Shown one piece after another: positions 1 to 64,000 of a stretch of 64,000 bases of DNA. Each line of letters opens with the position of its first letter. Within the stretch, counting starts at the first letter, position 1. The notes beneath the pieces were generated by a model, which worked only from the letters and a program-made list of their open reading frames with translations, was not told the origin of the DNA and ran no database searches. The translations under genes were made by a program, and so were the position numbers. Source of the stretch: Escherichia coli (GTDB lineage: Bacteria > Pseudomonadota > Gammaproteobacteria > Enterobacterales > Enterobacteriaceae). The stretch lies in the NCBI RefSeq assembly GCF_003334405.1, contig NZ_QOWM01000009.1, one strand, 5' to 3'.

Positions 1-296
1 GGCATTTTCCAGCCGGGGCCGAGGCTCCCCACCGGCGCGGGCGTTTTTGTCCGGTAACTGCTGTAGGTGCGGGAGAGGATGAACGGCAGCGGGCCGGGCA
101 GGGCGATGTCGGTTTCACCGGGAAGGACCTTTGCACCGAGCAGGGGATTGACCGGATGGCCGGACGTCACTCCGCCGGGGCACACCGAACAGGCCACGCC
201 GGTGGGGGCACCAATACGTACCCCGGCTGAACCCTGAACAATGCTACCGCCATACTGCGTCATGTCACCCTGACGCGCCGCCGGTTTTCCGCTCAT
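1..296 (-). CDS. rhsB: Rhs-family polymorphic toxin, N-terminal ~98 codons only (gene continues beyond window start)
   Basis: Reverse-complement reading from ATG at 294-296 gives MSGKPAARQGDMTQYGGSIVQGSAGVRIGAPTGV..., the conserved Rhs N-terminus; open to window edge; absent from ORF track because it has no in-window stop. Symbol from adjacency to nikR as in K-12. Confidence 0.75.
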   Translation of the reverse strand, partial: MSGKPAARQGDMTQYGGSIVQGSAGVRIGAPTGVACSVCPGGVTSGHPVNPLLGAKVLPGETDIALPGPLPFILSRTYSSYRTKTPAPVGSLGPGWKM

Positions 297-498
297 CGTA
301 AAATCCTTTTCTATTATTTTAATGACAATATCTTCATACGAAAAAGCGAAGAAAAACTTGTGGTCACAATGAATTGAAGATTTTTAGGAATATATTTAGA
401 ACGTTACAAAAGAGAAGGTTCGGATAGGGTATTTAGAGAGGAATCAGGTGTGCTAGTGGCCCTTTGTTGATCGTTCACCAAAGGACCCAATAATAGAC

Positions 499-3302
<2,804 letters not shown>

Positions 3303-3306
<4 letters not shown>

Positions 3307-4247
3307 GCGTGCGCTCCTTCATGACGACGAATGCGCGGGTCCAGCGCGGCGTTGAGCAAATCGACAATCAAATTACAGACCACAAAAACCACCACCATCA
3401 TCAGCGTAAAGCACTGGATCACCGGATAGTCACGGTTAAAAATCGCCGACACCGCATAGCGCCCGACGCCCGGCCAGGCAAAGATGTTTTCGATAATCAT
3501 CGTCCCGCCAATCAGTTCGCCGATATGCATCCCCACGGCGGTGATCATCGGCAGCGAGGCATTGCGCAGGATGTGGCGACGTTCGGTCTGTTTGTCGTTC
3601 AGGCCGCGCAGACGCGCCCAGGTGACGTGACGCTGACCGGCGACGTCCAGCATACTGGCGCGCAGTAAACGCGCGTTAATCGCCAGCGACATAAAGGCAA
3701 TGGAAACCGCAGGCAAAATGATGTGCTGCCAGCCGCCGTAACCCATCGCGGGTAGCCATTGCAGATACACCGAAAACGCCATCACCAGTAAAAACGCCAG
3801 CCAGAAGTTAGGCATCGACACGCCAAGAAACGCGATGAAACGTACGGCGAAATCCGGCAGACGGTCGCGATGGCGCGCCGCCCAGATACCGAGCGGTACG
3901 GAAGTGAGCAGAATTAATACCAGCGCCGCACCTGCAAGTTCCAGCGTGGCGGGCAGGAAGTTCAGCATATCGTCCAGTACCGGGCGTTGGCTGGCGAATG
4001 AGATACCAAAGTCAAGATGCAGCGCCTTCCACAACCAGGTGCCGTACTGGACGTACAGCGGCTGATCCAGTCCCAGCATGGTGCGGGTAGAGGCCAGCAT
4101 CTCCGGCGTCGGCGGCAGGTTAGACAGACGCAAATAATCGAGCGCCGGGTCGCCGGTACCGAGGCGCAGCATCAGAAAAATGATCACCGAGGCGGCGAGC
4201 ACCATCGGGATCAGCAGCAGAAAGCGGCGTAATACGTAACGCAACAT
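3303..4247 (-). CDS. nikB: Nickel ABC transporter permease
   Basis: 314 aa multi-TM permease; operon position between nikA and nikC. Confidence 0.9.
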
Positions 4248-5821
4248 TAAGGTTTCACCGGTTTAATCTGTTCGAACGGAATTTCGGTGGCGATCGGCGC
4301 GTAGGGGATGTTACCCAGCTCCGGTTTTGATACCACCATCATTGAGATGTAACTGATAGGCAGATAAACCGCCTCGTCATGCAGACGGGTCAGAATGTCG
4401 CGATACAGCGCCTGACGTTGCGTTTCGTCATGGGTCGCCAGCACTTCGCCGATCTCTTTATCAATCAGCGGTTTGTCGGCTAATCCTTGCTGTGCCTGGA
4501 AGTCAGCGTGTGACGGTACGCGCATTGAACTGAGGAAGGCGTGTGGATCATATGGCGCGCCCCAGGTGCGGTGGAAAATCATGCCAAAACGACCGTCGCG
4601 CTGACGAGCATAGATACTGCTCTCTTCTTCGCCAATCAGCGAGACATCTGCGCCAATCTGGCGCATATCAGCCTGAATGATTTCCGCCATCGATTTGCTT
4701 AACGCATCGGTGCCGATGAACGAAAGTTCAATGCGCAGCGGCTGACCATTTTTCTCGCGGATGTCTTTGCCCGCAGGCAGCGTCCAACCGGCTTTTTCCA
4801 GCAACGCTTTCGCTTTTTGCGGATCGTACTGGCTCGGTTTCAGGCCGAGGTTGGCGTAGGGCACAGAAGGGGCAAACAGGGTGTCGGCGACCTGCTGGGT
4901 GCCATACAACGCGTTATCAATCAGCGATTTTTTGTTTACCGCGTAATTAAGAGCTTCACGTACTGCCAGCTCGTTGGTGGGGGCTTTGGCGGTATTGAGC
5001 GCCAGCATCACGGTTTCGATCGGCTGTGACAGTTGGGTGTGGTAAGCCGGATTCTGGCTAAAGCGGGCGAAGGTATCGAGCGGTAATAACCCTTCGTTTC
5101 CGTACAGCAGGTCGATATCGCCAGTTTCAAACGCCACCGCGCGGGTAGTCGGGTCCGGGATGACGTTAAAGGTGATCTTTTTAATCGCTGGCTTTTCGCC
5201 CCAGTAGTTTTCGTTACGGACGAAGACATCGTACTGATTCAGTTTCGATTCCTGCAAAATCCACGGTCCGGTGCCAATCGGCGCTTTAATTCCGTTCATG
5301 GTTTCATGGTTTTTAAACTGCGAGGGAGCGATAAAACGGAAAGGACGGGGCAGGGCCAGTTCTTGCAGGAAAGGATAGTAGGCGCTTTTCAGGGTAATTT
5401 GCAGCTCTGTTTTACTGAGTGCTTTAACATCAACAATCTGGTTTGCCAGCTCCAGCCAGGCGTGACGTTGACGGTTATCGAGCACTGCGCGGAAGTTTTC
5501 TGCCGCCGCCTCGGCATCGAACGGTTCACCGTTGGAGAATTTCACGTCATCACGCAGGGTGAAGGTCCAGGTTTTACCATCTTCTGAATGAGTCCAGCTT
5601 TTTGCCAGCCACGGGATCACCGAACCGTCTGCCTGATATTTCACCAATGGTTCATAAACCATGCTCTGGGCGAACATCTGGTTAGGCGTGTAAAGGTGCG
5701 GGTTTAGTGGCCCGACATTCACCGGCCAGGCGGTGGTGATTTCATCTGGTGCAGCGGCATGGACGATAAAAGACGCACAAGCCAGCAGCGCAAATAGAGT
5801 GCGGCGGAGTGTGGAGAGCAT
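4247..5821 (-). CDS. nikA: Periplasmic nickel-binding protein
   Basis: 524 aa; N-terminal signal peptide [24 protein letters not shown]; family 5 solute-binding protein fold; NikR operator immediately upstream. Confidence 0.93.
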
Positions 5822-5858
5822 GGTAACCCCAATGGATTAAAATAGATGGCGGAAATAA

Positions 5859-5886
5859 GTATGACGATTTTAAGTATTCGTCATAC
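5859..5886. promoter_or_regulatory. NikR operator (GTATGA-N16-TCATAC dyad) in nikA promoter
   Basis: Exact GTATGA cgattttaagtattcg TCATAC read at 5859-5886, 38-65 bp upstream of nikA start codon. Confidence 0.8.
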
Positions 5887-5931
5887 TGATTACCTGTTCT
5901 GGATCAATAGATGGGCAGTCGGGTGGGCGGA

Positions 5932-6519
5932 TCAGTTAACTGAATCGATCCATTGCACACTGTCGGCGGTGAGCGTAAAGGGAGTAGGGGTGCAGATCGC
6001 AAGGCTTAAATTTTCAAGCTGACAATGGCTGACTGACAGCGAGGAGTGATAGGTGCTGTCTACGCTGACGATTTGCCAGGCGCTGCCGCCACGCTGTTTA
6101 ACGATGGCTTCTTTGCGCGTCCAGATGCGCCAGAACATTTCCAGTTGCTGATCAGGATGCACGGCGTCCATCTCAGCGTGTTCCCCGAGGCTGAATACGG
6201 CGTTCGCCAGCCAGCGCCAGTTGGCGCGCGGGCGAATCACTTCGATATCGCAGCCGACTTCGCCTTCATCACTCAACAGCAGGGCGATATCGTCACCGCT
6301 ATGGCTTAAGTTGAACCATAGCGGCATTTCCGGCGCAAATGCAGGTTTGCCTTGTTCGCCATAGATGATCTCCGGTAGCGGGGAAAGCGTGTGCGAAAGC
6401 AATGCACGCCCCGCCAGCCAGCGTTCGCGTCGTGGACCTTGCGGTGCTTGCTCGCGTAAACCCGGTGGCAGTGGAGCTGCGCTTAAGGTCGAAACTTTCC
6501 CCAGAACTATCCGATACAT
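5932..6519 (-). CDS. acpT: 4'-phosphopantetheinyl transferase (holo-ACP synthase family)
   Basis: 195 aa ORF; PPTase-like sequence; K-12 position between nikA and yhhT. Confidence 0.85.
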   Translation of the reverse strand: MYRIVLGKVSTLSAAPLPPGLREQAPQGPRRERWLAGRALLSHTLSPLPEIIYGEQGKPAFAPEMPLWFNLSHSGDDIALLLSDEGEVGCDIEVIRPRANWRWLANAVFSLGEHAEMDAVHPDQQLEMFWRIWTRKEAIVKQRGGSAWQIVSVDSTYHSSLSVSHCQLENLSLAICTPTPFTLTADSVQWIDSVN

Positions 6520-6573
6520 ATCAGGGCCAACGTTTAATGGAAAATGAAAGTGCGTATCGTATCACTTGTCGCC

Positions 6574-7623
6574 TCATCCCGGTAACCGACTTTTCGGTCT
6601 GCCCGGCCCCAGTAAAATCGCCAGTTTGCTACCGCCTTTGGTGGTTTCCATCCAGATTTTACACACGCTGGTTAATGGCACCGAAAGTAGCATCCCTACC
6701 GGGCCGAGCAGCCATCCCCAAATTAACAATGAAAGAAATACCACCATGGTGGACATCCCCAGGCGATGGCCCATCATCCGTGGTTCTAAAATATTGCCGA
6801 TGACCATATGGACCACTAAAAACAATGCGCCGACCAGAATACATTCGTAAACACCATTAAACAGCAGCACCTGAATCATTGGCGGTACGGCGGAAATTAC
6901 CGCGCCGATATTGGGCACGTAGTTGAGCAAAAACGCCAGTACTGCCCACATCAGCGCAAACTGCACCCCCATCAGCTCCAGCCCCAGCCAGACGATGACA
7001 CCTGTCCATAAACTGAGTAGCGTCTTCAATGCAAGATAGTGCGAAACGCCTTTAAGTGCGCGGTGTAATCCCGCGATGTGAATCTGTGGATTATTCAGCG
7101 CAAAACGCATTTTGTAAGGGACGTGGCGCACTTCAAACAGCATAAAAACTACGGTCATCACCAGCAAAAGCACGCTCGCCATTGCCCCGGAAAGCCCGGT
7201 CATTAGCGCTGTGGTGAAGGTAACCACTTTTTCCGAGTCCATCCGCTGCAGCATTCGCTCCGGCGACATATGCAAATTAAGAAAAGGCAACATCTCCTGC
7301 AATTTAAAAAGTTTGCGCGTCAGCTCCTTATTAAACTTCGGCAGCATAGAGATAAATTCGTTAAACGATGCCGCCAGTACGCCGACCAGCGCGGTTAGTG
7401 CGATCAGCATCACCACCACTACAATCGTAATGGCAACGGGGCGTTGTACTCCCCGACGAATAAACCAGGTGACGAGCGGGTTGAGGACGATGGCAAAAAA
7501 CAGCGCCAGTAACAGCTGCACAATGATATCTGCCGCTGCGTGAATGCCCGCGAGGATCACTACCAGCGAGGCCAGCTTGAGCAGAATGTGCATGCCCGTT
7601 TTATCGGGTTGAGGGGTTTCCAT
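6574..7623 (-). CDS. yhhT: Inner membrane protein, AI-2E/PerM-type transporter family
   Basis: Hydrophobic multi-TM ORF; start taken at METPQPDKTG (349 aa) rather than longest ORF (376 aa). Confidence 0.8.
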   Translation of the reverse strand: METPQPDKTGMHILLKLASLVVILAGIHAAADIIVQLLLALFFAIVLNPLVTWFIRRGVQRPVAITIVVVVMLIALTALVGVLAASFNEFISMLPKFNKELTRKLFKLQEMLPFLNLHMSPERMLQRMDSEKVVTFTTALMTGLSGAMASVLLLVMTVVFMLFEVRHVPYKMRFALNNPQIHIAGLHRALKGVSHYLALKTLLSLWTGVIVWLGLELMGVQFALMWAVLAFLLNYVPNIGAVISAVPPMIQVLLFNGVYECILVGALFLVVHMVIGNILEPRMMGHRLGMSTMVVFLSLLIWGWLLGPVGMLLSVPLTSVCKIWMETTKGGSKLAILLGPGRPKSRLPG

Positions 7624-7754
7624 TGGGGCTTCCTTGTGACTTTTTGTATTAAGTGTAGCGGGAGTCACGCCAGCAATATTCTGATTCTTACTGCTGATTT
7701 TCACGTCAGCACGTGGTAAAAATGAAACACTGTTGTAAAAATGTGGTGATCCTC

Positions 7755-8972
7755 ATGCCCGAACCCGTAGCCGAACCCGCGCTAAACGGATTGCGCCTGA
7801 ATTTGCGCATTGTCTCTATAGTCATGTTTAACTTCGCCAGCTACCTCACCATCGGGTTGCCGCTCGCTGTATTACCGGGCTATGTCCATGATGTGATGGG
7901 CTTTAGCGCCTTCTGGGCAGGATTGGTTATCAGCCTGCAATATTTCGCCACCTTGCTGAGCCGCCCTCATGCCGGACGTTACGCCGATTCGCTGGGACCC
8001 AAAAAGATTGTCGTCTTCGGTTTATGCGGCTGCTTTTTGAGCGGTCTGGGGTATCTGACGGCAGGATTAACCGCCAGTCTGCCTGTCATCAGCCTGTTAT
8101 TACTTTGCCTGGGGCGCGTCATCCTTGGGATTGGGCAAAGTTTTGCCGGAACGGGATCGACCCTATGGGGCGTTGGCGTGGTTGGCTCGCTGCATATCGG
8201 GCGGGTGATTTCGTGGAACGGCATTGTCACTTACGGGGCGATGGCGATGGGTGCGCCGTTAGGCGTCGTGTTTTATCACTGGGGCGGCTTGCAGGCGTTA
8301 GCGTTAATCATTATGGGCGTGGCGCTGGTGGCCATTTTGTTGGCGATCCCGCGTCCGACGGTAAAAGCCAGTAAAGGCAAACCGCTGCCGTTTCGCGCGG
8401 TGCTTGGGCGCGTCTGGCTGTACGGTATGGCGCTGGCACTGGCTTCCGCCGGATTTGGCGTCATCGCCACCTTTATCACGCTGTTTTATGACGCTAAAGG
8501 TTGGGACGGTGCGGCTTTCGCGCTGACGCTGTTTAGCTGTGCGTTTGTCGGTACGCGTTTGTTATTCCCTAACGGCATTAACCGTATCGGTGGCTTAAAC
8601 GTAGCGATGATTTGCTTTAGCGTTGAGATAATCGGCCTGCTACTGGTTGGCGTGGCGACTATGCCGTGGATGGCGAAAATCGGCGTCTTACTGGCGGGGG
8701 CCGGGTTTTCGCTGGTGTTCCCGGCATTGGGTGTAGTGGCGGTAAAAGCGGTTCCGCAGCAAAATCAGGGGGCGGCGCTGGCAACTTACACCGTATTTAT
8801 GGATTTATCGCTTGGCGTGACTGGACCACTGGCTGGGCTGGTGATGAGCTGGGCGGGCGTACCGGTGATTTATCTGGCGGCGGCGGGACTGGTCGCAATC
8901 GCGTTATTACTGACGTGGCGATTAAAAAAACGGCCTCCGGAACACGTCCCTGAGGCCGCCTCATCATCTTAA
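7755..8972 (+). CDS. yhhS: MFS transporter
   Basis: 12-TM-like hydrophobic ORF; start taken at MPEPVAEP (405 aa); divergent from yhhT. Confidence 0.8.
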   Translation: MPEPVAEPALNGLRLNLRIVSIVMFNFASYLTIGLPLAVLPGYVHDVMGFSAFWAGLVISLQYFATLLSRPHAGRYADSLGPKKIVVFGLCGCFLSGLGYLTAGLTASLPVISLLLLCLGRVILGIGQSFAGTGSTLWGVGVVGSLHIGRVISWNGIVTYGAMAMGAPLGVVFYHWGGLQALALIIMGVALVAILLAIPRPTVKASKGKPLPFRAVLGRVWLYGMALALASAGFGVIATFITLFYDAKGWDGAAFALTLFSCAFVGTRLLFPNGINRIGGLNVAMICFSVEIIGLLLVGVATMPWMAKIGVLLAGAGFSLVFPALGVVAVKAVPQQNQGAALATYTVFMDLSLGVTGPLAGLVMSWAGVPVIYLAAAGLVAIALLLTWRLKKRPPEHVPEAASSS

Positions 8973-8975
8973 AAC

Positions 8976-9533
8976 TTACTGAATAACCAGCGTATTAATG
9001 ATGTTTTCTGCGGTGGTCTGCGCTTTTTGCTGATCGTCAGCGGGCAGCGTAATTTGCATGGTCAGCAGTTGATTACCCACGTTACCCAGAATAACGGAAG
9101 AGTACGCCGTCTGGCCTTTCGCGGAGATAATACTGTCTAACTGCTGCATTTTGTGACCTTTCAGCTCAATGGCTTTATTGGTTACCACTTGCAGCTGCGG
9201 ATCGCGGCTACGTTGCTGATCTTCCAGACGCTTCGCCAGCACCGCCAGATCTTCTTTCGGATCATCGCCCATGATGACGATGACTGCTTTCTGCCCGGTG
9301 GCGTCGGACCAGACATGCATGTTATTGGCCTGCGTTCCCAGCTTACCGCTCTGGTCGGTCATATCCGCTGGCAGCGAGAAACTTAACTTGCCATCAAGCA
9401 GGTTGACGGGATTCCCGGTAGCGTTACTTTCCGCGACCGAACCCTGCGCCGTAGCGTTAGTGTCTTTATCATCACAGGCCGCAAGCCCCATAACCAGCAG
9501 GCCAATTCCGACATATTTAACCAGATTGCGCAT
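8976..9533 (-). CDS. dcrB: Periplasmic lipoprotein DcrB
   Basis: Start at [22 protein letters not shown] (lipobox LAAC); 185 aa. Confidence 0.85.
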
Positions 9534-9605
9534 TGACTTCTTCCTTTCGATAAACGGCCATAACGGCTCATTCATCCATCTTATCACAACTCTGATAACG
9601 AACCT

Positions 9606-10271
9606 TTAACTCGCCTGCAAAGCGTTGATTTCGGATTTATCTGCCAGTCTTTTCAACAGCATATTGAGTAATACGCCATACATTGGCAGGAAGAAAACGA
9701 TACTGATTAACACTTTGAAACAGTAATCGACCAGCGCGATTTCCATCCAGTGTTCAGCCATAAAGGCATCCGGGCTACGCCAGAAGGCAATGAAGAAAAA
9801 GGCCAGCGTGTCGCTGACGTTACCGAACAGTGTGGACGCTGTCGGTGCCAGCCACCAGCGGCGACTCTGACGCAGGCGGTTAAAAACGTGCACGTCGAGG
9901 ATTTGCCCCAGCGCGTAGGCCATGAAACTGGCGGTGGCGATACGGGCGACAAACAGGTTGAAGTGGGCGAGTGCGCCGAATCCCTGCCAGGAACCCATAT
10001 AGAATAGCGACGAGATGACGTAGGAGATTAATAACGCAGGGATCATTACCGCGAAGATAATGCGTCGGGCCAGCGGTGCGCCAAAAATACGCACGGTCAG
10101 GTCGGTAGCAAGAAAAATAAACGGAAAGCTAAACGCGCCCCAGGTGGTATGGAAACCCAAAATGGAGACGGGAAGCTGAACCAGATAGTTACTGGAGGTG
10201 ATCACCAGCAGATGAAATAACGATAACCAGAACAACGCCTTATAGCGTTGAGTTTGCGAGAAAACGTTCAT
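9606..10271 (-). CDS. yhhQ: Queuosine precursor transporter
   Basis: 221 aa multi-TM ORF; conserved position beside tusA. Confidence 0.85.
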   Translation of the reverse strand: MNVFSQTQRYKALFWLSLFHLLVITSSNYLVQLPVSILGFHTTWGAFSFPFIFLATDLTVRIFGAPLARRIIFAVMIPALLISYVISSLFYMGSWQGFGALAHFNLFVARIATASFMAYALGQILDVHVFNRLRQSRRWWLAPTASTLFGNVSDTLAFFFIAFWRSPDAFMAEHWMEIALVDYCFKVLISIVFFLPMYGVLLNMLLKRLADKSEINALQAS

Positions 10272-10491
10272 ATTGTACCTTTTTGATTAACCATTGGGGT
10301 GAGGGAACCCAATACGTACGACACGTCTGTTACCTTAACATAATAACGTGCTTACCCTTTTTTCGAGCCGCCGCATGATACTGCTTTACGTTGACAATGC
10401 AATGGTTAATTTTCACGCAATCGTTAACCTAGTTTGCTTACGGACTCACAGGGCGTAAACTAGCGCCGTTTTTTTAAGTGATGAGAAGAAA

Positions 10492-10737
10492 ATGACCGAT
10501 CTCTTTTCCAGCCCTGACCACACACTCGACGCGCTTGGCCTGCGCTGCCCGGAACCGGTGATGATGGTGCGCAAAACCGTGCGCAATATGCAGCCTGGCG
10601 AAACGTTGCTGATTATCGCCGACGATCCGGCCACTACCCGCGATATTCCTGGGTTTTGTACCTTTATGGAACACGAACTGGTTGCTAAAGAGACGGATGG
10701 ACTGCCTTATCGTTATTTGATTCGTAAAGGCGGTTGA
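10492..10737 (+). CDS. tusA: Sulfur carrier protein TusA
   Basis: 81 aa; CPxP active-site motif (LGLRCPEPV). Confidence 0.93.
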
Positions 10738-10757
10738 TAGGGGCTGATTGGCTTCGA

Positions 10758-10800
10758 TGCCGCCTTTTCCCCTCACCCTAACCCTCTCCCCAGAGGGGCG
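10758..10800. repeat. GC-rich imperfect inverted repeat between convergent tusA and zntA (likely bidirectional terminator; boxC-like)
   Basis: cccctcaccctaaccctctcccc agag gggcgagggga read directly; arms pair with one mismatch. Confidence 0.4.
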
Positions 10801-10838
10801 AGGGGACCGATCGCGCTCAATGTTGCGATCGGTTTGCC

Positions 10839-13037
10839 TTATCTCCTGCGCAACAATCTTAACGCATTCGCTGTCACCAGCACCGTCGCCCCCGTATCTG
10901 CCAGCACTGCCAGCCACAACCCGGTCATCCCTAACAGCGTGGTGACGAGGAAGATCCCTTTCAGCCCCAGCGCAATAGTGATGTTCTGGCGGATATTGGC
11001 GTGAGTGGCGCGTGCCAGTTCAATCATTTGCACCAGGCCGCGCAGGTGGTTATGGGTTAATGCTGCGTCGGCGGTTTCCAGCGCCACGTCTGTGCCGCTA
11101 CCCATTGCAATCCCGATGGCGGCAGCTTTCATCGCTGGCGCGTCGTTAATACCGTCACCGACCATCGCCAGCGGCGCATGTTGATTCAGCCCGGTCACCG
11201 CTTTGACTTTATCTTCCGGCAACAGGCCCGCTTTAAACTCCAGCCCCAGCTCCCCGGCAATTGCCGCCGCTGCGCGTGGATTATCGCCGGTGAGGATCAC
11301 CCCTTTGACGCCCAGCGCGTTCAGTTCACTGATGGCAGTTGCAGCATCGGCGCGCAGGGTATCCTGTAACGCAATGACACCAAGCACGTCATCGTTACGT
11401 ACTACCAGCACTACCGTTTGCCCGGCGCTTTCCAGTTCGTTAATTAAACCAGTAAATGCATCAGCGGGATGTTTCCCGGCAGCGCAAATCAATACGCGCT
11501 CACCGTTAACCTGCGCTTCAATGCCAGACCCGACCAGCGCCCGCTGTGATTCGGCGGTGGGAATGGCGAGTTCAGCAACCTGTGCTTCGCGTACGATGGC
11601 TTGCGCCAGTGGATGCGTCGCGCCTTGCTCGACCGCCGCCGCCAGTGTCAGCAGTTCAGATTCACTAATACCCGTTGCCGGATGAATCGCGGTAACGCGC
11701 GGTTTACCGACGGTCAGCGTACCGGTTTTATCAAACGCCACCTGAGTAACACGACCCAGCTGTTCCAGCGCCGCTCCGCCTTTAATCAACGCCCCACGAC
11801 GCGCTGCCGCCGCCAGCCCGGAGGTAATCGCCGCAGGCGTTGAGATAACTAACGCACACGGGCAGCCAATCAGCAGCAGCGTCAGCCCTTTATAAATCCA
11901 CTCCTGCCAGCTGGCGGCAAACAGCAGCGGTGGCACCAGCGTCACCAGCAGAGCGACGGCCATAATCGCGGGCGTATAGATACGGCTGAAACGGTCGATA
12001 AACCGCTCAATGGGAGCGCGACGCTCTTCGGCTTCTTCGATCAGTTTCAGAATCCGGTCAATGGCGCTGGCTCCCGGTTCTGACAGCACTTCCAACGTCA
12101 CCAGACGGTCTACGCTGGTGGCACCAGCAGGGACTTTATCGCCCGTTGCGCGCTCCACCGGAATGGATTCGCCGGTCAGGGCGCTTTCATCAAAACTGGC
12201 AAACGGTGAGAGCAGTTTACCGTCGGCAGGCAAACGCCCACCTGCGGCGACTTCAATCACATCGCCAGGGCGCAGGCTGTTAATCGCCACCTCTTCCCGC
12301 TCACCCTTACGCAGGCGCGTGGCGGTTTCTGGTTTCAGCGCCATTAACGCGCTAACGCCCTGACGCGCGCGGCTGGCGGCCCAGCCTTCCAGTCGTTCAC
12401 CAATCAAAAACAGCAGCAACACCATCGCAGCTTCAGCCGTTGCGCCAATAAACAGTGCACCAATAGCGGCTACGCTCATTAAGGTTTCAATGGCGAAGTA
12501 GCTGCCGGATTTGATCAACCGTAATGCCTGACGAGCAATCGGGTACAGCCCAACCAGCGTGGTCGCGATAAACGCCAGTTGCCCGAACGGATGATTGAAC
12601 TGCTCCAGACCCCAGCTGATTGCCATCATCACGATTAGCGTAATCAGCGGCAGATTCTCTTTCAGGCGTGATGCTTGCGGTTCTTCGGCGGCCTGTTCAT
12701 CGCGCAGGGAATAGCCTGCTTTTTGCAGCGCAGATTCAACTTGTGCACGAATGTCATTGTCGGCATCGACCACCAGTTTTTCGGTGGCGAACAACACCTG
12801 CACCTGATTCACGCCTGCAAGCTGGCGCACGGCATTTTCTACCTTGCGCGCACAGGCGGCGCAGTCCATGCCGCTGACTTTCCAGCTATAGCGGGTGCCG
12901 GAGACGTTTTCAGAGAGAGTTGGCGTGCTGGAACATGCGCCGTCGCAGCAACAGTCGTTGGCGTTCTGTACCGTGGTTAGCGGTTTGAACGCAGCAAATT
13001 GAGGGGCTTTCTTGCCGTGATTGTCAGGAGTCGACAT
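10839..13037 (-). CDS. zntA: Zn/Cd/Pb-translocating P-type ATPase
   Basis: 732 aa; N-terminal Cys-rich CCCDGAC and GMDCAACARKVE heavy-metal-associated motif; CPC in TM6 (LIGCPCALV); DKTGTLT phosphorylation motif; GDGINDAPA. Confidence 0.95.
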   Translation of the reverse strand: MSTPDNHGKKAPQFAAFKPLTTVQNANDCCCDGACSSTPTLSENVSGTRYSWKVSGMDCAACARKVENAVRQLAGVNQVQVLFATEKLVVDADNDIRAQVESALQKAGYSLRDEQAAEEPQASRLKENLPLITLIVMMAISWGLEQFNHPFGQLAFIATTLVGLYPIARQALRLIKSGSYFAIETLMSVAAIGALFIGATAEAAMVLLLFLIGERLEGWAASRARQGVSALMALKPETATRLRKGEREEVAINSLRPGDVIEVAAGGRLPADGKLLSPFASFDESALTGESIPVERATGDKVPAGATSVDRLVTLEVLSEPGASAIDRILKLIEEAEERRAPIERFIDRFSRIYTPAIMAVALLVTLVPPLLFAASWQEWIYKGLTLLLIGCPCALVISTPAAITSGLAAAARRGALIKGGAALEQLGRVTQVAFDKTGTLTVGKPRVTAIHPATGISESELLTLAAAVEQGATHPLAQAIVREAQVAELAIPTAESQRALVGSGIEAQVNGERVLICAAGKHPADAFTGLINELESAGQTVVLVVRNDDVLGVIALQDTLRADAATAISELNALGVKGVILTGDNPRAAAAIAGELGLEFKAGLLPEDKVKAVTGLNQHAPLAMVGDGINDAPAMKAAAIGIAMGSGTDVALETADAALTHNHLRGLVQMIELARATHANIRQNITIALGLKGIFLVTTLLGMTGLWLAVLADTGATVLVTANALRLLRRR

Positions 13038-13072
13038 GGCATCCTCCGGTTAAGTTTTTTCTCATTAACCGA

Positions 13073-13104
13073 AGGATACACTCTGGAGTCGACTCCAGAG
13101 TCAA
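13073..13104 (-). promoter_or_regulatory. zntA promoter with ZntR (MerR-type) operator: -35 TTGACT, 20-bp spacer, dyad ACTCTGGAGTCGACTCCAGAGT, -10 TATCCT
   Basis: Reverse complement of 13073-13104 reads TTGACTCTGGAGTCGACTCCAGAGTGTATCCT; 22-bp perfect palindrome at 13080-13101; 20-bp spacer is a MerR-family hallmark. Confidence 0.85.
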
Positions 13105-13110
13105 GTTTTA

Positions 13111-13737
13111 TCAGAGATACAGCGAGCGGACGATCAGGAAGTGACCGGCAAAGTAGCAGGCCGCAGCAATCGCGTTATCCGCACGGAAGCGTCGGCGATA
13201 GTGGCTCCCCAGCCAGACAAAGTTACTGATAAACAGCAACGAAGCGCCAACAAACGCAGAGAGCGCCGGAGCGGTCGGACGGAAGAACCACAGTTCACCT
13301 GCCAGCCACACCATCACCAGCGTCATGCCGATAAACGTGCAGATAGGCCAACGGTACTCTTCCAGGCGCGTCCAGATAATCGCCAGTAACAGCGCACCCA
13401 GAACCAGCAGCACCAGTGGTAGAGGCCAGAAGAAAGAGAGCGTCATCTGACTGGCGAAATAGATGGTGTACAGCAGGTGCGAGAGGAAAAACGCGCCGAT
13501 GGCGTACATCAGACGTTGACGTGGCAACAGGGTTAGCGCATCGCCCAGCAGTGAGGCGCACAGCCCTGCCAGCACCAGATAGCTAATGGCGTCGAACATC
13601 GGCGCTTGCCAGGCCAGTAACAGCAGGAGAAGAAGGGTTAACGGTTTAAACACCCAGCGTTGCCAGGTTGGCCCACGATACGATGCATCCACAGATAGCC
13701 ATGCGGAAAGACAGACAGCGATAAACGACCAAAGCAT
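13111..13737 (-). CDS. yhhN: YhhN-family inner membrane protein
   Basis: 208 aa hydrophobic ORF; K-12 synteny. Confidence 0.8.
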
Positions 13738-13877
13738 CTTAGTTCCTTGAATTCGTTATTTTTTCGTAAGCGGAATGCCTACGGTCTTGCTTCCAGTTTA
13801 GTGGCGAGGGTGGACGGATGACAACACCATAACTGGCAGGGTATGCTTATTTCCGCATTTTCCGATGAGGGATAAAG

Positions 13878-14237
13878 ATGAGCAAACCACCTCTTTTCTT
13901 TATTGTTATCATTGGCTTAATTGTCGTCGCCGCATCGTTTCGTTTTATGCAACAGCGACGGGAAAAAGCTGATAATGATATGGCTCCGCTCCAGCAAAAG
14001 CTGGTGGTGGTGAGCAACAAGCGGGAAAAACCGATTAACGATCGCCGTTCGCGCCAGCAGGAAGTGACTCCGGCAGGCACCAGTATACGCTATGAGGCAA
14101 GCTTCAAACCGCAAAGCGGAGGAATGGAGCAGACGTTTCGCCTCGACGCCCAGCAGTACCACGCCCTGACAGTGGGCGATAAAGGTACGCTGAGCTATAA
14201 AGGAACGCGCTTTGTCAGCTTTGTAGGCGAACAATAA
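13878..14237 (+). CDS. yhhM: Small membrane-anchored protein (DUF2500-like)
   Basis: 119 aa; N-terminal TM helix; synteny. Confidence 0.75.
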   Translation: MSKPPLFFIVIIGLIVVAASFRFMQQRREKADNDMAPLQQKLVVVSNKREKPINDRRSRQQEVTPAGTSIRYEASFKPQSGGMEQTFRLDAQQYHALTVGDKGTLSYKGTRFVSFVGEQ

Positions 14238-14239
14238 GG

Positions 14240-14509
14240 TTATTTTTTAACTTTAAATTTCTTCTGCCAGGCCAGCAGTTCAAACACGCCGAAAAGGAAA
14301 ATCCGTACCTTTTCGGCGGTGGTCATCTGCGGGCCATCTTTCGGTAAAGTGGATTTCAATAGCGCCAGCTGCATACCATGCATCAGCACGGTAAAAATCA
14401 GCGCCACGTTAACGAAGATATTCAGCGGGCGTGGGAAGGGATGCACCAGGTTGAGGATTAAAAATCCCCAAACGCAGAGCATTAACAAACGACCAATATT
14501 AATCAGCAT
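14240..14509 (-). CDS. yhhL: Small inner membrane protein
   Basis: Start chosen at MLINIGRLLML (89 aa) so that it follows rsmD with an 11-bp overlap; longest ORF would overlap rsmD extensively. Confidence 0.7.
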   Translation of the reverse strand: MLINIGRLLMLCVWGFLILNLVHPFPRPLNIFVNVALIFTVLMHGMQLALLKSTLPKDGPQMTTAEKVRIFLFGVFELLAWQKKFKVKK

Positions 14510-15095
14510 CACTTTCTCCTTGTGCTTCGCGTTGATACAGCCGATAAGCCACCTGACCCGCCACTTTTTCCCGATGTAATGACCAGTTTGCTGGAACAGT
14601 GGGCAGACCGTTTTCGACTTCGCTTTCGACATAAATCAGGGCTTCGTCAGCCAGCCAGCCGTTATCTTCCAGTAAATTTATCGTCTCTTCTAACAAGCCA
14701 CGGCGGAACGGTGGATCGACAAACACGATATTATGCGGTGTACCTTTTTGCGCCAGTAATGACATCGCGTTGCTGTTCACCACGCGTGCATTGCCTGCTT
14801 TTAGTGTCGCCAGATTCTTAATTAACTGCTGAGAAACCGCGCGATCCATCTCAATCAACGTTGCCCCCGCAGCGTAGCGCGATAACGCTTCCAGCCCCAG
14901 CGCGCCGCTCCCGGCGAAGCAATCCAGACATTGGGCGTCAACAATGACCGGAGCCAGCCAGTTAAACAACGTTTCGCGTACGCGGTCGGTGGTGGGGCGC
15001 AGACCTGGGCTATCAGGAACCGGGAGTTTACGGCCTCGCCACTGCCCGCCAATAATGCGGATTTGGCCGCTGCCGGAATGATTCGGTTTTTTCAT
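14499..15095 (-). CDS. rsmD: 16S rRNA m2G966 methyltransferase
   Basis: 198 aa; SAM-binding motif LDCFAGSGALGLEALSR; DPPF motif. Confidence 0.9.
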   Translation of the reverse strand: MKKPNHSGSGQIRIIGGQWRGRKLPVPDSPGLRPTTDRVRETLFNWLAPVIVDAQCLDCFAGSGALGLEALSRYAAGATLIEMDRAVSQQLIKNLATLKAGNARVVNSNAMSLLAQKGTPHNIVFVDPPFRRGLLEETINLLEDNGWLADEALIYVESEVENGLPTVPANWSLHREKVAGQVAYRLYQREAQGESDAD

Positions 15096-15244
15096 GATAA
15101 ATTGCTCAATCCGCCAGATAACACATACTTGCAGGCGGTGATGTGAATTAAGTTAAGTGATAGACTATTTCATCATTTTTTTAGCTGCTATGTACATAGC
15201 GTTAACGCTGTGCCATGAAGCAACAGCGAGGAGTGTAGTCGCAA

Positions 15245-16738
15245 ATGGCGAAAGAAAAAAAACGTGGCTTTTTTTCCTGGCTGGGCTTTGGTCAAAAAGA
15301 GCAGACCCCGGAAAAAGAGACAGAAGTTCAGAATGAACAACCGGTTGTAGAAGAAATCGTTCAGGCGCAAGAGCCTGTGAAGGCCTCTGAACAAGCCGTT
15401 GAAGAGCAGCCGCAAGCGCATACTGAAGCCGAGGCGGAAACTTTTGCTGCCGACGTTGTGGAAGTCACTGAACAGGTTGCTGAAAGTGAAAAAGCGCAGC
15501 CTGAAGCGGAAGTCGTTGCACAGCCGGAACCGGTCGTAGAAGAAACGCCGGAGCCAGTGGCTATCGAACGTGAAGAGCTGCCGTTGCCGGAAGACGTCAA
15601 CGCCGAAGCGGTTTCGCCAGAAGAGTGGCAGGCTGAAGCGGAAACCGTAGAGATTGTCGAAGCGGCGGAAGAAGAAGCGGCTAAAGAAGAAATTACCGAC
15701 GAAGAGCTGGAAACGGCGCTGGCTGCCGAAGCGGCAGAAGAGGCGGTGATGGTGGTTCCTCCGGCAGAAGAAGAGCAGCCGGTGGAAGAAATCGCTCAGG
15801 AGCAGGAAAAACCGACCAAAGAAGGTTTTTTCGCGCGCCTGAAACGCAGCCTGTTAAAAACCAAAGAAAATCTCGGTTCCGGATTTATCAGCCTGTTCCG
15901 CGGTAAAAAAATCGACGATGATCTGTTTGAGGAGCTGGAAGAGCAGCTTTTGATCGCCGATGTGGGTGTGGAAACCACACGTAAAATTATCACCAATCTG
16001 ACGGAAGGCGCATCCCGCAAGCAGCTTCGTGACGCCGAGGCGCTCTATGGCCAGCTGAAAGAAGAGATGGGCGAGATTCTGGCGAAAGTCGATGAGCCGC
16101 TGAATGTTGAAGGCAAAGCGCCGTTTGTGATCCTGATGGTGGGCGTCAACGGTGTGGGTAAAACCACGACGATTGGTAAGCTGGCGCGTCAGTTTGAGCA
16201 GCAGGGTAAATCGGTGATGCTGGCGGCGGGTGATACTTTCCGTGCAGCTGCGGTTGAACAGCTTCAGGTCTGGGGTCAGCGCAACAATATTCCGGTGATT
16301 GCCCAGCATACCGGGGCGGATTCCGCCTCTGTTATCTTCGACGCCATTCAGGCAGCTAAAGCGCGTAATATCGACGTCCTGATTGCCGATACAGCCGGAC
16401 GCCTGCAGAACAAATCGCACCTGATGGAAGAGTTGAAGAAAATCGTCCGCGTGATGAAGAAACTCGACGTTGAAGCGCCGCATGAAGTTATGCTGACTAT
16501 TGATGCCAGCACCGGGCAGAACGCGGTAAGCCAGGCCAAACTGTTCCATGAAGCCGTTGGCTTAACCGGCATCACGCTAACGAAACTGGACGGCACGGCG
16601 AAAGGCGGGGTAATTTTCTCGGTGGCTGACCAGTTTGGTATCCCTATCCGCTACATTGGTGTCGGCGAACGTATTGAGGATTTGCGTCCGTTTAAGGCGG
16701 ACGACTTTATAGAGGCACTTTTTGCCCGAGAGGATTAA
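15245..16738 (+). CDS. ftsY: Signal recognition particle receptor FtsY
   Basis: 497 aa; long acidic E/A/Q-rich N-terminal A domain, then SRP GTPase NG domain (GVNGVGKTTT, DTAGR, TKLDG). Confidence 0.95.
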   Translation: MAKEKKRGFFSWLGFGQKEQTPEKETEVQNEQPVVEEIVQAQEPVKASEQAVEEQPQAHTEAEAETFAADVVEVTEQVAESEKAQPEAEVVAQPEPVVEETPEPVAIEREELPLPEDVNAEAVSPEEWQAEAETVEIVEAAEEEAAKEEITDEELETALAAEAAEEAVMVVPPAEEEQPVEEIAQEQEKPTKEGFFARLKRSLLKTKENLGSGFISLFRGKKIDDDLFEELEEQLLIADVGVETTRKIITNLTEGASRKQLRDAEALYGQLKEEMGEILAKVDEPLNVEGKAPFVILMVGVNGVGKTTTIGKLARQFEQQGKSVMLAAGDTFRAAAVEQLQVWGQRNNIPVIAQHTGADSASVIFDAIQAAKARNIDVLIADTAGRLQNKSHLMEELKKIVRVMKKLDVEAPHEVMLTIDASTGQNAVSQAKLFHEAVGLTGITLTKLDGTAKGGVIFSVADQFGIPIRYIGVGERIEDLRPFKADDFIEALFARED

Positions 16739-16740
16739 CA

Positions 16741-17409
16741 ATGATTCGCTTTGAACATGTCAGCAAGGCTTATCTCGGTGGGAGACAGGCGCTGCAGGGC
16801 GTTACGTTCCATATGCAGCCGGGTGAGATGGCGTTTCTGACCGGTCATTCCGGCGCAGGGAAAAGTACCCTCCTGAAGCTGATCTGTGGGATTGAGCGGC
16901 CCAGCGCCGGGAAAATCTGGTTTAGCGGCCATGACATCACGCGTCTGAAAAACCGTGAAGTTCCGTTTCTGCGCCGCCAGATTGGCATGATTTTCCAGGA
17001 TCACCATCTACTGATGGACCGTACTGTCTACGATAACGTGGCGATCCCGCTGATTATCGCCGGTGCCAGCGGTGACGATATTCGTCGCCGGGTGTCGGCG
17101 GCGCTGGATAAAGTCGGGCTACTGGACAAAGCGAAGAACTTCCCTATTCAGCTTTCGGGCGGTGAACAACAGCGTGTTGGCATTGCCCGCGCGGTGGTGA
17201 ACAAGCCCGCGGTACTGCTGGCGGACGAACCGACTGGTAACCTGGACGACGCGCTGTCGGAAGGCATTTTACGTCTGTTTGAAGAGTTTAACCGCGTTGG
17301 GGTAACCGTATTGATGGCAACGCACGACATCAACCTGATCTCGCGGCGTTCCTATCGCATGCTCACCCTGAGCGATGGTCACTTGCATGGAGGCGTGGGC
17401 CATGAATAA
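16741..17409 (+). CDS. ftsE: Cell division ABC ATPase FtsE
   Basis: 222 aa; Walker [10 protein letters not shown], signature LSGGEQQRV, Walker B LLADEPT. Confidence 0.95.
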
Positions 17410-18460
17410 GCGCGATGCAATCAATCATATTCGGCAGTTTGGCGGGCGTCTTGATCGCTTCCGTAAATCGGTCGGCGGCTCAGGCGACGGCGGTCGTAAC
17501 GCACCAAAACGCGCGAAATCCTCGCCAAAACCGGTAAATCGCAAAACCAACGTTTTCAACGAACAGGTGCGCTATGCCTTCCACGGCGCATTGCAGGATC
17601 TGAAAAGCAAACCGTTCGCCACGTTTTTAACGGTGATGGTTATCGCCATTTCTCTGACGCTGCCCAGCGTCTGTTATATGGTGTACAAAAACGTTAACCA
17701 GGCGGCGACGCAGTATTATCCGTCACCGCAAATCACTGTTTATCTGCAAAAAACGCTGGACGATGACGCTGCTGCGGGCGTGGTGGCACAGTTGCAGGCC
17801 GAGCAAGGCGTGGAGAAAGTGAACTATCTTTCTCGTGAAGACGCACTGGGTGAGTTCCGTAACTGGTCTGGTTTTGGTGGTGCGCTGGATATGCTGGAAG
17901 AAAACCCGCTTCCGGCAGTGGCGGTGGTGATCCCGAAACTCGATTTCCAGGGGACGGAATCACTGAATACGCTGCGTGATCGTATCACGCAGATTAACGG
18001 CATTGACGAAGTGCGGATGGATGACAGCTGGTTTGCCCGTCTGGCGGCGTTGACCGGGCTGGTCGGGCGCGTTTCGGCGATGATCGGCGTGTTGATGGTG
18101 GCGGCCGTGTTCCTCGTCATCGGTAACAGTGTGCGTCTGAGTATCTTTGCTCGCCGTGACTCCATTAACGTACAGAAACTGATTGGTGCGACAGATGGAT
18201 TCATCCTGCGCCCGTTCCTGTATGGTGGCGCACTGCTGGGATTTTCTGGCGCATTGTTGTCATTAATTTTGTCAGAAATTCTGGTGCTGCGATTGTCATC
18301 GGCGGTTGCGGAAGTGGCACAGGTTTTCGGAACGAAGTTTGATATCAATGGCTTATCATTCGATGAATGCCTGCTATTGCTGCTGGTATGCTCGATGATT
18401 GGCTGGGTGGCAGCGTGGCTTGCCACGGTACAACATTTACGCCACTTTACGCCTGAATAA
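17402..18460 (+). CDS. ftsX: Cell division ABC permease-like protein FtsX
   Basis: Start at MNKRDAINH (352 aa), 8-bp overlap with ftsE; 4 TM segments. Confidence 0.92.
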
Positions 18461-18585
18461 TAAAAGCGTGTTATACTCTTTCCCTGCAATGGGTTCCGTA
18501 GCAGGGAAAGAGACCCCGTTGTCTCTTCCCGGTATTTCATCTCTATGTCACATTTTGTGCGTAATTTATTCACAAGCTTGCATTG

Positions 18586-18611
18586 AACTTGTGGATAAAA
18601 TCACGGTCTGA
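18586..18611 (+). promoter_or_regulatory. rpoH P3 promoter, sigmaE-dependent (GAACTT-N15-TCTGA)
   Basis: GAACTTGTGGATAAAATCACGGTCTGA read directly, ~95 bp upstream of rpoH ATG; matches sigmaE -35/-10 consensus. Confidence 0.8.
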
Positions 18612-18704
18612 TAAAACAGTGAATGATAACCTCGTTGCTCTTAAGCTCTGGCACAGTTGTTGCTACCACTGAAGCGCCAGAAGATATCGATTGAGAGGAT
18701 TTGA

Positions 18705-19559
18705 ATGACTGACAAAATGCAAAGTTTAGCTTTAGCCCCAGTTGGCAACCTGGATTCCTACATCCGGGCAGCTAACGCGTGGCCGATGTTGTCGGCTGAC
18801 GAGGAGCGGGCGCTGGCTGAAAAGCTGCATTACCATGGCGATCTGGAAGCAGCTAAAACGCTGATCCTGTCTCACCTGCGGTTTGTTGTTCATATTGCTC
18901 GTAATTATGCGGGCTATGGCCTGCCACAGGCGGATTTGATTCAGGAAGGTAACATCGGCCTGATGAAAGCAGTGCGCCGTTTCAACCCGGAAGTGGGTGT
19001 GCGCCTGGTCTCCTTCGCCGTTCACTGGATCAAAGCAGAGATCCACGAATACGTTCTGCGTAACTGGCGTATCGTCAAAGTTGCGACCACCAAAGCGCAG
19101 CGCAAACTGTTCTTCAACCTGCGTAAAACCAAGCAGCGTCTGGGCTGGTTTAACCAGGATGAAGTCGAAATGGTGGCCCGTGAACTGGGCGTAACCAGCA
19201 AAGACGTACGTGAGATGGAATCACGTATGGCGGCACAGGACATGACCTTTGACCTGTCTTCCGACGACGATTCCGACAGCCAGCCGATGGCTCCGGTGCT
19301 CTATCTGCAGGATAAATCATCTAACTTTGCCGACGGCATTGAAGATGATAACTGGGAAGAGCAGGCGGCAAACCGTCTGACCGACGCGATGCAGGGTCTG
19401 GACGAACGCAGCCAGGACATCATCCGTGCGCGCTGGCTGGACGAAGACAACAAGTCCACGTTGCAGGAACTGGCTGACCGTTACGGCGTTTCCGCTGAGC
19501 GTGTACGCCAGCTGGAAAAGAACGCGATGAAAAAATTGCGTGCTGCCATTGAAGCGTAA
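18705..19559 (+). CDS. rpoH: RNA polymerase sigma-32 (heat-shock sigma factor)
   Basis: 284 aa; sigma-70 family regions; RpoH box [15 protein letters not shown]. Confidence 0.97.
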
Positions 19560-19579
19560 TTTCCGCTATTAAGCAGAGA

Positions 19580-19612
19580 ACCCTGGATGAGAGTCCGGGG
19601 TTTTTGTTTTTT
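19580..19612 (+). terminator. Putative rho-independent terminator after rpoH
   Basis: ccctggatgagagtccgggg followed by tttttgtttttt. Confidence 0.55.
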
Positions 19613-19829
19613 GGGCCTCTGTAATAATCAATTTCCCCTCCGGCAAAACGCCAATCCCCACGCAGATTGTTAATAAACTGTCAAAATAGCTATTCCAATA
19701 TCATAAAAATCGGGTATGTTTTAGCAGAGTATGCTGCTAAAGCACGGGTAGTCATGCATAAAACGAAACAAAGTGCTGAAAAACAACATCACAACACACG
19801 TAATAACCAGAAGAATGGGGATTCTCAGG

Positions 19830-20933
19830 ATGAACATAAAGGGTAAAGCGTTACTGGCAGGATGTATCGCGCTGGCATTCAGCAATATGGCTCTGGCAGA
19901 AGATATTAAAGTCGCGGTCGTGGGCGCAATGTCCGGTCCGGTTGCGCAGTACGGTGACCAGGAGTTTACCGGCGCAGAGCAGGCGGTTGCGGATATCAAC
20001 GCTAAAGGCGGCATTAAAGGCAACAAACTGCAAATCGTAAAATATGACGATGCCTGTGACCCGAAACAGGCGGTTGCGGTGGCGAACAAAGTCGTTAACG
20101 ACGGCATTAAATATGTGATTGGTCACCTCTGTTCTTCATCAACGCAGCCTGCGTCTGACATCTACGAAGACGAAGGCATTTTAATGATCACCCCAGCGGC
20201 AACCGCGCCGGAGCTGACCGCCCGTGGCTATCAGCTGATCCTGCGCACCACCGGCCTGGACTCCGACCAGGGGCCGACGGCGGCGAAATATATTCTTGAG
20301 AAAGTGAAACCGCAGCGTATTGCTATCGTTCACGACAAACAGCAATACGGCGAAGGTCTGGCGCGAGCGGTGCAGGACGGCCTGAAGAAAGGCAATGCAA
20401 ACGTGGTGTTCTTTGATGGCATCACCGCCGGGGAAAAAGATTTCTCAACGCTGGTGGCGCGTCTGAAAAAAGAGAATATCGACTTCGTTTACTACGGCGG
20501 TTATCACCCGGAAATGGGGCAAATCCTGCGTCAGGCACGCGCGGCAGGGCTGAAAACTCAGTTTATGGGGCCGGAAGGTGTGGCTAACGTTTCGCTGTCT
20601 AACATTGCGGGCGAATCAGCGGAAGGGCTGCTGGTGACCAAGCCGAAGAACTACGATCAGGTTCCGGCGAACAAACCCATTGTTGACGCGATCAAAGCGA
20701 AAAAACAGGACCCAAGTGGCGCATTCGTTTGGACCACCTACGCCGCGCTGCAATCTTTGCAGGCGGGCCTGAATCAGTCTGACGATCCGGCTGAAATCGC
20801 CAAATACCTGAAAGCGAACTCCGTGGATACCGTAATGGGACCGCTGACCTGGGATGAGAAAGGCGATCTGAAAGGCTTTGAGTTCGGCGTATTTGACTGG
20901 CACGCCAACGGCACGGCGACCGATGCGAAGTAA
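19830..20933 (+). CDS. livJ: Leu/Ile/Val periplasmic binding protein
   Basis: Start at [23 protein letters not shown] (signal peptide); 367 aa; ~80% identical by eye to livK downstream. Confidence 0.93.
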
Positions 20934-20990
20934 TCATTAATCGGCAACTTTGGGTTGCCGCCAAATTGCTAATATCGAGTACGTTGCTTC

Positions 20991-21092
<102 letters not shown>

Positions 21093-21120
21093 ATATCACT
21101 TTTGAAATCAAACTTGACGA

Positions 21121-21504
21121 TTAACACTTCTCCCAGCCGCCCTGTTGTGCCGTAAACCCCAGCGCCTGCATAAACGCCGTCATCACACCGCGATCTTCCA
21201 CGCCTGCATCCGCCATCCACCAGCATGAAACGCCAGGATTGTTACGCAAAACCTCTTCCAGCAGATATTGCCCCACACCGCGACGGCGGGTGACTTCCCG
21301 CACGCGCAGGGAATCCAGTGCTCCCTCGGTGCCGCTTAAGGTTACCCGCACGGCAGCGAGCAGGCGCTCGTTAAAACGCGCGGCGTAGATACGGTGGTTA
21401 TCGTCAACCTGTAACGAGGAAGGGGAATACTCCGGCCAGATCTTTTGCAGGTCAATCCGGTCTTGGTCGCTAAATTTTTCTAATCGAATGATGGTCAGCT
21501 TCAT
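21121..21504 (-). CDS. panM: PanD maturation factor (GNAT-fold)
   Basis: 127 aa ORF between livJ and livK; sequence consistent with PanM/PanZ. Confidence 0.85.
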   Translation of the reverse strand: MKLTIIRLEKFSDQDRIDLQKIWPEYSPSSLQVDDNHRIYAARFNERLLAAVRVTLSGTEGALDSLRVREVTRRRGVGQYLLEEVLRNNPGVSCWWMADAGVEDRGVMTAFMQALGFTAQQGGWEKC

Positions 21505-21927
21505 GGGTAACCCGTGTAAATCACAAAAGTGGAACCAGTGTAGCGAAATAATTTAATCGGAGGCTTTCTCTTTTTTATTTCTTTTGGCAGGTGATTAATT
21601 TTTTAACAGCAATAATTACAAAGTTAAAACATTAGAGAATGAAAAATGTCCAGCATAATCCCCTGAATGATAGTGAATTATTCCGCCCTTTGTGCCGTTA
21701 TTTTATGCTGACAAAGGCACTTTTTTCTGTTTATCTATCAATAAATTCAGAATATTATCTGTTCTTAATCGACTGAAAAATAGGGATTTTAATCGCTATT
21801 ATCACAAAATACTGCGCTAACCCCTTAATCAGACAGGCAAAAACAGTGCAGTATAAAAAAAGAACAGTCTGATTTGTTAACACATAAAAACAAAGCAACA
21901 CAACATCACGAATGGGGATTTTTGACT

Positions 21928-23037
21928 ATGAAACGGAATGCGAAAACTATCATCGCAGGGATGATTGCACTGGCAATTTCACACACCGCTATGGCTGACG
22001 ATATTAAAGTCGCCGTTGTCGGCGCGATGTCCGGCCCGATTGCCCAGTGGGGCGATATGGAATTTAACGGCGCGCGTCAGGCAATTAAAGACATTAATGC
22101 CAAAGGGGGAATTAAGGGCGATAAACTGGTTGGCGTGGAATATGACGACGCATGCGACCCGAAACAAGCCGTTGCGGTCGCCAACAAAATCGTTAATGAC
22201 GGCATTAAATACGTTATTGGTCATCTGTGTTCTTCTTCTACCCAGCCTGCGTCAGATATCTATGAAGACGAAGGTATTCTGATGATCTCGCCGGGAGCGA
22301 CCAACCCGGAGCTGACCCAACGCGGTTATCAACACATTATGCGTACTGCCGGGCTGGACTCTTCCCAGGGGCCAACGGCGGCAAAATACATTCTTGAGAC
22401 GGTGAAGCCCCAGCGCATCGCCATCATTCACGACAAACAACAGTATGGCGAAGGGCTGGCGCGTTCGGTGCAGGACGGGCTGAAAGCGGCTAACGCCAAC
22501 GTCGTCTTCTTCGACGGTATTACCGCCGGGGAGAAAGATTTCTCCGCGCTGATCGCCCGCCTGAAAAAAGAAAACATCGACTTCGTTTACTACGGCGGTT
22601 ACTACCCGGAAATGGGGCAGATGCTGCGCCAGGCCCGTTCCGTTGGCCTGAAAACCCAGTTTATGGGGCCGGAAGGTGTGGGTAATGCGTCGTTGTCGAA
22701 CATTGCCGGTGATGCCGCCGAAGGCATGTTGGTCACTATGCCAAAACGCTATGACCAGGATCCGGCAAACCAGGGCATCGTTGATGCGCTGAAAGCAGAC
22801 AAGAAAGATCCGTCCGGGCCTTATGTCTGGATCACCTACGCGGCGGTGCAATCTCTGGCGACTGCCCTTGAGCGTACCGGCAGCGATGAGCCGCTGGCGC
22901 TGGTGAAAGATTTAAAAGCTAACGGTGCAAACACCGTGATTGGGCCGCTGAACTGGGATGAAAAAGGCGATCTTAAGGGATTTGATTTTGGTGTCTTCCA
23001 GTGGCACGCCGACGGTTCATCCACGGCAGCCAAGTGA
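21928..23037 (+). CDS. livK: Leucine-specific periplasmic binding protein
   Basis: Start at [23 protein letters not shown] (signal peptide); 369 aa; first gene of livKHMGF. Confidence 0.93.
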
Positions 23038-23084
23038 TCATCCCACCGCCCGTAAAATGCGGGCGGGTTTAGAAAGGTTACCTT

Positions 23085-24011
23085 ATGTCTGAGCAGTTTT
23101 TGTATTTCTTGCAGCAGATGTTTAACGGCGTCACGCTGGGCAGTACCTACGCGCTGATAGCCATCGGCTACACCATGGTTTACGGCATTATCGGCATGAT
23201 CAACTTCGCCCACGGCGAGGTTTATATGATTGGCAGCTACGTCTCATTTATGATCATCGCCGCGCTGATGATGATGGGCATTGATACCGGCTGGCTGCTG
23301 GTAGCTGCGGGATTCGTCGGCGCAATCGTCATTGCCAGCGCCTACGGCTGGAGTATCGAACGGGTGGCTTACCGCCCGGTGCGTAACTCTAAGCGCCTGA
23401 TTGCACTCATCTCTGCAATCGGTATGTCCATCTTCCTGCAAAACTACGTCAGCCTGACCGAAGGTTCGCGCGACGTGGCGCTGCCGAGCCTGTTTAACGG
23501 TCAGTGGGTGGTGGGGCATAGCGAAAACTTCTCTGCCTCTATTACCACCATGCAGGCGGTGATCTGGATTGTTACCTTCCTCGCCATGCTGGCGCTGACG
23601 ATTTTCATTCGCTATTCCCGCATGGGTCGCGCGTGTCGTGCCTGCGCGGAAGATCTGAAAATGGCGAGTCTGCTTGGCATTAACACCGACCGGGTGATTG
23701 CGCTGACCTTTGTGATTGGCGCGGCGATGGCGGCGGTGGCGGGTGTGCTGCTCGGTCAGTTCTACGGCGTCATTAACCCCTACATCGGCTTTATGGCCGG
23801 GATGAAAGCCTTTACCGCGGCGGTGCTCGGTGGGATTGGCAGCATTCCGGGAGCGATGATTGGCGGCCTGATTCTGGGGATTGCGGAGGCGCTCTCTTCT
23901 GCCTATCTGAGTACGGAATATAAAGATGTGGTCTCATTCGCCCTGCTGATTCTGGTGCTGCTGGTGATGCCGACCGGTATTCTGGGTCGCCCGGAGGTAG
24001 AGAAAGTATGA
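23085..24011 (+). CDS. livH: Branched-chain amino acid ABC permease
   Basis: 308 aa multi-TM. Confidence 0.93.
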
Positions 24012-25285
24012 AACCGATGCATATTGCAATGGCGCTGCTCTCTGCCGCGATGTTCTTTGTGCTGGCGGGCGTCTTTATGGGCGTGCAACTGGAGCTGGAT
24101 GGCACCAAACTGGTGGTCGACACGGCTTCGGATGTCCGTTGGCAGTGGGTGTTTATCGGCACGGCGGTGGTCTTTTTCTTCCAGCTTTTGCGACCGGCTT
24201 TCCAGAAAGGGTTGAAAAGCGTTTCCGGACCGAAGTTTATTCTGCCCGCCATTGATGGCTCCACGGTGAAGCAGAAACTGTTCCTCGTGGCGCTGTTGGT
24301 GCTTGCGGTGGCGTGGCCGTTTATGGTTTCACGCGGGACGGTGGATATTGCCACCCTGACCATGATCTACATTATCCTCGGTCTCGGGCTGAACGTGGTT
24401 GTTGGTCTTTCTGGTCTGCTGGTGCTGGGGTACGGCGGTTTTTACGCCATCGGCGCTTACACTTTTGCGCTGCTCAATCACTATTACGGCTTGGGCTTCT
24501 GGACCTGCCTGCCGATTGCTGGATTAATGGCAGCGGCGGCGGGCTTCCTGCTCGGTTTTCCGGTGCTGCGTTTGCGCGGTGACTATCTGGCGATCGTTAC
24601 CCTCGGTTTCGGCGAAATTGTGCGCATATTGCTGCTCAATAACACCGAAATTACCGGCGGCCCGAACGGAATCAGTCAGATCCCGAAACCGACACTCTTC
24701 GGACTCGAGTTCAGCCGTACCGCTCGTGAAGGCGGCTGGGACACGTTCAGTAATTTCTTTGGCCTGAAATACGATCCCTCCGATCGTGTCATCTTCCTCT
24801 ACCTGGTGGCGTTGCTGCTGGTGGTGCTAAGCCTGTTTGTCATTAACCGCCTGCTGCGGATGCCGCTGGGGCGTGCGTGGGAAGCGTTGCGTGAAGATGA
24901 AATCGCCTGCCGTTCGCTGGGCTTAAGCCCGCGTCGTATCAAGCTGACTGCCTTTACCATAAGTGCCGCGTTTGCCGGTTTTGCCGGAACGCTGTTTGCG
25001 GCGCGTCAGGGCTTTGTCAGCCCGGAATCCTTCACCTTTGCCGAATCGGCGTTTGTGCTGGCGATAGTGGTGCTCGGCGGTATGGGCTCGCAATTTGCGG
25101 TGATTCTGGCGGCAATTTTGCTGGTGGTGTCGCGCGAGTTGATGCGTGATTTCAACGAATACAGCATGTTAATGCTCGGTGGTTTGATGGTGCTGATGAT
25201 GATCTGGCGTCCGCAGGGCTTGCTGCCCATGACGCGCCCGCAACTGAAGCTGAAAAACGGCGCAGCGAAAGGAGAGCAGGCATGA
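24008..25285 (+). CDS. livM: Branched-chain amino acid ABC permease
   Basis: 425 aa multi-TM; 4-bp overlap with livH. Confidence 0.93.
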
Positions 25286-35673: not shown

Positions 35674-36848
35674 TTTGTGTGGTCCATAATATTTTTCATG
35701 GGAGGATAAATTGAGCCAGATGGAATGGCCCAGGGAGTGATTTTGCTTTCACCTACTAATATTCCCTTAGCTATTCGTGATTGCATGTTAGTAAAAACTT
35801 TATGATATGGTTCGTTTTCGATTAATACTAAATTTTCGAAATCATTAGTACCACCATCATCTAGAGATAGTTTATGGTGAACATTATAATTTAGAGGAAC
35901 ATTGCCCTTTCTCATTCTTAAAAGGTCTTCGGCGTTGAATCTTCCAGATGCTTCGGAGGTTTTTGCAAGTTTGATAAGAAAATTTTTTCTTACAGTTTTA
36001 TTAAACTCCTTTCGTAAGTTAGCTAAGTCTTTTGAAGGTCTCTTAATGTATATTATTTCTATTATGTCTATACCATCAAGAAGTTTTTGTTGACCTCTAA
36101 GTTTGCCTAAGTAACTATTTATTTCTGTATATGTATCAACATTAGAACGCTTTGTTAAAAGAATAGATGCTGTTGCTATCGCTATGCCCGCTGTTTTTTC
36201 ATTTAGTATTTGATCATAGCCTTTTATTGCATCTCCACCCAGTTTTTCCGCAGTATCTCTGAATCCTTCAATGTTCCCATTGTATACGCCACCAGCAGCA
36301 AGTAGCCTGCCAATAGCTTTGCTGTTTAACGTTTTGAAACGATTATTTGTTTGGTTTTTTGAATTTGGTAAAAACAAACGGTTATAATTTTCAGGGAGTG
36401 CCAAATAGCTGAACTCGGTATTTGCGATAAGATGTTGACAGAGGATAAATTCATAACTAATAGTTATTGTTTCTGTATCCAGTTGGTTTTCAATGATCTG
36501 GTGATGAATAGCCGATAAAAAAGCGCCTCTTAGTTGTATATAATAATACTTTTCCAATCTACCAAATCTATTTATTCGATAGAAGTCAAATCCCATAAAT
36601 AATTGTTCATTATTGTTAATGGAATTAATAAATAATGGAGTGCTTTTATCAATTAATTTACAAAATGTTATACCATGGAACTGTGAACCAAGCCCCGTAT
36701 TATTAATATTATTTAAGAGTGAGAATGTAAATATTTCATCCTCATGCCCGCTCTGCCAACGATTACCTGTAGACTCAGAAGTCCCACAACCTGCGGAGAT
36801 GCTTCCTTGTTGTTCTCCCGTTACTGTCAGGTAAACAATATTACTCAT
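35670..36848 (-). CDS. yhhZ: Hcp-domain protein fused to C-terminal HNH-type nuclease (polymorphic toxin, T6SS-effector-like)
   Basis: 392 aa; N-terminus MSNIVYLTVTGEQQGSISAG resembles Hcp; C-terminus NYNVHHKLSLDDGGTNDFENLVLIENEPYHK has an HNH-like His-Asn-His arrangement; strongly AT-rich. Confidence 0.75.
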   Translation of the reverse strand: MSNIVYLTVTGEQQGSISAGCGTSESTGNRWQSGHEDEIFTFSLLNNINNTGLGSQFHGITFCKLIDKSTPLFINSINNNEQLFMGFDFYRINRFGRLEKYYYIQLRGAFLSAIHHQIIENQLDTETITISYEFILCQHLIANTEFSYLALPENYNRLFLPNSKNQTNNRFKTLNSKAIGRLLAAGGVYNGNIEGFRDTAEKLGGDAIKGYDQILNEKTAGIAIATASILLTKRSNVDTYTEINSYLGKLRGQQKLLDGIDIIEIIYIKRPSKDLANLRKEFNKTVRKNFLIKLAKTSEASGRFNAEDLLRMRKGNVPLNYNVHHKLSLDDGGTNDFENLVLIENEPYHKVFTNMQSRIAKGILVGESKITPWAIPSGSIYPPMKNIMDHTK

Positions 36849-37084
36849 CCCTGAAAAGTCCTTTTATGGCATGCTATTTTATCAATGGCAATATTATGCT
36901 TGTTAATTGTTATTTATTTACTCCAGGAAATTGTAGGCGTATATATTAAAAAATAAAATATTACACTTTAGGAAGTAATTATGAGTTAAATCTCAATATA
37001 TGTATTGGGCAAATAAATACCTTAAAGGAAGGTATGTCGATTTTGAATGACACCCTTTTTCCATCTCAGAAAAAGGGCACTATC

Positions 37085-37573
37085 TTACTTCACCCGCGCC
37101 ATATAATATGCATCGACATATTCACCATTACGCAATGCGTACTTCTTACCAGTCCCTTCAATTTCAAAGCCGTATTTTTTATAGACCTTAATTGCCGGGG
37201 CGTTATCGACAAACACGGTTAGTTCAATGCGATCTACCCGCAACCAGTTGTCGCACATTTCAATCATCTCTCGCATCAGGGCGCTGGCGACGCCGCGGTT
37301 CTTCCAACGAGAGTCGACACAGATACCAAAATCGGCAACATGACTGCGGCGTGGGCGCTGTTGCACGTCAATGGTGAGATGGCCCACGACGTCTCCATCA
37401 ATACAGGCGACGAGTTGCTTGATGCCGGGACGATCGGCGAGTCGCTCCTGCCACATATGATCGGAAGGATGAGGCACCTGTAGTGTGTTGCAATACACCT
37501 CCGGCTGGGCGTGAATCTGCCTGATGGCCTCGTAATCCCGTGTTTCTGCGTGGCGTATTACTATCTCACTCAT
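37085..37573 (-). CDS. yhhY: GNAT-family N-acetyltransferase
   Basis: Start at MSEIVIRHAETRDYEAIRQIH (162 aa) with AAGGA RBS upstream; acetyl-CoA binding motif RWKNRGVASALMRE. Confidence 0.85.
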   Translation of the reverse strand: MSEIVIRHAETRDYEAIRQIHAQPEVYCNTLQVPHPSDHMWQERLADRPGIKQLVACIDGDVVGHLTIDVQQRPRRSHVADFGICVDSRWKNRGVASALMREMIEMCDNWLRVDRIELTVFVDNAPAIKVYKKYGFEIEGTGKKYALRNGEYVDAYYMARVK

Positions 37574-37657
37574 TCCTTTGTCCTCTTTGGGGTAAATGTC
37601 CCTTTCAACATCATTGACTTTCAAATGCGAGTCAAATGCATTTTTTTGCAAAAAGTG

Positions 37658-37694
37658 TTGGACAAGTGCGAATGAGAATGATTATTATTGTCTC
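37658..37694 (+). promoter_or_regulatory. ryhB promoter with overlapping Fur box
   Basis: gcgaatgagaatgattattattgtc matches Fur box consensus GATAATGATAATCATTATC; -35-like ttggaca and -10-like tattat just upstream of the RyhB 5' end. Confidence 0.75.
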
Positions 37695-37785
37695 GCGATC
37701 AGGAAGACCCTCGCGGAGAACCTGAAAGCACGACATTGCTCACATTGCTTCCAGTATTACTTAGCCAGCCGGGTGCTGGCTTTTT
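37695..37785 (+). ncRNA. ryhB: RyhB small RNA (Fur-repressed, Hfq-dependent iron-sparing sRNA)
   Basis: GCGATCAGGAAGACCCTCGCGGAGAACCTGAAAGCACGACATTGCTCACATTGCTTCCAGTATTACTTAGCCAGCCGGGTGCTGGCTTTT matches RyhB as I recall it, with terminal GC stem (gccagccgggtgctggc) and U-tract; between yhhY and yhhX as in K-12. Confidence 0.88.
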
Positions 37786-37905
37786 TTTTGATCTTTCGTT
37801 CTCAATTTATCCACGGGAGTGCTTGTGTTCGTTATGCGCACTCCAGTAGGAACCACGTCCGCTTTGCGCTAAGGTGTAAATAACCACCTTAAAAAGGACG
37901 AAATC

Positions 37906-38943
37906 ATGGTCATCAACTGCGCCTTTATTGGCTTCGGCAAAAGCACCACCCGTTACCATCTGCCGTATGTACTTAACCGCAAGGATAGCTGGCATGTCGC
38001 GCATATTTTTCGTCGCCATGCGAAGCCGGAAGAACAGGCTCCCATTTATTCCCATATCCATTTCACCAGCGATCTCGACGAAGTACTAAACGATCCCGAT
38101 GTTAAGCTGGTTGTTGTCTGCACCCACGCGGACAGCCATTTCGAGTACGCGAAACGCGCGCTGGAAGCCGGGAAAAATGTGCTGGTCGAAAAACCGTTCA
38201 CTCCGACACTTGCGCAGGCGAAAGAGCTGTTTGCGTTGGCGAAAAGCAAAGGGCTGACCGTCACGCCGTATCAGAATCGTCGCTTTGACTCCTGCTTCCT
38301 GACAGCGAAAAAAGCGATTGAAAGTGGCAAGTTGGGAGAGATTGTTGAAGTGGAAAGCCATTTTGACTATTACCGCCCGGTGGCAGAAACCAAACCTGGG
38401 CTGCCGCAGGATGGCGCGTTTTATGGCCTTGGTGTGCATACGATGGACCAGATTATTTCTCTGTTCGGTCGCCCGGATCACGTCGCTTATGACATCCGCA
38501 GCCTGCGTAATAAAGCCAATCCTGACGACACCTTTGAAGCGCAACTGTTTTATGGCGACCTGAAAGCCATCGTCAAAACCAGCCATCTGGTGAAAATCGA
38601 TTATCCGAAATTTATCGTTCACGGTAAGAAAGGTTCGTTTATTAAATACGGTATCGACCAGCAGGAAACCAGCCTGAAGGCTAATATTATGCCGGGCGAA
38701 CCGGGATTCGCAGCGGATGATTCGGTCGGTGTGCTGGAGTATGTCAATGACGAGGGCGTGACGGTCAGAGAAGAGATGAAGCCGGAGATGGGCGATTACG
38801 GGCGCGTTTATGATGCGTTGTATCAAACCATCACCCACGGTGCGCCAAATTACGTCAAGGAATCTGAAGTTCTTACCAATCTGGAAATCCTTGAACGCGG
38901 ATTTGAGCAAGCCTCTCCCTCCACAGTAACTCTCGCTAAGTAA
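37906..38943 (+). CDS. yhhX: Gfo/Idh/MocA-family NAD(P)-dependent oxidoreductase
   Basis: 345 aa; N-terminal Rossmann motif INCAFIGFGKSTTRYHLP. Confidence 0.85.
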   Translation: MVINCAFIGFGKSTTRYHLPYVLNRKDSWHVAHIFRRHAKPEEQAPIYSHIHFTSDLDEVLNDPDVKLVVVCTHADSHFEYAKRALEAGKNVLVEKPFTPTLAQAKELFALAKSKGLTVTPYQNRRFDSCFLTAKKAIESGKLGEIVEVESHFDYYRPVAETKPGLPQDGAFYGLGVHTMDQIISLFGRPDHVAYDIRSLRNKANPDDTFEAQLFYGDLKAIVKTSHLVKIDYPKFIVHGKKGSFIKYGIDQQETSLKANIMPGEPGFAADDSVGVLEYVNDEGVTVREEMKPEMGDYGRVYDALYQTITHGAPNYVKESEVLTNLEILERGFEQASPSTVTLAK

Positions 38944-39065
38944 GTTTGATGGCCCCTCGAATAGTTCAATTTTTTTGAACAGAGGGGTCAATTTTCACCC
39001 TCTATCATCCCAGGCAGATCGGGTCCACACTAAGCCCATCGAAATCATTCAGGGGGCGAATACAA

Positions 39066-39761
39066 ATGATCTACTTACGCAAAGCAAATGAACGTGGTCA
39101 TGCAAATCATGGCTGGCTGGACTCCTGGCATACTTTCTCTTTTGCCAACTATTACGATCCGAACTTTATGGGCTTCTCCGCGCTGCGCGTGATTAACGAC
39201 GACGTGATTGAAGCAGGGCAGGGCTTCGGCACTCACCCGCATAAAGATATGGAAATTTTGACCTACGTGCTGGAAGGTACTGTTGAGCATCAGGACAGCA
39301 TGGGCAATAAAGAGCAGGTTCCGGCGGGTGAGTTCCAGATTATGAGTGCTGGTACGGGTATTCGTCACTCAGAGTACAACCCAAGCAGCACCGAGCGTCT
39401 GCATCTGTATCAGATCTGGATCATGCCTGAAGAAAACGGTATTACGCCGCGTTATGAACAGCGTCGCTTCGATGCCGTACAGGGCAAACAGCTGGTGCTC
39501 TCGCCGGATGCGCGAGATGGTTCATTGAAAGTGCATCAGGATATGGAACTGTACCGCTGGGCGTTGCTGAAAGATGAGCAGTCGGTGCATCAGATTGCCG
39601 CTGAACGCCGCGTCTGGATCCAGGTGGTGAAAGGCAATGTCACCATTAACGGCGTGAAAGCCTCGACCAGCGATGGTCTGGCAATCTGGGATGAGCAGGC
39701 AATCTCCATCCATGCGGATAGCGACAGCGAAGTGTTACTGTTCGATCTGCCGCCGGTTTAA
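39066..39761 (+). CDS. yhhW: Pirin-like protein (quercetin 2,3-dioxygenase)
   Basis: 231 aa; cupin metal-binding His motif FGTHPHKDMEILTYVLEG. Confidence 0.88.
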   Translation: MIYLRKANERGHANHGWLDSWHTFSFANYYDPNFMGFSALRVINDDVIEAGQGFGTHPHKDMEILTYVLEGTVEHQDSMGNKEQVPAGEFQIMSAGTGIRHSEYNPSSTERLHLYQIWIMPEENGITPRYEQRRFDAVQGKQLVLSPDARDGSLKVHQDMELYRWALLKDEQSVHQIAAERRVWIQVVKGNVTINGVKASTSDGLAIWDEQAISIHADSDSEVLLFDLPPV

Positions 39762-39984
39762 AACTCAACGGCATCTTTGAAGCCTGCCTTTTTGCAGGCT
39801 TCCTCGCTCGCTCCGGTCGCGTGCTGATGTACGCTTCCGGGGTTTTGCCGCGTCGTTAGCACAATGCGATGCAATTGATTTAGTGTATATCTAATAATTG
39901 TAAACAAGCACTGTTTTCCCCGGGAAGGTTCTGATGTGTCCGTGTTAAACTAAGAGAATCTATCTCTTTTGTACCTTCAGGACG

Positions 39985-40980
39985 ATGAAAAAGAAAAGAC
40001 CCGTACTTCAGGATGTGGCTGACCGTGTAGGCGTGACCAAAATGACGGTCAGCCGTTTTTTACGCAACCCGGAGCAGGTTTCCGTCGCTCTACGCGGCAA
40101 GATTGCCGCGGCTCTTGATGAACTGGGCTATATTCCCAATCGTGCGCCCGATATCCTCTCTAACGCCACCAGCCGGGCGATTGGCGTCCTGTTACCTTCT
40201 CTCACCAACCAGGTTTTCGCGGAAGTATTACGCGGAATCGAAAGCGTCACCGACGCGCACGGTTATCAGACCATGCTGGCGCACTACGGTTATAAACCGG
40301 AAATGGAGCAAGAACGCCTCGAATCCATGCTCTCCTGGAATATCGACGGCCTGATCCTCACCGAACGTACCCACACGCCGCGCACCTTAAAGATGATTGA
40401 AGTGGCGGGTATTCCCGTGGTGGAACTGATGGACAGCAAGTCGCCATGCCTTGATATCGCCGTCGGTTTTGATAACTTTGAAGCAGCACGCCAGATGACC
40501 ACTGCCATTATTGCTCGCGGGCATCGCCACATTGCCTATCTCGGCGCACGTCTCGACGAACGTACTATCATCAAACAGAAGGGATACGAACAGGCGATGC
40601 TGGATGCAGGCCTGGTGCCATATAGCGTGATGGTTGAGCAATCTTCTTCTTACTCTTCCGGTATTGAACTGATTCGCCAGGCGCGGCGGGAATATCCGCA
40701 GCTGGATGGCGTGTTCTGTACGAATGATGACCTGGCGGTCGGCGCGGCGTTTGAATGTCAGCGTCTGGGGTTAAAAGTTCCTGACGATATGGCGATTGCC
40801 GGTTTCCACGGTCATGACATTGGTCAGGTGATGGAGCCACGACTTGCGAGCGTGCTGACGCCGCGTGAGCGGATGGGCAGTATTGGCGCTGAACGCCTGC
40901 TGGCGCGTATTCGTGGCGAATCTGTGACACCGAAAATGTTAGATTTAGGTTTCACCTTGTCACCGGGCGGATCTATTTAA
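39985..40980 (+). CDS. gntR: Gluconate repressor (LacI family)
   Basis: 331 aa; N-terminal HTH LQDVADRVGVTKMTVSRFL. Confidence 0.93.
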   Translation: MKKKRPVLQDVADRVGVTKMTVSRFLRNPEQVSVALRGKIAAALDELGYIPNRAPDILSNATSRAIGVLLPSLTNQVFAEVLRGIESVTDAHGYQTMLAHYGYKPEMEQERLESMLSWNIDGLILTERTHTPRTLKMIEVAGIPVVELMDSKSPCLDIAVGFDNFEAARQMTTAIIARGHRHIAYLGARLDERTIIKQKGYEQAMLDAGLVPYSVMVEQSSSYSSGIELIRQARREYPQLDGVFCTNDDLAVGAAFECQRLGLKVPDDMAIAGFHGHDIGQVMEPRLASVLTPRERMGSIGAERLLARIRGESVTPKMLDLGFTLSPGGSI

Positions 40981-41058
40981 GCCCACAAATTTGAAGTAGC
41001 TCACACTTATACACTTAAGGCATGGATGGATATTGCTTCTGATATTGTCCGGCTGGAC

Positions 41059-41089
41059 AATGTTACCGATAACAGTTACCCGTAACATT
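41059..41089 (+). promoter_or_regulatory. Tandem GntR operator sites in gntKU promoter
   Basis: aATGTTACCGATAACAgTTACCCGTAACATt, two overlapping palindromic half-site pairs ~30-60 bp upstream of gntK start. Confidence 0.7.
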
Positions 41090-41118
41090 TTTAATTCTTG
41101 TATTGTGGGGGCACCACT

Positions 41119-41646
41119 TTGAGCACGACTAACCATGATCACCACATTTACGTCTTGATGGGCGTATCGGGCAGCGGCAAATCTGCGGTCGCCAGTGAAG
41201 TGGCGCATCAACTTCATGCCGCGTTTCTTGATGGCGATTTCCTCCATCCACGGCGCAATATCGAAAAAATGGCGTCTGGCGAACCACTGAATGACGACGA
41301 TCGCAAACCGTGGTTGCAGGCGCTGAACGACGCCGCGTTTGCTATGCAGCGCACTAATAAAGTGTCGCTGATCGTCTGTTCTGCATTGAAAAAACACTAT
41401 CGCGACTTGCTGCGTGAAGGTAATCCGAATCTCTCTTTCATCTATTTGAAAGGCGATTTTGATGTGATTGAAAGCCGCCTGAAAGCGCGCAAAGGCCATT
41501 TCTTTAAAACCCAAATGTTGGTGACGCAGTTTGAAACGCTGCAGGAGCCGGGTGCGGACGAAACCGATGTACTGGTGGTGGATATCGATCAACCGCTGGA
41601 AGGTGTTGTGGCAAGCACCATTGAGGTTATTAAAAAAGGCAAATAA
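41119..41646 (+). CDS. gntK: Thermoresistant gluconokinase
   Basis: Start placed at TTG (LSTTNHDHHIYVLMGVSGSGKSAV, 175 aa); P-loop GVSGSGKS. Confidence 0.85.
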   Translation: MSTTNHDHHIYVLMGVSGSGKSAVASEVAHQLHAAFLDGDFLHPRRNIEKMASGEPLNDDDRKPWLQALNDAAFAMQRTNKVSLIVCSALKKHYRDLLREGNPNLSFIYLKGDFDVIESRLKARKGHFFKTQMLVTQFETLQEPGADETDVLVVDIDQPLEGVVASTIEVIKKGK

Positions 41647-41649
41647 GTA

Positions 41650-42990
41650 GTGACTACATTAACGCTTGTTTTAACAGCAGTAGGGTCTGTTTTACTGCTG
41701 CTGTTTTTAGTCATGAAGGCGCGTATGCACGCTTTCCTGGCTTTAATGGTGGTGTCCATGGGGGCTGGCCTTTTTTCTGGTATGCCGCTCGATAAAATCG
41801 CAGCGACGATGGAAAAAGGGATGGGAGGCACCCTCGGCTTCCTGGCGGTGGTTGTCGCCCTGGGAGCTATGTTTGGCAAGATCTTACATGAAACCGGCGC
41901 AGTCGATCAGATTGCCGTCAAAATGCTCAAATCCTTCGGTCACAGCCGCGCGCATTATGCCATCGGCCTTGCGGGGCTGGTCTGTGCGCTACCGCTGTTC
42001 TTTGAAGTGGCGATAGTTCTGCTGATTAGCGTTGCTTTCTCAATGGCGCGCCACACCGGTACGAACCTGGTGAAGCTGGTAATCCCATTATTTGCAGGCG
42101 TGGCGGCAGCGGCGGCATTTCTGGTGCCTGGACCAGCGCCGATGCTGCTGGCATCGCAGATGAATGCCGACTTTGGCTGGATGATCCTGATTGGCCTGTG
42201 TGCGGCAATTCCGGGAATGATTATTGCCGGGCCGCTGTGGGGTAACTTCATCAGCCGTTACGTTGAGCTGCATATTCCTGACGACATCAGCGAACCGCAT
42301 CTCGGCGAAGGCAAAATGCCATCTTTCGGATTCAGCCTGTCGCTGATCCTGCTGCCGCTGGTGCTGGTAGGGCTGAAAACCATTGCCGCGCGTTTTGTGC
42401 CGGAAGGATCAACTGCTTACGAATGGTTTGAGTTTATCGGTCATCCGTTTACCGCGATTCTGGTTGCTTGTCTGGTGGCGATTTACGGTCTGGCAATGCG
42501 TCAGGGCATGCCAAAAGACAAAGTGATGGAGATTTGCGGTCACGCGCTGCAACCGGCGGGGATCATTCTGCTGGTGATTGGTGCGGGCGGCGTGTTCAAA
42601 CAGGTGCTGGTTGACTCTGGCGTAGGTCCGGCACTGGGCGAAGCGTTAACCGGCATGGGCCTGCCGATTGCTATCACCTGCTTCGTGCTGGCAGCTGCAG
42701 TGCGCATCATTCAGGGTTCTGCCACCGTAGCCTGTTTAACGGCGGTAGGACTGGTGATGCCGGTTATTGAACAACTGAACTACTCCGGTGCGCAAATGGC
42801 GGCGCTGTCGATTTGTATCGCTGGTGGTTCGATTGTTGTCAGCCACGTTAACGACGCCGGTTTCTGGTTGTTCGGTAAATTTACCGGCGCGACCGAAGCC
42901 GAAACGCTGAAAACCTGGACCATGATGGAAACCATCCTCGGCACTGTCGGTGCCATCGTTGGGATGATTGCGTTCCAGCTGTTGAGTTAA
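41650..42990 (+). CDS. gntU: Low-affinity gluconate transporter (GntP family)
   Basis: 446 aa multi-TM; 3 bp after gntK stop; GTG start. Confidence 0.9.
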   Translation: MTTLTLVLTAVGSVLLLLFLVMKARMHAFLALMVVSMGAGLFSGMPLDKIAATMEKGMGGTLGFLAVVVALGAMFGKILHETGAVDQIAVKMLKSFGHSRAHYAIGLAGLVCALPLFFEVAIVLLISVAFSMARHTGTNLVKLVIPLFAGVAAAAAFLVPGPAPMLLASQMNADFGWMILIGLCAAIPGMIIAGPLWGNFISRYVELHIPDDISEPHLGEGKMPSFGFSLSLILLPLVLVGLKTIAARFVPEGSTAYEWFEFIGHPFTAILVACLVAIYGLAMRQGMPKDKVMEICGHALQPAGIILLVIGAGGVFKQVLVDSGVGPALGEALTGMGLPIAITCFVLAAAVRIIQGSATVACLTAVGLVMPVIEQLNYSGAQMAALSICIAGGSIVVSHVNDAGFWLFGKFTGATEAETLKTWTMMETILGTVGAIVGMIAFQLLS

Positions 42991-42999
42991 GTTTGTTCG

Positions 43000-43030
43000 C
43001 CCGGTAGTTGTGACGCTACCGGGTTCTTTT
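43000..43030. terminator. Bidirectional terminator between convergent gntU and yhgN
   Basis: cccggtagttgtgacgctaccggg hairpin followed by ttctttt. Confidence 0.6.
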
Positions 43031-43046
43031 CGAAAAACTCTCCTCG

Positions 43047-43640
43047 TTACCCCTTCATCCACATTCGAATGCCGTCGAGGAACATCTGGGTTGCCATCAT
43101 CACCAGAATCAATCCCATCAGGCGTTCAAGTGCGTTCACCCCTTTCTCGCCCAGCAGACGTAAAAATAGCGAAGACTGTAGCAGGATGACAAAGGTGCCG
43201 CCCCAGGCCAGCAGCAGAGCAATCACCAGATGCCCCATCTGATTCGGGTACTGATGAGACAACAACATCAGCGTGGCGAGAATAGTCGGCCCGGCGACTA
43301 ACGGAATTGCCAACGGCACGATAAATGGCTCTTCACCTGCCGGAAGCCCGCTGCTATTTCCTGAAGCGCTGGGGAAAATCATTTTAATGGCGATCAGAAA
43401 CAGAATGATGCCGCCAGAAATGGAGACGGTTTCTGCTCGTAGGCTAAGAAATGCCAGAATTTTCTCACCCGCAAACAGGAACACCAGCATCACCAGGAGA
43501 GCAATAAGCAACTCTCGCACCATGATTGCCCGCCGTCTTTTCGGTTCAGTATGTTTCAGTACGGACATGAAAATAGGTAGGTTTCCGAGCGGATCCATAA
43601 TCAGGATCAATAAAACTGCTGCAGAAATGATTTCATTCAT
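43047..43640 (-). CDS. yhgN: MarC-family inner membrane protein
   Basis: 197 aa hydrophobic ORF. Confidence 0.85.
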   Translation of the reverse strand: MNEIISAAVLLILIMDPLGNLPIFMSVLKHTEPKRRRAIMVRELLIALLVMLVFLFAGEKILAFLSLRAETVSISGGIILFLIAIKMIFPSASGNSSGLPAGEEPFIVPLAIPLVAGPTILATLMLLSHQYPNQMGHLVIALLLAWGGTFVILLQSSLFLRLLGEKGVNALERLMGLILVMMATQMFLDGIRMWMKG

Positions 43641-43832
43641 AACTCAAATTCCCTGATAATTGCCGCGGACTTTCTGCGTGCTAACAAAGCAGGATAAGTC
43701 GCATTACTGATGGCTTCGCTATCATTGATTAATTTCACTTGCGACTTTGGCTGCTTTTTGTATGGTGAAAGATGTGCCAAGAGGAGACCGGCACATTTAT
43801 ACAGCACACATCTTTGCAGGAAAAAAACGCTT

Positions 43833-44936
43833 ATGAAAAATGTTGGTTTTATCGGCTGGCGCGGTATGGTCGGCTCCGTTCTCATGCAACGCATGGTTGA
43901 AGAGCGCGACTTCGACGCCATTCGCCCTGTCTTCTTTTCTACTTCTCAGCTTGGCCAGGCTGCGCCGTCTTTTGGCGGAACCACTGGCACACTTCAGGAT
44001 GCCTTTGATCTGGAGGCGCTAAAGGCCCTCGATATCATTGTGACCTGTCAGGGCGGCGATTATACCAACGAAATCTATCCAAAGCTTCGTGAAAGCGGAT
44101 GGCAAGGTTACTGGATTGACGCAGCATCGTCTCTGCGCATGAAAGATGACGCCATCATCATTCTTGACCCCGTCAATCAGGACGTCATTACCGACGGATT
44201 AAATAATGGCATCAGGACTTTTGTTGGCGGTAACTGTACCGTAAGCCTGATGTTGATGTCGTTGGGTGGTTTATTCGCCAATGATCTTGTTGATTGGGTG
44301 TCCGTTGCAACCTACCAGGCCGCTTCCGGCGGTGGTGCGCGACATATGCGTGAGTTATTAACCCAGATGGGCCATCTGTATGGCCATGTGGCAGATGAAC
44401 TCGCGACCCCGTCCTCTGCTATTCTCGATATCGAACGCAAAGTCACAACCTTAACCCGTAGCGGTGAGCTGCCGGTGGATAACTTTGGCGTGCCGCTGGC
44501 GGGTAGCCTGATTCCGTGGATCGACAAACAGCTCGATAACGGTCAGAGCCGCGAAGAGTGGAAAGGGCAGGCGGAAACCAACAAGATCCTCAACACATCT
44601 TCCGTAATTCCGGTAGATGGTTTATGTGTGCGTGTCGGGGCATTGCGCTGCCACAGCCAGGCATTCACTATTAAATTGAAAAAAGATGTGTCTATTCCGA
44701 CCGTGGAAGAACTGCTGGCTGCGCACAATCCGTGGGCGAAAGTCGTTCCGAACGATCGGGAAATCACTATGCGTGAGCTAACCCCAGCTGCCGTTACCGG
44801 CACGCTGACCACGCCGGTAGGCCGCCTGCGTAAGCTGAATATGGGACCAGAGTTCCTGTCAGCCTTTACCGTGGGCGACCAGCTGCTGTGGGGGGCCGCG
44901 GAGCCGCTGCGTCGGATGCTTCGTCAACTGGCGTAA
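43833..44936 (+). CDS. asd: Aspartate-semialdehyde dehydrogenase
   Basis: Start at [17 protein letters not shown] (367 aa); NAD-binding N-terminus; active-site Cys region GGNCTVSLM. Confidence 0.95.
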
Positions 44937-44954
44937 TCTTTATTCATTAAATCT

Positions 44955-44978
44955 GGGGCGCGATGCCGCCCCTGTTAG
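44955..44978 (+). terminator. Putative asd terminator hairpin
   Basis: ggggcgcgatgccgcccc inverted repeat immediately after asd stop. Confidence 0.5.
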
Positions 44979-45208
44979 TGCGTAATACAGGAGTAAGCGC
45001 AGATGTTTCATGATTTACCGGGAGTTAAATAGAGCATTGGCTATTCTTTAAGGGTGGCTGAATACATGAGTATTCACAGCCTTACCTGAAGTGAGGACGA
45101 CGCAGAGAGGATGCACAGAGTGCTGCGCCGTTCAGGTCAAAAAAATGTCACAACCAGAAGTCAAAAATCCAATTGGATGGGGTGACACAATAAAACAGGA
45201 AGACAAGC

Positions 45209-47395
45209 ATGTCCGATCGTATCGATAGAGACGTGATTAACGCGCTAATTGCAGGCCATTTTGCGGATCCTTTTTCCGTACTGGGAATGCATAAAACCAC
45301 CGCGGGACTGGAAGTCCGTGCCCTTTTACCCGACGCTACCGATGTGTGGGTGATTGAACCGAAAACCGGGCGCAAACTCGCAAAACTGGAGTGTCTCGAC
45401 TCACGGGGATTCTTTAGCGGCGTCATTCCGCGACGTAAGAATTTTTTCCGCTATCAGTTGGCTGTTGTCTGGCATGGTCAGCAAAACCTGATTGATGATC
45501 CTTACCGTTTTGGTCCGCTAATCCAGGAAATGGATGCCTGGCTATTATCTGAAGGTACTCACCTGCGCCCGTATGAAACCTTAGGCGCGCATGCAGATAC
45601 TATGGATGGCGTCACAGGTACGCGTTTCTCTGTCTGGGCTCCAAACGCCCGTCGGGTCTCGGTGGTTGGGCAATTCAACTACTGGGACGGTCGCCGTCAC
45701 CCGATGCGCCTGCGTAAAGAGAGCGGCATCTGGGAACTGTTTATCCCTGGGGCGCATAACGGTCAGCTCTATAAATACGAGATGATTGATGCCAATGGCA
45801 ACTTGCGTCTGAAGTCCGACCCTTATGCCTTTGAAGCGCAAATGCGCCCGGAAACCGCGTCTCTTATTTGCGGGCTGCCGGAAAAGGTTGTACAGACTGA
45901 AGAGCGCAAAAAAGCGAATCAGTTTGATGCGCCAATCTCTATTTATGAAGTTCACCTGGGTTCCTGGCGTCGCCACACCGACAACAATTTCTGGTTGAGC
46001 TACCGCGAGCTGGCCGATCAACTGGTGCCTTATGCTAAATGGATGGGCTTTACCCACCTCGAACTACTGCCCATTAACGAGCATCCCTTCGATGGCAGTT
46101 GGGGTTATCAGCCAACCGGCCTGTATGCGCCAACCCGCCGTTTTGGTACTCGCGACGACTTCCGTTATTTCATTGATGCCGCACACGCAGCTGGTCTGAA
46201 CGTGATTCTCGACTGGGTGCCAGGCCACTTCCCGACTGATGACTTTGCGCTTGCCGAATTTGATGGCACGAACTTGTATGAACACAGCGATCCGCGTGAA
46301 GGCTATCATCAGGACTGGAACACGCTGATCTACAACTATGGTCGCCGTGAAGTCAGTAACTTCCTCGTCGGTAACGCGCTTTACTGGATTGAACGTTTTG
46401 GTATTGATGCGCTGCGCGTCGATGCGGTGGCGTCAATGATTTATCGCGACTACAGCCGTAAAGAGGGGGAGTGGATCCCGAACGAATTTGGCGGGCGCGA
46501 GAATCTTGAAGCGATTGAATTCTTGCGTAATACCAACCGTATTCTTGGTGAGCAGGTTTCCGGTGCGGTGACAATGGCTGAGGAGTCTACCGATTTCCCT
46601 GGCGTTTCTCGTCCGCAGGATATGGGCGGTCTGGGCTTCTGGTACAAGTGGAACCTCGGCTGGATGCATGACACCCTGGACTACATGAAGCTCGACCCGG
46701 TTTATCGTCAGTATCATCACGATAAACTGACCTTCGGGATTCTCTACAACTACACTGAAAACTTCGTCCTGCCGTTGTCGCATGATGAAGTGGTCCACGG
46801 TAAAAAATCGATTCTCGACCGCATGCCGGGCGACGCATGGCAGAAATTCGCGAACCTGCGCGCCTACTATGGCTGGATGTGGGCATTTCCGGGCAAGAAA
46901 CTACTGTTCATGGGTAACGAATTTGCCCAGGGCCGCGAGTGGAACCATGACGCCAGCCTCGACTGGCATCTGTTGGAAGGCGGCGATAACTGGCACCACG
47001 GTGTCCAGCGTCTGGTGCGCGATCTGAACCTCACCTACCGCCACCATAAAGCAATGCATGAACTGGATTTTGACCCGTACGGCTTTGAATGGCTGGTGGT
47101 GGATGACAAAGAACGCTCGGTGCTGATCTTTGTGCGTCGCGATAAAGAGGGTAACGAAATCATCGTTGCCAGTAACTTTACGCCGGTACCGCGTCATGAT
47201 TATCGCTTCGGCATAAACCAGCCGGGCAAATGGCGTGAAATCCTCAATACCGATTCCATGCACTATCACGGCAGTAATGCAGGCAATGGCGGCACGGTAC
47301 ACAGCGATGAGATTGCCAGCCACGGTCGTCAGCATTCACTAAGCCTGACGCTACCACCGCTGGCCACTATCTGGCTGGTTCGGGAGGCAGAATGA
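45209..47395 (+). CDS. glgB: 1,4-alpha-glucan branching enzyme
   Basis: 728 aa; GH13 catalytic region. Confidence 0.96.
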
Positions 47396-49365
47396 CACAA
47401 CTCGCCATTGGCAAACCCGCTCCCCTCGGCGCGCATTACGACGGTCAGGGCGTCAACTTCACACTTTTCTCCGCTCATGCCGAGCGGGTAGAACTGTGTG
47501 TCTTTGACGCCAATGGCCAGGAACATCGCTATGACTTGCCAGGGCACAGTAGCGACATTTGGCACGGTTATCTGCCGGATGCGCGCCCGGGTTTGCGTTA
47601 TGGTTATCGCGTTCATGGCCCCTGGCAACCCGCCGAGGGGCATCGCTTTAACCCGGCGAAGTTGTTGATTGATCCTTGCGCGCGGCAAATTGACGGGGAG
47701 TTTAAAGATAACCCGCTGCTGCACGCCGGTCATAATGAACCTGACTATCGCGACAACGCCGCCATTGCGCCGAAATGCGTAGTGGTGGTTGATCACTATG
47801 ACTGGGAAGATGATGCCCCGCCGCGCACGCCGTGGGGCAGCACCATCATTTATGAAGCCCATGTCAAAGGATTAACGTACTTGCACCCGGAGATCCCGGT
47901 CGAGATCCGTGGCACTTATAAAGCCCTCGGGCATCCGGTGATGATCAACTATTTGAAACAATTGGGCATTACCGCGCTGGAACTGCTGCCAGTGGCGCAG
48001 TTTGCCAGTGAACCACGTCTGCAACGCATGGGGCTAAGTAACTACTGGGGTTACAACCCGGTGGCGATGTTTGCGCTGCATCCGGCGTATGCCTGCTCGC
48101 CAGAAACGGCGCTGGATGAGTTTCGCGATGCAATCAAAGCACTGCATAAAGCGGGTATCGAAGTCATTCTTGATATCGTGCTCAACCATAGTGCGGAACT
48201 GGACCTCGACGGCCCGTTATTCTCGCTGCGTGGGATCGATAACCGTAGCTATTATTGGATAAGAGAAGACGGCGATTATCACAACTGGACCGGTTGCGGC
48301 AACACGCTCAATTTGAGTCATCCGGCGGTGGTGGATTATGCCAGCGCCTGCCTGCGTTATTGGGTAGAAACCTGCCACGTCGATGGTTTCCGCTTTGATC
48401 TGGCGGCAGTCATGGGCCGTACGCCAGAGTTCCGTCAGGATGCGCCGTTGTTTACCGCTATCCAGAACTGCCCGGTGCTCTCGCAGGTGAAGTTAATTGC
48501 TGAACCGTGGGATATCGCTCCTGGTGGTTATCAGGTGGGAAATTTCCCGCCGCTGTTTGCCGAGTGGAACGATCATTTCCGCGATGCTGCCCGTCGTTTC
48601 TGGCTACATTATGATTTGCCTCTGGGGGCGTTTGCCGGGCGTTTTGCTGCCTCCAGCGATGTTTTTAAACGTAATGGTCGTCTGCCGAGTGCCGCGATTA
48701 ATCTCGTCACCGCGCATGACGGTTTTACGCTTCGCGACTGCGTTTGCTTCAACCATAAACACAATGAAGCAAACGGAGAAGAAAATCGCGACGGGACCAA
48801 CAACAATTACAGTAACAATCATGGTAAAGAAGGGTTAGGCGGTTCTCTTGACCTGGTTGAACGGCGGCGCGACAGCATTCACGCCCTGTTAACAACGTTG
48901 TTGCTCTCCCAGGGTACGCCGATGTTACTGGCCGGTGACGAACATGGTCACAGCCAGCATGGCAATAACAATGCCTACTGTCAGGATAACCAATTAACCT
49001 GGTTGGACTGGTCGCAGGCAAGCAGTGGTTTAACCGCATTTACCGCCGCGTTAATCCATCTGCGCAAGCGCATTCCCGCTTTGGTGGAGAATCGCTGGTG
49101 GGAAGAAGGCGACGGCAATGTCCGTTGGCTAAATCGATATGCTCAACCTTTAAGCACGGATGAGTGGCAAAACGGGCCGAAACAGCTGCAAATTCTGCTC
49201 TCGGATCGCTTTTTGATCGCAATTAACGCCACGCTTGAGGTAACAGAGATTGTTTTACCTGCTGGGGAGTGGCACGCCATTCCCCCATTCGCTGGAGAGG
49301 ATAACCCAGTGATTACGGCTGTCTGGCAGGGACCTGCACACGGATTGTGTGTGTTCCAGAGATGA
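47392..49365 (+). CDS. glgX: Glycogen debranching enzyme
   Basis: 657 aa; GH13; 4-bp overlap with glgB. Confidence 0.95.
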
Positions 49366-49382
49366 TAAAAAAGGAGTTAGTC

Positions 49383-50678
49383 ATGGTTAGTTTAGAGAAG
49401 AACGATCACTTAATGTTGGCGCGCCAGCTGCCATTGAAATCTGTTGCCCTGATACTGGCGGGAGGACGTGGTACCCGCCTGAAGGATTTAACCAATAAGC
49501 GAGCAAAACCGGCCGTACACTTCGGCGGTAAGTTCCGCATTATCGACTTTGCGCTGTCTAACTGCATCAACTCCGGGATCCGTCGTATGGGCGTGATCAC
49601 CCAGTACCAGTCCCACACTCTGGTGCAGCACATTCAGCGCGGCTGGTCATTCTTCAATGAAGAAATGAACGAGTTTGTCGATCTGCTGCCAGCACAGCAG
49701 AGAATGAAAGGGGAAAACTGGTATCGCGGCACCGCAGATGCGGTCACCCAAAACCTCGACATTATCCGCCGTTATAAAGCGGAATACGTGGTGATCCTGG
49801 CGGGCGACCATATCTACAAGCAAGACTACTCGCGTATGCTTATCGATCACGTCGAAAAAGGCGCACGTTGCACCGTTGCTTGTATGCCAGTACCGATTGA
49901 AGAAGCCTCCGCATTTGGCGTTATGGCGGTTGATGAGAACGATAAAATTATCGAATTCGTTGAAAAACCTGCTAACCCGCCGTCAATGCCGAACGATCCG
50001 AGCAAATCTCTGGCGAGTATGGGTATCTACGTCTTTGACGCCGACTATCTGTATGAACTGCTGGAAGAAGACGATCGCGATGAGAACTCCAGCCACGACT
50101 TTGGCAAAGATTTGATTCCCAAGATCACCGAAGCCGGTCTGGCCTATGCGCACCCGTTCCCGCTCTCTTGCGTACAATCCGACCCGGATGCCGAGCCGTA
50201 CTGGCGCGATGTGGGTACGCTGGAAGCTTACTGGAAAGCGAACCTCGATCTGGCCTCTGTGGTGCCGGAACTGGATATGTACGATCGCAATTGGCCAATT
50301 CGCACCTACAATGAATCATTACCGCCAGCGAAATTCGTGCAGGATCGCTCCGGTAGCCACGGGATGACCCTTAACTCACTGGTTTCCGGCGGTTGTGTGA
50401 TCTCCGGTTCGGTGGTGGTGCAGTCCGTTCTGTTCTCGCGCGTTCGCGTGAATTCATTCTGCAACATTGATTCCGCCGTATTGTTACCGGAAGTATGGGT
50501 AGGTCGCTCGTGCCGTCTGCGCCGCTGCGTCATCGATCGTGCTTGTGTTATTCCGGAAGGCATGGTGATTGGTGAAAACGCAGAGGAAGATGCACGTCGT
50601 TTCTATCGTTCAGAAGAAGGCATCGTGCTGGTAACGCGCGAAATGCTACGGAAGTTAGGGCATAAACAGGAGCGATAA
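49383..50678 (+). CDS. glgC: Glucose-1-phosphate adenylyltransferase
   Basis: Start at [17 protein letters not shown] (431 aa); nucleotide-binding motif [13 protein letters not shown]. Confidence 0.96.
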
Positions 50679-52111
50679 TGCAGGTTTTACATGTATGTTC
50701 AGAGATGTTCCCGCTGCTTAAAACCGGCGGTCTGGCTGATGTTATTGGGGCATTACCCGCAGCACAAATCGCAGACGGCGTTGACGCTCGCGTACTGTTG
50801 CCTGCATTTCCCGATATTCGCCGTGGCGTGACCGATGCGCAGGTAGTATCCCGTCGTGATACCTTCGCCGGACATATCACGCTGTTGTTCGGTCATTACA
50901 ACGGGGTTGGCATTTACCTGATTGACGCGCCGCATCTCTATGATCGTCCGGGAAGCCCGTATCACGATACCAACTTATTTGCCTATACCGACAACGTATT
51001 GCGTTTTGCGCTGCTGGGGTGGGTTGGGGCAGAAATGGCCAGCGGGCTTGACCCATTCTGGCGTCCTGATGTGGTGCATGCGCACGACTGGCATGCAGGC
51101 CTTGCGCCTGCGTATCTGGCGGCGCGCGGGCGTCCGGCGAAGTCGGTGTTTACTGTGCACAACCTGGCCTATCAAGGCATGTTTTATGCACATCACATGA
51201 ATGACATCCAATTGCCATGGTCATTCTTTAATATTCATGGGCTGGAATTCAACGGACAAATCTCTTTCCTGAAGGCCGGTCTGTACTATGCCGATCACAT
51301 TACGGCGGTCAGTCCAACCTACGCTCGCGAGATCACCGAACCGCAGTTTGCCTACGGTATGGAAGGTCTGTTGCAACAGCGTCACCGTGAAGGGCGTCTT
51401 TCCGGCGTACTGAACGGCGTGGACGAGAAAATCTGGAGTCCAGAGACGGACTTACTGTTGGCCTCGCGTTACACCCGCGATACGTTGGAAGATAAAGCGG
51501 AAAATAAGCGCCAGTTACAAATCGCAATGGGGCTTAAGGTTGACGATAAAGTGCCGCTTTTTGCAGTGGTGAGCCGTCTGACCAGCCAGAAAGGTCTCGA
51601 CCTGGTGCTGGAAGCCTTACCGGGTCTTCTGGAGCAGGGCGGGCAGCTGGCGCTACTCGGCGCGGGCGATCCGGTGCTGCAGGAAGGTTTCCTTGCGGCG
51701 GCAGCGGAATACCCCGGTCAGGTGGGCGTTCAGATTGGCTATCACGAAGCATTTTCGCATCGCATTATGGGCGGCGCGGACGTCATTCTGGTGCCCAGCC
51801 GTTTTGAACCGTGCGGCTTAACGCAACTTTATGGATTGAAGTACGGTACGCTGCCGTTAGTGCGGCGCACCGGTGGGCTTGCTGATACGGTTTCTGACTG
51901 TTCTCTTGAGAACCTTGCAGATGGCGTCGCCAGTGGGTTTGTCTTTGAAGATAGTAATGCCTGGTCGCTGTTACGGGCTATTCGACGTGCTTTTGTACTG
52001 TGGTCCCGTCCTTCACTGTGGCGGTTTGTGCAACGTCAGGCTATGGCAATGGATTTTAGCTGGCAGGTCGCGGCGAAGTCGTACCGTGAGCTTTACTATC
52101 GCTTGAAATAG
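50678..52111 (+). CDS. glgA: Glycogen synthase
   Basis: 477 aa; N-terminal KTGGLADV motif. Confidence 0.96.
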
Positions 52112-54577
<2,466 letters not shown>

Positions 54578-54593
54578 GTTCACCAATAAATAG

Positions 54594-54620
54594 AACGGGG
54601 CTAAAGGGTCCCGTTTTTTT
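54594..54620 (+). terminator. Rho-independent terminator of glg operon
   Basis: aacggggctaaagggtcccgtt hairpin followed by ttttttt. Confidence 0.7.
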
Positions 54621-54705
54621 CCGCCATCATTTCGGAAAAGTGTCCAGAAGGGGCAAGGGGACTCGGGGAGTATAATTTCACCATTCAAAAAGAATGGAAA
54701 GAATA

Positions 54706-54987
54706 ATGCAAAACAGAAAATGGATTTTGACCTCGCTGGTAATGACTTTTTTCGGCATCCCCATACTGGCGCAATTTTTGGCGGTGGTTATTGCCATGCT
54801 GGGTGTCGGACTTGCCGGTATTATTGAAGTTTGTAATATCCTTATCACGCCAACAATTTACCTTCTGCTCAAAATTTTTATGCTGGCGCTGGGCGCATTA
54901 ATGCTATTTTTCTCGGGGCGAGTGGGGAACGTGCCTGAGTTTTGTTACGTTGGGTATGATGGCGTGGGCTTTGCGGTAATTCCCTGA
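54706..54987 (+). CDS. yzgL: Small hydrophobic membrane protein
   Basis: ORF of 93-97 aa (start ambiguous, taken at MQNRKWILTSLV); two predicted TM helices; symbol from K-12 position between glgP and glpD, moderately sure. Confidence 0.55.
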   Translation: MQNRKWILTSLVMTFFGIPILAQFLAVVIAMLGVGLAGIIEVCNILITPTIYLLLKIFMLALGALMLFFSGRVGNVPEFCYVGYDGVGFAVIP

Positions 54988-55029
54988 ATTAAAAAGTAGG
55001 TTAGATTTTTGACAAAGTGCGCTTTGTTC

Positions 55030-55130
55030 ATGCCGGATGCGACGTGAACGTCTTATCTGGCCTACAAGACCATGCAAATTCAATATATTGCATAAACCAC
55101 GTAGGCCTGATAAGCGTAGCGCATCAGGCA
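55030..55130. repeat. BIME: two inverted REP elements between yzgL and glpD
   Basis: atgccggatgcgacgtgaacgtcttatctggcctaca ... gtaggcctgataagcgtagcgcatcaggca. Confidence 0.8.
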
Positions 55131-55192
55131 GTTTTGTGTTTGTCATCAGTCTCAGGCCAGATTGAAATCTGACCTGATCACCTTACGTTAAT

Positions 55193-56698
55193 TTACGACG
55201 CCAGCGATAACCTCTGCTGCGTATACTCCACCAGCCACTGACTCACACGAGATTGTTGATCCGCATTTAGCCACATGCCTTGTTTTGTGCGACGCCACAG
55301 GGCGTCGTCGGCGCGGCGGACCCATTCGTGATCCACCAGGTATTTCAGCTCCGCTTCGTAGAACTCATGACCGAAATCTTCCCCGAGATCGCTTACCGTT
55401 CCCGCATTGCCGAGCAGCAGCTCGCTGTTGCTGCCGTAAGTGCGAGCGTAATGACGCGCCAGCGATTCAGTCAGGAACGGATAGCGGCGGCGCAGGCGAG
55501 CGGCATAATCGTCGCGGTCGCCTTCAATGGCGCCACCCGGTAGCACACTCTCTTTCGTCCATGCCGGGCCAATACCCTGATAATACGGCGTTAGTTTTTC
55601 CAGCGCATGTTCCGCCAGTTTTCGGTAGGTGGTCAGCTTACCGCCGAATACCGACAGCAGCGGTGCTTTGCCATTTTCATCATGAATATCAAGGGTGTAA
55701 TCACGGGTAATAGCCTGCGGCGAGTCGGACTCATCATCACACAGCGGACGCACACCGGAGTAGGTCCAGACGATATCGTCACGGCTTAACTGCTTTTTAA
55801 AGTGCGTGTTATACACATTCAGCAGGTAATTGATTTCACTCTCTTCAATCTTCACCGCTTTCGGATCGCCTTTGTACTCGACATCGGTAGTGCCGATGAT
55901 GGAAAACTCGTCCATCCACGGGATCACGAACACAATACGTTTATCTTCGTTTTGCAGAATGTAGGCTTGCTTCTGGGTATGCACGCGCGGCACCACAATA
56001 TGGCTGCCTTTGATCAGGCGAATGCCATAAGGCGAAGGCAGATGCATCCCGTCGTCGAAGAACTGTTTCACCCACGGGCCGGTGGCGTTAACCAAGCCGC
56101 GCGCTTGCCAGCTATATTTTTTGCCGGTATCGATATCTTCCGCTTCCACAATCCACAGGCCGTTTTCGCGGCGAGCAGAGGTGGCGCGAGTCCGAGTAAG
56201 CACTTCGCCGCCTTTACGCACCACCATCTGGGCGTTGGCGAGTACCAGACGGGCGTCGTCTACCCAACAGTCAGAATATTCGAATCCGCGCTTAATTTCC
56301 GGTTTTAACACTGAATTTGCGCCAAAACGCAAACCAGTTGATCCCGGCAAGCTGGTGCGTTTACCCAGATGATCGTACATAAACAGACCAATGCGAATCA
56401 TCCACGCCGGGCGCAGATGCGGACGATGTGGCAGGCGAAAACGCATCGGGAAGGCGATATGCGGGGCCATTTTCAGCAGCACTTCACGTTCAGCCAGCGC
56501 CTCGCTGACCAGGCGGAATTCATAGTGCTCAAGGTAGCGCAGGCCACCGTGAATGAGTTTTGAACTGGCGGAAGAGGTCGCGCAAGCGAGATCCTGCGCC
56601 TCCAGCATCAGCACGGATAAACCGCGTCCAGCGGCGTCTGCCGCGATACCAGCACCATTGATGCCGCCCCCTATCACAATCAGATCTTTGGTTTCCAT
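55193..56698 (-). CDS. glpD: Aerobic glycerol-3-phosphate dehydrogenase (FAD)
   Basis: Start at METKDLIVIGGGINGAGIA (501 aa); FAD-binding GxGxxG. Confidence 0.95.
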   Translation of the reverse strand: METKDLIVIGGGINGAGIAADAAGRGLSVLMLEAQDLACATSSASSKLIHGGLRYLEHYEFRLVSEALAEREVLLKMAPHIAFPMRFRLPHRPHLRPAWMIRIGLFMYDHLGKRTSLPGSTGLRFGANSVLKPEIKRGFEYSDCWVDDARLVLANAQMVVRKGGEVLTRTRATSARRENGLWIVEAEDIDTGKKYSWQARGLVNATGPWVKQFFDDGMHLPSPYGIRLIKGSHIVVPRVHTQKQAYILQNEDKRIVFVIPWMDEFSIIGTTDVEYKGDPKAVKIEESEINYLLNVYNTHFKKQLSRDDIVWTYSGVRPLCDDESDSPQAITRDYTLDIHDENGKAPLLSVFGGKLTTYRKLAEHALEKLTPYYQGIGPAWTKESVLPGGAIEGDRDDYAARLRRRYPFLTESLARHYARTYGSNSELLLGNAGTVSDLGEDFGHEFYEAELKYLVDHEWVRRADDALWRRTKQGMWLNADQQSRVSQWLVEYTQQRLSLAS

Positions 56699-56731
56699 GC
56701 TGCCCTCATTCACTTTCGTTAAAGCTCATAA

Positions 56732-56749
56732 ATGTTCGTTATCGAACAT
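56732..56749. promoter_or_regulatory. GlpR operator (TGTTCG-N6-CGAACA dyad) in glpD-glpE divergent control region
   Basis: ATGTTCGTTATCGAACAT read directly ~35 bp upstream of glpD start. Confidence 0.65.
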
Positions 56750-56809
56750 ATTAGCAAAGAATCGCGCTTTAGGTAACATTGAAAAAACATTTTAGAGTGA
56801 TATGTATAA

Positions 56810-57214
<405 letters not shown>

Positions 57215-57246
57215 CGCTTTATACTGTCCCCTTTTGTGTGGAATAA

Positions 57247-58089
<843 letters not shown>

Positions 58090-58105
58090 TTCCAGGGATT
58101 TATAA

Positions 58106-58864
58106 ATGAAACAAACACAACGTCACAACGGTATTATCGAACTGGTTAAACAGCAGGGTTATGTCAGTACCGAAGAGCTGGTAGAGCATTTCTCCGTCAG
58201 CCCGCAGACTATTCGCCGCGACCTCAATGAGCTGGCGGAGCAAAACCTGATCCTGCGCCATCATGGCGGTGCGGCGCTGCCTTCCAGTTCGGTTAACACG
58301 CCGTGGCACGATCGCAAGGCCACCCAGACCGAAGAAAAAGAGCGCATCGCCCGCAAAGTGGCGGAGCAAATCCCCAATGGCTCGACGCTGTTTATCGATA
58401 TCGGCACCACGCCGGAAGCGGTAGCGCACGCACTGCTCAATCACAGCAATTTGCGCATTGTCACCAACAATCTCAACGTTGCTAACACGTTGATGGTAAA
58501 AGAAGATTTTCGCATCATTCTCGCCGGTGGCGAATTACGCAGCCGCGATGGCGGGATCATTGGCGAAGCGACGCTCGATTTTATCTCCCAGTTCCGCCTT
58601 GATTTCGGCATTCTGGGGATAAGCGGCATCGATAGCGACGGCTCGCTGCTGGAGTTCGATTACCACGAAGTTCGCACCAAACGCGCCATTATTGAGAACT
58701 CGCGCCACGTTATGCTGGTTGTCGATCACTCGAAATTTGGCCGTAACGCGATGGTCAATATGGGCAGCATCAGCATGGTAGATGCCGTCTACACCGACGC
58801 CCCGCCGCCAGTAAGCGTGATGCAGGTGCTGACGGACCACCATATTCAACTGGAGCTGTGCTGA
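58106..58864 (+). CDS. glpR: Glycerol-3-phosphate regulon repressor (DeoR family)
   Basis: 252 aa; N-terminal HTH STEELVEHFSVSPQTIRRDL. Confidence 0.93.
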   Translation: MKQTQRHNGIIELVKQQGYVSTEELVEHFSVSPQTIRRDLNELAEQNLILRHHGGAALPSSSVNTPWHDRKATQTEEKERIARKVAEQIPNGSTLFIDIGTTPEAVAHALLNHSNLRIVTNNLNVANTLMVKEDFRIILAGGELRSRDGGIIGEATLDFISQFRLDFGILGISGIDSDGSLLEFDYHEVRTKRAIIENSRHVMLVVDHSKFGRNAMVNMGSISMVDAVYTDAPPPVSVMQVLTDHHIQLELC

Positions 58865-60444
58865 TCCTGCACGGCTTCCCACGTCAGACCAAAACGCGCC
58901 AGGTATTTGCGTAGCCGATCCGCGTCATTGACGCTGGCTTTGCCCTGGCGCGAAACGTCAAAAAGCTGGCGTCCGGCTGCGGAAAGCGACTTTGCCTGGC
59001 GGCAGATAGCGATAACGTGTTCCAGTTGCATACGGTCGAAGAGATCGATGTTTTCTGCCTCTGCGCCCAGCAACGCCGTAAGCGCGGAGGGGCGGCTCTC
59101 CTGCCAGTTATAGCGCAGACGGTTTATCTCATCTTCAACCACGTCCAGAGTGATGCGTCCGCTAGTGGCAAAGGTGGCCATCCGCGTGACGCTGGCAGAA
59201 AGTTCGCGAAAGTTACCGCGCCATGTTGCCTGGGGAGAGGTCGCAAAAGCCAACCAGGCGCGCCGCGCTTCGGTGTTAAAACGCACGCTGTCGCCAGTGA
59301 GTGAGGCGTGGCGCTCCACTTCATAATCCAGGTTCGGTTCAATATCTTCCTGGCGCTGGCGTAGACCCGGCAGGGTGAAGGTCCAGAGATTGATCCGCGC
59401 GTACAGATCTTCGCGAAATTTGCCTTCGGCAACCAGCTGGCGCAAATCGCGCACCGTTCCGGCGATAAGCTGAAAATCACTGCTCACCTGGCGATCGCTG
59501 CCAAACGGGTAAAAGGTTTTCTCTTCAATGGCTTTCAGCAGCATTGCCTGTTCGTCTGCGCCCAGTTCGCCAATCTCATCAAGAAACAACATTCCGCCGT
59601 TGGCGCTGCGTAATAAACCTTCACGAGATTCCCGCGCCCCGGTAAACGCGCCTTTTACATGACCAAACAGCGTCGACATGGCGGTATCGCCGCGCAGGGT
59701 GGCGCAGTTCACTTCCACAAACGCGCCGCTAAACTGATGCCGCGCCTGTTTTAACTCGAAGATGCGTCGCGCCAGAAATGACTTGCCCGCGCCGGTTGGA
59801 CCGTTAAGCAGAATCGGCGCGCGGGATTTGATCGCCACTTTTTCGATCTGCTCAATCATGCGGTTGAAGTGGGGGTTACGCGTGGCAATGCCGGACTTAA
59901 GAAAATCAAGCGTTTGCTGGCGTTCCTCGGCAAAGCGGCTGGCGATGGCGTTATAACGGCTTAAATCGAGATCGATAATCGTTACTTCACCTGGGCCGCG
60001 CGGCTGTTCTTTTTTGCGCGGAGGTGAAGATTGTATCAGCCGGGCGGGCAGGTAACGCGCTTCTGCCAGCAGAAACCAGCAAATCTGCGCGACGTGGGTA
60101 CCGGTGGTGATGTGAATTAAATAGTCTTCTTTTTCTGGCTGAAACTCGTAACCACGGGCGAAATCATGCAGGCAGGCGTAGACCTCTTCGAAATCCCACG
60201 GGTTATGCAGTTCAATCTCAACGCTCACCACTTCTGTTTCTGGCGAAACGCTGGCGATATCGCGTTTAAGCGTTTCAAATAGCGAGCGCGAGCGGGCGTC
60301 GTGCAACAATTCCAGTCGATCGATGACCAACGATTCTTGCTGGCATAAACAGAGTGTCGGACGCCATTTTGACCAGCGCTGACTGCCGCGCCCGGCATAA
60401 TCCAGTACGGTACCGACAAAGCCAAAAGCCACTGTTTTACGCAT
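58846..60444 (-). CDS. rtcR: Sigma54-dependent transcriptional activator of rtcBA
   Basis: 532 aa; AAA+ Walker A GPTGAGKS and GAFTGA sigma54-interaction motif; 19-bp convergent overlap with glpR 3' end. Confidence 0.93.
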
Positions 60445-60578
60445 CTTAGATATCCTTATAAAAGACGATATTTCATTATCGGTAAATTGGCTTTGCGGGA
60501 AATCTCCGGTTACGGACGTAAAGATATAATCTTTTTTAAAACAATGAATTAAAAAATTAAGCTGCTTATTTAATTTTC

Positions 60579-60594
60579 TGGCACGACGGTTGCA
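60579..60594 (+). promoter_or_regulatory. Sigma54 (-24/-12) promoter of rtcBA
   Basis: TGGCAC gacgg TTGCA read directly ~40 bp upstream of rtcB ATG. Confidence 0.85.
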
Positions 60595-60632
60595 ATTATC
60601 AGGACAGCAAACAACGAAAAGAGAAAAACAAA

Positions 60633-61859
60633 ATGAATTACGAATTACTGACCACTGAAAATGCCCCGGTAAAAATGTGGACCAAAGGCGTGCCGGTAGA
60701 GGCCGATGCGCGTCAGCAACTTATTAATACGGCGAAGATGCCGTTTATTTTCAAACATATTGCGGTAATGCCTGATGTACACCTGGGTAAAGGTTCCACC
60801 ATTGGTAGCGTGATCCCGACCAAAGGGGCGATTATTCCGGCGGCGGTGGGCGTGGATATTGGCTGTGGAATGAACGCGCTGCGTACCGCGTTAACGGCGG
60901 AAGACCTGCCTGAAAACCTGGCAGAGCTGCGTCAGGCGATTGAAACGGCCGTGCCGCACGGGCGTACCACTGGCCGTTGTAAACGTGATAAAGGTGCCTG
61001 GGAAAATCCACCTGTTAACGTCGATGCTAAATGGGCTGAGCTTGAAGCCGGTTATCAGTGGTTAACGCAAAAATATCCCCGTTTCCTGAATACCAATAAC
61101 TATAAACACCTGGGAACGCTGGGAACCGGTAACCACTTTATTGAAATCTGCCTTGATGAGTCGGACCAGGTGTGGATTATGCTGCACTCCGGTTCACGCG
61201 GAATTGGTAACGCCATCGGGACTTACTTTATCGATCTGGCACAAAAAGAGATGCAGGAAACGCTTGAGACGTTGCCGTCGCGTGATCTGGCGTACTTTAT
61301 GGAAGGTACGGAATACTTTGATGATTACCTGAAAGCCGTGGCCTGGGCGCAGCTTTTTGCCAGCCTTAACCGCGATGCGATGATGGAAAACGTGGTAACG
61401 GCATTGCAGAGCATTACGCAGAAAACGGTCAGACAGCCACAAACGCTGGCGATGGAAGAGATCAACTGTCACCACAACTATGTGCAAAAAGAACAGCACT
61501 TTGGTGAAGAGATCTACGTGACGCGTAAAGGCGCGGTGTCTGCGCGTGCTGGTCAATATGGAATTATTCCCGGTTCGATGGGAGCAAAAAGCTTTATCGT
61601 CCGTGGGCTGGGAAATGAAGAGTCGTTCTGTTCGTGCAGCCACGGTGCCGGGCGGGTAATGAGCCGAACTAAAGCGAAAAAACTGTTCAGCGTGGAAGAT
61701 CAAATTCGTGCCACCGCGCATGTGGAATGCCGTAAAGATGCCGAAGTGATCGACGAAATCCCGATGGCGTATAAAGATATTGATGCGGTGATGGCGGCAC
61801 AAAGCGATCTGGTGGAAGTTATCTATACCCTGCGTCAGGTGGTGTGCGTAAAAGGATAA
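60633..61859 (+). CDS. rtcB: RNA-splicing ligase RtcB (3'-phosphate/5'-OH RNA ligase)
   Basis: 408 aa; conserved metal-binding His/Cys residues (HSGSRG, CHHN, SCSHGAGR). Confidence 0.95.
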   Translation: MNYELLTTENAPVKMWTKGVPVEADARQQLINTAKMPFIFKHIAVMPDVHLGKGSTIGSVIPTKGAIIPAAVGVDIGCGMNALRTALTAEDLPENLAELRQAIETAVPHGRTTGRCKRDKGAWENPPVNVDAKWAELEAGYQWLTQKYPRFLNTNNYKHLGTLGTGNHFIEICLDESDQVWIMLHSGSRGIGNAIGTYFIDLAQKEMQETLETLPSRDLAYFMEGTEYFDDYLKAVAWAQLFASLNRDAMMENVVTALQSITQKTVRQPQTLAMEEINCHHNYVQKEQHFGEEIYVTRKGAVSARAGQYGIIPGSMGAKSFIVRGLGNEESFCSCSHGAGRVMSRTKAKKLFSVEDQIRATAHVECRKDAEVIDEIPMAYKDIDAVMAAQSDLVEVIYTLRQVVCVKG

Positions 61860-62879
<1,020 letters not shown>

Positions 62880-62892
62880 TGCAGAGATGTAA

Positions 62893-62916
62893 GCCGGATC
62901 TGGCGCGTTATCCGGC
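62893..62916. terminator. Inverted repeat (REP-like hairpin) between convergent rtcA and malT
   Basis: gccggatctggcgcgttatccggc. Confidence 0.4.
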
Positions 62917-62921
62917 TAAAC

Positions 62922-64000
<1,079 letters not shown>

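Follow-up and report, generated by a model that had tools for sequence, protein, structure and literature searches.

The question raised by this locus is which gene runs off the edge of the window (the whole stretch of Escherichia coli DNA that was analysed, 64,000 nucleotides) beside nikR, whether an intact gene lies beyond that edge, and from where such a gene might be transcribed. With a probability of about 93%, bases 1–296 are where a full-length, K-12-type rhsB begins; rhsB is the main gene of the RhsB element. The location of rhsB beside nikR is an already-known feature of E. coli K-12, and the gene is an ordinary one. We take the K-12 RhsB element to comprise rhsB (b3482), yhhH and yhhI/ISEc1, and this element was reportedly described by Hill and co-workers between 1984 and 1995. 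The observations concern sequence identity, domain matches, motifs, the gene order of relatives and the distribution of the locus in the population. The features at the window edge are as follows.

1..296, minus strand: 5′ end of rhsB, codons 1–98 plus 2 bases, recognised from its translation, the RHS_core match and its identity to K-12 rhsB

304..308, minus strand: Shine–Dalgarno-like AAGGA, 7 nt 5′ of the ATG, read from the sequence

297..498, minus strand: single-copy leader or spacer, 202 bp, 34.7% GC, candidate rhsB regulatory region

499..900, minus strand: nikR, identified by its ORF and by the RefSeq annotation of identical sequence; the upstream same-strand neighbour, given as context outside the element

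The original prediction placed a conserved Rhs N-terminus on the minus strand, from 296 down to 1 and running off the window, in a gene adjacent to nikR. This is confirmed: the minus strand is stop-free from 296 to 3 and encodes the 98 codons of MSGKPAARQGDMTQYGGSIVQGSAGVRIGAPTGVACSVCPGGVTSGHPVNPLLGAKVLPGETDIALPGPLPFILSRTYSSYRTKTPAPVGSLGPGWKM, with two more bases, belonging to codon 99, crossing the edge, and nikR lies 202 bp away on the same strand. The encoded peptide opens MSGKPAARQGDMTQYGGSIVQ from an ATG at 296–294 and ends in GPGWKM. The 98-residue fragment matches positions 1–98 of the NCBIfam model NF041261 (RHS_core) at 206.9 bits with an E value of 4.6e-61, and Pfam DUF6531 is detected on its residues 46–97 (E 1.2e-12). 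The fragment necessarily scores below the RHS_core whole-protein cut-off (2000 bits), since it holds only 98 amino acids. Judged from the sequence, the match to an Rhs gene start is far beyond chance. The rhs fragment has a GC content of 66.2%, against 34.7% in the spacer and 52.7% in the whole window, and the alignment revealed AAGGAT 5′ of rhsA and rhsC too.

Bases 1–296 are the same as K-12 rhsB, base for base, and the sole mismatch in the first 1000 bases falls at 328, in the spacer. The same stretch also corresponds to the first 296 bp of the repeated rhs core of about 3.7 kb that is common to rhsA and rhsC, and its 98 residues are 100% identical in K-12 RhsA, RhsB and RhsC, with 93% identity to RhsD. 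Therefore, the copy is not identifiable from the peptide, and it is the nikR junction, together with the single-copy spacer, that marks it as rhsB. The first 1000 bases match, at least in part, all 5426 complete E. coli genomes, and at least 80% of their length is matched in 2115 genomes, where RefSeq annotates nikE, nikR and “rhsB: rhs element protein RhsB”. Additionally, the window differs from K-12 MG1655 by 4 bases per 11 kb, none of them within 1–296, and from strain FJ_Ec_21 by 6 bases per 37 kb, which indicates a K-12-like chromosome with nik and rhsB on the minus strand.

Two bases are private to the window. At position 328 it carries A, while K-12, FJ_Ec_21, NCTC9041 and EH09-18-41 carry G, and none of the 2126 spacer-bearing genomes matches the spacer at 100%, the best reaching 99.5%. 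This A represents either a private variant or an error of sequencing. Read on the rhs sense strand, it converts TACTGT to TATTGT in a –10-like hexamer located 29–34 nt before the ATG; speculatively, it could alter a –10-like element. The second private base is T at 1637, where relatives have C, and it results in the substitution A26T in NikE (nikE 906–1712, minus strand). Given these two bases, the chromosome of the window is not MG1655 itself.

The classic explanation of the name “rearrangement hot spot” is recombination between rhs repeats. The rhsA core shares 99.2% DNA identity with rhsB over 3713 nt, beginning exactly at the ATG, the rhsC core shares 96.8%, beginning one base 5′ of the ATG, and the rhsD core shares 76%. 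The 99.2% identity to rhsA over the first 3.7 kb implies that rhsB is also a substrate for homologous recombination. This bears out the earlier description of Rhs elements as recombination hotspots, and it agrees with the historical account of rhs recombination (rearrangement) cited in PMC3150448.

The spacer was detected in 2126 of the 5426 complete E. coli genomes (~39%), usually in one copy, with at least 99% identity in 2024 of them, and this count agrees with that of the genomes carrying the nikR-rhs junction (2120). In genomes without the spacer, homology to the window stops at 492–501, that is, at the nikR stop codon or a few bases beyond it. In strain N53, the nikR–yhhJ slot (L003:200–5800) instead contains genes for a GntR regulator, PTS IIA/IIB/IIC components, an FGGY kinase, an HPr-like protein and a class II aldolase. 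The homology break at the end of nikR, the agreement between the two counts and the N53 island thus indicate that the spacer belongs to the RhsB element and not to the nik operon. The nikR–yhhJ interval is a variable chromosomal slot, in which about 39% of complete E. coli genomes have the RhsB element, and the start of rhsB marks its edge, which provides useful context for the window. Moreover, since paralog similarity begins at the ATG (rhsA) or one base 5′ of it (rhsC), the leader is specific to rhsB, save for one block. The leader features that bear on transcription are the following.

384..398, minus strand: motif TAAATATATTCCTAA, common to the regions 5′ of rhsA and rhsC; candidate BglJ–RcsB activator site

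458..488, minus strand: hairpin GGGUCCUUUGG...CAAAGGGCC, just 3′ of the nikR stop, from the RNA fold of 290–510

It had been proposed that an AT-rich spacer of about 200 bp presumably holds the rhs promoter. The spacer itself was confirmed, with its 202 bp and 34.7% GC, whereas the promoter is plausible and unproven, no strong σ70 match having been found. When positions 1–1000 were scanned with the σ70 consensus, no site was returned on the rhs strand within the spacer, and a looser scan of the spacer gave 8-of-12 matches as the best candidates lying inside it, such as TTTTCG-17-TAAAAT, which ends 19 nt before the ATG. The lone 9-of-12 candidate of the looser scan has its –35 inside the end of nikR and was discarded as not decisive. 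On the plus strand, a promoter-like TTGATC-16-AATAAT (9 of 12) was observed at 467–494, directed antisense into nikR; since two sites were counted per 1 kb against 0.6 expected, this antisense site is probably due to chance.

The block that the leader does share with its paralogs is TAAATATATTCCTAA, the one stretch conserved in the alignment of the otherwise dissimilar regions upstream of rhsB and of rhsA/rhsC, where it takes the form TAAATATTTTCCTAA. The distance from the motif to the ATG is 89 nt in rhsB, 101 nt in rhsA and 102 nt in rhsC, and the motif was observed once in the 64-kb window, against 0.01 occurrences expected. Within it, TATTCCTA at 392–385 on the minus strand corresponds to the RcsB half-site tatTCctA, as given by Salscheider et al. 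2014. In that study, rhsA and rhsB appear as FIMO-predicted, putative BglJ–RcsB targets, and the BglJ–RcsB core is described as wwTTCykA, resembling the RcsAB right half tatTCctA (PMC3950696). We infer that the shared motif TAAATATATTCCTAA may be the published predicted BglJ–RcsB site.

An unlikely explanation, which nevertheless deserves more weight than the other alternatives weighed below, is that the spacer holds no rhsB promoter at all, so that every rhsB transcript would come from read-through out of nikR or the nik operon. The two genes are on the same strand with only 202 bp between them, a scan for intrinsic terminators on the minus strand over 1–1000 found none after nikR, and no σ70 consensus match was obtained on the rhs strand of the spacer at the scan threshold. 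The hairpin at 458..488 was considered as a canonical intrinsic terminator and rejected, as it has no U-tract. However, a spacer that belongs to the mobile Rhs element and not to the nik operon argues against such dependence, as does the 15-bp motif, which is found at a similar distance from the ATG in rhsA and rhsC, which have unrelated upstream neighbours (yibF, on the opposite strand, and ybfA, respectively). In addition, the spacer does hold weak –10/–35 candidates, e.g., TTTTCG-17-TAAAAT, and rhsA and rhsB are reported as putative BglJ–RcsB targets in PMC3950696. The probable origin of rhsB transcripts is the leader, where a weak, normally silent promoter would depend on an activator such as BglJ–RcsB; this is the least supported step of the whole reading.

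Regarding RNA elements, the fold of the spacer region (290–510) was unexceptional (z-score –0.03), and a search of positions 1–1200 against Rfam at E ≤ 1 gave 0 matches, so an sRNA or riboswitch in the leader is unsupported. The accessible part of the Cappable-seq supplement PMC4782308 showed no start sites in the rhsB leader and no entry for “rhsB”, which carries no weight as an absence. A speculative extension, improbable as it stands, is that the leader would be a self-contained regulatory cassette moving with the element, in which the TAAATATWTTCCTAA box would put the vgrG-unlinked rhsA, rhsB and rhsC under a common envelope-stress (RcsB–BglJ) switch. If that were the case, a role other than T6SS killing might be envisaged in T6SS-less K-12-type strains, for example as a stress-triggered intracellular toxin/immunity module.

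Turning to the protein, the portion of rhsB inside the window can be divided into two segments.

156..296, minus strand: Rhs-NT, a short PAAR-like segment, codons 1–47, comprising the last PAAR repeat only, with a literal P-A-A-R at residues 5–8

3..155, minus strand: shell start and N-terminal plug (DUF6531), codons 48–98, opening PVNPLLGAKVLPGE, supported by the Pfam match (E 1.2e-12) and by structural-chain alignment

A full PAAR domain consists of three PAAR repeats, which form a cone capping VgrG. In RhsB, residues 2–29 match only positions 51–69 of the 70 in Pfam PF05488 (PAAR_motif; E 0.027) and positions 68–94 of the 94 in NCBIfam NF033420 (T6SS_PAAR_dom; 16.4 bits, cut-off 124), and they align with residues 71–98 of PDB chain 9rce_c and residues 67–93 of 4jiv_D. 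A complete PAAR domain was rejected, since the last repeat alone is matched by Pfam, NF033420, 9rce_c and 4jiv_D, and by analogy with Tse5-NT the head segment is best called PAAR-like. Downstream of it, P48 of RhsB is aligned with the first residue of chain 8cp6_B, the Tse5 shell, and the plug region aligns with residues 1–95 of the Tse5 shell (E 5e-16) and with residues 235–335 of Pseudomonas protegens RhsA. It has been described that Tse5 is cleaved between K47 and P48, its shell chain starting at P48, that the 5-kDa N-terminal piece is a PAAR-like domain required for secretion, and that the last 18 residues of this piece stay anchored in the shell via DUF6531, the N-terminal plug (PMC10684867). 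By analogy, an N-terminal processing site is predicted in RhsB at H47|P48 (bases 156/155), and Rhs-NT is predicted to be a VgrG-binding piece that would remain attached to the shell.

The anatomy beyond the edge is deduced from K-12, FJ_Ec_21, NCTC9041 and EH09-18-41, four relatives whose sequence departs from that of the window at 4 to 6 bases per 11 to 37 kb. In all four of these near-identical genomes, the frame runs on to an intact RhsB of 1411 amino acids (4236 nt), with 0 to 3 amino acid differences, and the full-length K-12 protein reaches 2643.8 bits against RHS_core (cut-off 2000). The RhsB of the relatives contains five stretches matching TIGR01643 YD_repeat_2x (E 1.4e-40), located off the window and expected by inference in the window genome, as well as Rhs_assc_core on residues 1170–1247. 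Also off the window, DPIG-x18-DPLG at 1221–1246 fits the DPxG-x18-DPxG aspartyl autoprotease motif, and PISDIDPLGL at 1238–1247 fits the PxxxxDPxGL core/tip boundary, both motifs as defined in PMC10684867 and PMC3150448. Homology to rhsA and rhsC stops at L001:6583 in the K-12 relative, around core residue 1238, and a unique tip lies beyond. Of the PDB structures, the one closest to the whole RhsB is that of the T6SS effector Tse5 (E 3.1e-127); next come P. protegens RhsA (1.4e-85) and structures of a Salmonella bongori protein, Tse15 and Tre23.

These relatives also show that the start at the window edge is that of an Rhs polymorphic-toxin gene, as had been predicted, since each of the four has YD repeats and a variable tip, followed by an immunity-type gene. 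An early stop in the frame, or a missing YD-repeat core, was looked for in the same genomes and neither was found, the product having 1411 residues and scoring 2643.8 bits against RHS_core. It is very improbable that the 296 bases are, in this chromosome, a remnant, i.e., an rhs pseudogene (truncated, frameshifted or interrupted by an IS) or an orphaned N-terminal fragment. The window does stop after 98 codons, rhs loci do hold fragments, such as the 82-nt rhs-start remnant (ylbI) in the K-12 rhsD locus, and IS1 was encountered in two strains, at the nikR-rhsB junction of the first and within the tip region of the second. However, the 4236-nt rhsB is uninterrupted, between the same neighbours, in four of the four closest genomes, which show 4–6 differences from the window in 11–37 kb and a single one in the first 1000 bases, and the fragment itself is free of defects and keeps both the Shine–Dalgarno sequence and the ATG.

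Returning to rhsB as a full-length gene, its C-terminal tip of 164 amino acids corresponds, in the relatives, to Pfam DUF4329 (E 1.3e-39), and it carries the E...HTH...S..D signature (TEKVSAYHTHG...FSGKD) seen in Tox-JAB-2. The end of rhsB is overlapped by yhhH, whose product is Imm-NTF2-2 (PF15631; E 3.4e-26). Comparison with known Rhs-CT families, which had been suggested as a check, thus led to DUF4329/Tox-JAB-2 for the tip and to an Imm-NTF2-2 gene, yhhH, behind it, both in the relatives. Tox-JAB-2 and Imm-NTF2-2 were listed as a pair by Zhang et al. 2012, who predicted that Tox-JAB-2 acts as a nuclease rather than a peptidase (PMC3482391). When the RhsB tip was compared by sequence with proteins of solved structure, only chance matches to internalin C (E ~0.5) were returned. 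The PADLOC defence models gave 0 matches to RhsB and YhhH, leaving a catalogued anti-phage system unsupported. A genome announcement was the only paper found to name both yhhH and rhsB, and no experiments on RhsB-CT toxicity or YhhH protection were found. The tip-plus-yhhH block is at least 99% conserved in 2642 genomes. The least credible alternative is that recombination within the shared 3.7 kb has given this start a tip and an immunity gene of the RhsA or RhsC type, as the identity of the 98 residues among RhsA, RhsB and RhsC would permit and as the annotation of one same-junction genome as “RhsA”, of some junction genomes only as “RHS element core protein”, and a displaced RhsA-type tip end with a yibA fragment 3′ of yhhH might suggest, but the DUF4329 tip with yhhH is present in four of the four nearest relatives and the conservation of the block just given also speaks against it.

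In the relatives, the RhsB-type element is ordered on the minus strand as AT-rich leader, rhsB, yhhH, yibA fragment and ISEc1, and this accessory block of ~6.7 kb fills the nikR–yhhJ slot. In the region 3′ of yhhH (L001:5255–5653 in the K-12 relative), ~32 nt from the end of an rhsA-type tip and ~350 nt from the start of yibA were found, with 97% identity to the rhsA locus, and ISEc1 (yhhI) cuts this block off. The block looks like a tip/immunity module of older date that has been displaced, as is typical of rhs loci. RefSeq names it as a “lyase” or “HEAT repeat” pseudogene. At a coverage of at least 80%, the tip-plus-yhhH block was found in 2684 genomes, compared with the 2120 that have the nikR-rhs junction, and some genomes have it under the stand-alone annotation “DUF4329 domain-containing protein”, together with a “YbbC/YhhH family protein”. 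The excess of 2684 over 2120 and the stand-alone annotations indicate that the tip/yhhH module also occurs elsewhere or as an orphan.

Taken by analogy with the solved effectors, RhsB is most likely a T6SS-style Rhs polymorphic toxin with a T6SS-type effector mechanism, in which the shell, both cleavages, VgrG docking and the toxin/immunity function are predicted from the homology to Tse5 and to further Rhs effectors of solved structure. The 47-residue PAAR-like head would dock RhsB on the VgrG spike, and residues 48 to ~1247 would form the YD-repeat shell, closed by the DUF6531 plug at one end and by the aspartyl-autoprotease plug at the other. This shell would enclose the tip until delivery. 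The autoprotease would cut after DPLGL (L1247), so that the 164-residue Tox-JAB-2/DUF4329 toxin would be freed in the target cell, and YhhH, as an NTF2-fold immunity protein, would neutralise the toxin in the producer.

K-12-type strains are not known to have a T6SS apparatus, although they retain several Rhs toxin genes that are intact and encode PAAR-like heads, and the export of RhsB and a competitive role for it in this lineage are therefore doubtful. Between yhhJ and nikR, no vgrG, eagR or tss genes were found in the four relatives, and the only T6SS-type gene in the first 37 kb of the window is yhhZ, an Hcp fusion, with yrhA beside it.

35670–36848, minus strand: yhhZ, matching the Hcp/TssD model at 118 bits (cut-off 58.9) and Pfam T6SS_HCP (E 2.5e-11)

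35179–35673, minus strand: yrhA, adjoining yhhZ on its downstream side

The C-terminus of YhhZ has a weak HNH-like match (E 0.013). The earlier suggestion that rhs and yhhZ/yrhA represent two polymorphic-toxin loci bracketing the first ~37 kb is upheld by the Hcp and HNH-like matches of yhhZ and by the presence of yrhA. With yhhZ/yrhA (35179–36848), there is a second T6SS-style toxin/immunity pair that is an orphan, as its locus has no other T6SS genes.

As annotation, the assignment is of small value, because rhsB is a textbook K-12 feature that RefSeq annotates in about 2100 complete genomes. It also identifies one arm of the 3.7-kb rhsA/rhsB repeat, which is able to mediate large duplications or deletions.

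Compared with the RhsB element of K-12, the window has the same bases 1–296, the same nikR neighbour, the same spacer bar base 328 and, past the edge, the same gene order in its relatives, and it differs by its private bases at 328 (A for G) and 1637 (NikE A26T). RhsB resembles Tse5 of Pseudomonas aeruginosa (PA2684; 8cp6) in having a 47-residue N-terminal piece before a PVNP...G.K motif, a DUF6531 plug, a YD shell and an aspartyl autoprotease, although the autoprotease motif is spaced DPxG-x18-DPxG in RhsB and DPXGX19DPXG in Tse5 (PMC10684867). Further differences are found at the N-terminal cleavage site, where Tse5 has Lys47 and RhsB has His47, and in the tip, which is a pore-forming toxin in Tse5 and DUF4329 in RhsB. 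Moreover, Tse5 is encoded beside its own vgrG in a strain with an active T6SS, whereas rhsB is without vgrG within the locus examined. Among the K-12 paralogs, RhsD has a related tip and a neighbour, ybbC, that is a paralog of yhhH. On the other hand, RhsB differs from RhsA, RhsC and RhsD in chromosomal site, upstream leader, tip and immunity gene, RhsA being followed by yibA (HEAT repeats) and RhsC by ybfB. Finally, the DUF4329 tip, with its E, H[ST]H, S and D signature, and YhhH, as Imm-NTF2-2, correspond to the known Tox-JAB-2/Imm-NTF2-2 pair.

Follow-up and report, generated by a model that had tools for sequence, protein, structure and literature searches.

The imperfect FNR site next to the NikR operator in the Escherichia coli nikABCDE promoter

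The FNR site that seemed to be missing from the nikA control region is the imperfect TTGATccagAACAG, which had already been noticed in the first-pass annotation of this DNA and which occupies the standard activator position, immediately ahead of the NikR operator. The nikABCDE promoter is very probably a sigma70 promoter of class II, activated by FNR, which the NikR operator overlaps. It is a long-studied two-input case, in which oxygen is read via FNR and nickel via NikR; the locus, both regulators and the position of the FNR site (-40.5) are already published, and nothing in them is new. The lesson of the case is that an FNR site may be real, occupied and conserved and yet fall under genome-wide matrix thresholds, and that such a low-scoring site can still be placed confidently by its geometry relative to the -10 hexamer and by cross-species footprinting. 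What the present analysis contributes below is the sequences and their geometry, the ranking by matrix and the conservation across species; the in vivo occupancy by FNR, the FNR-dependent expression and the position of the start site are taken from the literature.

The window, that is, the whole stretch of 64,000 nucleotides that was analysed, is E. coli K-12-like. By blastn it corresponds as a whole to positions 3,555,488-3,619,487 of MG1655 in reversed orientation (99.96-99.98% identity), and the identity is 100% over 601 bases centred on the nikA/acpT intergenic region. The 768-bp IS1E insertion found in yrhA of MG1655, ~29 kb from the nikA promoter, is absent from the window, so the source strain is not MG1655 despite the high identity. 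Nine bases common to both blast segments (~35284-35292) look like the target duplication of IS1 in one copy. Around the nikA promoter, a stretch of 401 bases was matched in all 5426 complete E. coli genomes, with the flanks annotated as acpT and nikA, and the part from 5850 to 5915 is unchanged in 5141 of these genomes. Conversion of published coordinates was anchored on the current MG1655 record, in which nikA starts at 3,613,667; the offset from version 2 to version 3 of the genome was taken to be +1977 bp, an assumption that is self-consistent here.

The control region (5822-5931, 110 bp) lies between the first base of the nikA ATG (5821, minus strand) and the acpT stop codon (5932). Read in the sense of nikA, the acpT stop is followed by 24 nt, by TTGATCCAGAACAG (5907-5894), by 7 nt, by GTATGAcgaatactTAAAATcgTCATAC (5886-5859) and by 37 nt that include a Shine-Dalgarno-like GGGG run and end at the ATG; nikB-E and nikR come next in the same orientation. 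The features are collected in Table 1. GTATGAcgaatactTAAAATcgTCATAC had been read in the first-pass annotation as an exact NikR operator, and correctly so: the pattern GTATGA-N16-TCATAC has its sole match in the 64-kb window here and none in 100 dinucleotide-preserving shuffles, and the dyad is the published sequence and consensus of the E. coli NikR operator (PMC7055735). Ni-dependent binding of NikR and repression at nikA are known from the literature (PMC7055735, PMC9434800), and the double character of the promoter, NikR-repressed and Fnr-dependent, is restated in PMC9434800.

Table 1. Features of the nikA control region and its flanking genes, in window coordinates
Feature	Position	Strand	Basis
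nikA CDS, first gene of nikABCDE-nikR	4247..5821	-	ORF list and RefSeq annotation
TACTTAT, exact NarL heptamer (TACYYMT) overlapping +1; candidate site only	5855..5861	-	Sole exact heptamer in the intergenic region
NikR operator GTATGA-N16-TCATAC, spanning -26 to +2	5859..5886	.	Exact and unique; half-sites conserved across loci
Transcription start (A), inferred; 39-nt leader before ATG	5860	-	7 nt past the -10; start that Myers' -40.5 implies
-10 hexamer TAAAAT within the operator spacer	5867..5872	-	TAnAAT in 69/69 distinct orthologues; -10 role inferred from start-site spacing
Gap between FNR site and NikR operator, 7 nt, of invariant length and unconserved sequence	5887..5893	-	Enterobacterales loci with operator; columns low in information
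Nominal -35 AGGTAA, poor match to TTGACA	5890..5895	-	Hexamer unconserved among orthologues
FNR binding site TTGAT-CCAG-AACAG, 8/10 consensus positions, centre 5900.5 = -40.5	5894..5907	-	PWM, ChIP-seq, conservation
acpT CDS, upstream neighbour, outside the control region	5932..6519	-	ORF list, RefSeq; no FNR-like site above 1.7 bits inside

No perfect TTGAT-N4-ATCAA is present in 5822-5931. The best FNR match of the interval is TTGATCCAGAACAG on the minus strand, with two mismatches that both fall in the second half-site. The first-pass annotation, which had seen no convincing FNR box here and had described its best candidate as poor in the second half-site, is borne out on both points. For nikA, the strand called reverse there is the sense strand, and the FNR site has its natural orientation upstream of the gene. 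The caution shown there towards the 14-mer taken alone was justified as well: matches to the FNR consensus with two mismatches occur in the window at chance frequency (37 vs 29 ± 5 expected), so a plain consensus search at this tolerance is not discriminating.

The interval and its surroundings were scanned with a weight matrix, as the first-pass annotation had proposed. The matrix was symmetrised and derived from the 63 sites that were both predicted and located under a ChIP-seq peak (Myers 2013, PMC3688515, Table S6); the nikA site is absent from this training set. Over 5700-6200 the top score belongs to 5894-5907 (9.48 bits, ln p -9.19), and no overlooked high-scoring FNR site came to light. 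The runner-up, at the acpT stop codon, reaches 1.67 bits, and the rest of acpT never scores positively; an FNR site inside acpT was rejected on the strength of these values. Among all 63,987 positions of the window 5894-5907 ranks 13th, with about 6.5 matches at its p-value expected by chance. Sequence alone leaves it unremarkable and is no proof of an FNR site.

Myers 2013 (PMC3688515) reports just two FNR ChIP-seq peaks in this interval, nikA and asd/yhgN, and each of them coincides with one of the 13 top matches in the window; of the remaining eleven matches, eight are inside genes. The sequence TTGATCCTGATTAT (43597-43610, 10.2 bits) lies ~36 nt inside yhgN and 8.5 nt from the centre of the asd/yhgN peak (3,573,122), the sole other one in the 64-kb interval. 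Another FNR-like 14-mer, GTGATGTGAATTAA (11.4 bits), occurs twice, at 15138-15151 (ftsY/rsmD intergenic region) and at 60107-60120 (inside rtcR), with no published FNR ChIP peak at either copy.

The published in vivo data place FNR at the nikA promoter. In Myers 2013 (PMC3688515) nikABCDE is assigned to Category 1 (directly FNR-activated) with one site at -40.5, and the FNR peak at nikA was found by all four callers (three for ChIP-seq and one for ChIP-chip). The ChIP-seq summit (3,611,605) maps to position 5906 of the window, inside TTGAT. The best matrix match in this peak has ln p -9.55, weaker than the cut-off of -10.75 used in the same work for genome-wide prediction, which explains why a consensus-minded reader would reject the site. 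Among the 208 ChIP peaks with a matrix value in Table S5 of Myers 2013, the nikA site nevertheless belongs to the top 29% (stronger than 71%). An independent ChIP study (Federowicz 2014, PMC3974632) reports Fnr regions that cover the site upstream of nikABCDER and are marked "Activation, Known". As for expression, nikABCDER is listed as FNR-activated in Myers 2013 (PMC3688515), whose Table S12 gives an aerobic/anaerobic nikA transcript ratio of 0.030 (~33-fold lower aerobically), and the sigma70 ChIP peak at nikA (3,611,651) rises from 69 to 1897 anaerobically.

It is extremely improbable that the functional FNR site is a different one, for instance in the 3' part of acpT or at a more distant, class I position upstream, and that the match of TTGATCCAGAACAG is coincidental. 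Such a reading could appeal to the chance frequency of two-mismatch FNR-like sequences in the window and to the peak centre given in Table S5 of Myers 2013 (3,611,593, PMC3688515), which corresponds to position 5918, 17.5 nt from the motif centre. However, every other 14-mer in 5700-6200 scores 1.7 bits or less, the summit itself is on TTGAT, and the 7-nt distance between site and operator is kept in most Enterobacterales loci despite a different neighbour and unconserved sequence upstream. It is just as hard to believe that the control of nik by FNR is indirect, exerted through another regulator or through nickel demand on a promoter with no functional FNR site. The original genetic evidence was indeed expression-based, for nikA, Myers 2013 (PMC3688515) enters 'None' under previous direct evidence that FNR binds, and base-level proof at nikA (a footprint or point mutants) may not exist; but FNR is found at the promoter in two independent ChIP data sets, and both the class II geometry and the strong conservation of the site speak for direct activation from TTGATccagAACAG.

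The geometry of the promoter agrees with this assignment. The -10 hexamer begins 28.5 nt downstream of the centre of the FNR site (5900.5), and this centre lies at -40.5 if transcription starts at 5860. Comparison with the nik start site, also suggested in the first-pass annotation, thus returns the value given in Table 1 of Myers 2013 (PMC3688515), with the start at 5860 resting on both literature and inference: the table of Myers takes its start sites from EcoCyc or Kim et al., and the geometry described here supplies the rest. The sigma70 ChIP peak maps exactly to 5860, the inferred start site; nikA is unmentioned in the supplements of the start-site profiling study (Kim 2012). A consensus scan of 5700-6200 for sigma70 promoters and terminators returned no two-hexamer sigma70 promoter and no terminator. 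The lack of a consensus two-hexamer promoter and the weak -35 fit activator dependence of transcription, while the scan itself does not place the start site. The hexamer TTGATC was considered as a -35 element and rejected, being 29 nt away from the -10.

The conservation of the region was examined by a NikA scan with one genome per species, which yielded 80 loci; an ungapped alignment of 69 distinct Enterobacterales sequences upstream of nikA was anchored on the operator. Wherever an Enterobacterales locus has a recognisable operator, exactly 7 nt separate it from the best FNR-like 14-mer upstream, and in 69/69 sequences the 14-mer at this fixed offset is the best of the entire 143-nt stretch. 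The mean matrix score at this offset is 10.25 bits, compared with -20.4 at the other offsets (n=69). TTGAT is intact in 67 of the 69 sequences. In the promoter-proximal half-site A13 is invariant (69/69) and position 12 holds only pyrimidines (C in 52/69); these are the two most informative positions of the FNR matrix, and positions 10, 11 and 14 vary. At least two mismatches to the consensus are present in 60 of the 69 lineages, all of them in the promoter-proximal half, with variants such as AACAG, AACAC, CTTAC, GTTAC, CTCAA and others. T occupies position 12 in 17 sequences, 16 of which have T at position 11 too. The conserved island starts abruptly at TTGAT and continues through the operator, including the -10 hexamer (Table 1), and the sequence upstream of it is unconserved.

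The upstream gene is acpT in only 8 of the 80 fetched loci, and the site is still 7 nt from the operator. The constancy of this offset means that the FNR site is part of the nik promoter rather than of acpT. The first-pass annotation had left two options, a degenerate site or a site elsewhere, possibly in the acpT 3' region. The former has stood, with a sole candidate 14-mer at -40.5, under the ChIP summit and in a fixed position; the latter has fallen, with 1.7 bits at most in that region and with acpT as a neighbour in so few loci.

The N4 spacer CCAG (5899-5902) is nearly as conserved as TTGAT itself (C 66, C 60, A 54 and G 55 of 69). This is unusual for a nominally free N4, the more so while the promoter-proximal half-site varies, and it could be explained if the conserved block TTGATCCAG were, wholly or in addition, the target of a second factor, either another protein of the CRP/FNR family or a nitrate-responsive regulator. 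NarL-dependent repression of nik has been reported without a defined site, and Table 1 includes a candidate NarL heptamer. Its pattern is kept in 23/69 orthologues, a 7-mer being too short for significance, and MotifAdjuster places nikA among the promoters without a detectable NarL site, none being predicted or defined there (PMC2718512). A second factor on TTGATCCAG appears very unlikely: three of the four spacer bases (C6, A8 and G9) are preferences of the FNR matrix, only FNR among the known motifs fits the block, and FNR occupancy in ChIP is explanation enough. The simplest reading is that the site is an FNR site whose spacer conservation may compensate for the weak half-site, as these bases are preferred by FNR. 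Even taken jointly, a site elsewhere, indirect control by FNR and a second factor on TTGATCCAG remain improbable.

A related and rather doubtful suggestion is that the imperfect promoter-proximal half-site is a selected design and not drift, conferring either low affinity for FNR or a composite site shared with a second regulator, e.g. nitrate/NarL. Were the low-affinity version true, nickel uptake would be switched on only at full anaerobiosis.

Two Escherichia loci depart from the common arrangement. In Escherichia sp. MOD1-EC7003 (locus L003, NZ_PTRE01000013.1) a ~112-nt repeat (~1365-1479) inserted in the nikA leader separates the intact FNR/NikR promoter from the ribosome-binding site and lengthens the 5' UTR of nikA from 39 to ~150 nt. 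The repeat resembles an ERIC/IRU element. In Escherichia sp. E1V33 (locus L001, NZ_RHJI01000001.1) NikA is 99% identical and the promoter is rearranged (~1141-1470): tandem GC-rich repeats of ~120 nt (TCCCCTCGCCCCTCTGGGGAGAGGG...) stand in place of the region with TTGATCCAG, and neither the left half-site for NikR nor the TAAAAT -10 is present. Since these elements are lacking, the regulation of nik in this lineage may be lost or rewired.

Taken together with the published data, this arrangement best supports the textbook account of how the two inputs are combined. Under anaerobiosis dimeric [4Fe-4S]-FNR binds TTGATccagAACAG, centred at -40.5. As the promoter has a good -10 (TAAAAT) and no usable -35, FNR would recruit RNA polymerase by direct contact, and transcription would start ~39 nt ahead of the nikA ATG. 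When nickel is sufficient, Ni-NikR binds the dyad from -26 to +2; since the dyad contains both the -10 and the start site, NikR should block the polymerase whether or not FNR is bound. The promoter would then follow AND-NOT logic, being active under anaerobiosis unless the cell is nickel-replete. We infer the occlusion step and the contacts between proteins in this scheme from general models of class II activation and promoter occlusion.

The closest known system is the nikABCDE promoter of E. coli K-12 (Myers 2013, PMC3688515). It is the same locus, the operator, the FNR position and the ChIP summit agree, and there is no difference of substance. Outside Enterobacterales, GTATGA-N16-TCATAC with at most one mismatch is found upstream of nikA in six loci of other Proteobacteria (L065, L067, L068, L069, L072 and L074), which belong to Rhizobiales, Halomonas and an unclassified Proteobacteria MAG (L067). 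None of these six has an FNR-like site at the 7-nt offset, the best scores being -3.8 to 3.7 bits. The presence of the NikR dyad without an FNR-like site in these bacteria suggests that the oxygen input is a later, lineage-specific addition; judging from the sequences, the FNR module appears to have been added in Enterobacterales to an older NikR-controlled promoter.

Another promoter of the same kind is that of dmsA, whose FNR site is TTGATaccgAACAA at -41.5. The class II promoter of dmsA and that of nikA share an FNR site centred near -41.5, a perfect promoter-distal TTGAT, a promoter-proximal half of the AACAx type and a weak -35. The best match at dmsA (ln p -10.34; Myers 2013, Table S5, PMC3688515) is also under the -10.75 cut-off, and a site at -41.5 ± 4 is found in 19 of the 23 FNR-activated promoters with a known start site (Myers 2013, PMC3688515). 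In contrast to dmsA, the nikA promoter carries the operator of a metal-responsive repressor directly downstream of the FNR site, overlapping both the -10 and +1.

Follow-up and report, generated by a model that had tools for sequence, protein, structure and literature searches.

The spacer between tusA and zntA in E. coli lies at the 3' ends of two convergent genes and contains a compact GC-rich element. The question is what this element is, and whether it serves either of the two genes. We analyzed it within a stretch of 64 kb of E. coli DNA, referred to below as the window. An earlier sequence-only reading of the window had described the element as a C-tract/G-tract hairpin unlike the REP elements found elsewhere, probably acting as a bidirectional terminator and resembling the E. 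coli boxC family. The inverted repeat is present as it was quoted (see the table), and the hairpin is real. However, two blocks had been described, whereas the + strand motif consists of three, namely two C-blocks and one G-block, and the second hairpin beside it had gone unmentioned. The inner hairpin reads CCCTCTCCCC-AGA-GGGGCGAGGG. A 24-mer core is found a single time in the 64 kb, with zero occurrences expected from 100 shuffles.

Positions of the features in and around the tusA-zntA spacer (window coordinates, except for the last two rows, which refer to loci in other genomes)
Feature	Position	Strand	Sequence or remark
tusA (sulfurtransferase) CDS	10492-10737	+	Upstream neighbour of the spacer
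tusA-zntA spacer	10738-10838		101 nt, genes convergent
Full BoxC unit, ~55 nt, type A mm	10764-10818	-	Leave-one-out profile match
Triplex-motif core, 36 nt	10770-10805	-	CCCTCGCCCC-TCT-GGGGAGAGGG-TTA-GGGTGAGGGG
Three-block motif	10769-10806	+	CCCCTCACCC-TAA-CCCTCTCCCC-AGA-GGGGCGAGGGG
Block 1	10795-10805	+	GGGGCGAGGGG; the single C-block when read on the - strand
Block 2	10782-10791	+	CCCTCTCCCC; pairs with block 1 over the AGA loop (10792-10794), one T/C mismatch
Block 3	10769-10778	+	CCCCTCACCC; alternative partner of block 1; TAA/TTA loop 10779-10781
Outer arms of the motif	10768-10778 and 10796-10806	+	TCCCCTCACCC / GGGCGAGGGGA; 11 nt, 91% complementary (inverted-repeat search)
Second hairpin	10806-10833	+	ACCGATCGC-(10 nt)-GCGATCGGT, then TTGCCTTATCT
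zntA (Zn/Cd/Pb P-type ATPase) CDS	10839-13037	-	Convergent neighbour
BoxC after tusA, MAG labelled Pseudocitrobacter	L042 3260-3314		Full type-A copy, E 2e-17
Enterobacter post-tusA matches	L017 3257-3305, L021 3243-3294, L016 3244-3291, L019 3261-3295, L018 3247-3277

RNA folding, which had been proposed as a check, bears out a structured spacer. The whole spacer folds better than its shuffles on both strands, with -47.7 kcal/mol (z -3.8) on the + strand and -47.4 kcal/mol (z -3.1) on the - strand. The 43-nt core alone reaches -21.1 kcal/mol (z -2.5) on the + strand and -26.2 kcal/mol (z -2.8) on the - strand. Either G-block can pair with the C-block, so that a stable GC-rich stem-loop would be present in the 3'-UTR of each of the two convergent transcripts. 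An outer inverted repeat, AAAGGCGG/CCGCCTTT (10726-10733 and 10760-10767), was no better than shuffles (z 0.0) and was discarded.

Judged by its sequence, the hairpin can be identified as a published element, copy no. 16 of the 23 BoxC (= PIT = TMECO) repeats of E. coli K-12. The three names were equated by Holder et al. (2015, PMC4666352), who regard TMECO as the BoxC palindromic repeat of the 1990s and as Hoyne and Maher's PIT (potential intrastrand triplex) elements, and who give the consensus CCCTCNCCC-N3-6-GGGNGAGGG-N3-GGGNGAGGG. Written as a regular expression, this consensus matches the window only once, on the - strand at 10770-10804 (35 nt). On this strand the core is identical to entry no. 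16 in Table 1 of that paper (MG1655 3,608,684-3,608,719), the 36th base of the entry being 10769. The entry is classified as 'A mm', that is, type A with one mismatched stem position, and Supplementary Table S2 places it between zntA (33 nt away) and tusA (31 nt away) (PMC4666352). In NC_000913.3, the end of zntA (3,608,649) and tusA (3,608,751-3,608,996) bracket these coordinates, and the MG1655 spacer is identical to that of the window. The 36-nt core of no. 16 is also identical to those of nos. 9 (fabI-ycjD), 19, and 22. The envM (fabI) region, the site of copy no. 9, is where boxC was first described. The E. coli BoxC repeat reportedly goes back to Bergler and colleagues in 1992 and to a survey by Bachellier and colleagues, and the PIT elements are said to have been reported by Hoyne, Maher, and colleagues in 2000 and 2002.

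The unit extends beyond the triplex-motif core. An alignment of the K-12 copies reveals conserved flanks outside the 36 nt: in type A, an extension of 14 nt on the C-block side, roughly G-T-G-C-A-C-G-G-A-C-G-G-T-C, and GAA(A/C)A on the other side. A leave-one-out nhmmer model built from the 14 other MG1655 type-A copies has its sole match in the window at 10818->10764 (E 5.8e-18, 60.6 bits, model positions 3-57 of 59). The span of this match sets the BoxC unit at about 55 bp; BoxC has been listed as 50-56 bp long with 22-32 copies (Petrillo et al., 2008). Read on the - strand, in the sense of zntA, the unit consists of the 14-nt extension, the C-block CCCTCGCCCC, a loop, the G-blocks GGGGAGAGGG and GGGTGAGGGG separated by TTA, and a GAAAA tail. 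The guess that the hairpin belongs to the boxC family is therefore confirmed by the consensus match, the identity to no. 16, and the recovery by a profile of sibling copies. At the level of the element we see no difference between the window copy and the published BoxC/PIT/TMECO: the core, the flanks, the size (about 55 bp), the intergenic location, the multiple copies, and the type 'A mm' are the same. The one local detail is that here the extension and the local flank form a 9-bp hairpin, tight only in the K-12-type allele.

Two types of the unit can be distinguished among the MG1655 copies. From the extension to the A-rich tail, type A contains a C-block, a G-block, and a G-block, and type B a C-block, a C-block, and a G-block; the two look like one unit with the middle block inverted. 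At five paired loci of MG1655, a type B and a type A copy stand tail to tail about a GCGCGC centre.

The family is dispersed. MG1655 contains 23 strict copies at 18 intergenic loci, and all 23 were located at their catalogued positions in the fetched DNA. A BLAST search with the spacer against 5,426 complete E. coli genomes matched every one of them, at a median of 19 places each (range 2-35), which identifies the spacer element as a dispersed repeat. Uniqueness in the genome, which would have spoken against a repeat family, is thus contradicted by both counts. Among the 18 K-12 loci, the flanking genes are convergent in seven, co-directional in nine, and divergent in two. Convergent pairs make up about 15% of neighbouring gene pairs in E. 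coli, and convergent spacers are therefore over-represented among the BoxC loci. This enrichment is compatible with tolerated insertion and with a 3'-end role alike.

Several observations concern the distribution of the repeat on mobile elements and outside E. coli. TMECO nos. 3 and 4, in the MG1655 stretch 281,800-289,600, fall within the annotated cryptic prophage CP4-6; the motif has been described as not associated with phages or other mobile elements (Holder et al., PMC4666352). BoxC-like matches of 80-90% identity are found on many plasmids of Sinorhizobium, Rhizobium, and Azospirillum, and a few small E. coli plasmids carry one BoxC copy. Two Campylobacter phage records contain three 96%-identical copies each, which may reflect contamination or chimeric assembly. 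Some of the 'plasmid' records with BoxC matches are 4.8-4.9 Mb long and appear to be mislabelled chromosomes.

Does this copy terminate transcription? According to the sequence-only reading, the GC-rich hairpin would be a bidirectional intrinsic terminator, halting RNA polymerase arriving from both tusA and zntA. Like such terminators, BoxC provides a stable GC-rich stem-loop 3' of stop codons, formed on both strands and placed in a convergent spacer, as at the other convergent K-12 loci, and the adjoining second hairpin with its UUUGCCUUAU tail could weakly terminate tusA. Unlike them, it lacks a 3' U-tract on both strands: after the hairpin, the + strand continues with ACCGAUCG / ACCGATCG and the - strand with AAAAGGCG. 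The runs that are present are inverted, with TTTT upstream on the + strand and AAAA downstream on the - strand; a bidirectional terminator needs the opposite order of A-tract, hairpin, and U-tract. In the BoxC family, the T-run is upstream of the hairpin on the C-rich strand. A scan for consensus promoters and terminators found nothing within the tusA-zntA spacer.

The sibling copies also argue against termination. Copy no. 19 is located between pstA and pstB, within an operon, and downstream of the adk-hemH copy stands a separate canonical terminator with its own hairpin and T-run. Experimental data point in the same direction: as summarized by Holder et al., the follow-up work of the Maher group detected neither promoter nor terminator activity in reporter assays, nor any effect on RNA polymerase (PMC4666352). 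In the curated Term-seq data of Adams et al. (2021), which cover three growth conditions, no 3' end is listed within MG1655 3,608,300-3,609,199; both genes are weakly expressed there, and the missing end is thus weak evidence. The Rho-dependence table of the same study places a region of termination on the tusA strand at 3,607,955, which is antisense to zntA and about 800 nt past the tusA stop codon (Adams et al., 2021); this indirectly fits read-through of the spacer by the transcript. The TERMITe and SMRT-Cappable-seq supplements have no entry for tusA or zntA, and no recognisable intrinsic terminator was found for zntA. Taken together, these data make bidirectional termination very unlikely, and we infer that the BoxC element does not terminate transcription at this locus. 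The literature already covers the element and the family to which it belongs, this particular copy, and the absence of terminator activity. Within the papers accessible, a literature search found no newer functional studies on TMECO or BoxC.

A better candidate for a terminator adjoins the element. The second hairpin is a perfect 9-bp inverted repeat, ACCGATCGC (10806-10814) / GCGATCGGT (10825-10833), that folds with -18.1 kcal/mol (z -3.3) and is followed by the tail UUGCCUUAUCU on the + strand. Because the BoxC extension reaches 10818, the 5' arm of this hairpin belongs to BoxC, and the 3' arm is local flank. The hairpin narrowly fails the terminator scan; it has a partial tract, UUGCCUUA, on the + strand only. 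Thus, it is this structure, and not the C/G-tract element, that may possibly act as a weak intrinsic terminator, and for tusA only. The tight 9-bp form is specific to the K-12-type allele; in the other E. coli alleles and in E. albertii the hairpin is longer and weaker. In those alleles the partner of the extension is farther away and pairs worse, so the tight K-12 hairpin arose by small deletions in the K-12-type allele.

We found no known RNA family in this region: an Rfam search of the spacer yielded no family reaching threshold. The only weak match was to Hrs13, an Hfq-regulated sRNA family, at 10756-10839 (+), but its 19.7 bits against a gathering score of 52 do not indicate homology. The match is explained by the two-hairpin layout and by a terminator-like stem, CCGAUCGC...GCGAUCGGUUU, and it stems from the second hairpin and its U-rich tail. 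The sole Rfam match above the gathering score in the window is the RyhB sRNA gene at 37724-37788 (+), with 83.1 bits.

Close analogs of BoxC are the REP/BIME (PU) elements. Both are short, GC-rich, imperfectly palindromic, and dispersed between genes, and both are found preferentially at the 3' ends of genes and between convergent genes. REP sequences are established stabilisers of the mRNA upstream of them. The sequences of the two families are unrelated: the REPs here read GCCGGATAAGGCG..., and the palindromic REP consensus (GCCGGATG...) is not matched by the spacer element, as the sequence-only reading had correctly noted. BoxC also differs in having three blocks instead of a simple palindrome, and we know of no transposase for BoxC comparable to the REP-associated one. 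With the boxC subunit of the Streptococcus pneumoniae BOX element it shares the name alone, the latter being a different element of a Gram-positive species.

The spacer itself is highly polymorphic: in E. coli it comes in at least four lengths (101, 260, 268, and 555 nt). A 301-nt query over the spacer has a full-length match in 4,575 of 5,426 genomes (~84%), corresponding to the 101-nt K-12 type of the window, in which BoxC is intact and the second hairpin tight. In strain MS10858 (allele L002, 268 nt), the core has one substitution and the spacer contains two REP sequences. In Nissle 1917 (L004, 260 nt), a deletion of 8 nt takes out one C-block, and again two REP sequences are present. In EC17CM2 (L003, 555 nt), the core is deleted, the extension and a GGCTAGCGG remnant are kept, and REPs are accompanied by a 102-aa ORF. 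Thus, true REPs lie beside BoxC or its remnant in all the long alleles L002-L004. The spacer of E. albertii resembles the 555-nt allele and holds a decayed BoxC remnant, CCTCTTCTCAGGGGGCGAGGGGG.

A miniature transposable element (MITE) would be expected to leave a clean empty site with a target-site duplication in related genomes. The core-less allele does not provide one: L003 keeps the extension and a G-block remnant, and it is therefore a product of deletion, not an empty site. Other differences accompany the haplotypes. The hydrophobic 102-aa ORF of the longest allele is WP_000385055.1, which E. albertii shares and K-12 lacks; no NCBIfam model matches it above the cutoff. The tusA coding sequence (last codons at window 10726-10737) ends in ...RKGG* in K-12 but in ...RKSG* in both EC17CM2 and E. 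albertii. Thirteen nucleotides immediately after the tusA stop codon, GGGCTTCGATGCC, are present only in the K-12-type haplotype and resemble the type-B BoxC extension.

A second example of a variable BoxC locus is provided by the adk-hemH spacer, which is dimorphic in E. coli. A segment of 156 nt with BoxC and the canonical terminator is present in 2,913 genomes, and most of the remaining genomes have instead an unrelated segment of 52 nt with a hairpin of its own. This dimorphism is a cassette replacement and not a clean insertion, with no clean empty site. Larger variable regions have been reported around TMECO loci than around controls (Holder et al., PMC4666352), and the allele series at tusA-zntA agrees with the claim of these authors that TMECO loci are unusually rearranged.

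The physical properties of the repeat offer one possible cause of such variability. Oligonucleotides of the G-rich strand of type A mm form a triplex in vitro, as observed by CD and NMR (Holder et al., 2015, PMC4666352), and G-rich single-stranded DNA forms a very stable purine-motif triplex, in vitro only (PMC4666352). In the window copy, block 3 on the G-rich strand would correspond to the third strand of this in-vitro triplex. Polymerase arrest at TMECO was also observed in vitro, and in vivo footprinting detected no stable triplex (PMC4666352). Holder et al. speculated that the repeat is an adaptive instability element, in which triplex or hairpin DNA stalls replication and promotes rearrangement, the element being maintained for the variation it generates. 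The several rearranged alleles of the tusA-zntA spacer, the cassette-like dimorphism at adk-hemH, and the published variable regions and polymerase arrest (PMC4666352) would suit this idea. However, no stable triplex was detected in vivo, and no link to mutations was seen in the long-term evolution experiment (PMC4666352). Moreover, one and the same 101-nt allele is common to about 84% of E. coli genomes, and intergenic spacers with REPs are variable as well, the long alleles here containing REPs themselves. We consider maintenance for instability highly improbable.

To see how the tusA 3' flank is occupied in other species, we used a TusA-based scan of one genome per species, which gave 80 loci (485 kb in total) that were searched with the BoxC profile. 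All matches are directly 3' of tusA, with no other match in the 485 kb. A genome labelled as a Pseudocitrobacter MAG has a full type-A copy after tusA, and type-B copies or partial and hairpin remnants follow tusA in Enterobacter asburiae, E. sichuanensis, E. cloacae, E. wuhouensis, and E. soli. No BoxC was found after tusA in the examined Citrobacter loci or in most other genera of the scan. The Enterobacter copies have the core on the same strand as in E. coli and the extension on the tusA side, not the zntA side. Given this reversed polarity and their type B structure, they cannot count as simple orthologs of the E. coli copy; orthology by descent was set aside as unproven, also because BoxC is missing from the Citrobacter loci and most other genera. 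As many as 143 BoxC copies have been counted in one Enterobacter genome (Holder et al., PMC4666352), which makes a shared tusA spacer only mildly surprising.

The copy in the Pseudocitrobacter-labelled MAG is 47/47 identical to that of K-12 across the core and part of the flanks, while tusA is 86% and the 3' end of zntA 78% identical. This pattern suggests gene conversion, recent transfer, or selection. One reading of the occupancy after tusA, by type A in Escherichia and the MAG and by type B in Enterobacter, with a core identical between genomes whose neighbouring genes differ by 14-22%, is that BoxC preferentially lands or is retained in the tusA 3' flank, and does so in more than one lineage of enterobacteria, the element being a selected 3'-UTR or DNA-structure module, or site-targeted, and not a passive repeat. 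We regard this as quite unlikely.

A related scenario is that the stem-loop is a 3'-UTR module that shields the tusA and/or zntA mRNA from 3'-to-5' exonucleases in a REP-like manner and is kept by selection. Such a role would be consistent with a GC-rich stem of -21 to -26 kcal/mol located 31-33 nt past each stop codon, with the presence of BoxC or its remnants directly after tusA in the five Enterobacter species and nowhere else in the scanned loci, and with the perfect identity of the core and adjacent flank between K-12 and so divergent a genome. On the other hand, the element has decayed or been deleted in E. albertii, Nissle 1917, and EC17CM2, and is absent from the examined Citrobacter loci and most other genera. 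The Enterobacter copies are of the other type, with the extension on the other side; at up to 143 copies per genome, chance sharing of a spacer is not rare; and identity of the core can come from gene conversion among copies. This scenario is unlikely, too, though it deserves more weight than the landing-site reading.

The explanation that we consider probable is that the element is BoxC copy no. 16, a tolerated repeat with structural side-effects and without a dedicated role in gene control. That it has no such role at tusA-zntA would follow from the absence of evidence for one. The repeat would persist where little harm results, that is, 3' of two converging genes. Its main consequences would be structural: the stem-loop may slow 3' exonucleases, and BoxC would supply one arm of the adjoining hairpin, the more plausible, if weak, terminator of tusA. 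The locus would also be unusually prone to insertions, deletions, and segment replacement. Three observations remain in tension with a merely tolerated repeat. BoxC with the core on the same strand stands right after tusA in several Enterobacter species, and the 47/47 identical copy lies in a MAG whose neighbouring genes are only 78-86% identical; either could reflect selection. The convergent enrichment (7/18 K-12 loci) fits a 3'-end role equally well.

The function and mode of spread of BoxC are a decades-old question, for which the allele series of this spacer, together with the recurrent occupancy of the site after tusA, provides a convenient natural test bed. In summary, the practical consequence is one for annotation: the label that fits the tusA-zntA spacer is that of a BoxC/PIT/TMECO copy, and a predicted bidirectional terminator should not be annotated there.

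Follow-up and report, generated by a model that had tools for sequence, protein, structure and literature searches.

PzntA and its ZntR operator in the yhhN–zntA gap of Escherichia coli

The gap between yhhN and zntA in the window (the whole stretch of E. coli DNA analysed here, 64,000 nucleotides) is assigned, with a probability of about 0.97, to PzntA, the sigma-70 promoter of zntA, with a single ZntR operator. The original prediction, which had read the site as a ZntR-controlled zntA promoter, is supported. PzntA is an object already known in detail, with published work by DNase I footprinting, in-vitro transcription and reporter assays, and the site matches the published promoter exactly. 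Observations made in this analysis comprise the promoter layout in the sequence, the assignment of the locus, the identity to the ZntR consensus and the deep conservation; ZntR binding, DNA distortion and zinc induction at PzntA are established knowledge, taken from the literature and applied to an identical sequence. The promoter and ZntR operator of E. coli K-12 were reportedly described by Brocklehurst et al. and by Outten et al., both in 1999.

Reading of both strands gave a gap of 73 bp (13038–13110) between the yhhN stop codon and the zntA ATG. On the minus strand, the TGA of yhhN is followed by TAAAAC, TTGACT, the spacer CTGGAGTCGACTCCAGAGTG, TATCCT and a 35-nt leader with GGAGGA, which ends at the ATG of zntA. 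The reverse-strand promoter string originally claimed, TTGACTCTGGAGTCGACTCCAGAGTGTATCCT, is present to the base at 13104–13073. The features of the promoter and its two neighbouring genes are as follows.

13111..13113, minus strand: stop codon TGA of yhhN, 6 nt before the -35 hexamer (ORF 13111–13737, co-directional with zntA)
13099..13104, minus strand: -35 hexamer TTGACT of PzntA, read directly; the published -35 is identical (PMC3431237)
13080..13101, no strand assigned: ZntR operator, perfect 22-bp dyad ACTCTGGAGTC/GACTCCAGAGT, centre between 13091 and 13090
13079..13098, minus strand: spacer CTGGAGTCGACTCCAGAGTG, 20 bp, read directly and compared with 13 orthologous promoters
13073..13078, minus strand: -10 hexamer TATCCT, read directly; its last base lies 35 nt ahead of the zntA ATG
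13065..13067, minus strand: expected transcription start, inferred from promoter geometry (6–8 nt past the -10)
13042..13047, minus strand: Shine-Dalgarno sequence GGAGGA of zntA, within the 35-nt leader
10839..13037, minus strand: zntA coding sequence (732 amino acids plus stop), Zn(II)/Cd(II)/Pb(II) P-type ATPase; ATG at 13037

The ORF 3' of the site reached 1447.5 bits with the NCBIfam model NF033775 ("Zn(II)/Cd(II)/Pb(II) translocating P-type ATPase ZntA", cut-off 1240) and is likewise annotated as zntA in RefSeq. Over an 801-bp query covering the site, the yhhN-zntA regions of E. coli K-12 MG1655 and of many other strains showed 100% identity, so that the promoter belongs to zntA as had been claimed. 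Judged by its sequence, the window is E. coli K-12-like. The yhhN-zntA region is chromosomal in all complete E. coli genomes searched (5426/5426), with a median of one place per genome. A gene for a ZntR-like protein was not found within the 64-kb window by tblastn (best E = 0.5) with a ZntR sequence as query, residues 43–141 of which match PDB entry 1Q08 with 204.7 bits. The absence of zntR from the window implies that ZntR acts in trans, and in E. coli zntR adjoins arfA elsewhere on the chromosome (PMC10107115); it is usually located apart from zntA (PMC1526738).

The palindrome of 22 bp put forward originally is exact. The repeat finder returned it as repeat I2, with arms of 11+11 nt (13080–13090 and 13091–13101), zero gap and 100% complementarity. 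It shares 3 bp with the end of the -35 hexamer and stops 1 bp short of the -10, and the earlier description of the dyad as filling the spacer therefore stands in so far as the dyad sits between the hexamers, but has to be amended for the 3-bp overlap with the -35. The dyad centre lies 14 bp past the first base of the -35 hexamer and thus 2 bp upstream of the middle of the spacer. All 22 of 22 positions match the published ZntR consensus ACTCTGGAGTCGACTCCAGAGT, which was described as a "22 bp palindrome" in a "20 bp promoter spacer" (Permina et al. 2006, PMC1526738).

Within the window the 22-mer is unique at up to 3 mismatches (0/100 shuffles matched) and is the longest perfect palindrome, the runners-up having 14 bp. 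Palindromes of at least 22 bp occurred in 4/200 first-order Markov simulations of 64 kb, corresponding to p ~0.02 for length alone. In an architecture scan for a -35-like hexamer, a gap of 19–20 bp and TAnnnT, with dyad symmetry counted over 11 pairs, PzntA was the only site with 11/11 pairs in the window, and no such site was obtained in 100 simulated windows. The proposed use of the site as a positive control for motif finding is borne out by this single match in 64 kb, provided that spacers of 19–20 bp are allowed. PzntA may serve as a calibration point in that a textbook MerR-type promoter was recovered exactly from raw sequence. A generic sigma-70 scan limited to spacers of 16–18 bp found no promoter in the yhhN-zntA gap; this follows from the 20-bp spacer of PzntA, is expected of a MerR-type promoter and is no evidence against a promoter. 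Scans restricted in this way miss PzntA entirely, as do scans that assume an operator centred in the spacer, owing to the offset of the dyad centre.

For the comparison with other species, zntA upstream regions were gathered with a ZntA protein probe, independently of the palindrome. The contig scan with ZntA yielded mostly distant P-type ATPases and five useful loci; protein searches and contigs added the enterobacterial promoters, and the sample contains no Klebsiella, Serratia or Yersinia sequence. At a threshold of 99% identity, which a 73-bp sequence passes only without any difference, the gap was found in 5370/5426 complete E. coli genomes; the flanking 801 bp reach this threshold in only 1075. 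The one gap variant inspected differs by a single A in the A-run of the leader, outside the promoter core. The promoters of other species compare with that of E. coli as follows.

E. fergusonii, Salmonella enterica, Citrobacter werkmanii and C. koseri: 32-bp core identical to E. coli
Enterobacter sp. Bisph1: dyad 22/22; -10 is CATACT
Photorhabdus: TTGACT - CTGGAGTAGGCTCCAAAGTG - TAGAGT
Xenorhabdus bovienii: CTGGAGTTTACTCCAGAGTG - TAGAGT
Providencia: CTGGAGTCAACTCCAAAGTG - TAGACT
Proteus mirabilis: CTGGACTCTACTCCAAGCTG - TAAAGT; dyad only 6/11 symmetric
Vibrio bivalvicida: TTGACC - TTGGAGTAGGCTCCAAGGTT - TACACT
Shewanella: TTGACC - TTAGACATTACTCCAAGGTT - TATAGT

The arrangement TTGACY-20 bp-TAnnnT with a co-varying dyad was also found in Enterobacter, five Morganellaceae genera, Vibrio and Shewanella. 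The over-long spacing claimed for PzntA, exact at 13098–13079 in the window, recurs in 13/13 orthologous promoters, all of which have an invariant TTGAC with T or C as sixth base of the -35. In Photorhabdus, Xenorhabdus, Providencia, Proteus, Vibrio and Shewanella, TTGACY-20 bp-TAnnnT and CTGGA/TCCA are kept in a gap that is otherwise unalignable; for the Morganellaceae compared with E. coli, the same holds for TTGAC, CTGGA, CTCCA and the 20-bp spacing. The two Vibrio half-sites are altered jointly at outer positions (ACCTTGGAGT/ACTCCAAGGT, 9/11 symmetric), which is what co-evolution of operator and protein would predict. The original prediction had named a lack of conservation of the palindrome in other enterobacterial zntA promoters as evidence against it; the site was kept in every orthologous promoter examined.

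The published counts of the spacer disagree. PzntA has been described with a -35 of TTGACT and a spacing of 20 bp, an exception to the 19 bp of other MerR-family promoters (PMC3431237), while its spacer was counted as 19 bp elsewhere (PMC9189660). The sequence comparison leads us to favour 20 bp, since TAnnnT is present at 20-bp spacing in 12/13 sequences (the exception being CATACT) and at 19 bp in 0/13.

According to the literature-derived mechanism, the 20-bp spacer would set the two hexamers too distant and out of phase for RNA polymerase, which would account for low basal activity. A dimer of ZntR, a MerR-family protein encoded elsewhere on the chromosome, would occupy the 22-bp dyad between the hexamers. 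Zn(II)-bound ZntR is expected to distort the operator DNA, to bring the hexamers into register and in this way to activate transcription, and metal-free ZntR would have little effect or repress slightly. DNase I footprinting of MerR, CueR and ZntR showed coverage of the -35, the spacer and the -10 (PMC3431237), and one dimer of Salmonella ZntR is bound per site upstream of zntA (PMC5709419). A PzntA reporter was weakly repressed at low zinc and approximately 10-fold activated at high zinc in a ZntR-dependent manner (PMC9189660). Structural evidence for the DNA-distortion mechanism of the MerR family comes from complexes of CueR, BmrR and EcmrR (PMC9909328). In the copy of the PDB searched, ZntR is represented only by the 1Q08 fragment, which starts at residue 43 and is missing the N-terminal part, and no DNA complex was found.

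The PzntA/ZntR pair of E. coli K-12 has the same locus, a dyad matching in 22/22 positions, the -35 TTGACT and the 20-bp spacer, and no difference to it was found. The archetype of the family, the PmerT/MerR operator of Tn501 and Tn21, is similar to PzntA in its -35 TTGACT, in a dyad placed between the hexamers and in an over-long spacer, and it likewise depends on metal-dependent distortion or underwinding of operator DNA and not on recruitment. In proteobacterial MerR promoters the spacer measures 19 bp and the palindrome is of the 7-4-7 type, whereas the spacer of PzntA measures 20 bp and its 11+11 dyad is uninterrupted. The offset of the dyad centre is presumably shared by PmerT, in which case the additional base pair in the PzntA spacer would fall between its dyad and the -10. 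A further difference is that merR is usually divergent from its target, while zntR is unlinked to zntA. PcopA/CueR of E. coli resembles PzntA/ZntR in the MerR-family mechanism, the unlinked regulator and the efflux gene for a P-type ATPase, but has a 19-bp spacer and a dyad ACCTTCCC-(5)-TGGAAGGT (PMC1526738). For CueR, structures with RNA polymerase and promoter exist (6LDI, 6XH7).

A second inverted repeat (I1 of the repeat finder, long and imperfect, 13039–13079, minus strand) joins the -10 hexamer to the ribosome-binding site. Its arms are the following.

13065..13079, minus strand: 5' arm GTATCCTTCGGTTAA, with all of the -10 hexamer inside it and located upstream of the expected start
13039..13053, minus strand: 3' arm TTAACCGGAGGATGC, which contains GGAGGA and ends 1 nt before the ATG

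In RNA of the zntA strand, GUAUCCUUCGGUUAA (13079–13065) pairs with UUAACCGGAGGAUGC (13053–13039) in 15 pairs, two of them G.U. The fold was calculated at -21.3 kcal/mol (z = -6.9), and 0/200 shuffles were as good. Folding from 13081 gave z = -6.9, compared to z = -1.06 from 13072, where the 5' arm is truncated. RNA from the expected start (~13066) is missing the 5' arm and leaves the Shine-Dalgarno sequence unpaired (z = 0.19), whereas the modelled yhhN read-through RNA forms two adjacent hairpins, that of the ZntR palindrome and the second one (-44.2 kcal/mol, z = -6.5), with the Shine-Dalgarno sequence buried. The second hairpin could thus form only in RNA begun upstream of PzntA, that is, in read-through from yhhN. 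The terminator scan found no minus-strand intrinsic terminator between the yhhN stop and zntA (13038–13113), and the -35 hexamer begins 6 nt past this stop, so that transcription of yhhN presumably runs on into the ZntR operator and zntA.

Compatible with the assignment to PzntA, the same region might also encode a structure acting in yhhN read-through RNA, a possibility that we rate as rather unlikely. In its favour are the strength of the fold and the unpaired Shine-Dalgarno sequence in RNA from the expected start, and also the conservation in Enterobacteriaceae, where the stem is kept in 6/6 members examined (z = -5 to -6.3). At T13072, Salmonella, C. koseri and Enterobacter have a C, which turns the G.U pair of E. 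coli into G-C, in keeping with selection acting on RNA of the sense strand. A Morganella contig from the metagenome pattern scan (L166), encoding a ZntA 96% identical to that of M. morganii, has the -10 TACACT followed by TCCT, which pairs with GGGAGGUGU at the Shine-Dalgarno sequence. Compared to TATCCT/AGGATG of E. coli, its Shine-Dalgarno region GGGAGGTGT corresponds to two fully compensatory pair changes, at -10 positions 3 (U-A to C-G) and 4 (C-G to A-U). In array data of Yersinia pestis, yhhN-zntA is given as one co-expressed unit (PMC2231364). Against a second use of the region, read-through from yhhN in E. coli is hypothetical, the start site is inferred from geometry, and both arms are constrained by their own functions as -10 and Shine-Dalgarno sequence. 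Moreover, in Xenorhabdus, Photorhabdus, Proteus, Vibrio and the contig L153 the stem begins in or at the -10 and falls short of the Shine-Dalgarno sequence, and in Shewanella the comparison of folds and complementarity found no stem starting at the -10 hexamer. The own-versus-foreign probe test of the hairpin was clear in Enterobacteriaceae, Xenorhabdus, Morganella and L153, but not in Proteus, Photorhabdus, Providencia and Shewanella.

The putative function of the second hairpin would be to hide the ribosome-binding site in read-through RNA, and we tentatively consider, as a doubtful proposal, that the yhhN-zntA gap carries a second layer of control by which only transcripts from PzntA are translated. 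Transcripts entering from yhhN would fold the zntA ribosome-binding site into the 15-bp stem, while those driven by ZntR from PzntA would begin within the 5' arm, on its loop side, and remain open to translation. Under this scheme, zinc-loaded ZntR would be strictly required for the synthesis of ZntA, despite the lack of a terminator between yhhN and zntA. If functional, the hairpin would insulate a regulated gene from upstream transcription without a terminator, and a double duty of TATCCT as anti-Shine-Dalgarno sequence would account for the unusual, non-consensus but conserved -10 hexamer. The searchable literature yielded no description of a -10/Shine-Dalgarno hairpin of zntA, which is not proof that none exists, and this hairpin is the sole item here that might repay further work. 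For the second hairpin alone, the nearest known counterpart is the fold-back inhibition of IS10/Tn10, reportedly described by Davis, Simons and Kleckner in 1985 (cited in PMC13181058), in which sequence upstream of the element's own start is said to complement the ribosome-binding site, so that it is sequestered in transcripts from outside and not in those from the native promoter. The complementarity at zntA is strong and co-varies, and the likeness presupposes the expected start site and read-through from yhhN. Unlike IS10, zntA is a chromosomal metal pump gene behind a co-directional gene, and its -10 hexamer itself serves as the 5' arm.

It is very improbable that the palindrome of the ZntR operator is primarily an RNA hairpin, namely a terminator or 3'-end structure of yhhN or of an antisense transcript. 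The terminator scan does flag 13080–13101 on the plus strand, where the stem is followed by CAAGTTTTAT, but on this strand there is no gene to terminate at the palindrome. The yhhN stop lies only 9 nt upstream of the palindrome, no other minus-strand terminator is present between yhhN and zntA, and the palindrome forms a 9-bp stem in the modelled read-through RNA; on the minus strand, that of yhhN, however, the stem is followed by GTGTATCCTTCGG and no T-run. An intrinsic terminator at the palindrome was rejected as a candidate because of the missing U-run on the strand of the gene to be terminated. The arms are kept as sequence, with CTGGA/TCCA invariant, and the central 4 bp drift with pairing unconstrained, which is the pattern of a protein site and not of an RNA stem. 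In addition, the site is kept in Xenorhabdus bovienii although yhhN is missing upstream. The search of Rfam 15 gave no match above threshold, only a chance one to mir-1179 (20.4 bits, E = 0.26), for which the gathering score is 80. That the palindrome arose by chance beside fortuitous hexamers, for instance around the SalI site GTCGAC, has a negligible probability: a perfect palindrome of at least 22 bp does arise somewhere in ~2% of simulated 64-kb sequences, but no comparable one flanked exactly by a 5/6 -35 and a TAnnnT -10 occurred in 100 simulated windows, and the position directly upstream of zntA, the identity to the published operator and the conservation from E. coli to Vibrio, which already refutes this reading, stand against it.

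A sequence resembling a third half-site, GTCGACTCCTGA (13035–13024, minus strand, repeat I3), overlies the zntA start and matches the right half-site GTCGACTCCAGA in 11/12 positions. It is probably a coincidence and was treated as such. The sequence is kept only in Escherichia, where in E. coli it coincides with Ser-Thr-Pro codons; Salmonella and Citrobacter diverge after GTCGAC, and it is absent from Enterobacter sp. Bisph1 and the Morganellaceae.

The pattern scan of metagenomes returned mostly MerR-type promoters from soil, located ahead of regulator genes, and only three loci were linked to a clear relative of ZntA (58–61% identity over nearly the full length). A common form in soil metagenomes is TTGACT-CTGGACTATACTCCAGGGTG-TAGCTT with a 20-bp spacer, directly ahead of genes starting MQIG.VAKK.GLS (L094–L097, L103, L113–L116, L122–L124, L129, L134, L136, L139, L140, L143, L146, L158, L160, L161, L164 and others). 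From their sequence start, these genes look like MerR-family regulators, and the arrangement suggests a large group of autoregulated relatives that would use a ZntR-like operator.

The gene order around zntA varies. In Xenorhabdus bovienii (L084, 1258–1501), yhhM and yhhN are missing between yhhL (DUF1145) and zntA, and promoter and operator are complete. The stretch between zntA and tusA differs among species: it contains an ORF of 164 amino acids with no Pfam match in E. fergusonii (L082, 3811–4305), a DctP-family gene in C. koseri (L083, 3790–4773) and a Transposase_31 (Rpn-like) gene in Providencia (L086, 4033–4935). In Proteus (L085, 3978–5391), a gene for an RND pump is located downstream, in place of tusA.

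What the first reader, a model, noticed from the sequence alone, without database searches (positions are those of the whole stretch)
15245..15850. Low-complexity acidic N-terminal domain of FtsY
The first ~200 codons of ftsY encode an E/A/Q/V-rich acidic repeat region (EAEAETFAADVVEVTEQVAESEKAQPEAEVVAQPEPVVEET...) preceding the GTPase domain. This produces codon-level repetitiveness and the frame-shifted spurious ORFs seen in the track over this interval.
Basis: seen in the sequence. Interest (0 to 1): 0.15.

Follow-up and report, generated by a model that had tools for sequence, protein, structure and literature searches.

The report
Acidic disordered A domain of FtsY
This stretch encodes the well-studied glutamate-rich, floppy N-terminal "A domain" of the E. 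coli SRP receptor FtsY, a tether to the membrane and the SecYEG channel, so the finding is correct but ordinary.

Summary
Window 15245-16738 (+) is E. coli ftsY (497 aa), 100% identical to RefSeq chromosomes and set in rsmD / ftsY-ftsE-ftsX synteny. Codons 1-202 (15245-15850) are 27% Glu, 15% Ala, 11% Val, 8% Gln and 8% Pro, with net charge -43. No Pfam or NCBIfam model covers them. They are predicted disordered by FoldIndex (-0.22) and by AlphaFold2 (pLDDT about 46-64, no secondary structure before residue 195). This is the FtsY A domain, shown by NMR to be intrinsically disordered (PMC5094494).

The DNA is the most self-repetitive 606-nt tile in the window, and all 42 repeated 8-mers are in frame. 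Shuffling the codons reproduces that level, so it is composition (42 GAA codons), not repeat units. The segment has only 15% T and is among the poorest in stop codons. That explains the alternative-frame ORFs, none of which is annotated in 5,426 genomes.

Added value:
- Natural E. coli alleles run from 458 to 542 aa.
- Every internal indel is in frame and falls at residues 86-175; those examined are bounded by short direct repeats.
- dN/dS is 0.175 for the A domain against 0.009 for NG.

Verdict: already known, low interest.

The parts
15245..16738 (+). ftsY coding sequence (497 codons plus stop), the SRP receptor
   Evidence: ORF. 100% identical to RefSeq E. coli ftsY. TIGR00064 385 bits. Matches PDB 2yhs and 5gad over 1-497.
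15245..15286 (+). Residues 1-14 (MAKEKKRGFFSWLG): basic and aromatic N-terminal lipid-binding segment of the A domain
   Evidence: Net charge positive. Comparable K/R- and F/W-rich N-termini recur in relatives: the first 20 aa are net positive in 88 of 127. NMR shows lipid binding at Gly8-Lys18 (PMC5094494).
15287..15808 (+). Residues 15-188: acidic, low-complexity, intrinsically disordered core of the A domain
   Evidence: 30% Glu, net charge -49, entropy 3.23 bits (residues 15-196). FoldIndex -0.27. AF2 pLDDT about 46-64 with no secondary structure. No Pfam or NCBIfam coverage. NMR shows disorder and electrostatic SecYEG binding (PMC5094494).
15809..15865 (+). Residues 189-207: membrane-targeting sequence, a basic amphipathic helix at the A/N junction (the finding's end, 15850, cuts through it)
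   Evidence: Highest helical hydrophobic moment in residues 1-240 (FFARLKRSLLK, 0.70). First AF2 helix is 195-202. Described in PMC2928010 and PMC5094494.
15866..16735 (+). NG domain (N helical bundle plus SRP54-type GTPase)
   Evidence: Pfam SRP54_N 210-275 and SRP54 293-493. AF2 pLDDT above 90. No indels in any E. coli allele examined.
15615..15742 (+). Direct-repeat pair D16 (CGCCAGAAGAG / CGGCAGAAGAG, 117 nt apart), which bounds the natural 39/40-codon in-frame deletion of strain PSJ-07
   Evidence: Repeat found. The deletion junction ...TTTCGCCA|GAAGAGGCG... is seen in the DNA alignment. That ftsY is annotated at 458 aa.
15496..15648 (+). Direct-repeat pair D9 (GCAGCCTGAAGCGGAAGTCGT / GCAGGCTGAAGCGGAAACCGT, 132 nt = 44 codons apart), which matches the junction of a natural 44-aa tandem duplication (542-aa allele P0001)
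   Evidence: Repeat found. P0001 carries ...WQAEAE|VVAQPEP... with the 44-aa unit twice. The junction is inferred from the protein sequence only.
15188..15853 (-). 222-codon stop-free antisense stretch (codon-for-codon frame) and the shorter alternative-frame ORFs inside it: by-products, not genes
   Evidence: An equally long stretch (15854-16561) lies over NG. No annotation in 5,426 genomes. Substitutions against a divergent allele concentrate at ftsY third positions, 44 of 75.

Best explanation
Window 15245-15850 encodes the A domain of the E. coli SRP receptor FtsY: residues 1-196 plus the first residues of the junction helix. It is a strongly acidic, Glu/Ala/Val/Gln/Pro-rich, intrinsically disordered polypeptide. 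Two short, basic, amphipathic lipid-binding segments flank it: residues 1-14 and the membrane-targeting sequence at about 189-207.

Published mechanism. The two basic ends dock on anionic phospholipids. The acidic centre binds the basic cytoplasmic C4/C5 loops of SecY non-specifically by electrostatics while staying disordered. The flexible chain thereby tethers the NG GTPase domain near the translocon, where it captures ribosome-bound SRP.

DNA-level consequences. A restricted codon set (42 GAA among 202 codons) makes the segment purine-rich and T-poor. That produces many short in-frame direct repeats and few stop codons in any frame, and so spurious alternative-frame ORFs. The short repeats also make the segment prone to in-frame deletions and duplications, which are tolerated because function depends on charge and flexibility rather than on exact sequence.

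What is shown here: gene identity, composition, predicted disorder, the repeat and stop statistics, the natural indels, and the relaxed constraint. What comes from the literature: lipid and SecY binding, and dispensability. What is inferred: that the indels arise by slippage or unequal recombination at the short repeats.
For: Identity:
- 100% identical to annotated ftsY; found in all 5,426 genomes.
- TIGR00064 scores 385 bits against a cut-off of 260.7, aligned over residues 222-493.
- Pfam domains lie only at 210-493.
- Solved E. coli NG structures start at residues 194-224.

Composition and charge.

Disorder:
- FoldIndex is -0.22 for residues 1-196 and +0.20 for NG.
- AF2 gives pLDDT about 46-64 and no secondary structure for 1-180, a first helix at 195-202, and above 90 for NG.
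- NMR on this protein shows disorder, lipid binding at Gly8-Lys18 and the MTS, and salt-sensitive SecYEG binding with Kd 0.18 uM (PMC5094494).
- SecY cross-links to residues 143-176 (PMC4602035).
- The junction helix needs Phe196, and NG+1 complements FtsY depletion (PMC2928010).

DNA statistics:
- 42 in-frame 8-mer pairs against 12.8 +/- 5 for dinucleotide shuffles and 35 +/- 13 for codon shuffles.
- 26 stops against a window median of 43; T 15%.
- Alternative-frame stops: 26 of 1006 codons against 64 of 1471 in NG, Fisher p = 0.02.

Evolution:
- Alleles of 458, 495, 497, 498, 499, 504, 514 and 542 aa exist. All internal indels fall at residues 86-175 and none in NG.
- dN/dS is 0.175 for A and 0.009 for NG against a divergent allele.
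- In 136 relatives the N-terminal extension is 4-944 aa, median 178, and often acidic with a basic N-terminus.
Against: Nothing contradicts the identification. Caveats:
- The lipid-binding and SecY-binding steps were not tested here. They rest on published work with the K-12 protein, and this allele differs from the four-allele consensus at a few positions (A122, T157 with a one-residue gap, Q270, A292).
- The A domain is dispensable in laboratory complementation (Eitan and Bibi 2004, cited in PMC2928010 and PMC4602035). A natural strain lacks residues 126-164. The tether's contribution is therefore modest.
- The 514-aa and 542-aa expansion alleles each come from a single contig and could be assembly artefacts.
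- Only 54 of 127 relatives with an extension of at least 40 aa are net acidic by more than 0.1 per residue, so acidity is common but not universal.
Confidence: 0.95

Rival explanations
1. The segment is a true repeat array: descendants of a duplicated peptide or DNA unit forming a repeat protein, rather than a compositionally biased sequence.
For: A degenerate tandem pair AQPEAEVV/AQPEPVVE and the recurring PVVEE, AEAET and EAAEE peptides. The 4-mer peptide excess is 12 against 5.2 +/- 3.2 (41 of 1000 shuffles reach it) and the 5-mer excess is 3 against 0.7 (54 of 1000). TRF finds a 15-nt array of 2.2 copies at 15659-15691. One allele (P0106) has the 8-aa unit expanded to four copies.
Against: Codon-order shuffles reproduce the DNA k-mer repetition: 83 of 300 reach the observed value at k=8, 67 of 300 at k=10 and 128 of 300 at k=12. 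TRF finds nothing with more than about 2 copies. There is no consistent period among the 17 direct-repeat families. The protein-level excess is only marginal.
Confidence: 0.07
2. One of the long alternative-frame or antisense open frames over 15188-15853 is a real overlapping gene.
For: A 222-codon stop-free antisense stretch spans exactly the A-domain DNA. ORFs of 77 and 79 aa with start codons lie on the minus strand.
Against: The tile is T-poor (15%) and stop-poor in all frames, which by itself predicts long open frames. An equally long antisense open stretch (236 codons) covers the NG domain. Only ftsY is annotated here in 5,426 RefSeq genomes. No Rfam family matches here. Against a divergent allele, 44 of 75 substitutions fall at ftsY third positions. 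The translations are S/T/C/A-rich, complement-of-GAA artefacts.
Confidence: 0.02
3. The acidic core is functionally neutral filler: a tolerated spacer with no selected role beyond linking the N-terminal lipid anchor to NG.
For: NG+1 complements FtsY depletion and targets only 26% less efficiently in vitro (PMC2928010). [quoted passage not shown] There is a natural 39-aa deletion allele. Constraint is about 20-fold weaker than on NG. Extension length ranges from 4 to 944 aa.
Against: dN/dS of 0.175 is still well below 1 (33 nonsynonymous changes over 460 sites against 42 synonymous over 128). All observed indels preserve the frame. Acidic composition recurs in many lineages although the sequence is not conserved. 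The isolated A domain binds SecYEG with the same 0.18 uM Kd as full-length FtsY, and binding is salt-sensitive (PMC5094494).
Confidence: 0.15

Closest known systems
E. coli K-12 FtsY A domain (residues 1-196/197; PDB constructs 2YHS and 5GAD carry the sequence; NMR study PMC5094494)
   Same: Same gene and locus, and a full-length match to the E. coli FtsY chains in the PDB (1030.9 bits over residues 1-497). Same three-part layout: a basic N-terminus, an acidic disordered core and the MTS. Same composition.
   Different: Only allelic differences. Compared with three other E. coli alleles, this window differs at A122, at T157 with a one-residue gap, at Q270 and at A292.
Eukaryotic SR-alpha N-terminal region (SRX domain plus charged disordered linker before NG); from general knowledge, not tested here
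   Same: A homologous NG core preceded by a membrane-tethering N-terminal region that includes a charged, flexible linker.
   Different: SR-alpha is anchored through a folded SRX domain bound to the integral membrane GTPase SR-beta. FtsY has no SR-beta and uses amphipathic lipid-binding helices and direct SecY contacts (PMC2928010).
FtsY homologues with other N-terminal extensions: short or absent A domains, K/N-rich basic extensions, and COX15-CtaA membrane-domain fusions
   Same: The NG core is conserved, 42-70% identical. The N-terminal part still appears to serve membrane association.
   Different: Extension length is 4-944 aa. About 20 of 136 representatives replace the acidic disordered region with a hydrophobic extension of about 340-370 aa; in the one checked, P0133, this is a polytopic COX15-CtaA domain (E 6e-70).

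Membership tests
FtsY / SRP receptor (TIGR00064; SRP54-type GTPase) | Full-length match to the curated equivalog model above its trusted cut-off | tested here: met
   TIGR00064 scores 385 bits against a cut-off of 260.7, aligned over residues 222-493. The next-best model, ffh, scores 232.5, below its cut-off of 473.2.
FtsY / SRP receptor (TIGR00064; SRP54-type GTPase) | N helical-bundle domain followed by an SRP54-type G domain with GTPase motifs | tested here: met
   Pfam SRP54_N 210-275 (E 1.7e-14) and SRP54 293-493 (E 1.2e-79). GVNGVGKTT at 300-308, DTAGR at 382-386 and TKLD at 446-449 are visible in the translation and invariant in the 65-sequence alignment.
FtsY / SRP receptor (TIGR00064; SRP54-type GTPase) | Genomic context ftsY-ftsE-ftsX, with rsmD divergent upstream, as in E. 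coli | tested here: met
   rsmD and yhhL upstream on the minus strand, ftsE and ftsX immediately downstream.
Proteobacterial FtsY A domain | N-terminal extension before the N domain that is strongly acidic and of low complexity | tested here: met
   Residues 1-196 hold 58 acidic and 12 basic residues and are 28% Glu. Entropy is 3.37 bits, against 3.96 for residues 203-497.
Proteobacterial FtsY A domain | Intrinsic disorder of the central region | tested here: met
   FoldIndex is negative in every 51-aa window centred up to residue 206. AF2 gives pLDDT about 46-64 and no DSSP secondary structure for 1-194. Experimental NMR confirmation is in PMC5094494.
Proteobacterial FtsY A domain | Basic amphipathic lipid-binding segments at the extreme N-terminus and at the A/N junction (MTS, about 195-207) | tested here: met
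   MAKEKKRGFFSWLG is net positive. FFARLKRSLLK has the highest hydrophobic moment, 0.70, and is helical in the AF2 model. Lipid binding itself was not tested; it is taken from PMC5094494 and PMC2928010.
Proteobacterial FtsY A domain | Binding of the acidic core to the SecY cytoplasmic loops C4/C5 | not testable with these tools
   Literature only: PMC5094494 (Kd 0.18 uM, salt-sensitive) and PMC4602035 (cross-link to residues 143-176).
Tandem-repeat protein or DNA repeat array | A unit repeated head to tail more often than composition alone predicts | tested here: not met
   TRF finds only two arrays of about 2 copies. Codon shuffling reproduces the k-mer repetition, with 83 of 300 shuffles reaching the observed value. 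The peptide k-mer excess is marginal.

The most novel reading that the evidence does not exclude
The A-domain coding sequence is a natural hotspot for in-frame length change. Microhomology between short GAA/GCG-rich direct repeats generates deletions and duplications. E. coli populations therefore carry FtsY tethers from about 157 to 241 residues (alleles of 458-542 aa), and this length variation might tune how FtsY samples the translocon. The length polymorphism itself, and its confinement to residues 86-175, are shown here. An adaptive or functional consequence is not.
Probability: 0.2. Interest if true: 0.3.

Novelty: already known. Interest (0 to 1): 0.08.

Why it matters
It matters little for discovery. 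The FtsY A domain has been studied for many years, and its disorder, lipid binding and SecY binding are established.

The check is useful for annotation. It explains why gene finders show stacked alternative-frame ORFs over this interval: the composition is T-poor and stop-poor. It also confirms that these ORFs should be ignored.

The small added observation is that all natural E. coli FtsY length variants map to the A domain, and that those examined at the junction sit at short direct repeats. This is a tidy illustration of how disordered, low-complexity regions evolve by in-frame indels while the catalytic core stays fixed.

Tried and rejected
1. True tandem repeats: TRF, the codon-shuffle test and the peptide k-mer test. 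Rejected in favour of compositional bias.
2. An overlapping gene in another frame: stop statistics, RefSeq annotation and the codon-position pattern of substitutions. Rejected.
3. A structured RNA in the segment: the Rfam gathering scan of the whole window found only RyhB at 37724-37788.
4. Promoter and terminator scan of 14900-16000: one weak promoter-like and one terminator-like match, both inside rsmD and neither above shuffle expectation. Uninformative.
5. The first homologue search returned only near-identical E. coli and Shigella clusters. It served for allele lengths but not for distant A domains, so the search of 50%-identity representatives was used for that.
6. The TOP-IDP mean (0.30 against 0.08) points the same way as FoldIndex. 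I recalled its cut-off from memory and do not rely on it.
7. Literature search for the COX15::FtsY fusion: two papers hold all three search terms, but neither title nor abstract concerns such a fusion and I did not open them.

Full report
**What is there.**
The interval 15245-15850 is the first 202 codons of a 497-codon ORF on the plus strand, 15245-16738. A 3.1-kb query around it is 100% identical to several RefSeq E. coli chromosomes. It is present once (twice in a few) in all 5,426 complete E. coli genomes, always annotated as ftsY. rsmD and yhhL lie upstream on the other strand, and ftsE and ftsX lie immediately downstream.

The protein passes the curated FtsY equivalog model: TIGR00064 scores 385 bits against a cut-off of 260.7, aligned over residues 222-493. 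Pfam places SRP54_N at 210-275 and the SRP54 GTPase domain at 293-493, and nothing on residues 1-209. In the PDB the full-length sequence matches E. coli FtsY entries 2YHS and 5GAD. The many NG-domain structures begin at residues 194-224.

**Checking the observation.**
- Peptide: the quoted peptide is residues 61-101.
- Composition: residues 1-202 are E 27%, A 15%, V 11%, Q 8%, P 8%, with 58 acidic and 15 basic residues (net -43). Entropy is 3.42 bits against 3.96 for the rest of the protein. Every 25-residue window from 16 to about 180 carries a net charge of -5 to -10.
- Disorder: FoldIndex is -0.22 for residues 1-196 and +0.20 for NG, and is negative in every 51-residue window centred up to residue 206.
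- Structure prediction: an AlphaFold2 model built on a 65-sequence alignment gives block-mean pLDDT of about 46-64 and no secondary structure for residues 1-180. The first helix is at 195-202, and most of the NG core (249 residues) is above 90.

The descriptive observation is therefore confirmed. Three small corrections apply:
- The A domain as defined in the literature ends at Phe196 (window 15832). The finding's end at 15850 therefore cuts into the junction helix.
- Pro is as enriched as Gln.
- 'Repeat' is too strong a word (see below).

**Is the DNA repetitive beyond chance?**
Yes against a base-composition null, and no against a codon-composition null.
- The 606 nt contain 42 pairs of identical 8-mers, every one at an offset divisible by three. 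Dinucleotide-preserving shuffles give 12.8 +/- 5.0 (maximum 33 of 300). The comparable stretch of the NG domain has 6.
- Tiles over this region are the most self-repetitive in the whole 64-kb window.
- Shuffling the order of the codons gives 35.3 +/- 13.2 pairs, and 83 of 300 shuffles reach the observed value. The results at k=10 and k=12 agree.
- Tandem Repeats Finder reports only two arrays of about 2 copies. The 17 direct-repeat families have no common period.
- At the protein level the excess of repeated 4-mers and 5-mers over residue shuffles is marginal: 41 and 54 of 1000 shuffles reach the observed values.

The repetitiveness is thus the footprint of a very restricted codon set, not a repeat array. 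GAA occurs 42 times, GCG 15, GAG 13, CAG 11 and CCG 11. First codon positions are 57% G, second positions 44% A, and the strand is 63% purine.

**The alternative-frame ORFs.**
The segment is 15% T, against 24% for the window. It contains 26 stop triplets over six frames, against a window median of 43. That is the fifth-lowest of 1,268 tiles.

Alternative-frame stop density is 26 of 1006 codons, against 64 of 1471 over the NG domain (Fisher p = 0.02). One antisense frame is open across the entire A-domain DNA (15188-15853, 222 codons). A stop there would need a TTA, CTA or TCA sense codon, and Leu and Ser are scarce in this domain. The NG domain carries an equally long antisense open stretch (15854-16561).

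Several results argue against any of these being a gene:
- Nothing but ftsY is annotated under the interval in any of the 5,426 genomes.
- Rfam finds nothing here.
- Against a divergent allele, 44 of 75 A-domain substitutions fall on ftsY third positions.

**What it does.**
This is taken from the literature on this very protein.
- NMR of full-length FtsY and of FtsY-A207 shows near-random-coil chemical shifts and fast dynamics for Ile38-Ala140. Transient structure appears only at Gly8-Lys18, Asp152-Ala161 and Glu188-Ala197 (PMC5094494).
- The acidic centre binds SecYEG while remaining disordered. Its Kd of 0.18 uM equals that of full-length FtsY and weakens with salt (PMC5094494).
- SecY cross-links to FtsY residues 143-176 (PMC4602035).
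- The amphipathic junction helix (197-207 plus Phe196) is the main site of lipid activation. The rest of the A domain modulates that effect about two-fold (PMC2928010).
- FtsY-NG+1 complements FtsY depletion and targets only 26% less efficiently in vitro (PMC2928010).

My own sequence analysis agrees with this layout. MAKEKKRGFFSWLG is net positive. FFARLKRSLLK has the highest helical hydrophobic moment in the first 240 residues and is the first helix of the AF2 model.

The best-supported mechanism is therefore a flexible, electrostatically driven tether. Two basic lipid anchors flank an acidic chain that samples the basic loops of SecY and keeps the NG GTPase near the translocon.

**Evolutionary behaviour (the added value of this check).**
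Within E. coli, nucleotide identity is similar for the A and NG parts, but length variation is confined to the A part.
- The NG query always matches without gaps, its full 888 nt in 11 of the 12 rows listed. The A query matches over 489, 600, 606 or 609 nt.
- Annotated alleles of 458, 495, 497, 498 and 504 aa were retrieved.
- Among the 120 closest protein clusters the lengths are 495 (86 clusters), 497 (24), 499 (6), and 498, 502, 514 and 542 (one each).
- Every internal indel lies at residues 86-175. The only other length change is a 5-residue C-terminal extension in one cluster.

Three indels map to short direct repeats:
- The 39/40-codon deletion of strain PSJ-07 joins the two copies of an 11-nt repeat 117 nt apart (CGCCAGAAGAG / CGGCAGAAGAG).
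- The 44-aa tandem duplication of the 542-aa allele has its junction in a 21-nt repeat pair 132 nt (44 codons) apart. This junction is inferred from protein sequence only.
- The 514-aa allele has the degenerate AQPEAEVV unit expanded.

Against the most divergent allele, dN/dS is 0.175 for the A domain and 0.009 for NG, with 7 gap columns against none. Constraint is relaxed about 20-fold but is still purifying.

Across 136 representatives of 50%-identity clusters with a complete NG, the N-terminal extension ranges from 4 to 944 residues, median 178. Of the 127 with at least 40 residues, 54 are net acidic by more than 0.1 per residue and 88 have a net-positive first 20 residues. Many of these begin with a recognisable M..FFS.L/FGKKK-type start. 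What is conserved is the layout, not the sequence.

**Comparison with what is known, and verdict.**
This is the FtsY A domain itself, not merely something like it. All defining features that can be tested by computation are met. The biochemical features are documented for this protein.

The finding is correct, descriptive and already known. The only nuance is that 'repeat region' should read 'compositionally biased region with a few short direct repeats'.

Interest is low. The most novel reading the data leave open is that the repeat-mediated length polymorphism of the tether has functional consequences. I rate that unlikely and of modest interest.

Noticed in passing
P0133 and about 20 similar representatives; locus L005 268-2292: About 20 of the 136 closest FtsY cluster representatives (638-674 aa) carry a hydrophobic N-terminal extension of about 340-370 aa in place of the acidic A domain. 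In the one checked, P0133, this is a polytopic COX15-CtaA (heme A synthase-like) membrane domain (Pfam PF02628 at residues 4-310, E 6e-70), and the protein is a single ORF on a metagenome contig. It looks like a natural version of an NG domain fused to an integral membrane anchor. The two papers that hold the search terms (FtsY, COX15, fusion) were not opened; their titles and abstracts do not concern such a fusion.
   Followed up: partly
window 37724-37788 (+): The RyhB small RNA matches Rfam RF00057 at 83.1 bits against a gathering score of 55. It is the only Rfam family hit in the 64-kb window.
   Followed up: no
window 15253-15278 (+): An A8 run and a T7 run six bases apart form a 10-nt inverted repeat (AGAAAAAAAA / TTTTTTTCCT) at ftsY codons 3-12. 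It follows from the Lys-Lys ... Phe-Phe codons of the N-terminal lipid-binding motif. Whether these homopolymers affect translation or slippage was not examined.
   Followed up: no
window about 23700-24650: This is the only region of the window with fewer six-frame stop triplets than the ftsY A-domain tile: 24-25 per 606 nt against a median of 43. Its content was not examined.
   Followed up: no
L001 (NZ_AP027619.1, strain PSJ-07) 1201-2577: A human faecal E. coli isolate carries a 458-aa FtsY that lacks residues 126-164 of the A domain. The deletion removes the transient helix 152-161 and most of the SecY cross-linking peptide 143-176. The gene is annotated as intact.
   Followed up: partly
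P0173, P0257, P0205, P0189, P0177, P0198: Some FtsY relatives have K/N-rich, net-basic N-terminal extensions of 70-125 aa instead of acidic ones. They probably come from AT-rich genomes. This shows that the charge sign of the extension is not universal.
   Followed up: no
P0013 (502 aa): One E. coli FtsY cluster ends in ...[13 protein letters not shown] instead of ...EALFARED. This looks like a frameshift near the stop codon that reads towards ftsE. It comes from a single contig and may be a sequencing error.
   Followed up: no

Follow-up and report, generated by a model that had tools for sequence, protein, structure and literature searches.

The control region of rpoH is already known and is among the most thoroughly mapped in Escherichia coli. 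A passage of PMC3661553 lists five closely spaced promoters, assigned to sigmaD/S, sigmaN, sigmaE and sigmaD, together with five transcription factors; taken with a passage of PMC9032294, the count is five promoters and five or six transcription factors. In E. coli K-12 the region comprises promoters P1, P3, P4, P5 and P6 and sites for DnaA and CRP/CytR. Promoter P3 is described in a section of PMC1851643 as transcribed exclusively by sigmaE, and rpoH P3::lacZ serves as the standard sigmaE reporter in the relevant sections of PMC1312014 and PMC1851643. At the level of the mRNA, PMC9032294, in a passage citing Morita et al. 1999, describes extensive structure downstream of the start codon, made up of four stem-loops, which limits translation at low temperature. 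The closest counterparts of individual elements are the other sigmaE regulon promoters, such as micA, rybB and rpoE P2 (GGAACTT-N16-TCAAA), and the sigma54 promoter of rtcBA.

The stretch analyzed here, a window of 64,000 nucleotides, carries the same DNA as the K-12 rpoH region, with no difference. The 601 bases around the ftsX-rpoH spacer were 100% identical to E. coli K-12 MG1655, and each of the 5,426 complete E. coli genomes contained a match, 5,375 of them at an identity of at least 99%. Judged by its sequence, the stretch is therefore E. coli K-12 DNA with the known rpoH control region. The RefSeq annotation of the identical K-12 stretch places ftsY, ftsE and ftsX upstream and rpoH, livJ and panM downstream, in agreement with the gene calls of a preliminary description of this DNA, which had named ftsX and rpoH as the flanking genes. 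The 244-bp spacer given there was also recovered at 18461-18704, bounded by the last base of the ftsX stop codon (18460) and the first base of the rpoH ATG (18705). The genes and signals that frame the spacer are as follows.

17402-18460, plus strand: ftsX coding sequence, whose 3' end borders the spacer (RefSeq annotation of identical K-12 DNA and the list of open reading frames)
18693-18698, plus strand: rpoH Shine-Dalgarno sequence GAGAGG, 6 nt before the ATG and invariant in 13 species
18705-19559, plus strand: rpoH coding sequence (sigma32, 284 aa)
19580-19612, plus strand: rpoH intrinsic terminator, read from the sequence, with stem ACCCTGGA / TCCGGGGT followed by a T-run

The GC-content of the spacer is 42.6%, compared to 52.7% in the window, and drops to 30% at 18541-18590. 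We consider it about 95% probable that the spacer is the well-studied rpoH regulatory region, in which promoters for different sigma factors are stacked and followed by an mRNA thermosensor. The K-12 identity, the motifs with their coordinates, the conservation and the in silico RNA behavior were computed in this work; the acting sigma factors and transcription factors were taken from the literature, and the precise start positions and the arrangement of the CRP site relative to P5 are what we infer. The sigmaE, sigma54, DnaA and CRP-like elements sit where the literature puts rpoH control, and the extended −10 of P1, the DnaA boxes, the CRP-like site and the sigma54 element are consistent with published rpoH regulation. 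Sequence elements could be placed for most of the published inputs, and the earlier characterization of the spacer as a dense regulatory region was accurate.

According to the proposed mechanism, P1 (18469-18477) would act as a constitutive extended −10 promoter served by sigma70 or sigmaS, and P3 (18585-18611) would let sigmaE activate rpoH when the envelope is stressed or heat is extreme. Two weak sigma70 promoters, P4 and P5, would lie slightly downstream of P3, and P6 (18649-18663) would be read by sigma54. The inverted DnaA boxes and the CRP/CytR site overlap P3, so that the replication initiator and carbon status could repress or tune the proximal promoters. Within the first ~250 nt of the mRNA, the start-codon region would pair with codons 59-63; translation would be low at 30 °C and rise as the start-codon helix melts.

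Conservation was evaluated on an alignment of 13 sequences, comprising E. coli and 12 further Enterobacteriaceae loci. The Citrobacter and Enterobacter loci were obtained from a genome scan. The distant Enterobacterales (Photorhabdus, symbionts) were unalignable upstream of the gene, and ten Enterobacteriaceae loci found via RpoH protein clusters were used instead (Yokenella, Phytobacter, Kluyvera, Scandinavium, Pseudescherichia, Buttiauxella, Cedecea, Dryocola, a Klebsiella-labelled isolate and one metagenomic contig). The spacer is strongly diverged in this set, with a mean column identity of 68% and much of it unalignable. Blocks 18585-18598 (GAACTTGTGGATAA) and 18606-18611 (GTCTGA) were at least 90% conserved. 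The −35 and −10 elements of P3 thus fall within the best-conserved non-coding blocks of the spacer, and GAACTT is invariant in all 13 species.

The distal end of the spacer contains three elements.

18469-18477, plus strand: extended −10 element TGtTATACT of P1, matching TATAAT at 5/6 positions, with TG at −15/−14 and no recognizable −35
18478-18510, plus strand: conserved RNA hairpin (inverted repeat) directly after the P1 −10, arms CUUUCCCUGC / GCAGGGAAAG
18505-18530, plus strand: alternative hairpin, arms GGAAAGAGAC / GUCUCUUCCC, reusing the 3' arm of the hairpin at 18478-18510

In the form TGnTATAMT, the −10 element was kept in 12 of the 12 other Enterobacteriaceae. It presumably represents the core of promoter P1, the use of which by sigma70 or sigmaS is given in a title cited in PMC3661553, and transcription would start at about 18484-18486. 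A conserved −35-like TTTAC (18446-18450) was rejected as promoter evidence, as it sits in ftsX codons. Scanning the spacer with the sigma70 consensus returned nothing above chance (one site, overlapping the ribosome-binding site and the ATG, versus 0.8 expected); consequently, P4 and P5 are not locatable from sequence. The spacer had been expected to hold its sigma70 promoters in AT-rich segments. Its AT-richness was confirmed, but the placement was borne out only in part: the one convincing sigma70-type element, that of P1, lies outside the most AT-rich stretch, which is largely occupied by transcription-factor sites (DnaA and CRP-like) and by sequence preceding P3.

The hairpin at 18478-18510 showed clear comparative support. 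Across the 13 Enterobacteriaceae, 94.6% of the alignment cells in the stem were paired, compared to 44-59% in slid controls, and compensatory changes were observed in 5 of its 10 pairs. The loop varies between species in both length and sequence, which favors an RNA structure over a protein-binding palindrome of fixed spacing. The hairpin does not have the form of an intrinsic terminator, being followed by AAAGAG in place of a U-tract, and no terminator was called in 18300-18900. Since P1 transcripts are predicted to start past most of the 5' arm, the complete stem would be expected only in RNA reading through from ftsX. In P1-started RNA, folding with and without the 5' arm predicted that the 3' arm pairs downstream instead in most of the 13 species; in E. 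coli this alternative joins 18505-18514 with 18521-18530, a CCUGC-like downstream copy. The complementarity of the arm to downstream sequence exceeded that of shuffles in 9 of the 13 species (fraction ≤ 0.09), but not in E. coli. The 5' leader as a whole (18478-18704) folded better than all 200 shuffles (z = −3.6).

There is an even chance that this hairpin is a 3'-end structure of the ftsYEX transcript, acting as a stabilizer or weak terminator, and has no part in rpoH regulation. It begins 18 nt past the ftsX stop codon, its covarying stem indicates a functional RNA, and ~6 nt of the 5' arm fall between the P1 −10 and the predicted P1 start, which would leave the full stem to ftsX-derived RNA. 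This argument leans on a P1 start that is itself deduced, however, and a 3'-end role sits poorly with a hairpin lacking both a U-tract and a terminator call, while the second, downstream partner of the 3' arm in most species suggests a link to the rpoH leader. A more elaborate possibility, which we regard as rather doubtful, is that 18478-18510 and 18505-18530 form a switch set by transcript origin, in which ftsYEX read-through RNA pairs the 5' arm with the 3' arm and P1 RNA pairs the 3' arm with its downstream copy. If so, two classes of rpoH leader would differ in stability, processing (e.g., by RNase III) or termination. We know of no description of a hairpin switch at 18478-18530, with older rpoH literature lying outside the search, and the covarying hairpin with its alternative partner is the only item here that may be undescribed.

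Around P3, four elements overlap or lie close together.

18585-18611, plus strand: rpoH P3, sigmaE promoter, with −35 GAACTT (18585-18590), a 16-nt spacer and −10 TCTGA (18607-18611)
18566-18574, plus strand: DnaA box TTATTCACA, one mismatch, in the conserved block 18547-18574
18590-18598, minus strand: consensus DnaA box TTATCCACA, exact match, inside the P3 spacer
18590-18605, plus strand: CRP-like site TGTGGataaaaTCACG, 2 mismatches, centered on 18597.5

The preliminary description had reported an exact sigmaE-type promoter as GAACTT-N15-TCTGA at 18586-18611. The motif is present, but its placement was off by one in both start and spacing, the correct form being GAACTT-N16-TCTGA at 18585-18611. 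A spacer of 16 bp is the median length for sigmaE promoters according to a section of PMC1851643, which also notes an invariant C in the −10; this C is carried by the −10 context here, cGGTCTGA at 18604-18611. The published consensus quoted in part of PMC1312014 is GGAACTT / YGGTCAAAA, and the sequence tGAACTTgt...cGGTCTGAt agrees with the published motifs GGAACTTTT and (T/C)GGTCAAAA. P3 thus combines a −35, a spacer of about 16 bp and a −10 of the form TCNNA preceded by GG/GT, as sigmaE promoters do.

Compared with micA, rybB and rpoE P2, P3 is alike in GAACTT, the 16-nt spacer, the invariant C and AT-rich upstream DNA; a passage of PMC1312014 describes an AT-rich, UP-like sequence as usual upstream of sigmaE promoters, and one in PMC1851643 gives the micA promoter as 85% (−35) and 100% (−10) identical to rpoH P3. 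The E. coli P3 departs from the consensus by a T in place of the first G of GGAACTT, which is present in full in 9 of the 12 other Enterobacteriaceae. It also differs from ordinary sigmaE promoters in that its spacer holds a DnaA box and a CRP-like site. In genomic SELEX, reconstituted RpoE holoenzyme is reported to bind the rpoH-ftsX spacer with a peak intensity of 37.4, which is listed as high. In view of the reporter and SELEX literature, the motif singled out at the start is the published sigmaE-dependent rpoH P3, and the sigmaE-type reading of it holds. With the usual 6-bp discriminator, the P3 start is predicted at A18618, which would give an 87-nt leader.

The DnaA boxes at P3 form a 12-nt inverted repeat (18565-18576 / 18588-18599; arms TTTATTCACAAG / CTTGTGGATAAA), and the DnaA box region GTGGATAA is invariant in 13 species. 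A double box, tTTATCCACAagTTCAATGCAa, is reported upstream of rpoH in the portion of the DnaA ChIP-seq study dealing with this site, and the published sequence is an exact match to the minus strand at 18578-18599, which takes in the consensus box. The arrangement expected of paired DnaA boxes, a consensus 9-mer with a second box nearby, was therefore found. In a P1 transcript the two arms would also form an RNA hairpin across the −35 region of P3, and this hairpin appears in the minimum free energy (MFE) fold of the leader (z = −3.6, as above).

The CRP-like site was kept in 12 of 12 Enterobacteriaceae. CRP matches with 2 mismatches were not enriched in the window, and the motif alone is weak. 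Control of rpoH by CRP/CytR is stated in passages of PMC9032294 and PMC3454398, the latter a comparative CytR paper in which, in the part on rpoH, the CRP site scores are low. We infer that the site at 18590-18605 is the activator or CytR-partner site for the catabolite-sensitive P5. A cAMP-CRP/CytR cassette pairs two CRP sites at a distance of ~52-53 bp and has a CytR operator in the interval. Visual inspection showed a possible distal CRP site 52 bp from the CRP-like site, only its TCACA half (18548-18552) being good, and a TTGCATT motif at 18578-18584.

This overlap of sites raises the question of whether block 18585-18611 is kept solely as a DnaA and CRP/CytR operator, its likeness to a sigmaE promoter being incidental. 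A sigmaE promoter can do without spacer positions 18591-18598, yet they are unchanged in all 13 Enterobacteriaceae, and the consensus DnaA box and a CRP-like half-site fall on them; DnaA also binds the rpoH upstream region in vivo in the published ChIP-seq data as far as they are reported for this locus. However, the sigmaE elements persist where the operator does not. We searched 90 gamma- and betaproteobacterial loci for a sigmaE-type motif (GAACTT with ≤1 mismatch, N15-17, TCNRA) within 350 nt upstream of rpoH. It was found in 36 of the 90, versus 2.7 expected, at 80-200 nt upstream of the gene; the version with exact GAACTT was found in 21 loci, versus 0.16 expected. In loci beyond Enterobacteriaceae the sequence of the promoter spacer is not conserved, and recurrence of the motif without it indicates that the −35 and −10 are selected as a promoter and not merely as part of an overlapping operator. 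Moreover, RpoE holoenzyme needs no other factor to bind the spacer in vitro, and P3 is the standard sigmaE reporter, in the parts of the literature cited above. An operator alone is thus a very improbable explanation of the block; the operator and sigmaE promoter readings are not mutually exclusive, and the sites overlap by design.

Least probable of all, and already refuted by the conservation data, is a chance match of GAACTT-N16-TCTGA in an AT-rich spacer: an 11-base flexible motif can arise by chance, and GAACTT-N15-17-TCTGA did so in 1 of 100 shuffled windows, but the single match in the 64-kb window compares with 0.02 expected from shuffles, is invariant across 13 genera amid diverged flanks, recurs across proteobacteria and is backed by the experimental literature on P3 (sections of PMC1851643 and of the RpoE SELEX report).

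Downstream of P3 lies a sigma54 element.

18649-18663, plus strand: sigma54 element TGGCAC-N5-TTGC (rpoH P6), exact match

An exact element of this type occurs twice in the 64-kb window, at rpoH P6 and at the rtcBA promoter. The second copy (TGGCACGACGGTTGC, 60579-60593) is flanked by rtcR (58849-60444, minus strand) on one side and rtcB/rtcA (60633-62879, plus strand) on the other; it is the known sigma54-dependent rtcBA promoter and a useful internal control. The rtcBA element is identical to that of rpoH in TGGCAC-N5-TTGC and adjoins a sigma54 activator gene, rtcR, whereas rpoH has no adjacent gene for an enhancer-binding protein. The table of the Salmonella RpoN regulon, in the portion covering rpoH, includes this gene with the activator entered as 'NK' (not known), and a passage of PMC9032294, quoting EcoCyc, names ZraR among the transcription regulators of rpoH.

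The rpoH sigma54 element was kept in 7 of the 12 other Enterobacteriaceae. It is missing from four loci (L087-L090: Buttiauxella, Cedecea, Dryocola and the Klebsiella-labelled isolate), which retain the sigmaE promoter, the DnaA box and the P1 −10 and differ in the proximal leader (AGTCTTTAAGAGAGGGTTTGAATG). Its absence there means that sigma54 input to rpoH is lineage-restricted within the family. Sigma54-dependent transcription of rpoH was reportedly the subject of work by Pallen in 1999 and by Janaszak in 2007, to go by the titles. Transcription from P6 is predicted to start at about 18675. This position, like the predicted starts of P1 (~18485) and P3 (A18618), was derived from motif geometry. 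The curated rpoH leaders, which we take to be ~220, 87-88, 80, 60-66 and 30 nt long, would agree with the three predictions at ~220, 87-88 and 30 nt.

The rpoH mRNA was analyzed over the following segment.

18686-18951, plus strand: rpoH thermosensor, mRNA segment −19 to +247, with an MFE fold that buries the start codon

In the MFE fold, positions −3 to +9 (18702-18713) pair with +177 to +188 (18881-18892). The partition function gave an unpaired probability of the AUG of 0.02 at 30 °C, rising to 0.07 at 37 °C, 0.24 at 42 °C, 0.44 at 45 °C and 0.69 at 50 °C, whereas that of the whole molecule shifted just from 0.32 to 0.42. When the downstream sequence was shuffled, 98 of 100 controls had a start region less buried at 30 °C than the real one. 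Folding of the rpoH 5' region, proposed earlier as a check, thus gave a start codon that is buried and, in silico, becomes accessible over the range 30-50 °C. The overall stability of the segment was unremarkable (z = −1.5).

RNAalifold on 20 species yielded a weak consensus (−16.6 kcal/mol) in which the start-codon helix was not recovered; for this reason, the E. coli MFE structure was tested explicitly. Over the 20 species, from E. coli to Vibrio, Aeromonas and Shewanella, 81.9% of the cells were paired, versus 33-42% in slid controls, a comparison in which the structure was derived from E. coli, one of the 20 sequences. Compensatory pairs numbered 24 (8-19 in slid controls) and the covariation score was 0.154 (0.05-0.09 in slid controls). 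A buried start that opens with heat and conservation of the structure in relatives, the two marks of an RNA thermometer, were thus both observed in silico. An Rfam scan of 18300-19700 with E up to 10 returned chance-level matches only and no thermometer family; one of these matched the rpoH terminator (19580-19612) to the rnk leader.

The locus resembles the rpoH thermosensor of Morita et al. 1999 in its temperature-sensitive downstream structure, the likeness being to the description in PMC9032294 and not helix by helix. That the first part of the rpoH coding sequence forms an RNA thermometer had been stated as known in the preliminary description; folding, comparative counts and the passage in PMC9032294 all support this remark, which concerns sequence from 18705 on, outside 18461-18704. 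Among Enterobacteriaceae, synonymous sites appeared unusually conserved at 18850-18900 (rpoH codons ~50-65, stretch GGCGATCTGGAAGCAGC...CTGATCCTGTCTCACCTGCGCTTTGTTGTTCAT; unquantified), which fits a constraint on RNA structure in the thermosensor. A separate 16-nt pairing of 18551-18566 with the start-codon region 18704-18719 (81% complementary) is probably due to chance and was rejected, as most of the pairing is lost in relatives, whose sequence at the start is ACCAAAGAAATG.

Taken together, a textbook multi-sigma promoter region can be recovered from raw sequence, which adds nothing to the biology of rpoH itself. The conserved hairpin at the ftsX/P1 junction is the sole point perhaps worth checking, in existing RNA-end data.

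Follow-up and report, generated by a model that had tools for sequence, protein, structure and literature searches.

Chromosomal ryhB, the gene of a Fur-repressed iron-sparing small RNA, in the yhhY-yhhX interval of an Escherichia coli contig

The intergenic region between yhhY and yhhX in a 64 kb stretch of Escherichia coli DNA (hereafter the window) almost certainly carries chromosomal ryhB, the gene of a Fur-repressed small RNA (sRNA) of the Hfq type that spares iron. Judged by its sequence, this copy is already known: it is the same as the textbook K-12 gene and holds nothing new. Since 2001-2002 RyhB has counted among the textbook small RNAs of bacteria, and its length is usually given as about 90 nt. 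As a discovery the locus carries no weight; its practical use is that of a positive control for the reading of raw sequence, in which the original prediction, made from the letters of the window, correctly named the RNA and placed its start, terminator and operator with an error of at most one base.

The alignment of positions 37570-37910 (341 nt, the whole yhhY-yhhX intergenic region) with the K-12 MG1655 genome revealed 100% identity in every aligned column, and a 25-kb query (25000-49999) was 100% identical to several E. coli chromosomes. The K-12 MG1655 record lists the ncRNA ryhB (b4451, "small regulatory RNA RyhB") at 3580922..3581016, between yhhX and yhhY, and the transfer of these coordinates to the window defined the sRNA interval given in Table 1, which begins with GCGATCAGGAAGACC at 37695. 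The original prediction had RyhB starting at 37695, and the annotated K-12 start falls exactly on this base. An Rfam scan of the full window against all 4227 families at gathering thresholds returned RF00057 (RyhB) as its sole match, at 37724-37788 on the plus strand (83.1 bits against a gathering score of 55, E = 3.6e-14, model positions 1-67 of 67), and this match was reproduced with permissive filters. An Rfam search had been named in advance as the check on the RyhB assignment, and the model does match the interval. Since RF00057 spans only the 3' 65 nt of RyhB and leaves the 5' 29 nt outside, the 5' boundary rests on identity to the K-12 annotation and not on Rfam.

Table 1. Coordinates of ryhB, its control elements and its neighbours in the window
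Feature	Position	Strand	Basis
ryhB -35-like hexamer TGGACA	37659-37664	+	Promoter consensus scan
Fur box (operator)	37674-37692		16/19 match to GATAATGATAATCATTATC; identical to K-12
ryhB -10 hexamer TATTAT	37683-37688	+	Promoter consensus scan
RyhB sRNA	37695-37789	+	Identity to K-12 b4451 (95 nt annotated there) and RF00057 match
5' stem-loop (GCGA...UCGC), predicted	37695-37714	+	MFE fold pairs nt 1-4 with nt 17-20; outside the Rfam model
Core pairing ("seed") stretch GACAUUGCU	37732-37740	+	RyhB nt 38-46, complementary to sodB -4..+5
Tandem 9-nt units ACATTGCTC + ACATTGCTT forming the target-pairing region	37733-37750	+	Repeat seen in the sequence
Proposed RyhP ORF (doubtful), ATT start, IAHIASSIT*	37735-37764	+	Translation
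A/U-rich single-stranded stretch AGUAUUACUU	37753-37762	+	Unpaired in the Rfam consensus structure and the MFE fold
Rho-independent terminator	37763-37789	+	Terminator scan, Rfam structure line, sequence reading
yhhX (Gfo/Idh/MocA-type oxidoreductase), downstream	37906-38943	+	NCBIfam PRK10206 equivalog, 780 bits
yhhY (GNAT N-acetyltransferase), divergent upstream neighbour	37085-37573	-	NCBIfam PRK10140 equivalog, 373 bits; yhhY in matching genomes
yhhZ/tssD, 392 aa	35670-36848	-	N-terminal Hcp/TssD domain
yrhA, intact, 164 aa, YrhA family	35179-35673	-	NF038335, 122 bits

A consensus scan of 37400-38000 found a sole promoter-like site, at 37659-37688, although the scan is a crude filter that a weak yhhX promoter could escape. 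This sigma-70-like promoter matches 10 of 12 consensus positions, with an 18-nt spacer between its hexamers, and the last base of the -10 element lies 7 nt upstream of the annotated RyhB 5' end. The 19-bp Fur consensus was matched at 16 of 19 positions on the minus strand, which was the lone match at three or fewer mismatches in the 64 kb on both strands; dinucleotide-preserving shuffles contained such a match in 0 of 100 cases. The box overlaps the -10 hexamer and ends 3 nt before the transcription start, a position that corresponds to the geometry expected for repression by promoter occlusion. A string quoted in the original prediction as a good Fur box overlapping the -10, gcgaatgagaatgattattattgtc, is found at 37668-37692, and the Fur match inside it indeed overlaps TATTAT.

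For the K-12 gene, Chen et al. (2007) scored a cluster of Fur sites at 25.2 bits, with its centre at -15 relative to ryhB, and verified by gel shift that Fur binds there; they also note that this fragment had already come out of an in vivo Fur-titration selection, at that time assigned to yhhX (PMC2189734). Because the window is identical to K-12 at the Fur box, these published binding results transfer to it directly. At least in its main text, a Fur ChIP-seq study does not list a ryhB peak (PMC4676285). The stretch from the yhhY start codon to the ryhB -35 element also contains a direct repeat of TCAAATGC, at 37621-37628 and 37632-37639 with 11 bp spacing, which could serve a regulator of the divergent yhhY promoter or could be due to chance.

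At the other end of the gene, the terminator hairpin (AGCCAGC-CGGGT-GCTGGCT, 37763-37781) comprises seven base pairs, five of them G-C, and is followed by a run of nine T (37781-37789), the first of which is also part of the stem. The original prediction of a GC hairpin and U-tract at 37763-37790 was right on both elements and set the end one base too far, as base 37790 is a G and the true end is 37789. The long 3' U-tail of this terminator is preceded by the unpaired A/U-rich stretch AGUAUUACUU, the sequence arrangement sought in an Hfq module. The stretch together with the terminator hairpin and U-tail would form the expected Hfq-binding module, as described for the identical RNA (PMC4509938). 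The MFE fold of RyhB was no more stable than that of shuffled sequence (z = -0.57). Hfq-dependent sRNAs usually lack distinctive fold stability. Single-sequence folding performed no better than chance and is therefore not counted as evidence.

The conservation of the locus was assessed by a megablast search of 37300-38100 (801 bp) against 5426 complete E. coli genomes. The ryhB region was found in 5425 of them, always on the chromosome, and one genome gave no match to this query. The promoter and sRNA (138 nt) were at least 99% identical in 5395 of the 5425 genomes, as compared to 2698 genomes for the 801 bp including the flanks. In an alignment of six sequences from lineages spread over the match identity range of 92.8-100%, variation affected 1 of 95 columns in RyhB (the length of the T-run) and 1 of 37 in the promoter and operator (position -1), alongside 7 of 116 in the RyhB-yhhX spacer, 9 of 195 in the yhhX part and 72 of 274 in the yhhY 5' part (37300-37573). 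These counts identify the RyhB gene as the most constrained segment of its neighbourhood.

These data also bear on the reading that the RF00057 match is a chance resemblance or an unexpressed dead relic, which we regard as barely conceivable. An undistinctive fold energy would fit it, but the E value of the covariance-model match, the complete identity to an experimentally characterised K-12 gene (promoter, operator and terminator included) and the near-invariance of the locus in 5425 genomes while its flanks vary together exclude it.

Several observations concern the surroundings of the gene. The yhhY gene is unusually variable among E. coli lineages, and this variation may come mostly from one divergent allele, that of strain 06-00048 (92.8% identity overall). 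In NZ_AP042519.1, an IS1A insertion splits yhhX just downstream of ryhB, and in NZ_CP145714.1 the match starts only at query base 296, with the yhhY side missing. The PGAP-annotated RefSeq records that we inspected list no feature under the ryhB match, in line with the earlier expectation that ORF-based annotation would miss the gene; the sole ORF over ryhB is a mechanical 95-aa frame (37596-37883), an artefact.

RyhB had been placed between yhhY and yhhX, next to a toxin islet, and both neighbours were recovered as NCBIfam equivalogs flanking the gene (Table 1). The yhhX-yhhY position is the mark of the core enterobacterial ryhB orthologue and is occupied both here and in K-12; Klebsiella ryhB likewise lies between yhhX and yhhY (PMC3415461). 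In the annotated map of one chromosome that is 100% identical over the 25-kb query, the gene order is ugp, ggt, yrhB, yrhD, yrhA, tssD (yhhZ), yhhY, an interval with no feature, yhhX, yhhW and gntRKU. The islet of yhhZ/tssD and yrhA begins 237 bp beyond yhhY. YhhZ/TssD is an Hcp tube-protein domain (residues 1-147; TIGR03344, 118 bits; Pfam T6SS_HCP, 2.5e-11) fused to a C-terminal extension, in which only weak matches were detected, to HNH at residues 322-343 (E = 0.013) and to colicin-DNase (E = 1.9); the K-12 annotation reads "putative endonuclease YhhZ". T6SS genes are not annotated in the ~50 kb of the matching genome's annotation (window ~12600-62400). The yrhA gene is intact in the window but an IS1E-interrupted pseudogene in K-12 MG1655; the window therefore does not come from K-12, for all the identity of the ryhB region. 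The label of a toxin islet is reasonable for yhhZ/tssD and yrhA.

We further examined the pairing of RyhB with sodB, using the K-12 copy of the target, as the sodB of this strain lies outside the window. The seed stretch is a 9-nt perfect Watson-Crick complement of AGCAAUGUC, across the AUG of K-12 sodB, and RyhB nt 38-46 with sodB -4..+5 is the published pairing site. In a longest-perfect-complement scan with RyhB shuffles, a 9-nt sodB complement was reached by 46 of 2000 shuffles, and by itself the match is thus only modestly unlikely. A duplex fold between the entire RyhB RNA and an 86-nt piece of the sodB leader was discarded: it produced an unrealistic 70-nt duplex and performed no better than 43 of 500 shuffles. 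Within the pairing region, the 8-mer ACATTGCT occurs twice, at RyhB nt 39-46 and nt 48-55, in keeping with the two tandem units of Table 1. The clinical strain E. coli 23AR0151 (NZ_CP195448.1) carries a third tandem copy of ACATTGCTC (three units versus two), which lengthens the seed loop by 9 nt and leaves open the frame of the proposed peptide RyhP. This third unit shows that the RyhB seed is an imperfect tandem duplication able to expand.

In the accepted pathway, Fe2+-Fur represses ryhB, and under iron starvation RyhB accumulates and pairs with about 20 iron-protein mRNAs, blocking their translation and, aided by Hfq, bringing in the RNase E degradosome (PMC8544716). Mapped onto the window, Fe2+-Fur would sit on the operator at 37674-37692 when iron is plentiful and, as the operator overlaps the -10, would block RNA polymerase. 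When iron is scarce, Fur would leave, transcription would start at 37695 and stop at the hairpin and U-tract (37763-37789), and an RNA of about 90-95 nt would result. Hfq would bind this RNA via the 3' hairpin and poly-U together with the A/U-rich stretch upstream of the hairpin, and the single-stranded core (37724-37757) would pair with mRNAs of non-essential proteins that use iron, at their translation-initiation regions; in the case of sodB, nt 38-46 would pair across the start codon. Such pairing would block ribosome binding and recruit RNase E and the degradosome, and both RyhB and its target mRNA would be destroyed, sparing iron. In this scheme, the K-12 identity, the anatomy of the promoter, operator and terminator, the family membership, the sodB complementarity and the conservation in E. 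coli were observed directly; for Fur binding, the dependence on Hfq, decay through RNase E and expression in response to iron, the basis is published work on the identical sequence, and all four would be expected to apply here.

The pairing region also coincides with a small ORF. Based on EHEC ribosome profiling, Neuhaus et al. (2017) proposed that a nonapeptide, MAHIASSIT (RyhP), is translated from an ATT start (PMC5331693), in which case ryhB would be a dual-function gene whose translation product, (M)AHIASSIT from the ATT at 37735, has its own effect under iron limitation. The ten-codon frame from ATT to TAG (nine codons plus stop) is intact at 37735-37764, and both the EHEC ribosome footprints and a competitive-growth effect of the plasmid-expressed peptide speak for its translation (PMC5331693). 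Nevertheless, we consider this improbable: the start is non-canonical, RyhB contains no ATG, and the proposed Shine-Dalgarno sequence (ggagaa) is weak and precedes the start by some 19 nt. The frame overlies both the region that pairs with targets and the Hfq site, and its conservation is already explained by the function of these regions as RNA. In addition, the support comes from overexpression in a single study (PMC5331693), and the third 9-nt unit of 23AR0151, which keeps the frame, would change the peptide. Even if translated, RyhP would add to the sRNA reading of ryhB and not displace it.

A second extension concerns the downstream neighbour. The Fur-controlled promoter at 37659-37688 may at least partly be that of yhhX itself, RyhB being the terminated 5' product of a ryhB-yhhX unit in which readthrough of the terminator would make YhhX inducible by iron starvation; we give this a real chance, somewhat short of even. 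It is a reading that adds to the sRNA function of RyhB and does not replace it. The yhhX gene starts 117 nt downstream of ryhB on the same strand, and 37400-38000 contains no second promoter-like site, but the crude scan behind that result could overlook a weak yhhX promoter. The original assignment of the Fur site to yhhX by in vivo selection (PMC2189734) fits the readthrough model, as does a 2022 study in which the yhhX transcript went up on iron depletion but no longer did so once ryhB had been deleted together with the promoter (PMC8896160). Morita et al. found that the ryhB terminator is often read through on plasmids, and less so under stress, yet they state that ryhB-yhhX co-transcription "has not been shown experimentally", and termination is reportedly enhanced under exactly the inducing condition (PMC4509938).

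The spacer between ryhB and yhhX contains two potential hairpins. In the yhhX leader, we found an inverted repeat at 37813-37847 (ACGGGAGTGC/GCACTCCAGT, 15-nt loop) and another at 37870-37891 (TAAGGTG/CACCTTA, 8-nt loop), which ends just before the yhhX ribosome-binding site; neither is followed by a T-run. Divergent strains vary at the left arm in the first repeat and at loop positions 37884 and 37886 in the second. As these strains show no compensatory change, the repeats are not proposed as functional elements, and this absence counts against readthrough too. A bolder form of the model, in which the ryhB terminator is a conditional attenuator, ryhB-yhhX a Fur-controlled readthrough operon, and YhhX, possibly with RyhP, the protein arm of the iron-starvation response, is put forward tentatively and is rather unlikely. 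The readthrough and RyhP ideas are already in print, and neither is established (PMC8896160, PMC4509938, PMC5331693).

Among known systems, the possible ryhB-yhhX readthrough and RyhP have a parallel in SgrS-setA/SgrT, where the sRNA depends on Hfq, has a leaky terminator and contains a small ORF, and the gene downstream is transcribed along with it (PMC4509938). For SgrS, co-transcription and the peptide are experimentally established, whereas for RyhB neither is. A permissive Rfam scan of 37400-38100, including the yhhX leader and the other strand, yielded beyond RyhB only a sub-threshold match to RF00444 (PrrF) at 37659-37790 on the plus strand (21.3 bits against a gathering score of 90, E = 0.37). 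We rejected this match, which most likely reflects chance or a shared composition of Fur box and terminator. The sRNAs PrrF1 and PrrF2 of Pseudomonas aeruginosa are repressed by Fur and in turn down-regulate the mRNAs of sodB and other iron proteins; they are functional analogues of RyhB and, by the family test, not homologous to it.

The second RyhB copies of enterobacteria (ryhB-2 in K. pneumoniae; RyhB-2, also IsrE or RfrB, in Salmonella) share the Rfam family and the conserved core pairing sequence with RyhB of the window and, like it, are Fur-regulated. Unlike these copies, which sit elsewhere in their genomes (for Klebsiella ryhB-2, see PMC3415461), the copy in the window is the syntenic yhhX-yhhY orthologue. 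Its closest counterpart is RyhB of K-12 MG1655 (ryhB, b4451; also SraI): the two do not differ at any base of the sRNA, its promoter, Fur box and terminator or of the intergenic region as a whole, and the flanking genes and their orientation match those of the window.

Follow-up and report, generated by a model that had tools for sequence, protein, structure and literature searches.

The gntRKU locus

The window, meaning the whole 64,000-nucleotide stretch of Escherichia coli DNA that was analysed, contains the gntR-gntK-gntU locus of this species. The genes follow each other in this order and GntR operators lie between gntR and gntK, which is the arrangement of the GntI locus, the gntRKU operon under GntR control. 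Over 751 bases around the start of gntK, 5,425 of the 5,426 complete E. coli genomes matched with an identity of 95-100%, and the matching bases are annotated as gntR, gntK and gntU. The following features, all on the plus strand, are relevant here:

39985-40980, plus strand: gntR, LacI-family gluconate repressor (open reading frame and RefSeq annotation)
40990-41005, plus strand: CRP-like site TTTGAAGTAGCTCACA between gntR and gntK (consensus pattern)
41061-41074, plus strand: GntR operator palindrome TGTTACCGATAACA (inverted repeat and pattern search)
41074-41087, plus strand: second GntR operator palindrome AGTTACCCGTAACA, overlapping the first at an offset of 13 bp (same searches)
41092-41094, plus strand: in-frame TAA upstream of gntK, at which its frame ends, leaving it open from 41095 (sequence)
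41098-41100, plus strand: upstream in-frame TTG, rejected as start (sequence, pairing energy and family model)
41107-41111, plus strand: Shine-Dalgarno (SD) element GGGGG, 7 nt before the TTG at 41119
41119-41121, plus strand: gntK initiation codon TTG (sequence, RefSeq CDS start, orthologs and family model)
41119-41646, plus strand: gntK, thermoresistant gluconokinase, 175 codons and a TAA at 41644-41646 (RefSeq WP_000108330.1)
41158-41160, plus strand: first in-frame ATG (Met14), rejected as start (sequence and pairing energy)
41650-42990, plus strand: gntU, gluconate transporter, with a GTG start 3 nt past the gntK stop (open reading frame, RefSeq and ortholog junctions)

The 175-codon reading frame from 41119 translates to a protein that begins with (M)STTNHDHHIYVLMGVSG and is identical in 175 of 175 residues to chain A of the gluconate kinase structure 1KNQ (E = 1e-115); five further PDB entries, 1KO1, 1KO4, 1KO5, 1KO8 and 1KOF, are identical as well. 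Residues 15-22 of this form are the P-loop GVSGSGKS (Walker A, GxxxxGK[ST]), preceded by HIYVLM. With 372.3 bits against a cutoff of 265, the protein is a member of the gluconokinase equivalog family NF008583 of NCBIfam. The GntK/IdnK-type subfamily model TIGR01313, which gave 241.5 bits, covers also the thermosensitive paralog IdnK/GntV (NF007336, PRK09825), but with 183.9 bits the protein stays below the cutoff of 304 for NF007336 and is therefore GntK rather than IdnK. There is no difference to GntK of E. coli K-12 (GNTK_ECOLI) in the 175-residue sequence, in the annotated TTG start or in the gene order, and it is thus the same gene. Judged by its sequence, the product encoded in the window is the gluconokinase GntK, and gluconate kinase activity is reported for the same protein of K-12 (Izu 1996 and Kraft 2002, as cited in PMC4045858).

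Candidate start codons of gntK

The initial annotation had placed the start of gntK at a TTG at 41119 and had set against it an upstream in-frame ATG at 41098. The first of these codons indeed reads TTG and is in frame with the 175 codons of the gene. The second is no ATG: the region reads ccgtaacatttttaattc, then TTG at 41098, tat tgt ggg ggc acc act, the TTG at 41119, and agc acg act aac cat gat cac cac. The methionine at 41098 in the list of reading frames that had been used is due to the codon being treated there as a start. Downstream, a TTG at 41155 and the ATG at 41158 (codons 13 and 14 of the 175-residue form) are the next candidates in frame. As 41098 is a TTG, the choice is not one of TTG versus ATG but one between two TTG codons and the internal ATG at 41158. 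An initiation at 41098 would add the seven residues (M)YCGGTT, as had been stated before, and result in a protein of 182 residues (MYCGGTTLSTTNH...) in which 41119 encodes an internal leucine, whereas initiation at Met14 would yield 163 residues beginning with MGVSGSGKS.

The three forms exist in public records. The 175-residue form with its start at the TTG at 41119 is found on at least 1000 contigs and carries the UniRef name GNTK_ECOLI. The 182-residue form, starting with the TTG at 41098, is found on 25 contigs, examples being older O157:H7 records such as ACI35719.1 of E. coli O157:H7 EC4115, and the 163-residue form, for which a start at the ATG at 41158 follows from its length, occurs on two contigs and has been named a 'shikimate kinase' in E. 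albertii TW07627. Each of the three candidate starts has thus apparently been chosen in some annotation pipeline. In RefSeq, the PGAP annotation of gntK maps to 41119-41646 in an identical strain and also in the most divergent strain among those listed (96.5% identity), and since this CDS begins at 41119, the reference annotation already has the TTG start. Izu and colleagues are reported to have sequenced the N-terminus of purified GntK in 1996. A literature search that combined gntK, TTG and start codon returned only matches from unrelated organisms, and gntK is not among the genes in the supplements of the start-site profiling by TetRP.

Pairing with the 16S rRNA

For each of the candidate starts, the nucleotides from -20 to -4 were paired with the 3' end of the 16S rRNA. 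The TTG at 41119 reached -8.4 kcal/mol due to the GGGGG element, while the TTG at 41098 gave +0.6 kcal/mol and the ATG at 41158 gave +1.2 kcal/mol, which is to say that neither of the latter two is preceded by an SD element. The background of the window is -2.2 +/- 2.4 kcal/mol, and about 1% of 1,676 sampled positions reach -8.4 kcal/mol; the SD at 41119 thus goes beyond what chance would give. It has been described that sub-optimal start codons tend to be combined with stronger SD elements (PMC5622118), and the strong SD of gntK fits that tendency. UUG begins about 3% of the known genes of E. coli, and reporter assays have given it 10-100% of the initiation seen with AUG. With its canonical start codon and an SD within 5-10 nt upstream, gntK has what is expected of a UUG gene led by an SD, and the strong SD at a spacing of 7 nt makes it an example of canonical UUG initiation without any difference in kind; unusual is only that the TTG has been retained for so long across genera.

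The presumed leader together with the early coding region (41068-41170) does not fold better than shuffled sequences (z = +1.04), and there is thus no hint that the start might be occluded. A regulatory RNA structure around the gntK start had been considered and was rejected for the same result.

Conservation of the start among orthologs

The comparison with orthologs included 80 loci of Enterobacteriaceae from species-representative genomes, which were the best 80 of 340 relatives and therefore represent close relatives only (Escherichia, Citrobacter, Salmonella, Klebsiella, Raoultella, Enterobacter, Kosakonia, Kluyvera, Leclercia, Lelliottia and others). The proteins are 90-99% identical and each of them aligned from query residue 1. 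The codon that aligns to 41119 is TTG in 77 of the 80 species and ATG in the three others (Yokenella, Trabulsiella and Buttiauxella), and it is never CTN or TTA. The start position has thus been kept, and in these 80 species its codon has been exchanged solely with another start codon. As the nearest neighbours of Buttiauxella all have TTG, the ATG must have arisen at least twice. Among the leucine columns of gntK there are 15 that are conserved in at least 76 of the 80 loci, and all of them mix synonymous codons, the commonest codon reaching at most 95% and TTG being the majority codon in none. Unlike all these 15 columns, 41119 has no leucine synonyms, which is characteristic of an initiation codon and argues against the internal leucine that a start at 41098 would make of it.

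An SD of -5.6 kcal/mol or stronger precedes the aligned start in all 80 loci. In the three species with ATG, the SD has -5.8 to -6.5 kcal/mol as compared to a median of -8.4 kcal/mol in species with TTG, which with n = 3 is anecdotal. The columns from -21 to -1 are mostly conserved at 0.34-0.69 only, with the exceptions of a purine run from -12 to -8, where the columns are purine-only or nearly so and a G at -10 is found in 80 of 80 loci, and of a C at -2. From +1 to +14, conservation is 0.82-1.00 and variation is found at third positions; from +1 onwards there is almost no variation at the first two positions of the codons, codon 6 being the single variable residue. This shift of the pattern at the codon indicates that a coding-type conservation begins exactly at 41119. 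The C at -2 (position 41117 in the window) is an observation of its own, as it is invariant in 80 of 80 loci while its neighbours at -3 and from -4 to -7 vary freely.

Upstream of the aligned start, the sequences of the orthologs differ in length and content. The TTG at 41098 does begin the longest open reading frame, its form has been annotated in the O157:H7 records, and a TTG at -7 codons is kept in Escherichia and in some species of Citrobacter and Kosakonia. A candidate at this position is, however, present in just 14 of the 80 loci, and 36 of the 80 have no in-frame ATG, GTG or TTG at all before the nearest upstream stop. In none of the 44 loci that do have such a candidate is its SD stronger than that of the aligned start. 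The distance from the conserved operator half-site CCGTAAC to the start varies from 18 to 87 nt over the 80 loci and takes all three residues modulo 3, so that the leader keeps neither length nor frame. The longer N-terminus, the conservation of which had been named in the initial annotation as the argument that would speak against 41119, is therefore not conserved as far as these sequences are concerned, and together with the lacking SD this makes translation from 41098 highly improbable. In the divergent E. coli strain N96, the upstream TAA is affected by a 1-bp insertion and a substitution (aligned to 41092-41093), from which it can be concluded that even within the species there is no constraint on the bases directly 5' of the upstream TTG; RefSeq keeps the gntK start of N96 at the same TTG.

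It could also be considered that 41119 is the main start and that only few ribosomes begin at 41098 in E. coli, giving a minor isoform of 182 residues. A TTG is a competent start, as the reporter assays mentioned above demonstrate, no stop interrupts the frame from 41095 on, and 41098 probably lies within the leader if transcription begins near the operators. But as this codon has neither SD nor conservation, such a dual initiation is very improbable too, and a minor product of this kind would be lineage-specific and probably negligible.

Family models and the start at Met14

The family models lead to the same position. Profile positions 1-174 (of 177) of NF008583 align to residues 8-181 of the 182-residue form, and as residue 8 corresponds to the TTG at 41119, the seven extra residues lie outside of the model. 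The TIGR01313 alignment begins at residue 18 of the 182-residue form, i.e. three residues before Met14, so that a start at the ATG at 41158 would cut into the core. The strand before the P-loop belongs to the core of P-loop NTPases, and a protein that begins with Met14 would have lost it. No canonical ATG precedes the one at 41158 in this frame, and the 163-residue form has been annotated in the E. albertii record, but NF008583 begins already 13 residues before it, there is no SD, and codons 2-13 are conserved as protein in the 80 species, with variation at third positions, which means that they are translated. Initiation at Met14 is hence exceedingly improbable, even less probable than the two readings that involve 41098. 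The 182-residue and the 163-residue records are best read as errors that are due to mis-called starts.

With the codon identity, the strength of the SD, the orthologs, the RefSeq annotation, the begin of the NF008583 model and the identity with the solved structure 1KNQ all in agreement, gntK is almost certainly translated from the TTG at 41119, as had been proposed in the initial annotation. The structure has to be taken with some caution in this list, because the crystallized protein was recombinant and built to the annotation, and it is thus not an independent proof of the native start of GntK.

Control region and initiation at the TTG

The GntR operators had been described as immediately upstream of gntK, which agrees with the two palindromes at 41061-41087 that end 32 nt upstream of the start. 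Both are conserved among the orthologs as well, and they match the overlapping GntR sites, functional and spaced by about 13 bp, that have been reported upstream of E. coli gntKU (PMC4052901, citing Tsunedomi 2003). The pattern T.TGA-N6-TCACA is found within 260 nt upstream of the gntK start in 78 of the 80 orthologs, and based on the consensus the element at 40990-41005 is a putative CRP site. A consensus promoter scan of the gntR-gntK interval gave no sigma-70 match on the plus strand, and gntK is not among the entries of the genome-wide transcription start site supplements of Kim 2012, which is why promoter and transcription start are here placed by the positions of the operators and the CRP-like site.

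Initiation at 41119 would then proceed as follows. Transcription presumably begins from a promoter overlapping the two GntR operators, and the CRP-like site, if it is bound by CRP, would help this promoter. The G-rich SD at 41107-41111 would place the 30S subunit 7 nt upstream of the TTG in a leader that is predicted to have no notable secondary structure, and the TTG would be read as formyl-methionine by the initiator tRNA. The resulting protein would have 175 residues, beginning in the cell most likely with MSTTNHDHH, and would contain the P-loop GVSGSGKS after strand beta-1.

Weak start codons in gntK and gntU

The long retention of the TTG raises the aspect of selection on the start codon itself. 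At the four-fold degenerate sites of gntK, the mean pairwise difference in the 80 species is 0.446, and only at 1 of 48 sites is the major allele found in at least 77 of 80 species. A control with all substitutions is not fair, since a T-to-C exchange would abolish initiation, and the fair control is therefore one with transversions only, in which 12 of 48 four-fold sites (25%) are as conserved as the gntK T. A specific selection for TTG was dropped for this reason, as it is not significant against the transversion control, and from these comparisons a slow neutral turnover is compatible with TTG having persisted instead of ATG or GTG.

gntU begins with GTG or TTG in 80 of 80 species and with ATG in none of them (75 located by script, and five from printed junctions). 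The gntK stop and the gntU start are arranged in the geometries -4 (GTGA), -1 (TAGTG) or +3, the latter being that of E. coli (41644-41652 in the window). In the 27 species with a TAGTG overlap, a single G-to-A exchange would result in TAATG, and this has never been seen. In a crude control, 2 of 14 four-fold sites with a G majority also lack A, and the absence of ATG in gntU is thus suggestive but not significant. Both cistrons of gntKU keep weak non-ATG starts, and this could reflect a selection that throttles the translation of kinase and transporter, but such a selection is rather unlikely, and the neutral-site controls back it weakly. If it were true, the throttling might for example limit the accumulation of 6-phosphogluconate or the membrane load once the repression by GntR is lifted.

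Inside the first 20 codons of gntU there is a terminator-like hairpin at 41675-41710 (11 pairs, a loop of 4, followed by a T-run). It could attenuate the read-through from gntK into gntU, but one terminator-like match in this region is about what shuffled sequences give.

Significance of the gntK start

The TTG start of gntK is correct but ordinary, and it is already known. TTG initiation is textbook biology, and the finding has little significance beyond annotation hygiene. What has been added here is the correction of the codon at 41098 and an 80-species case against the 182-residue and 163-residue forms. The start codon and its SD are stable across the family, which makes them useful for gluconate sensors that are based on gntK and for the tuning of GntK expression.

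Follow-up and report, generated by a model that had tools for sequence, protein, structure and literature searches.

The stretch of Escherichia coli DNA analysed here (64,000 nucleotides, hereafter the window) contains a short hydrophobic open reading frame (ORF), located at 54694-54987 on the plus strand between glgP (52130-54577, plus strand) and glpD (55193-56713, minus strand, with its 3′ end at 55193). This raises the question of whether the ORF is the gene for a small membrane protein or the remnant of something larger. It encodes 97 amino acids from the ATG at 54694 or 93 from the ATG at 54706, the latter being the only one of the two starts that is kept in K. oxytoca. A sequence-only reading of the window had described a 93-97-residue, yzgL-like protein with two hydrophobic helices, lying alone between the glgP terminator and a BIME, and had regarded it as probably a real stand-alone small membrane protein. 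The description was accurate. Both ATG codons are present, residues 10 to 77 of the product are strongly hydrophobic in a Kyte-Doolittle analysis, and the ORF is bordered by a hairpin at 54592-54621 and a REP pair at 55032-55132. In the AlphaFold2 model of the intact homologue described below, the corresponding segment comprises helix 1 (residues 2-44) and most of helix 2 (50-78). The interpretation as a gene in its own right did not hold, as the ORF consists of the 5′ 15% of a 502-aa gene followed by 20 codons that belong to another gene (gene 3 below) and are read out of frame.

The name fits the database record. The sequence is 99.8-100% identical to many RefSeq loci labelled ‘yzgL: protein YzgL’, including one strain K-12 record, and these loci display a layout identical to that of the window, with glgP, yzgL on the glgP strand and the 3′ end of glpD. 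At the ORF itself RefSeq places the label yzgL or ‘phosphate ABC transporter substrate-binding protein’, designated pseudo, with the PGAP note ‘incomplete; missing C-terminus’. The remnant matched no NCBIfam family. The window ORF shares with K-12 yzgL its position between glgP and glpD, its sequence, its 93-aa reading and its truncation, and there is no difference between the two. It is thus very likely that the ORF corresponds to yzgL (b3427), a pseudogene of E. coli K-12, and that it represents the scar of a deletion. As the yzgL pseudogene is already annotated the locus is a known one; what is new here is its exact anatomy, comprising a 2,852-bp deletion, a GAGTG repeat and an out-of-frame tail derived from gene 3.

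The distribution of the two forms of the locus was assessed with a megablast search in which window positions 54560-55200 (641 nt) were compared with 5,426 complete E. coli genomes. The whole 641-nt region was matched in 1,261 of these, indicating that about 23% carry the deletion allele. In 18 of 30 evenly spaced rows of the ranking (about 60% of the records) the match was limited to 54560-54927, and a full-length PstS-family CDS lay beneath the match in all 18. Estimated from these 30 rows, about 60% of the 5,426 genomes contain the intact allele, in which the start used by yzgL opens a 502-aa protein.

Comparison with intact alleles located the breakpoints. On the left, window positions 54401-54927 are 97.3-97.5% identical to BL21(DE3) (locus L006, 1130-1656) and to CX05 (L001, 3842-4368), where the 502-aa CDS is annotated, and the residues of the remnant match the N-terminus of the 502-aa protein. 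On the right, blastn aligned window positions 54920 to about 55400 with O157 (L005, 7712-8191) and BL21 (L006, 4500-4982) at 94-95% identity. The left and right BL21 alignments overlap on GAGTGGGG, that is, on GAGTG(GGG), and the picture in O157 is identical. The deletion junction, mapped through these blastn breakpoints, is therefore the surviving copy of a GAGTG direct repeat at 54920-54924 (plus strand). In BL21 the left site reads ...GGGGCGAGTG|TGGGCGG (1648-1652) and the right site ...TTGAGTGAGTG|GGGAACG (4500-4504). Relative to BL21(DE3), 2,852 bp are absent from the window, corresponding to one GAGTG copy and the stretch up to the other copy. The right site of SCU-301 is GTGGGGCGAGTGGGT; a parental allele with a BL21-like left site and a SCU-301-like right site would have had a repeat of 10 nt, GGGGCGAGTG.

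The composition of the ORF follows from this junction. Codons 1-77 of 97 (54694-54924, plus strand, with the conserved start ATG at 54706) are the 5′ remnant of the gene for a membrane-anchored PstS-like protein (gene 1), the last of them being the GTG at 54922-54924. Positions 54925-54979 (plus strand) are the 3′ end of the gene for a 200-aa membrane protein (gene 3), which has its own TAA at 54977-54979 and ends ...EWGTCLSFVTLGMMAWALR*. The ORF reads this segment in a different frame, such that codons 78-97 (GNVPEFCYVGYDGVGFAVIP) represent the last 60 nt of gene 3 in another frame. Direct reading of the sequence shows that the ORF then continues beyond the gene 3 stop (54980-54987, plus strand) to its own TGA at 54985-54987. 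The PGAP note, the 502-aa homologue with the same start and the mapped deletion junction together establish the truncated status of the window ORF.

These data point to a simple history. The ancestral glgP-glpD locus resembled those of BL21(DE3) and O157:H7, with genes 1, 2 and 3 followed by the REP pair. A deletion of 2,852 bp, bounded by short GAGTG direct repeats that may have been GGGGCGAGTG, fused gene 1 at codon 77 to gene 3 at codon 182 without keeping the frame. The outcome was an ORF of 93-97 codons, in which the last 20 residues form a nonsense tail extending 8 nt beyond the gene 3 stop. The mechanism was probably microhomology-mediated, through slippage or illegitimate recombination. 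The earlier statement that the ORF has no operon partner is thus correct for the locus as it stands, although the lone state is the result of a deletion, as the missing 2,852 bp took the partner genes with them. The lone hydrophobic ORF of K-12 is, in this light, a deletion scar and not an orphan small-protein gene. More generally, comparison of strains of the same species exposes at once the truncated genes behind candidate small ORFs.

The same junction was seen in at least two haplotype contexts. In the O166:H15 strain (L007) the deletion allele has SCU-301-type (L008) variants on both flanks, while the deletion alleles of K-12 and L003 resemble BL21-type alleles (window positions 54880-54960 compared). 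Either the deletion arose more than once at the GGGGCGAGTG repeat, or the junction was transferred between backgrounds by recombination.

The long form of the gene is found well beyond E. coli. Full-length homologues with 35-55% identity occur in Klebsiella, Salmonella, Intestinirhabdus, Phytobacter, Budviciaceae and Rahnella, and these other genera carry only the form of roughly 500 aa. In K. oxytoca and Salmonella the gene 1 orthologue lies between glgP and glpD, as it does in E. coli, and the long form is therefore ancestral at this site. The orthologue is followed in both by a 234-aa gene, the product of which is 56% identical to that of the 236-aa gene of CX05-type E. coli loci (type A below). 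Across the loci compared, gene 1 thus appears to be the constant element and its partner genes the variable one. Two observations concern these partners: the K. oxytoca copy of the 234-aa protein shows a faint match to DUF4279, and the 234-aa gene is followed by a gene whose product, of about 140 aa, contains a YbbD_head domain (PF26610; L010, 8539-8958, and L009, 8235-8657). In the Salmonella locus (L009, GCA_019339485.1) the called membrane-anchored PstS-like gene at 6001-7524 is preceded by a second copy (4472-5985), which lies directly after glgP and was not called. The frame of this second copy appears to shift near its 3′ end, and it may be another pseudogene.

Conservation was also the point on which the sequence-only reading proposed that a real gene could be recognized, and here the frame is not conserved in its short form: in relatives it runs for approximately 500 codons. 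A search with the 97-aa ORF returned 118 short homologues of 54-170 aa, all of the named ones being from Escherichia or Shigella except for one partial sequence labelled Proteus, and found no stand-alone short form outside Escherichia/Shigella.

The strongest competing explanation is that the ORF is nonetheless a genuine gene for a small membrane protein, whose two-helix product of 93-97 aa is made and has a function of its own, either as the sequence-only reading proposed or newly acquired by the remnant. The ORF is indeed open in all four deletion-allele sequences read (the window, L002, L003 and L007), which include a haplotype with ~5% divergence; the upstream motif, the TATAAT box and the conserved ATG are all retained; the product contains two long hydrophobic helices; and an array signal responds to Cpx induction, a Cpx microarray study listing yzgL at −2.0 (a two-fold change), which implies a detectable yzgL transcript. 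Against this, an open ORF of such length across ~5% divergence is unremarkable, the tail is another gene read out of frame, stand-alone homologues were not found outside Escherichia/Shigella, and only about 23% of E. coli genomes carry the allele. The remnant is, furthermore, disrupted in one genome, isolate F829, where IS1 is inserted in its 5′ part (L013, 549-1246). Both substitutions that distinguish K-12 from all of the intact alleles examined, A31V and N59K, are non-synonymous (2/2), and N59K places a lysine in helix 2. K-12 strains with reporter cassettes at yzgL have also been built and used, one paper describing the ‘yzgL pseudogene locus’ as a site for reporter insertion and a second reporting a reporter integrated at yzgL. 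Ratios of dN/dS among the deletion alleles range from 0.27 to 0.97, although these values say nothing about selection on the remnant, because the divergence between the alleles tracks polymorphism among intact alleles on both flanks. Characterized bacterial small membrane proteins are comparable to the yzgL ORF in size range and in hydrophobic, helical character. They are, however, kept as short genes with their own stop, whereas the yzgL ORF is short through deletion and stops within foreign, out-of-frame sequence. Taken together, these data render a functional small-protein gene improbable.

A deletion scar may still be expressed. The region upstream of gene 1 is intact, and the remnant may therefore still give rise to a transcript, and perhaps to a hydrophobic peptide of two helices. 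The supplements of one Ribo-seq paper make no mention of yzgL or b3427. The ancestral function has presumably been lost, as the binding domain is missing entirely, together with four of the six helices. It would be surprising if a peptide of ~93 aa were expressed from the gene 1 upstream region, inserted into the inner membrane and exerted some effect in K-12-type strains. Were this the case, the peptide might, for example, cause mild envelope stress or interfere with a membrane complex, and such an effect could explain why the ORF has stayed open on at least two haplotype backgrounds.

The upstream region retained from the ancestral gene (54629-54676, plus strand) contains the motif ATTTCGGAAAAGTG at 54629-54642 and a −10-like TATAAT at 54671-54676; a recognizable −35 element is absent from it. 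The motif, which includes the inverted repeat TTTC-G-GAAA, lies 28 nt upstream of the −10-like TATAAT/TATACT. Both elements are kept in BL21, O157, SCU-301 and K. oxytoca (as TATACT in the latter) and are also present in Salmonella L009; the corresponding stretches are 4410-4460 in L009 and about 5920-5975 in L010 (Klebsiella). The motif ATTTCGGAAAAGTG could be an activator site for the ancestral gene, and the region as a whole may function as a promoter. A simple promoter/terminator scan found no promoter for the ORF and did not flag the glgP terminator, and folding and cross-genus alignment were used in its place. In this way the glgP intrinsic terminator was located at 54592-54621 (plus strand), where an 11-bp hairpin (RNA fold −15.1 kcal/mol) is followed by a U-run; the hairpin and T-run are invariant among the E. 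coli alleles and K. oxytoca. Opposite the 3′ half of glgP, the minus strand carries an ORF of 371 codons (53573-54688) that ends shortly upstream of yzgL; it is most likely a shadow of the glgP reading frame.

A second explanation reverses the direction of change, such that the K-12 arrangement would be ancestral and the long genes found elsewhere would be an island inserted into a small gene. The GC content of the cluster (0.44-0.48) is below that of its flanks, and glgP-glpD content varies between strains, both of which would suit an island. The O157 O-island 133 gene Z4789, which we take from locus-tag order as a possible member of the intact cluster, would suit it too. However, full-length orthologues occupy the same position in K. 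oxytoca and Salmonella, the tail of the ORF shares homology with the 3′ end of gene 3 but reads it in the wrong frame, and the junction lies at a direct repeat that is found at both sites in intact alleles. The syntenic orthologues, wrong-frame tail and direct-repeat junction all agree with a deletion and not with an insertion, and the insertion reading is highly improbable. The last alternative, an ORF that arose by chance in intergenic DNA without any coding ancestry, would accommodate the low GC content of the ORF (0.452 vs 0.527 for the window) and its length, which by itself is within chance expectation (shuffled window sequence yields ~0.67 ORFs per kb with a length of 97 aa or more). 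It is refuted by the homology of the ORF to a real gene, codons 1-77 having 97% DNA identity to the beginning of an annotated gene of 502 aa with orthologues in other genera, and its probability is negligible.

The point of further interest is the intact cluster, which lies outside the window, is present in most E. coli and is syntenic in Klebsiella and Salmonella, and which encodes an unstudied membrane-tethered PstS-like protein. The product of intact gene 1 contains a PF12849 (PBP_like_2) domain at residues 247-482 (E 3.8e-30), and its sequence matches PstS structures (4q8r, E 2.5e-18). An AlphaFold2 model based on 46 homologues (mean pLDDT 85.9) displays six N-terminal helices (residues 2-44, 50-78, 84-111, 121-141, 146-166 and 174-203). 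The fold that follows these helices was matched by Foldseek to the phosphate-binding proteins 4gd5 and 1twy (E about 1e-14). Gene 1 therefore resembles the PstS family in that it shares the PF12849 domain and its model superposes on PstS structures. It differs in that its score against TIGR02136, 121.9 bits, is below the cutoff of 206.6, in its fusion to a six-helix region and in the lack of adjacent PstCAB-type permease/ATPase genes; ABC permease/ATPase genes are absent from the cluster in CX05, O157, BL21, SCU-301, K. oxytoca and Salmonella. The protein is accordingly described here as PstS-like, not as a demonstrated PstS, with putative phosphate binding. The window ORF keeps none of the binding domain, retaining the first 77 residues of the membrane domain only.

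The other two genes of the intact cluster are related to the two halves of gene 1. Gene 2 encodes a lipoprotein-type paralogue of the gene 1 binding domain, with which it shares 58% identity. For gene 3, an hhalign profile-profile comparison showed homology to the membrane domain of gene 1 (probability 99.1%, E 1.7e-18), while BLASTP showed no match between the two. In these type-B clusters (L006, BL21(DE3), 1431-4559; also L005 and L008) a fused module is followed by both of its domains as separate genes. The intact locus may thus be viewed, from its predicted proteins, as an uncharacterized Enterobacteriaceae module in which six-helix and PstS-like domains occur as a fused and a split paralogous pair with no transporter genes. 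Among other origins considered for the intact cluster, a defence function was rejected on the basis of zero PADLOC matches, and a phage origin because the PHROGs match was limited to the PstS-like gene 2. Pfam returned no match for the 200-aa protein of gene 3 or the 236-aa protein of type A; the latter shows a weak N-terminal match to NF007301.

Downstream of the scar, the BIME recognized in the sequence-only reading consists of two REP units, which were found by a regular expression on the two REP arms. REP unit 1 (55032-55066, plus strand) matches the REP consensus and forms a hairpin of −17.0 kcal/mol (z −3.2). REP unit 2 (55101-55132, minus strand) is in the inverted orientation and was identified from its fold and its match to the REP consensus. 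The consensus is repeated in the window at about 20993, 26890 and 28527, and the REP stretch has a median of 20 matching places per E. coli genome. The REP pair is also present downstream of gene 3 in O157 and BL21, and is ancestral to the type-B locus, predating the deletion. An sRNA at the locus was considered and rejected, as Rfam gave only sub-threshold matches, to the REP-derived naRNA4 and ES036. Directly downstream of the glpD stop lies a further hairpin (55148-55192, minus strand; −17.7 kcal/mol, z −4.07, with 0 of 200 shuffles as stable), which is probably the glpD terminator or a stabilizer.

The interval between glgP and glpD is occupied in several ways within E. coli, and is a hotspot of gene-content variation; it has been called ‘hotspot A’ (PMC13185298). 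In type A, represented by CX05, the 502-aa gene is followed by genes encoding 236, 255 and 201 aa, without REP units. Type B, present in O157:H7, BL21(DE3) and SCU-301, comprises gene 1 (502 aa), gene 2 (330 aa), gene 3 (200 aa), the same REP pair as in the window and glpD. The third arrangement is the K-12 deletion allele, as in the window. In the fourth, observed in isolate A3176 (L004, 1-6022), a chaperone-usher fimbrial operon takes the place of the PstS-like cluster, and beyond it lie a ‘hypothetical protein’ fragment with a frameshift, the REP pair and glpD.
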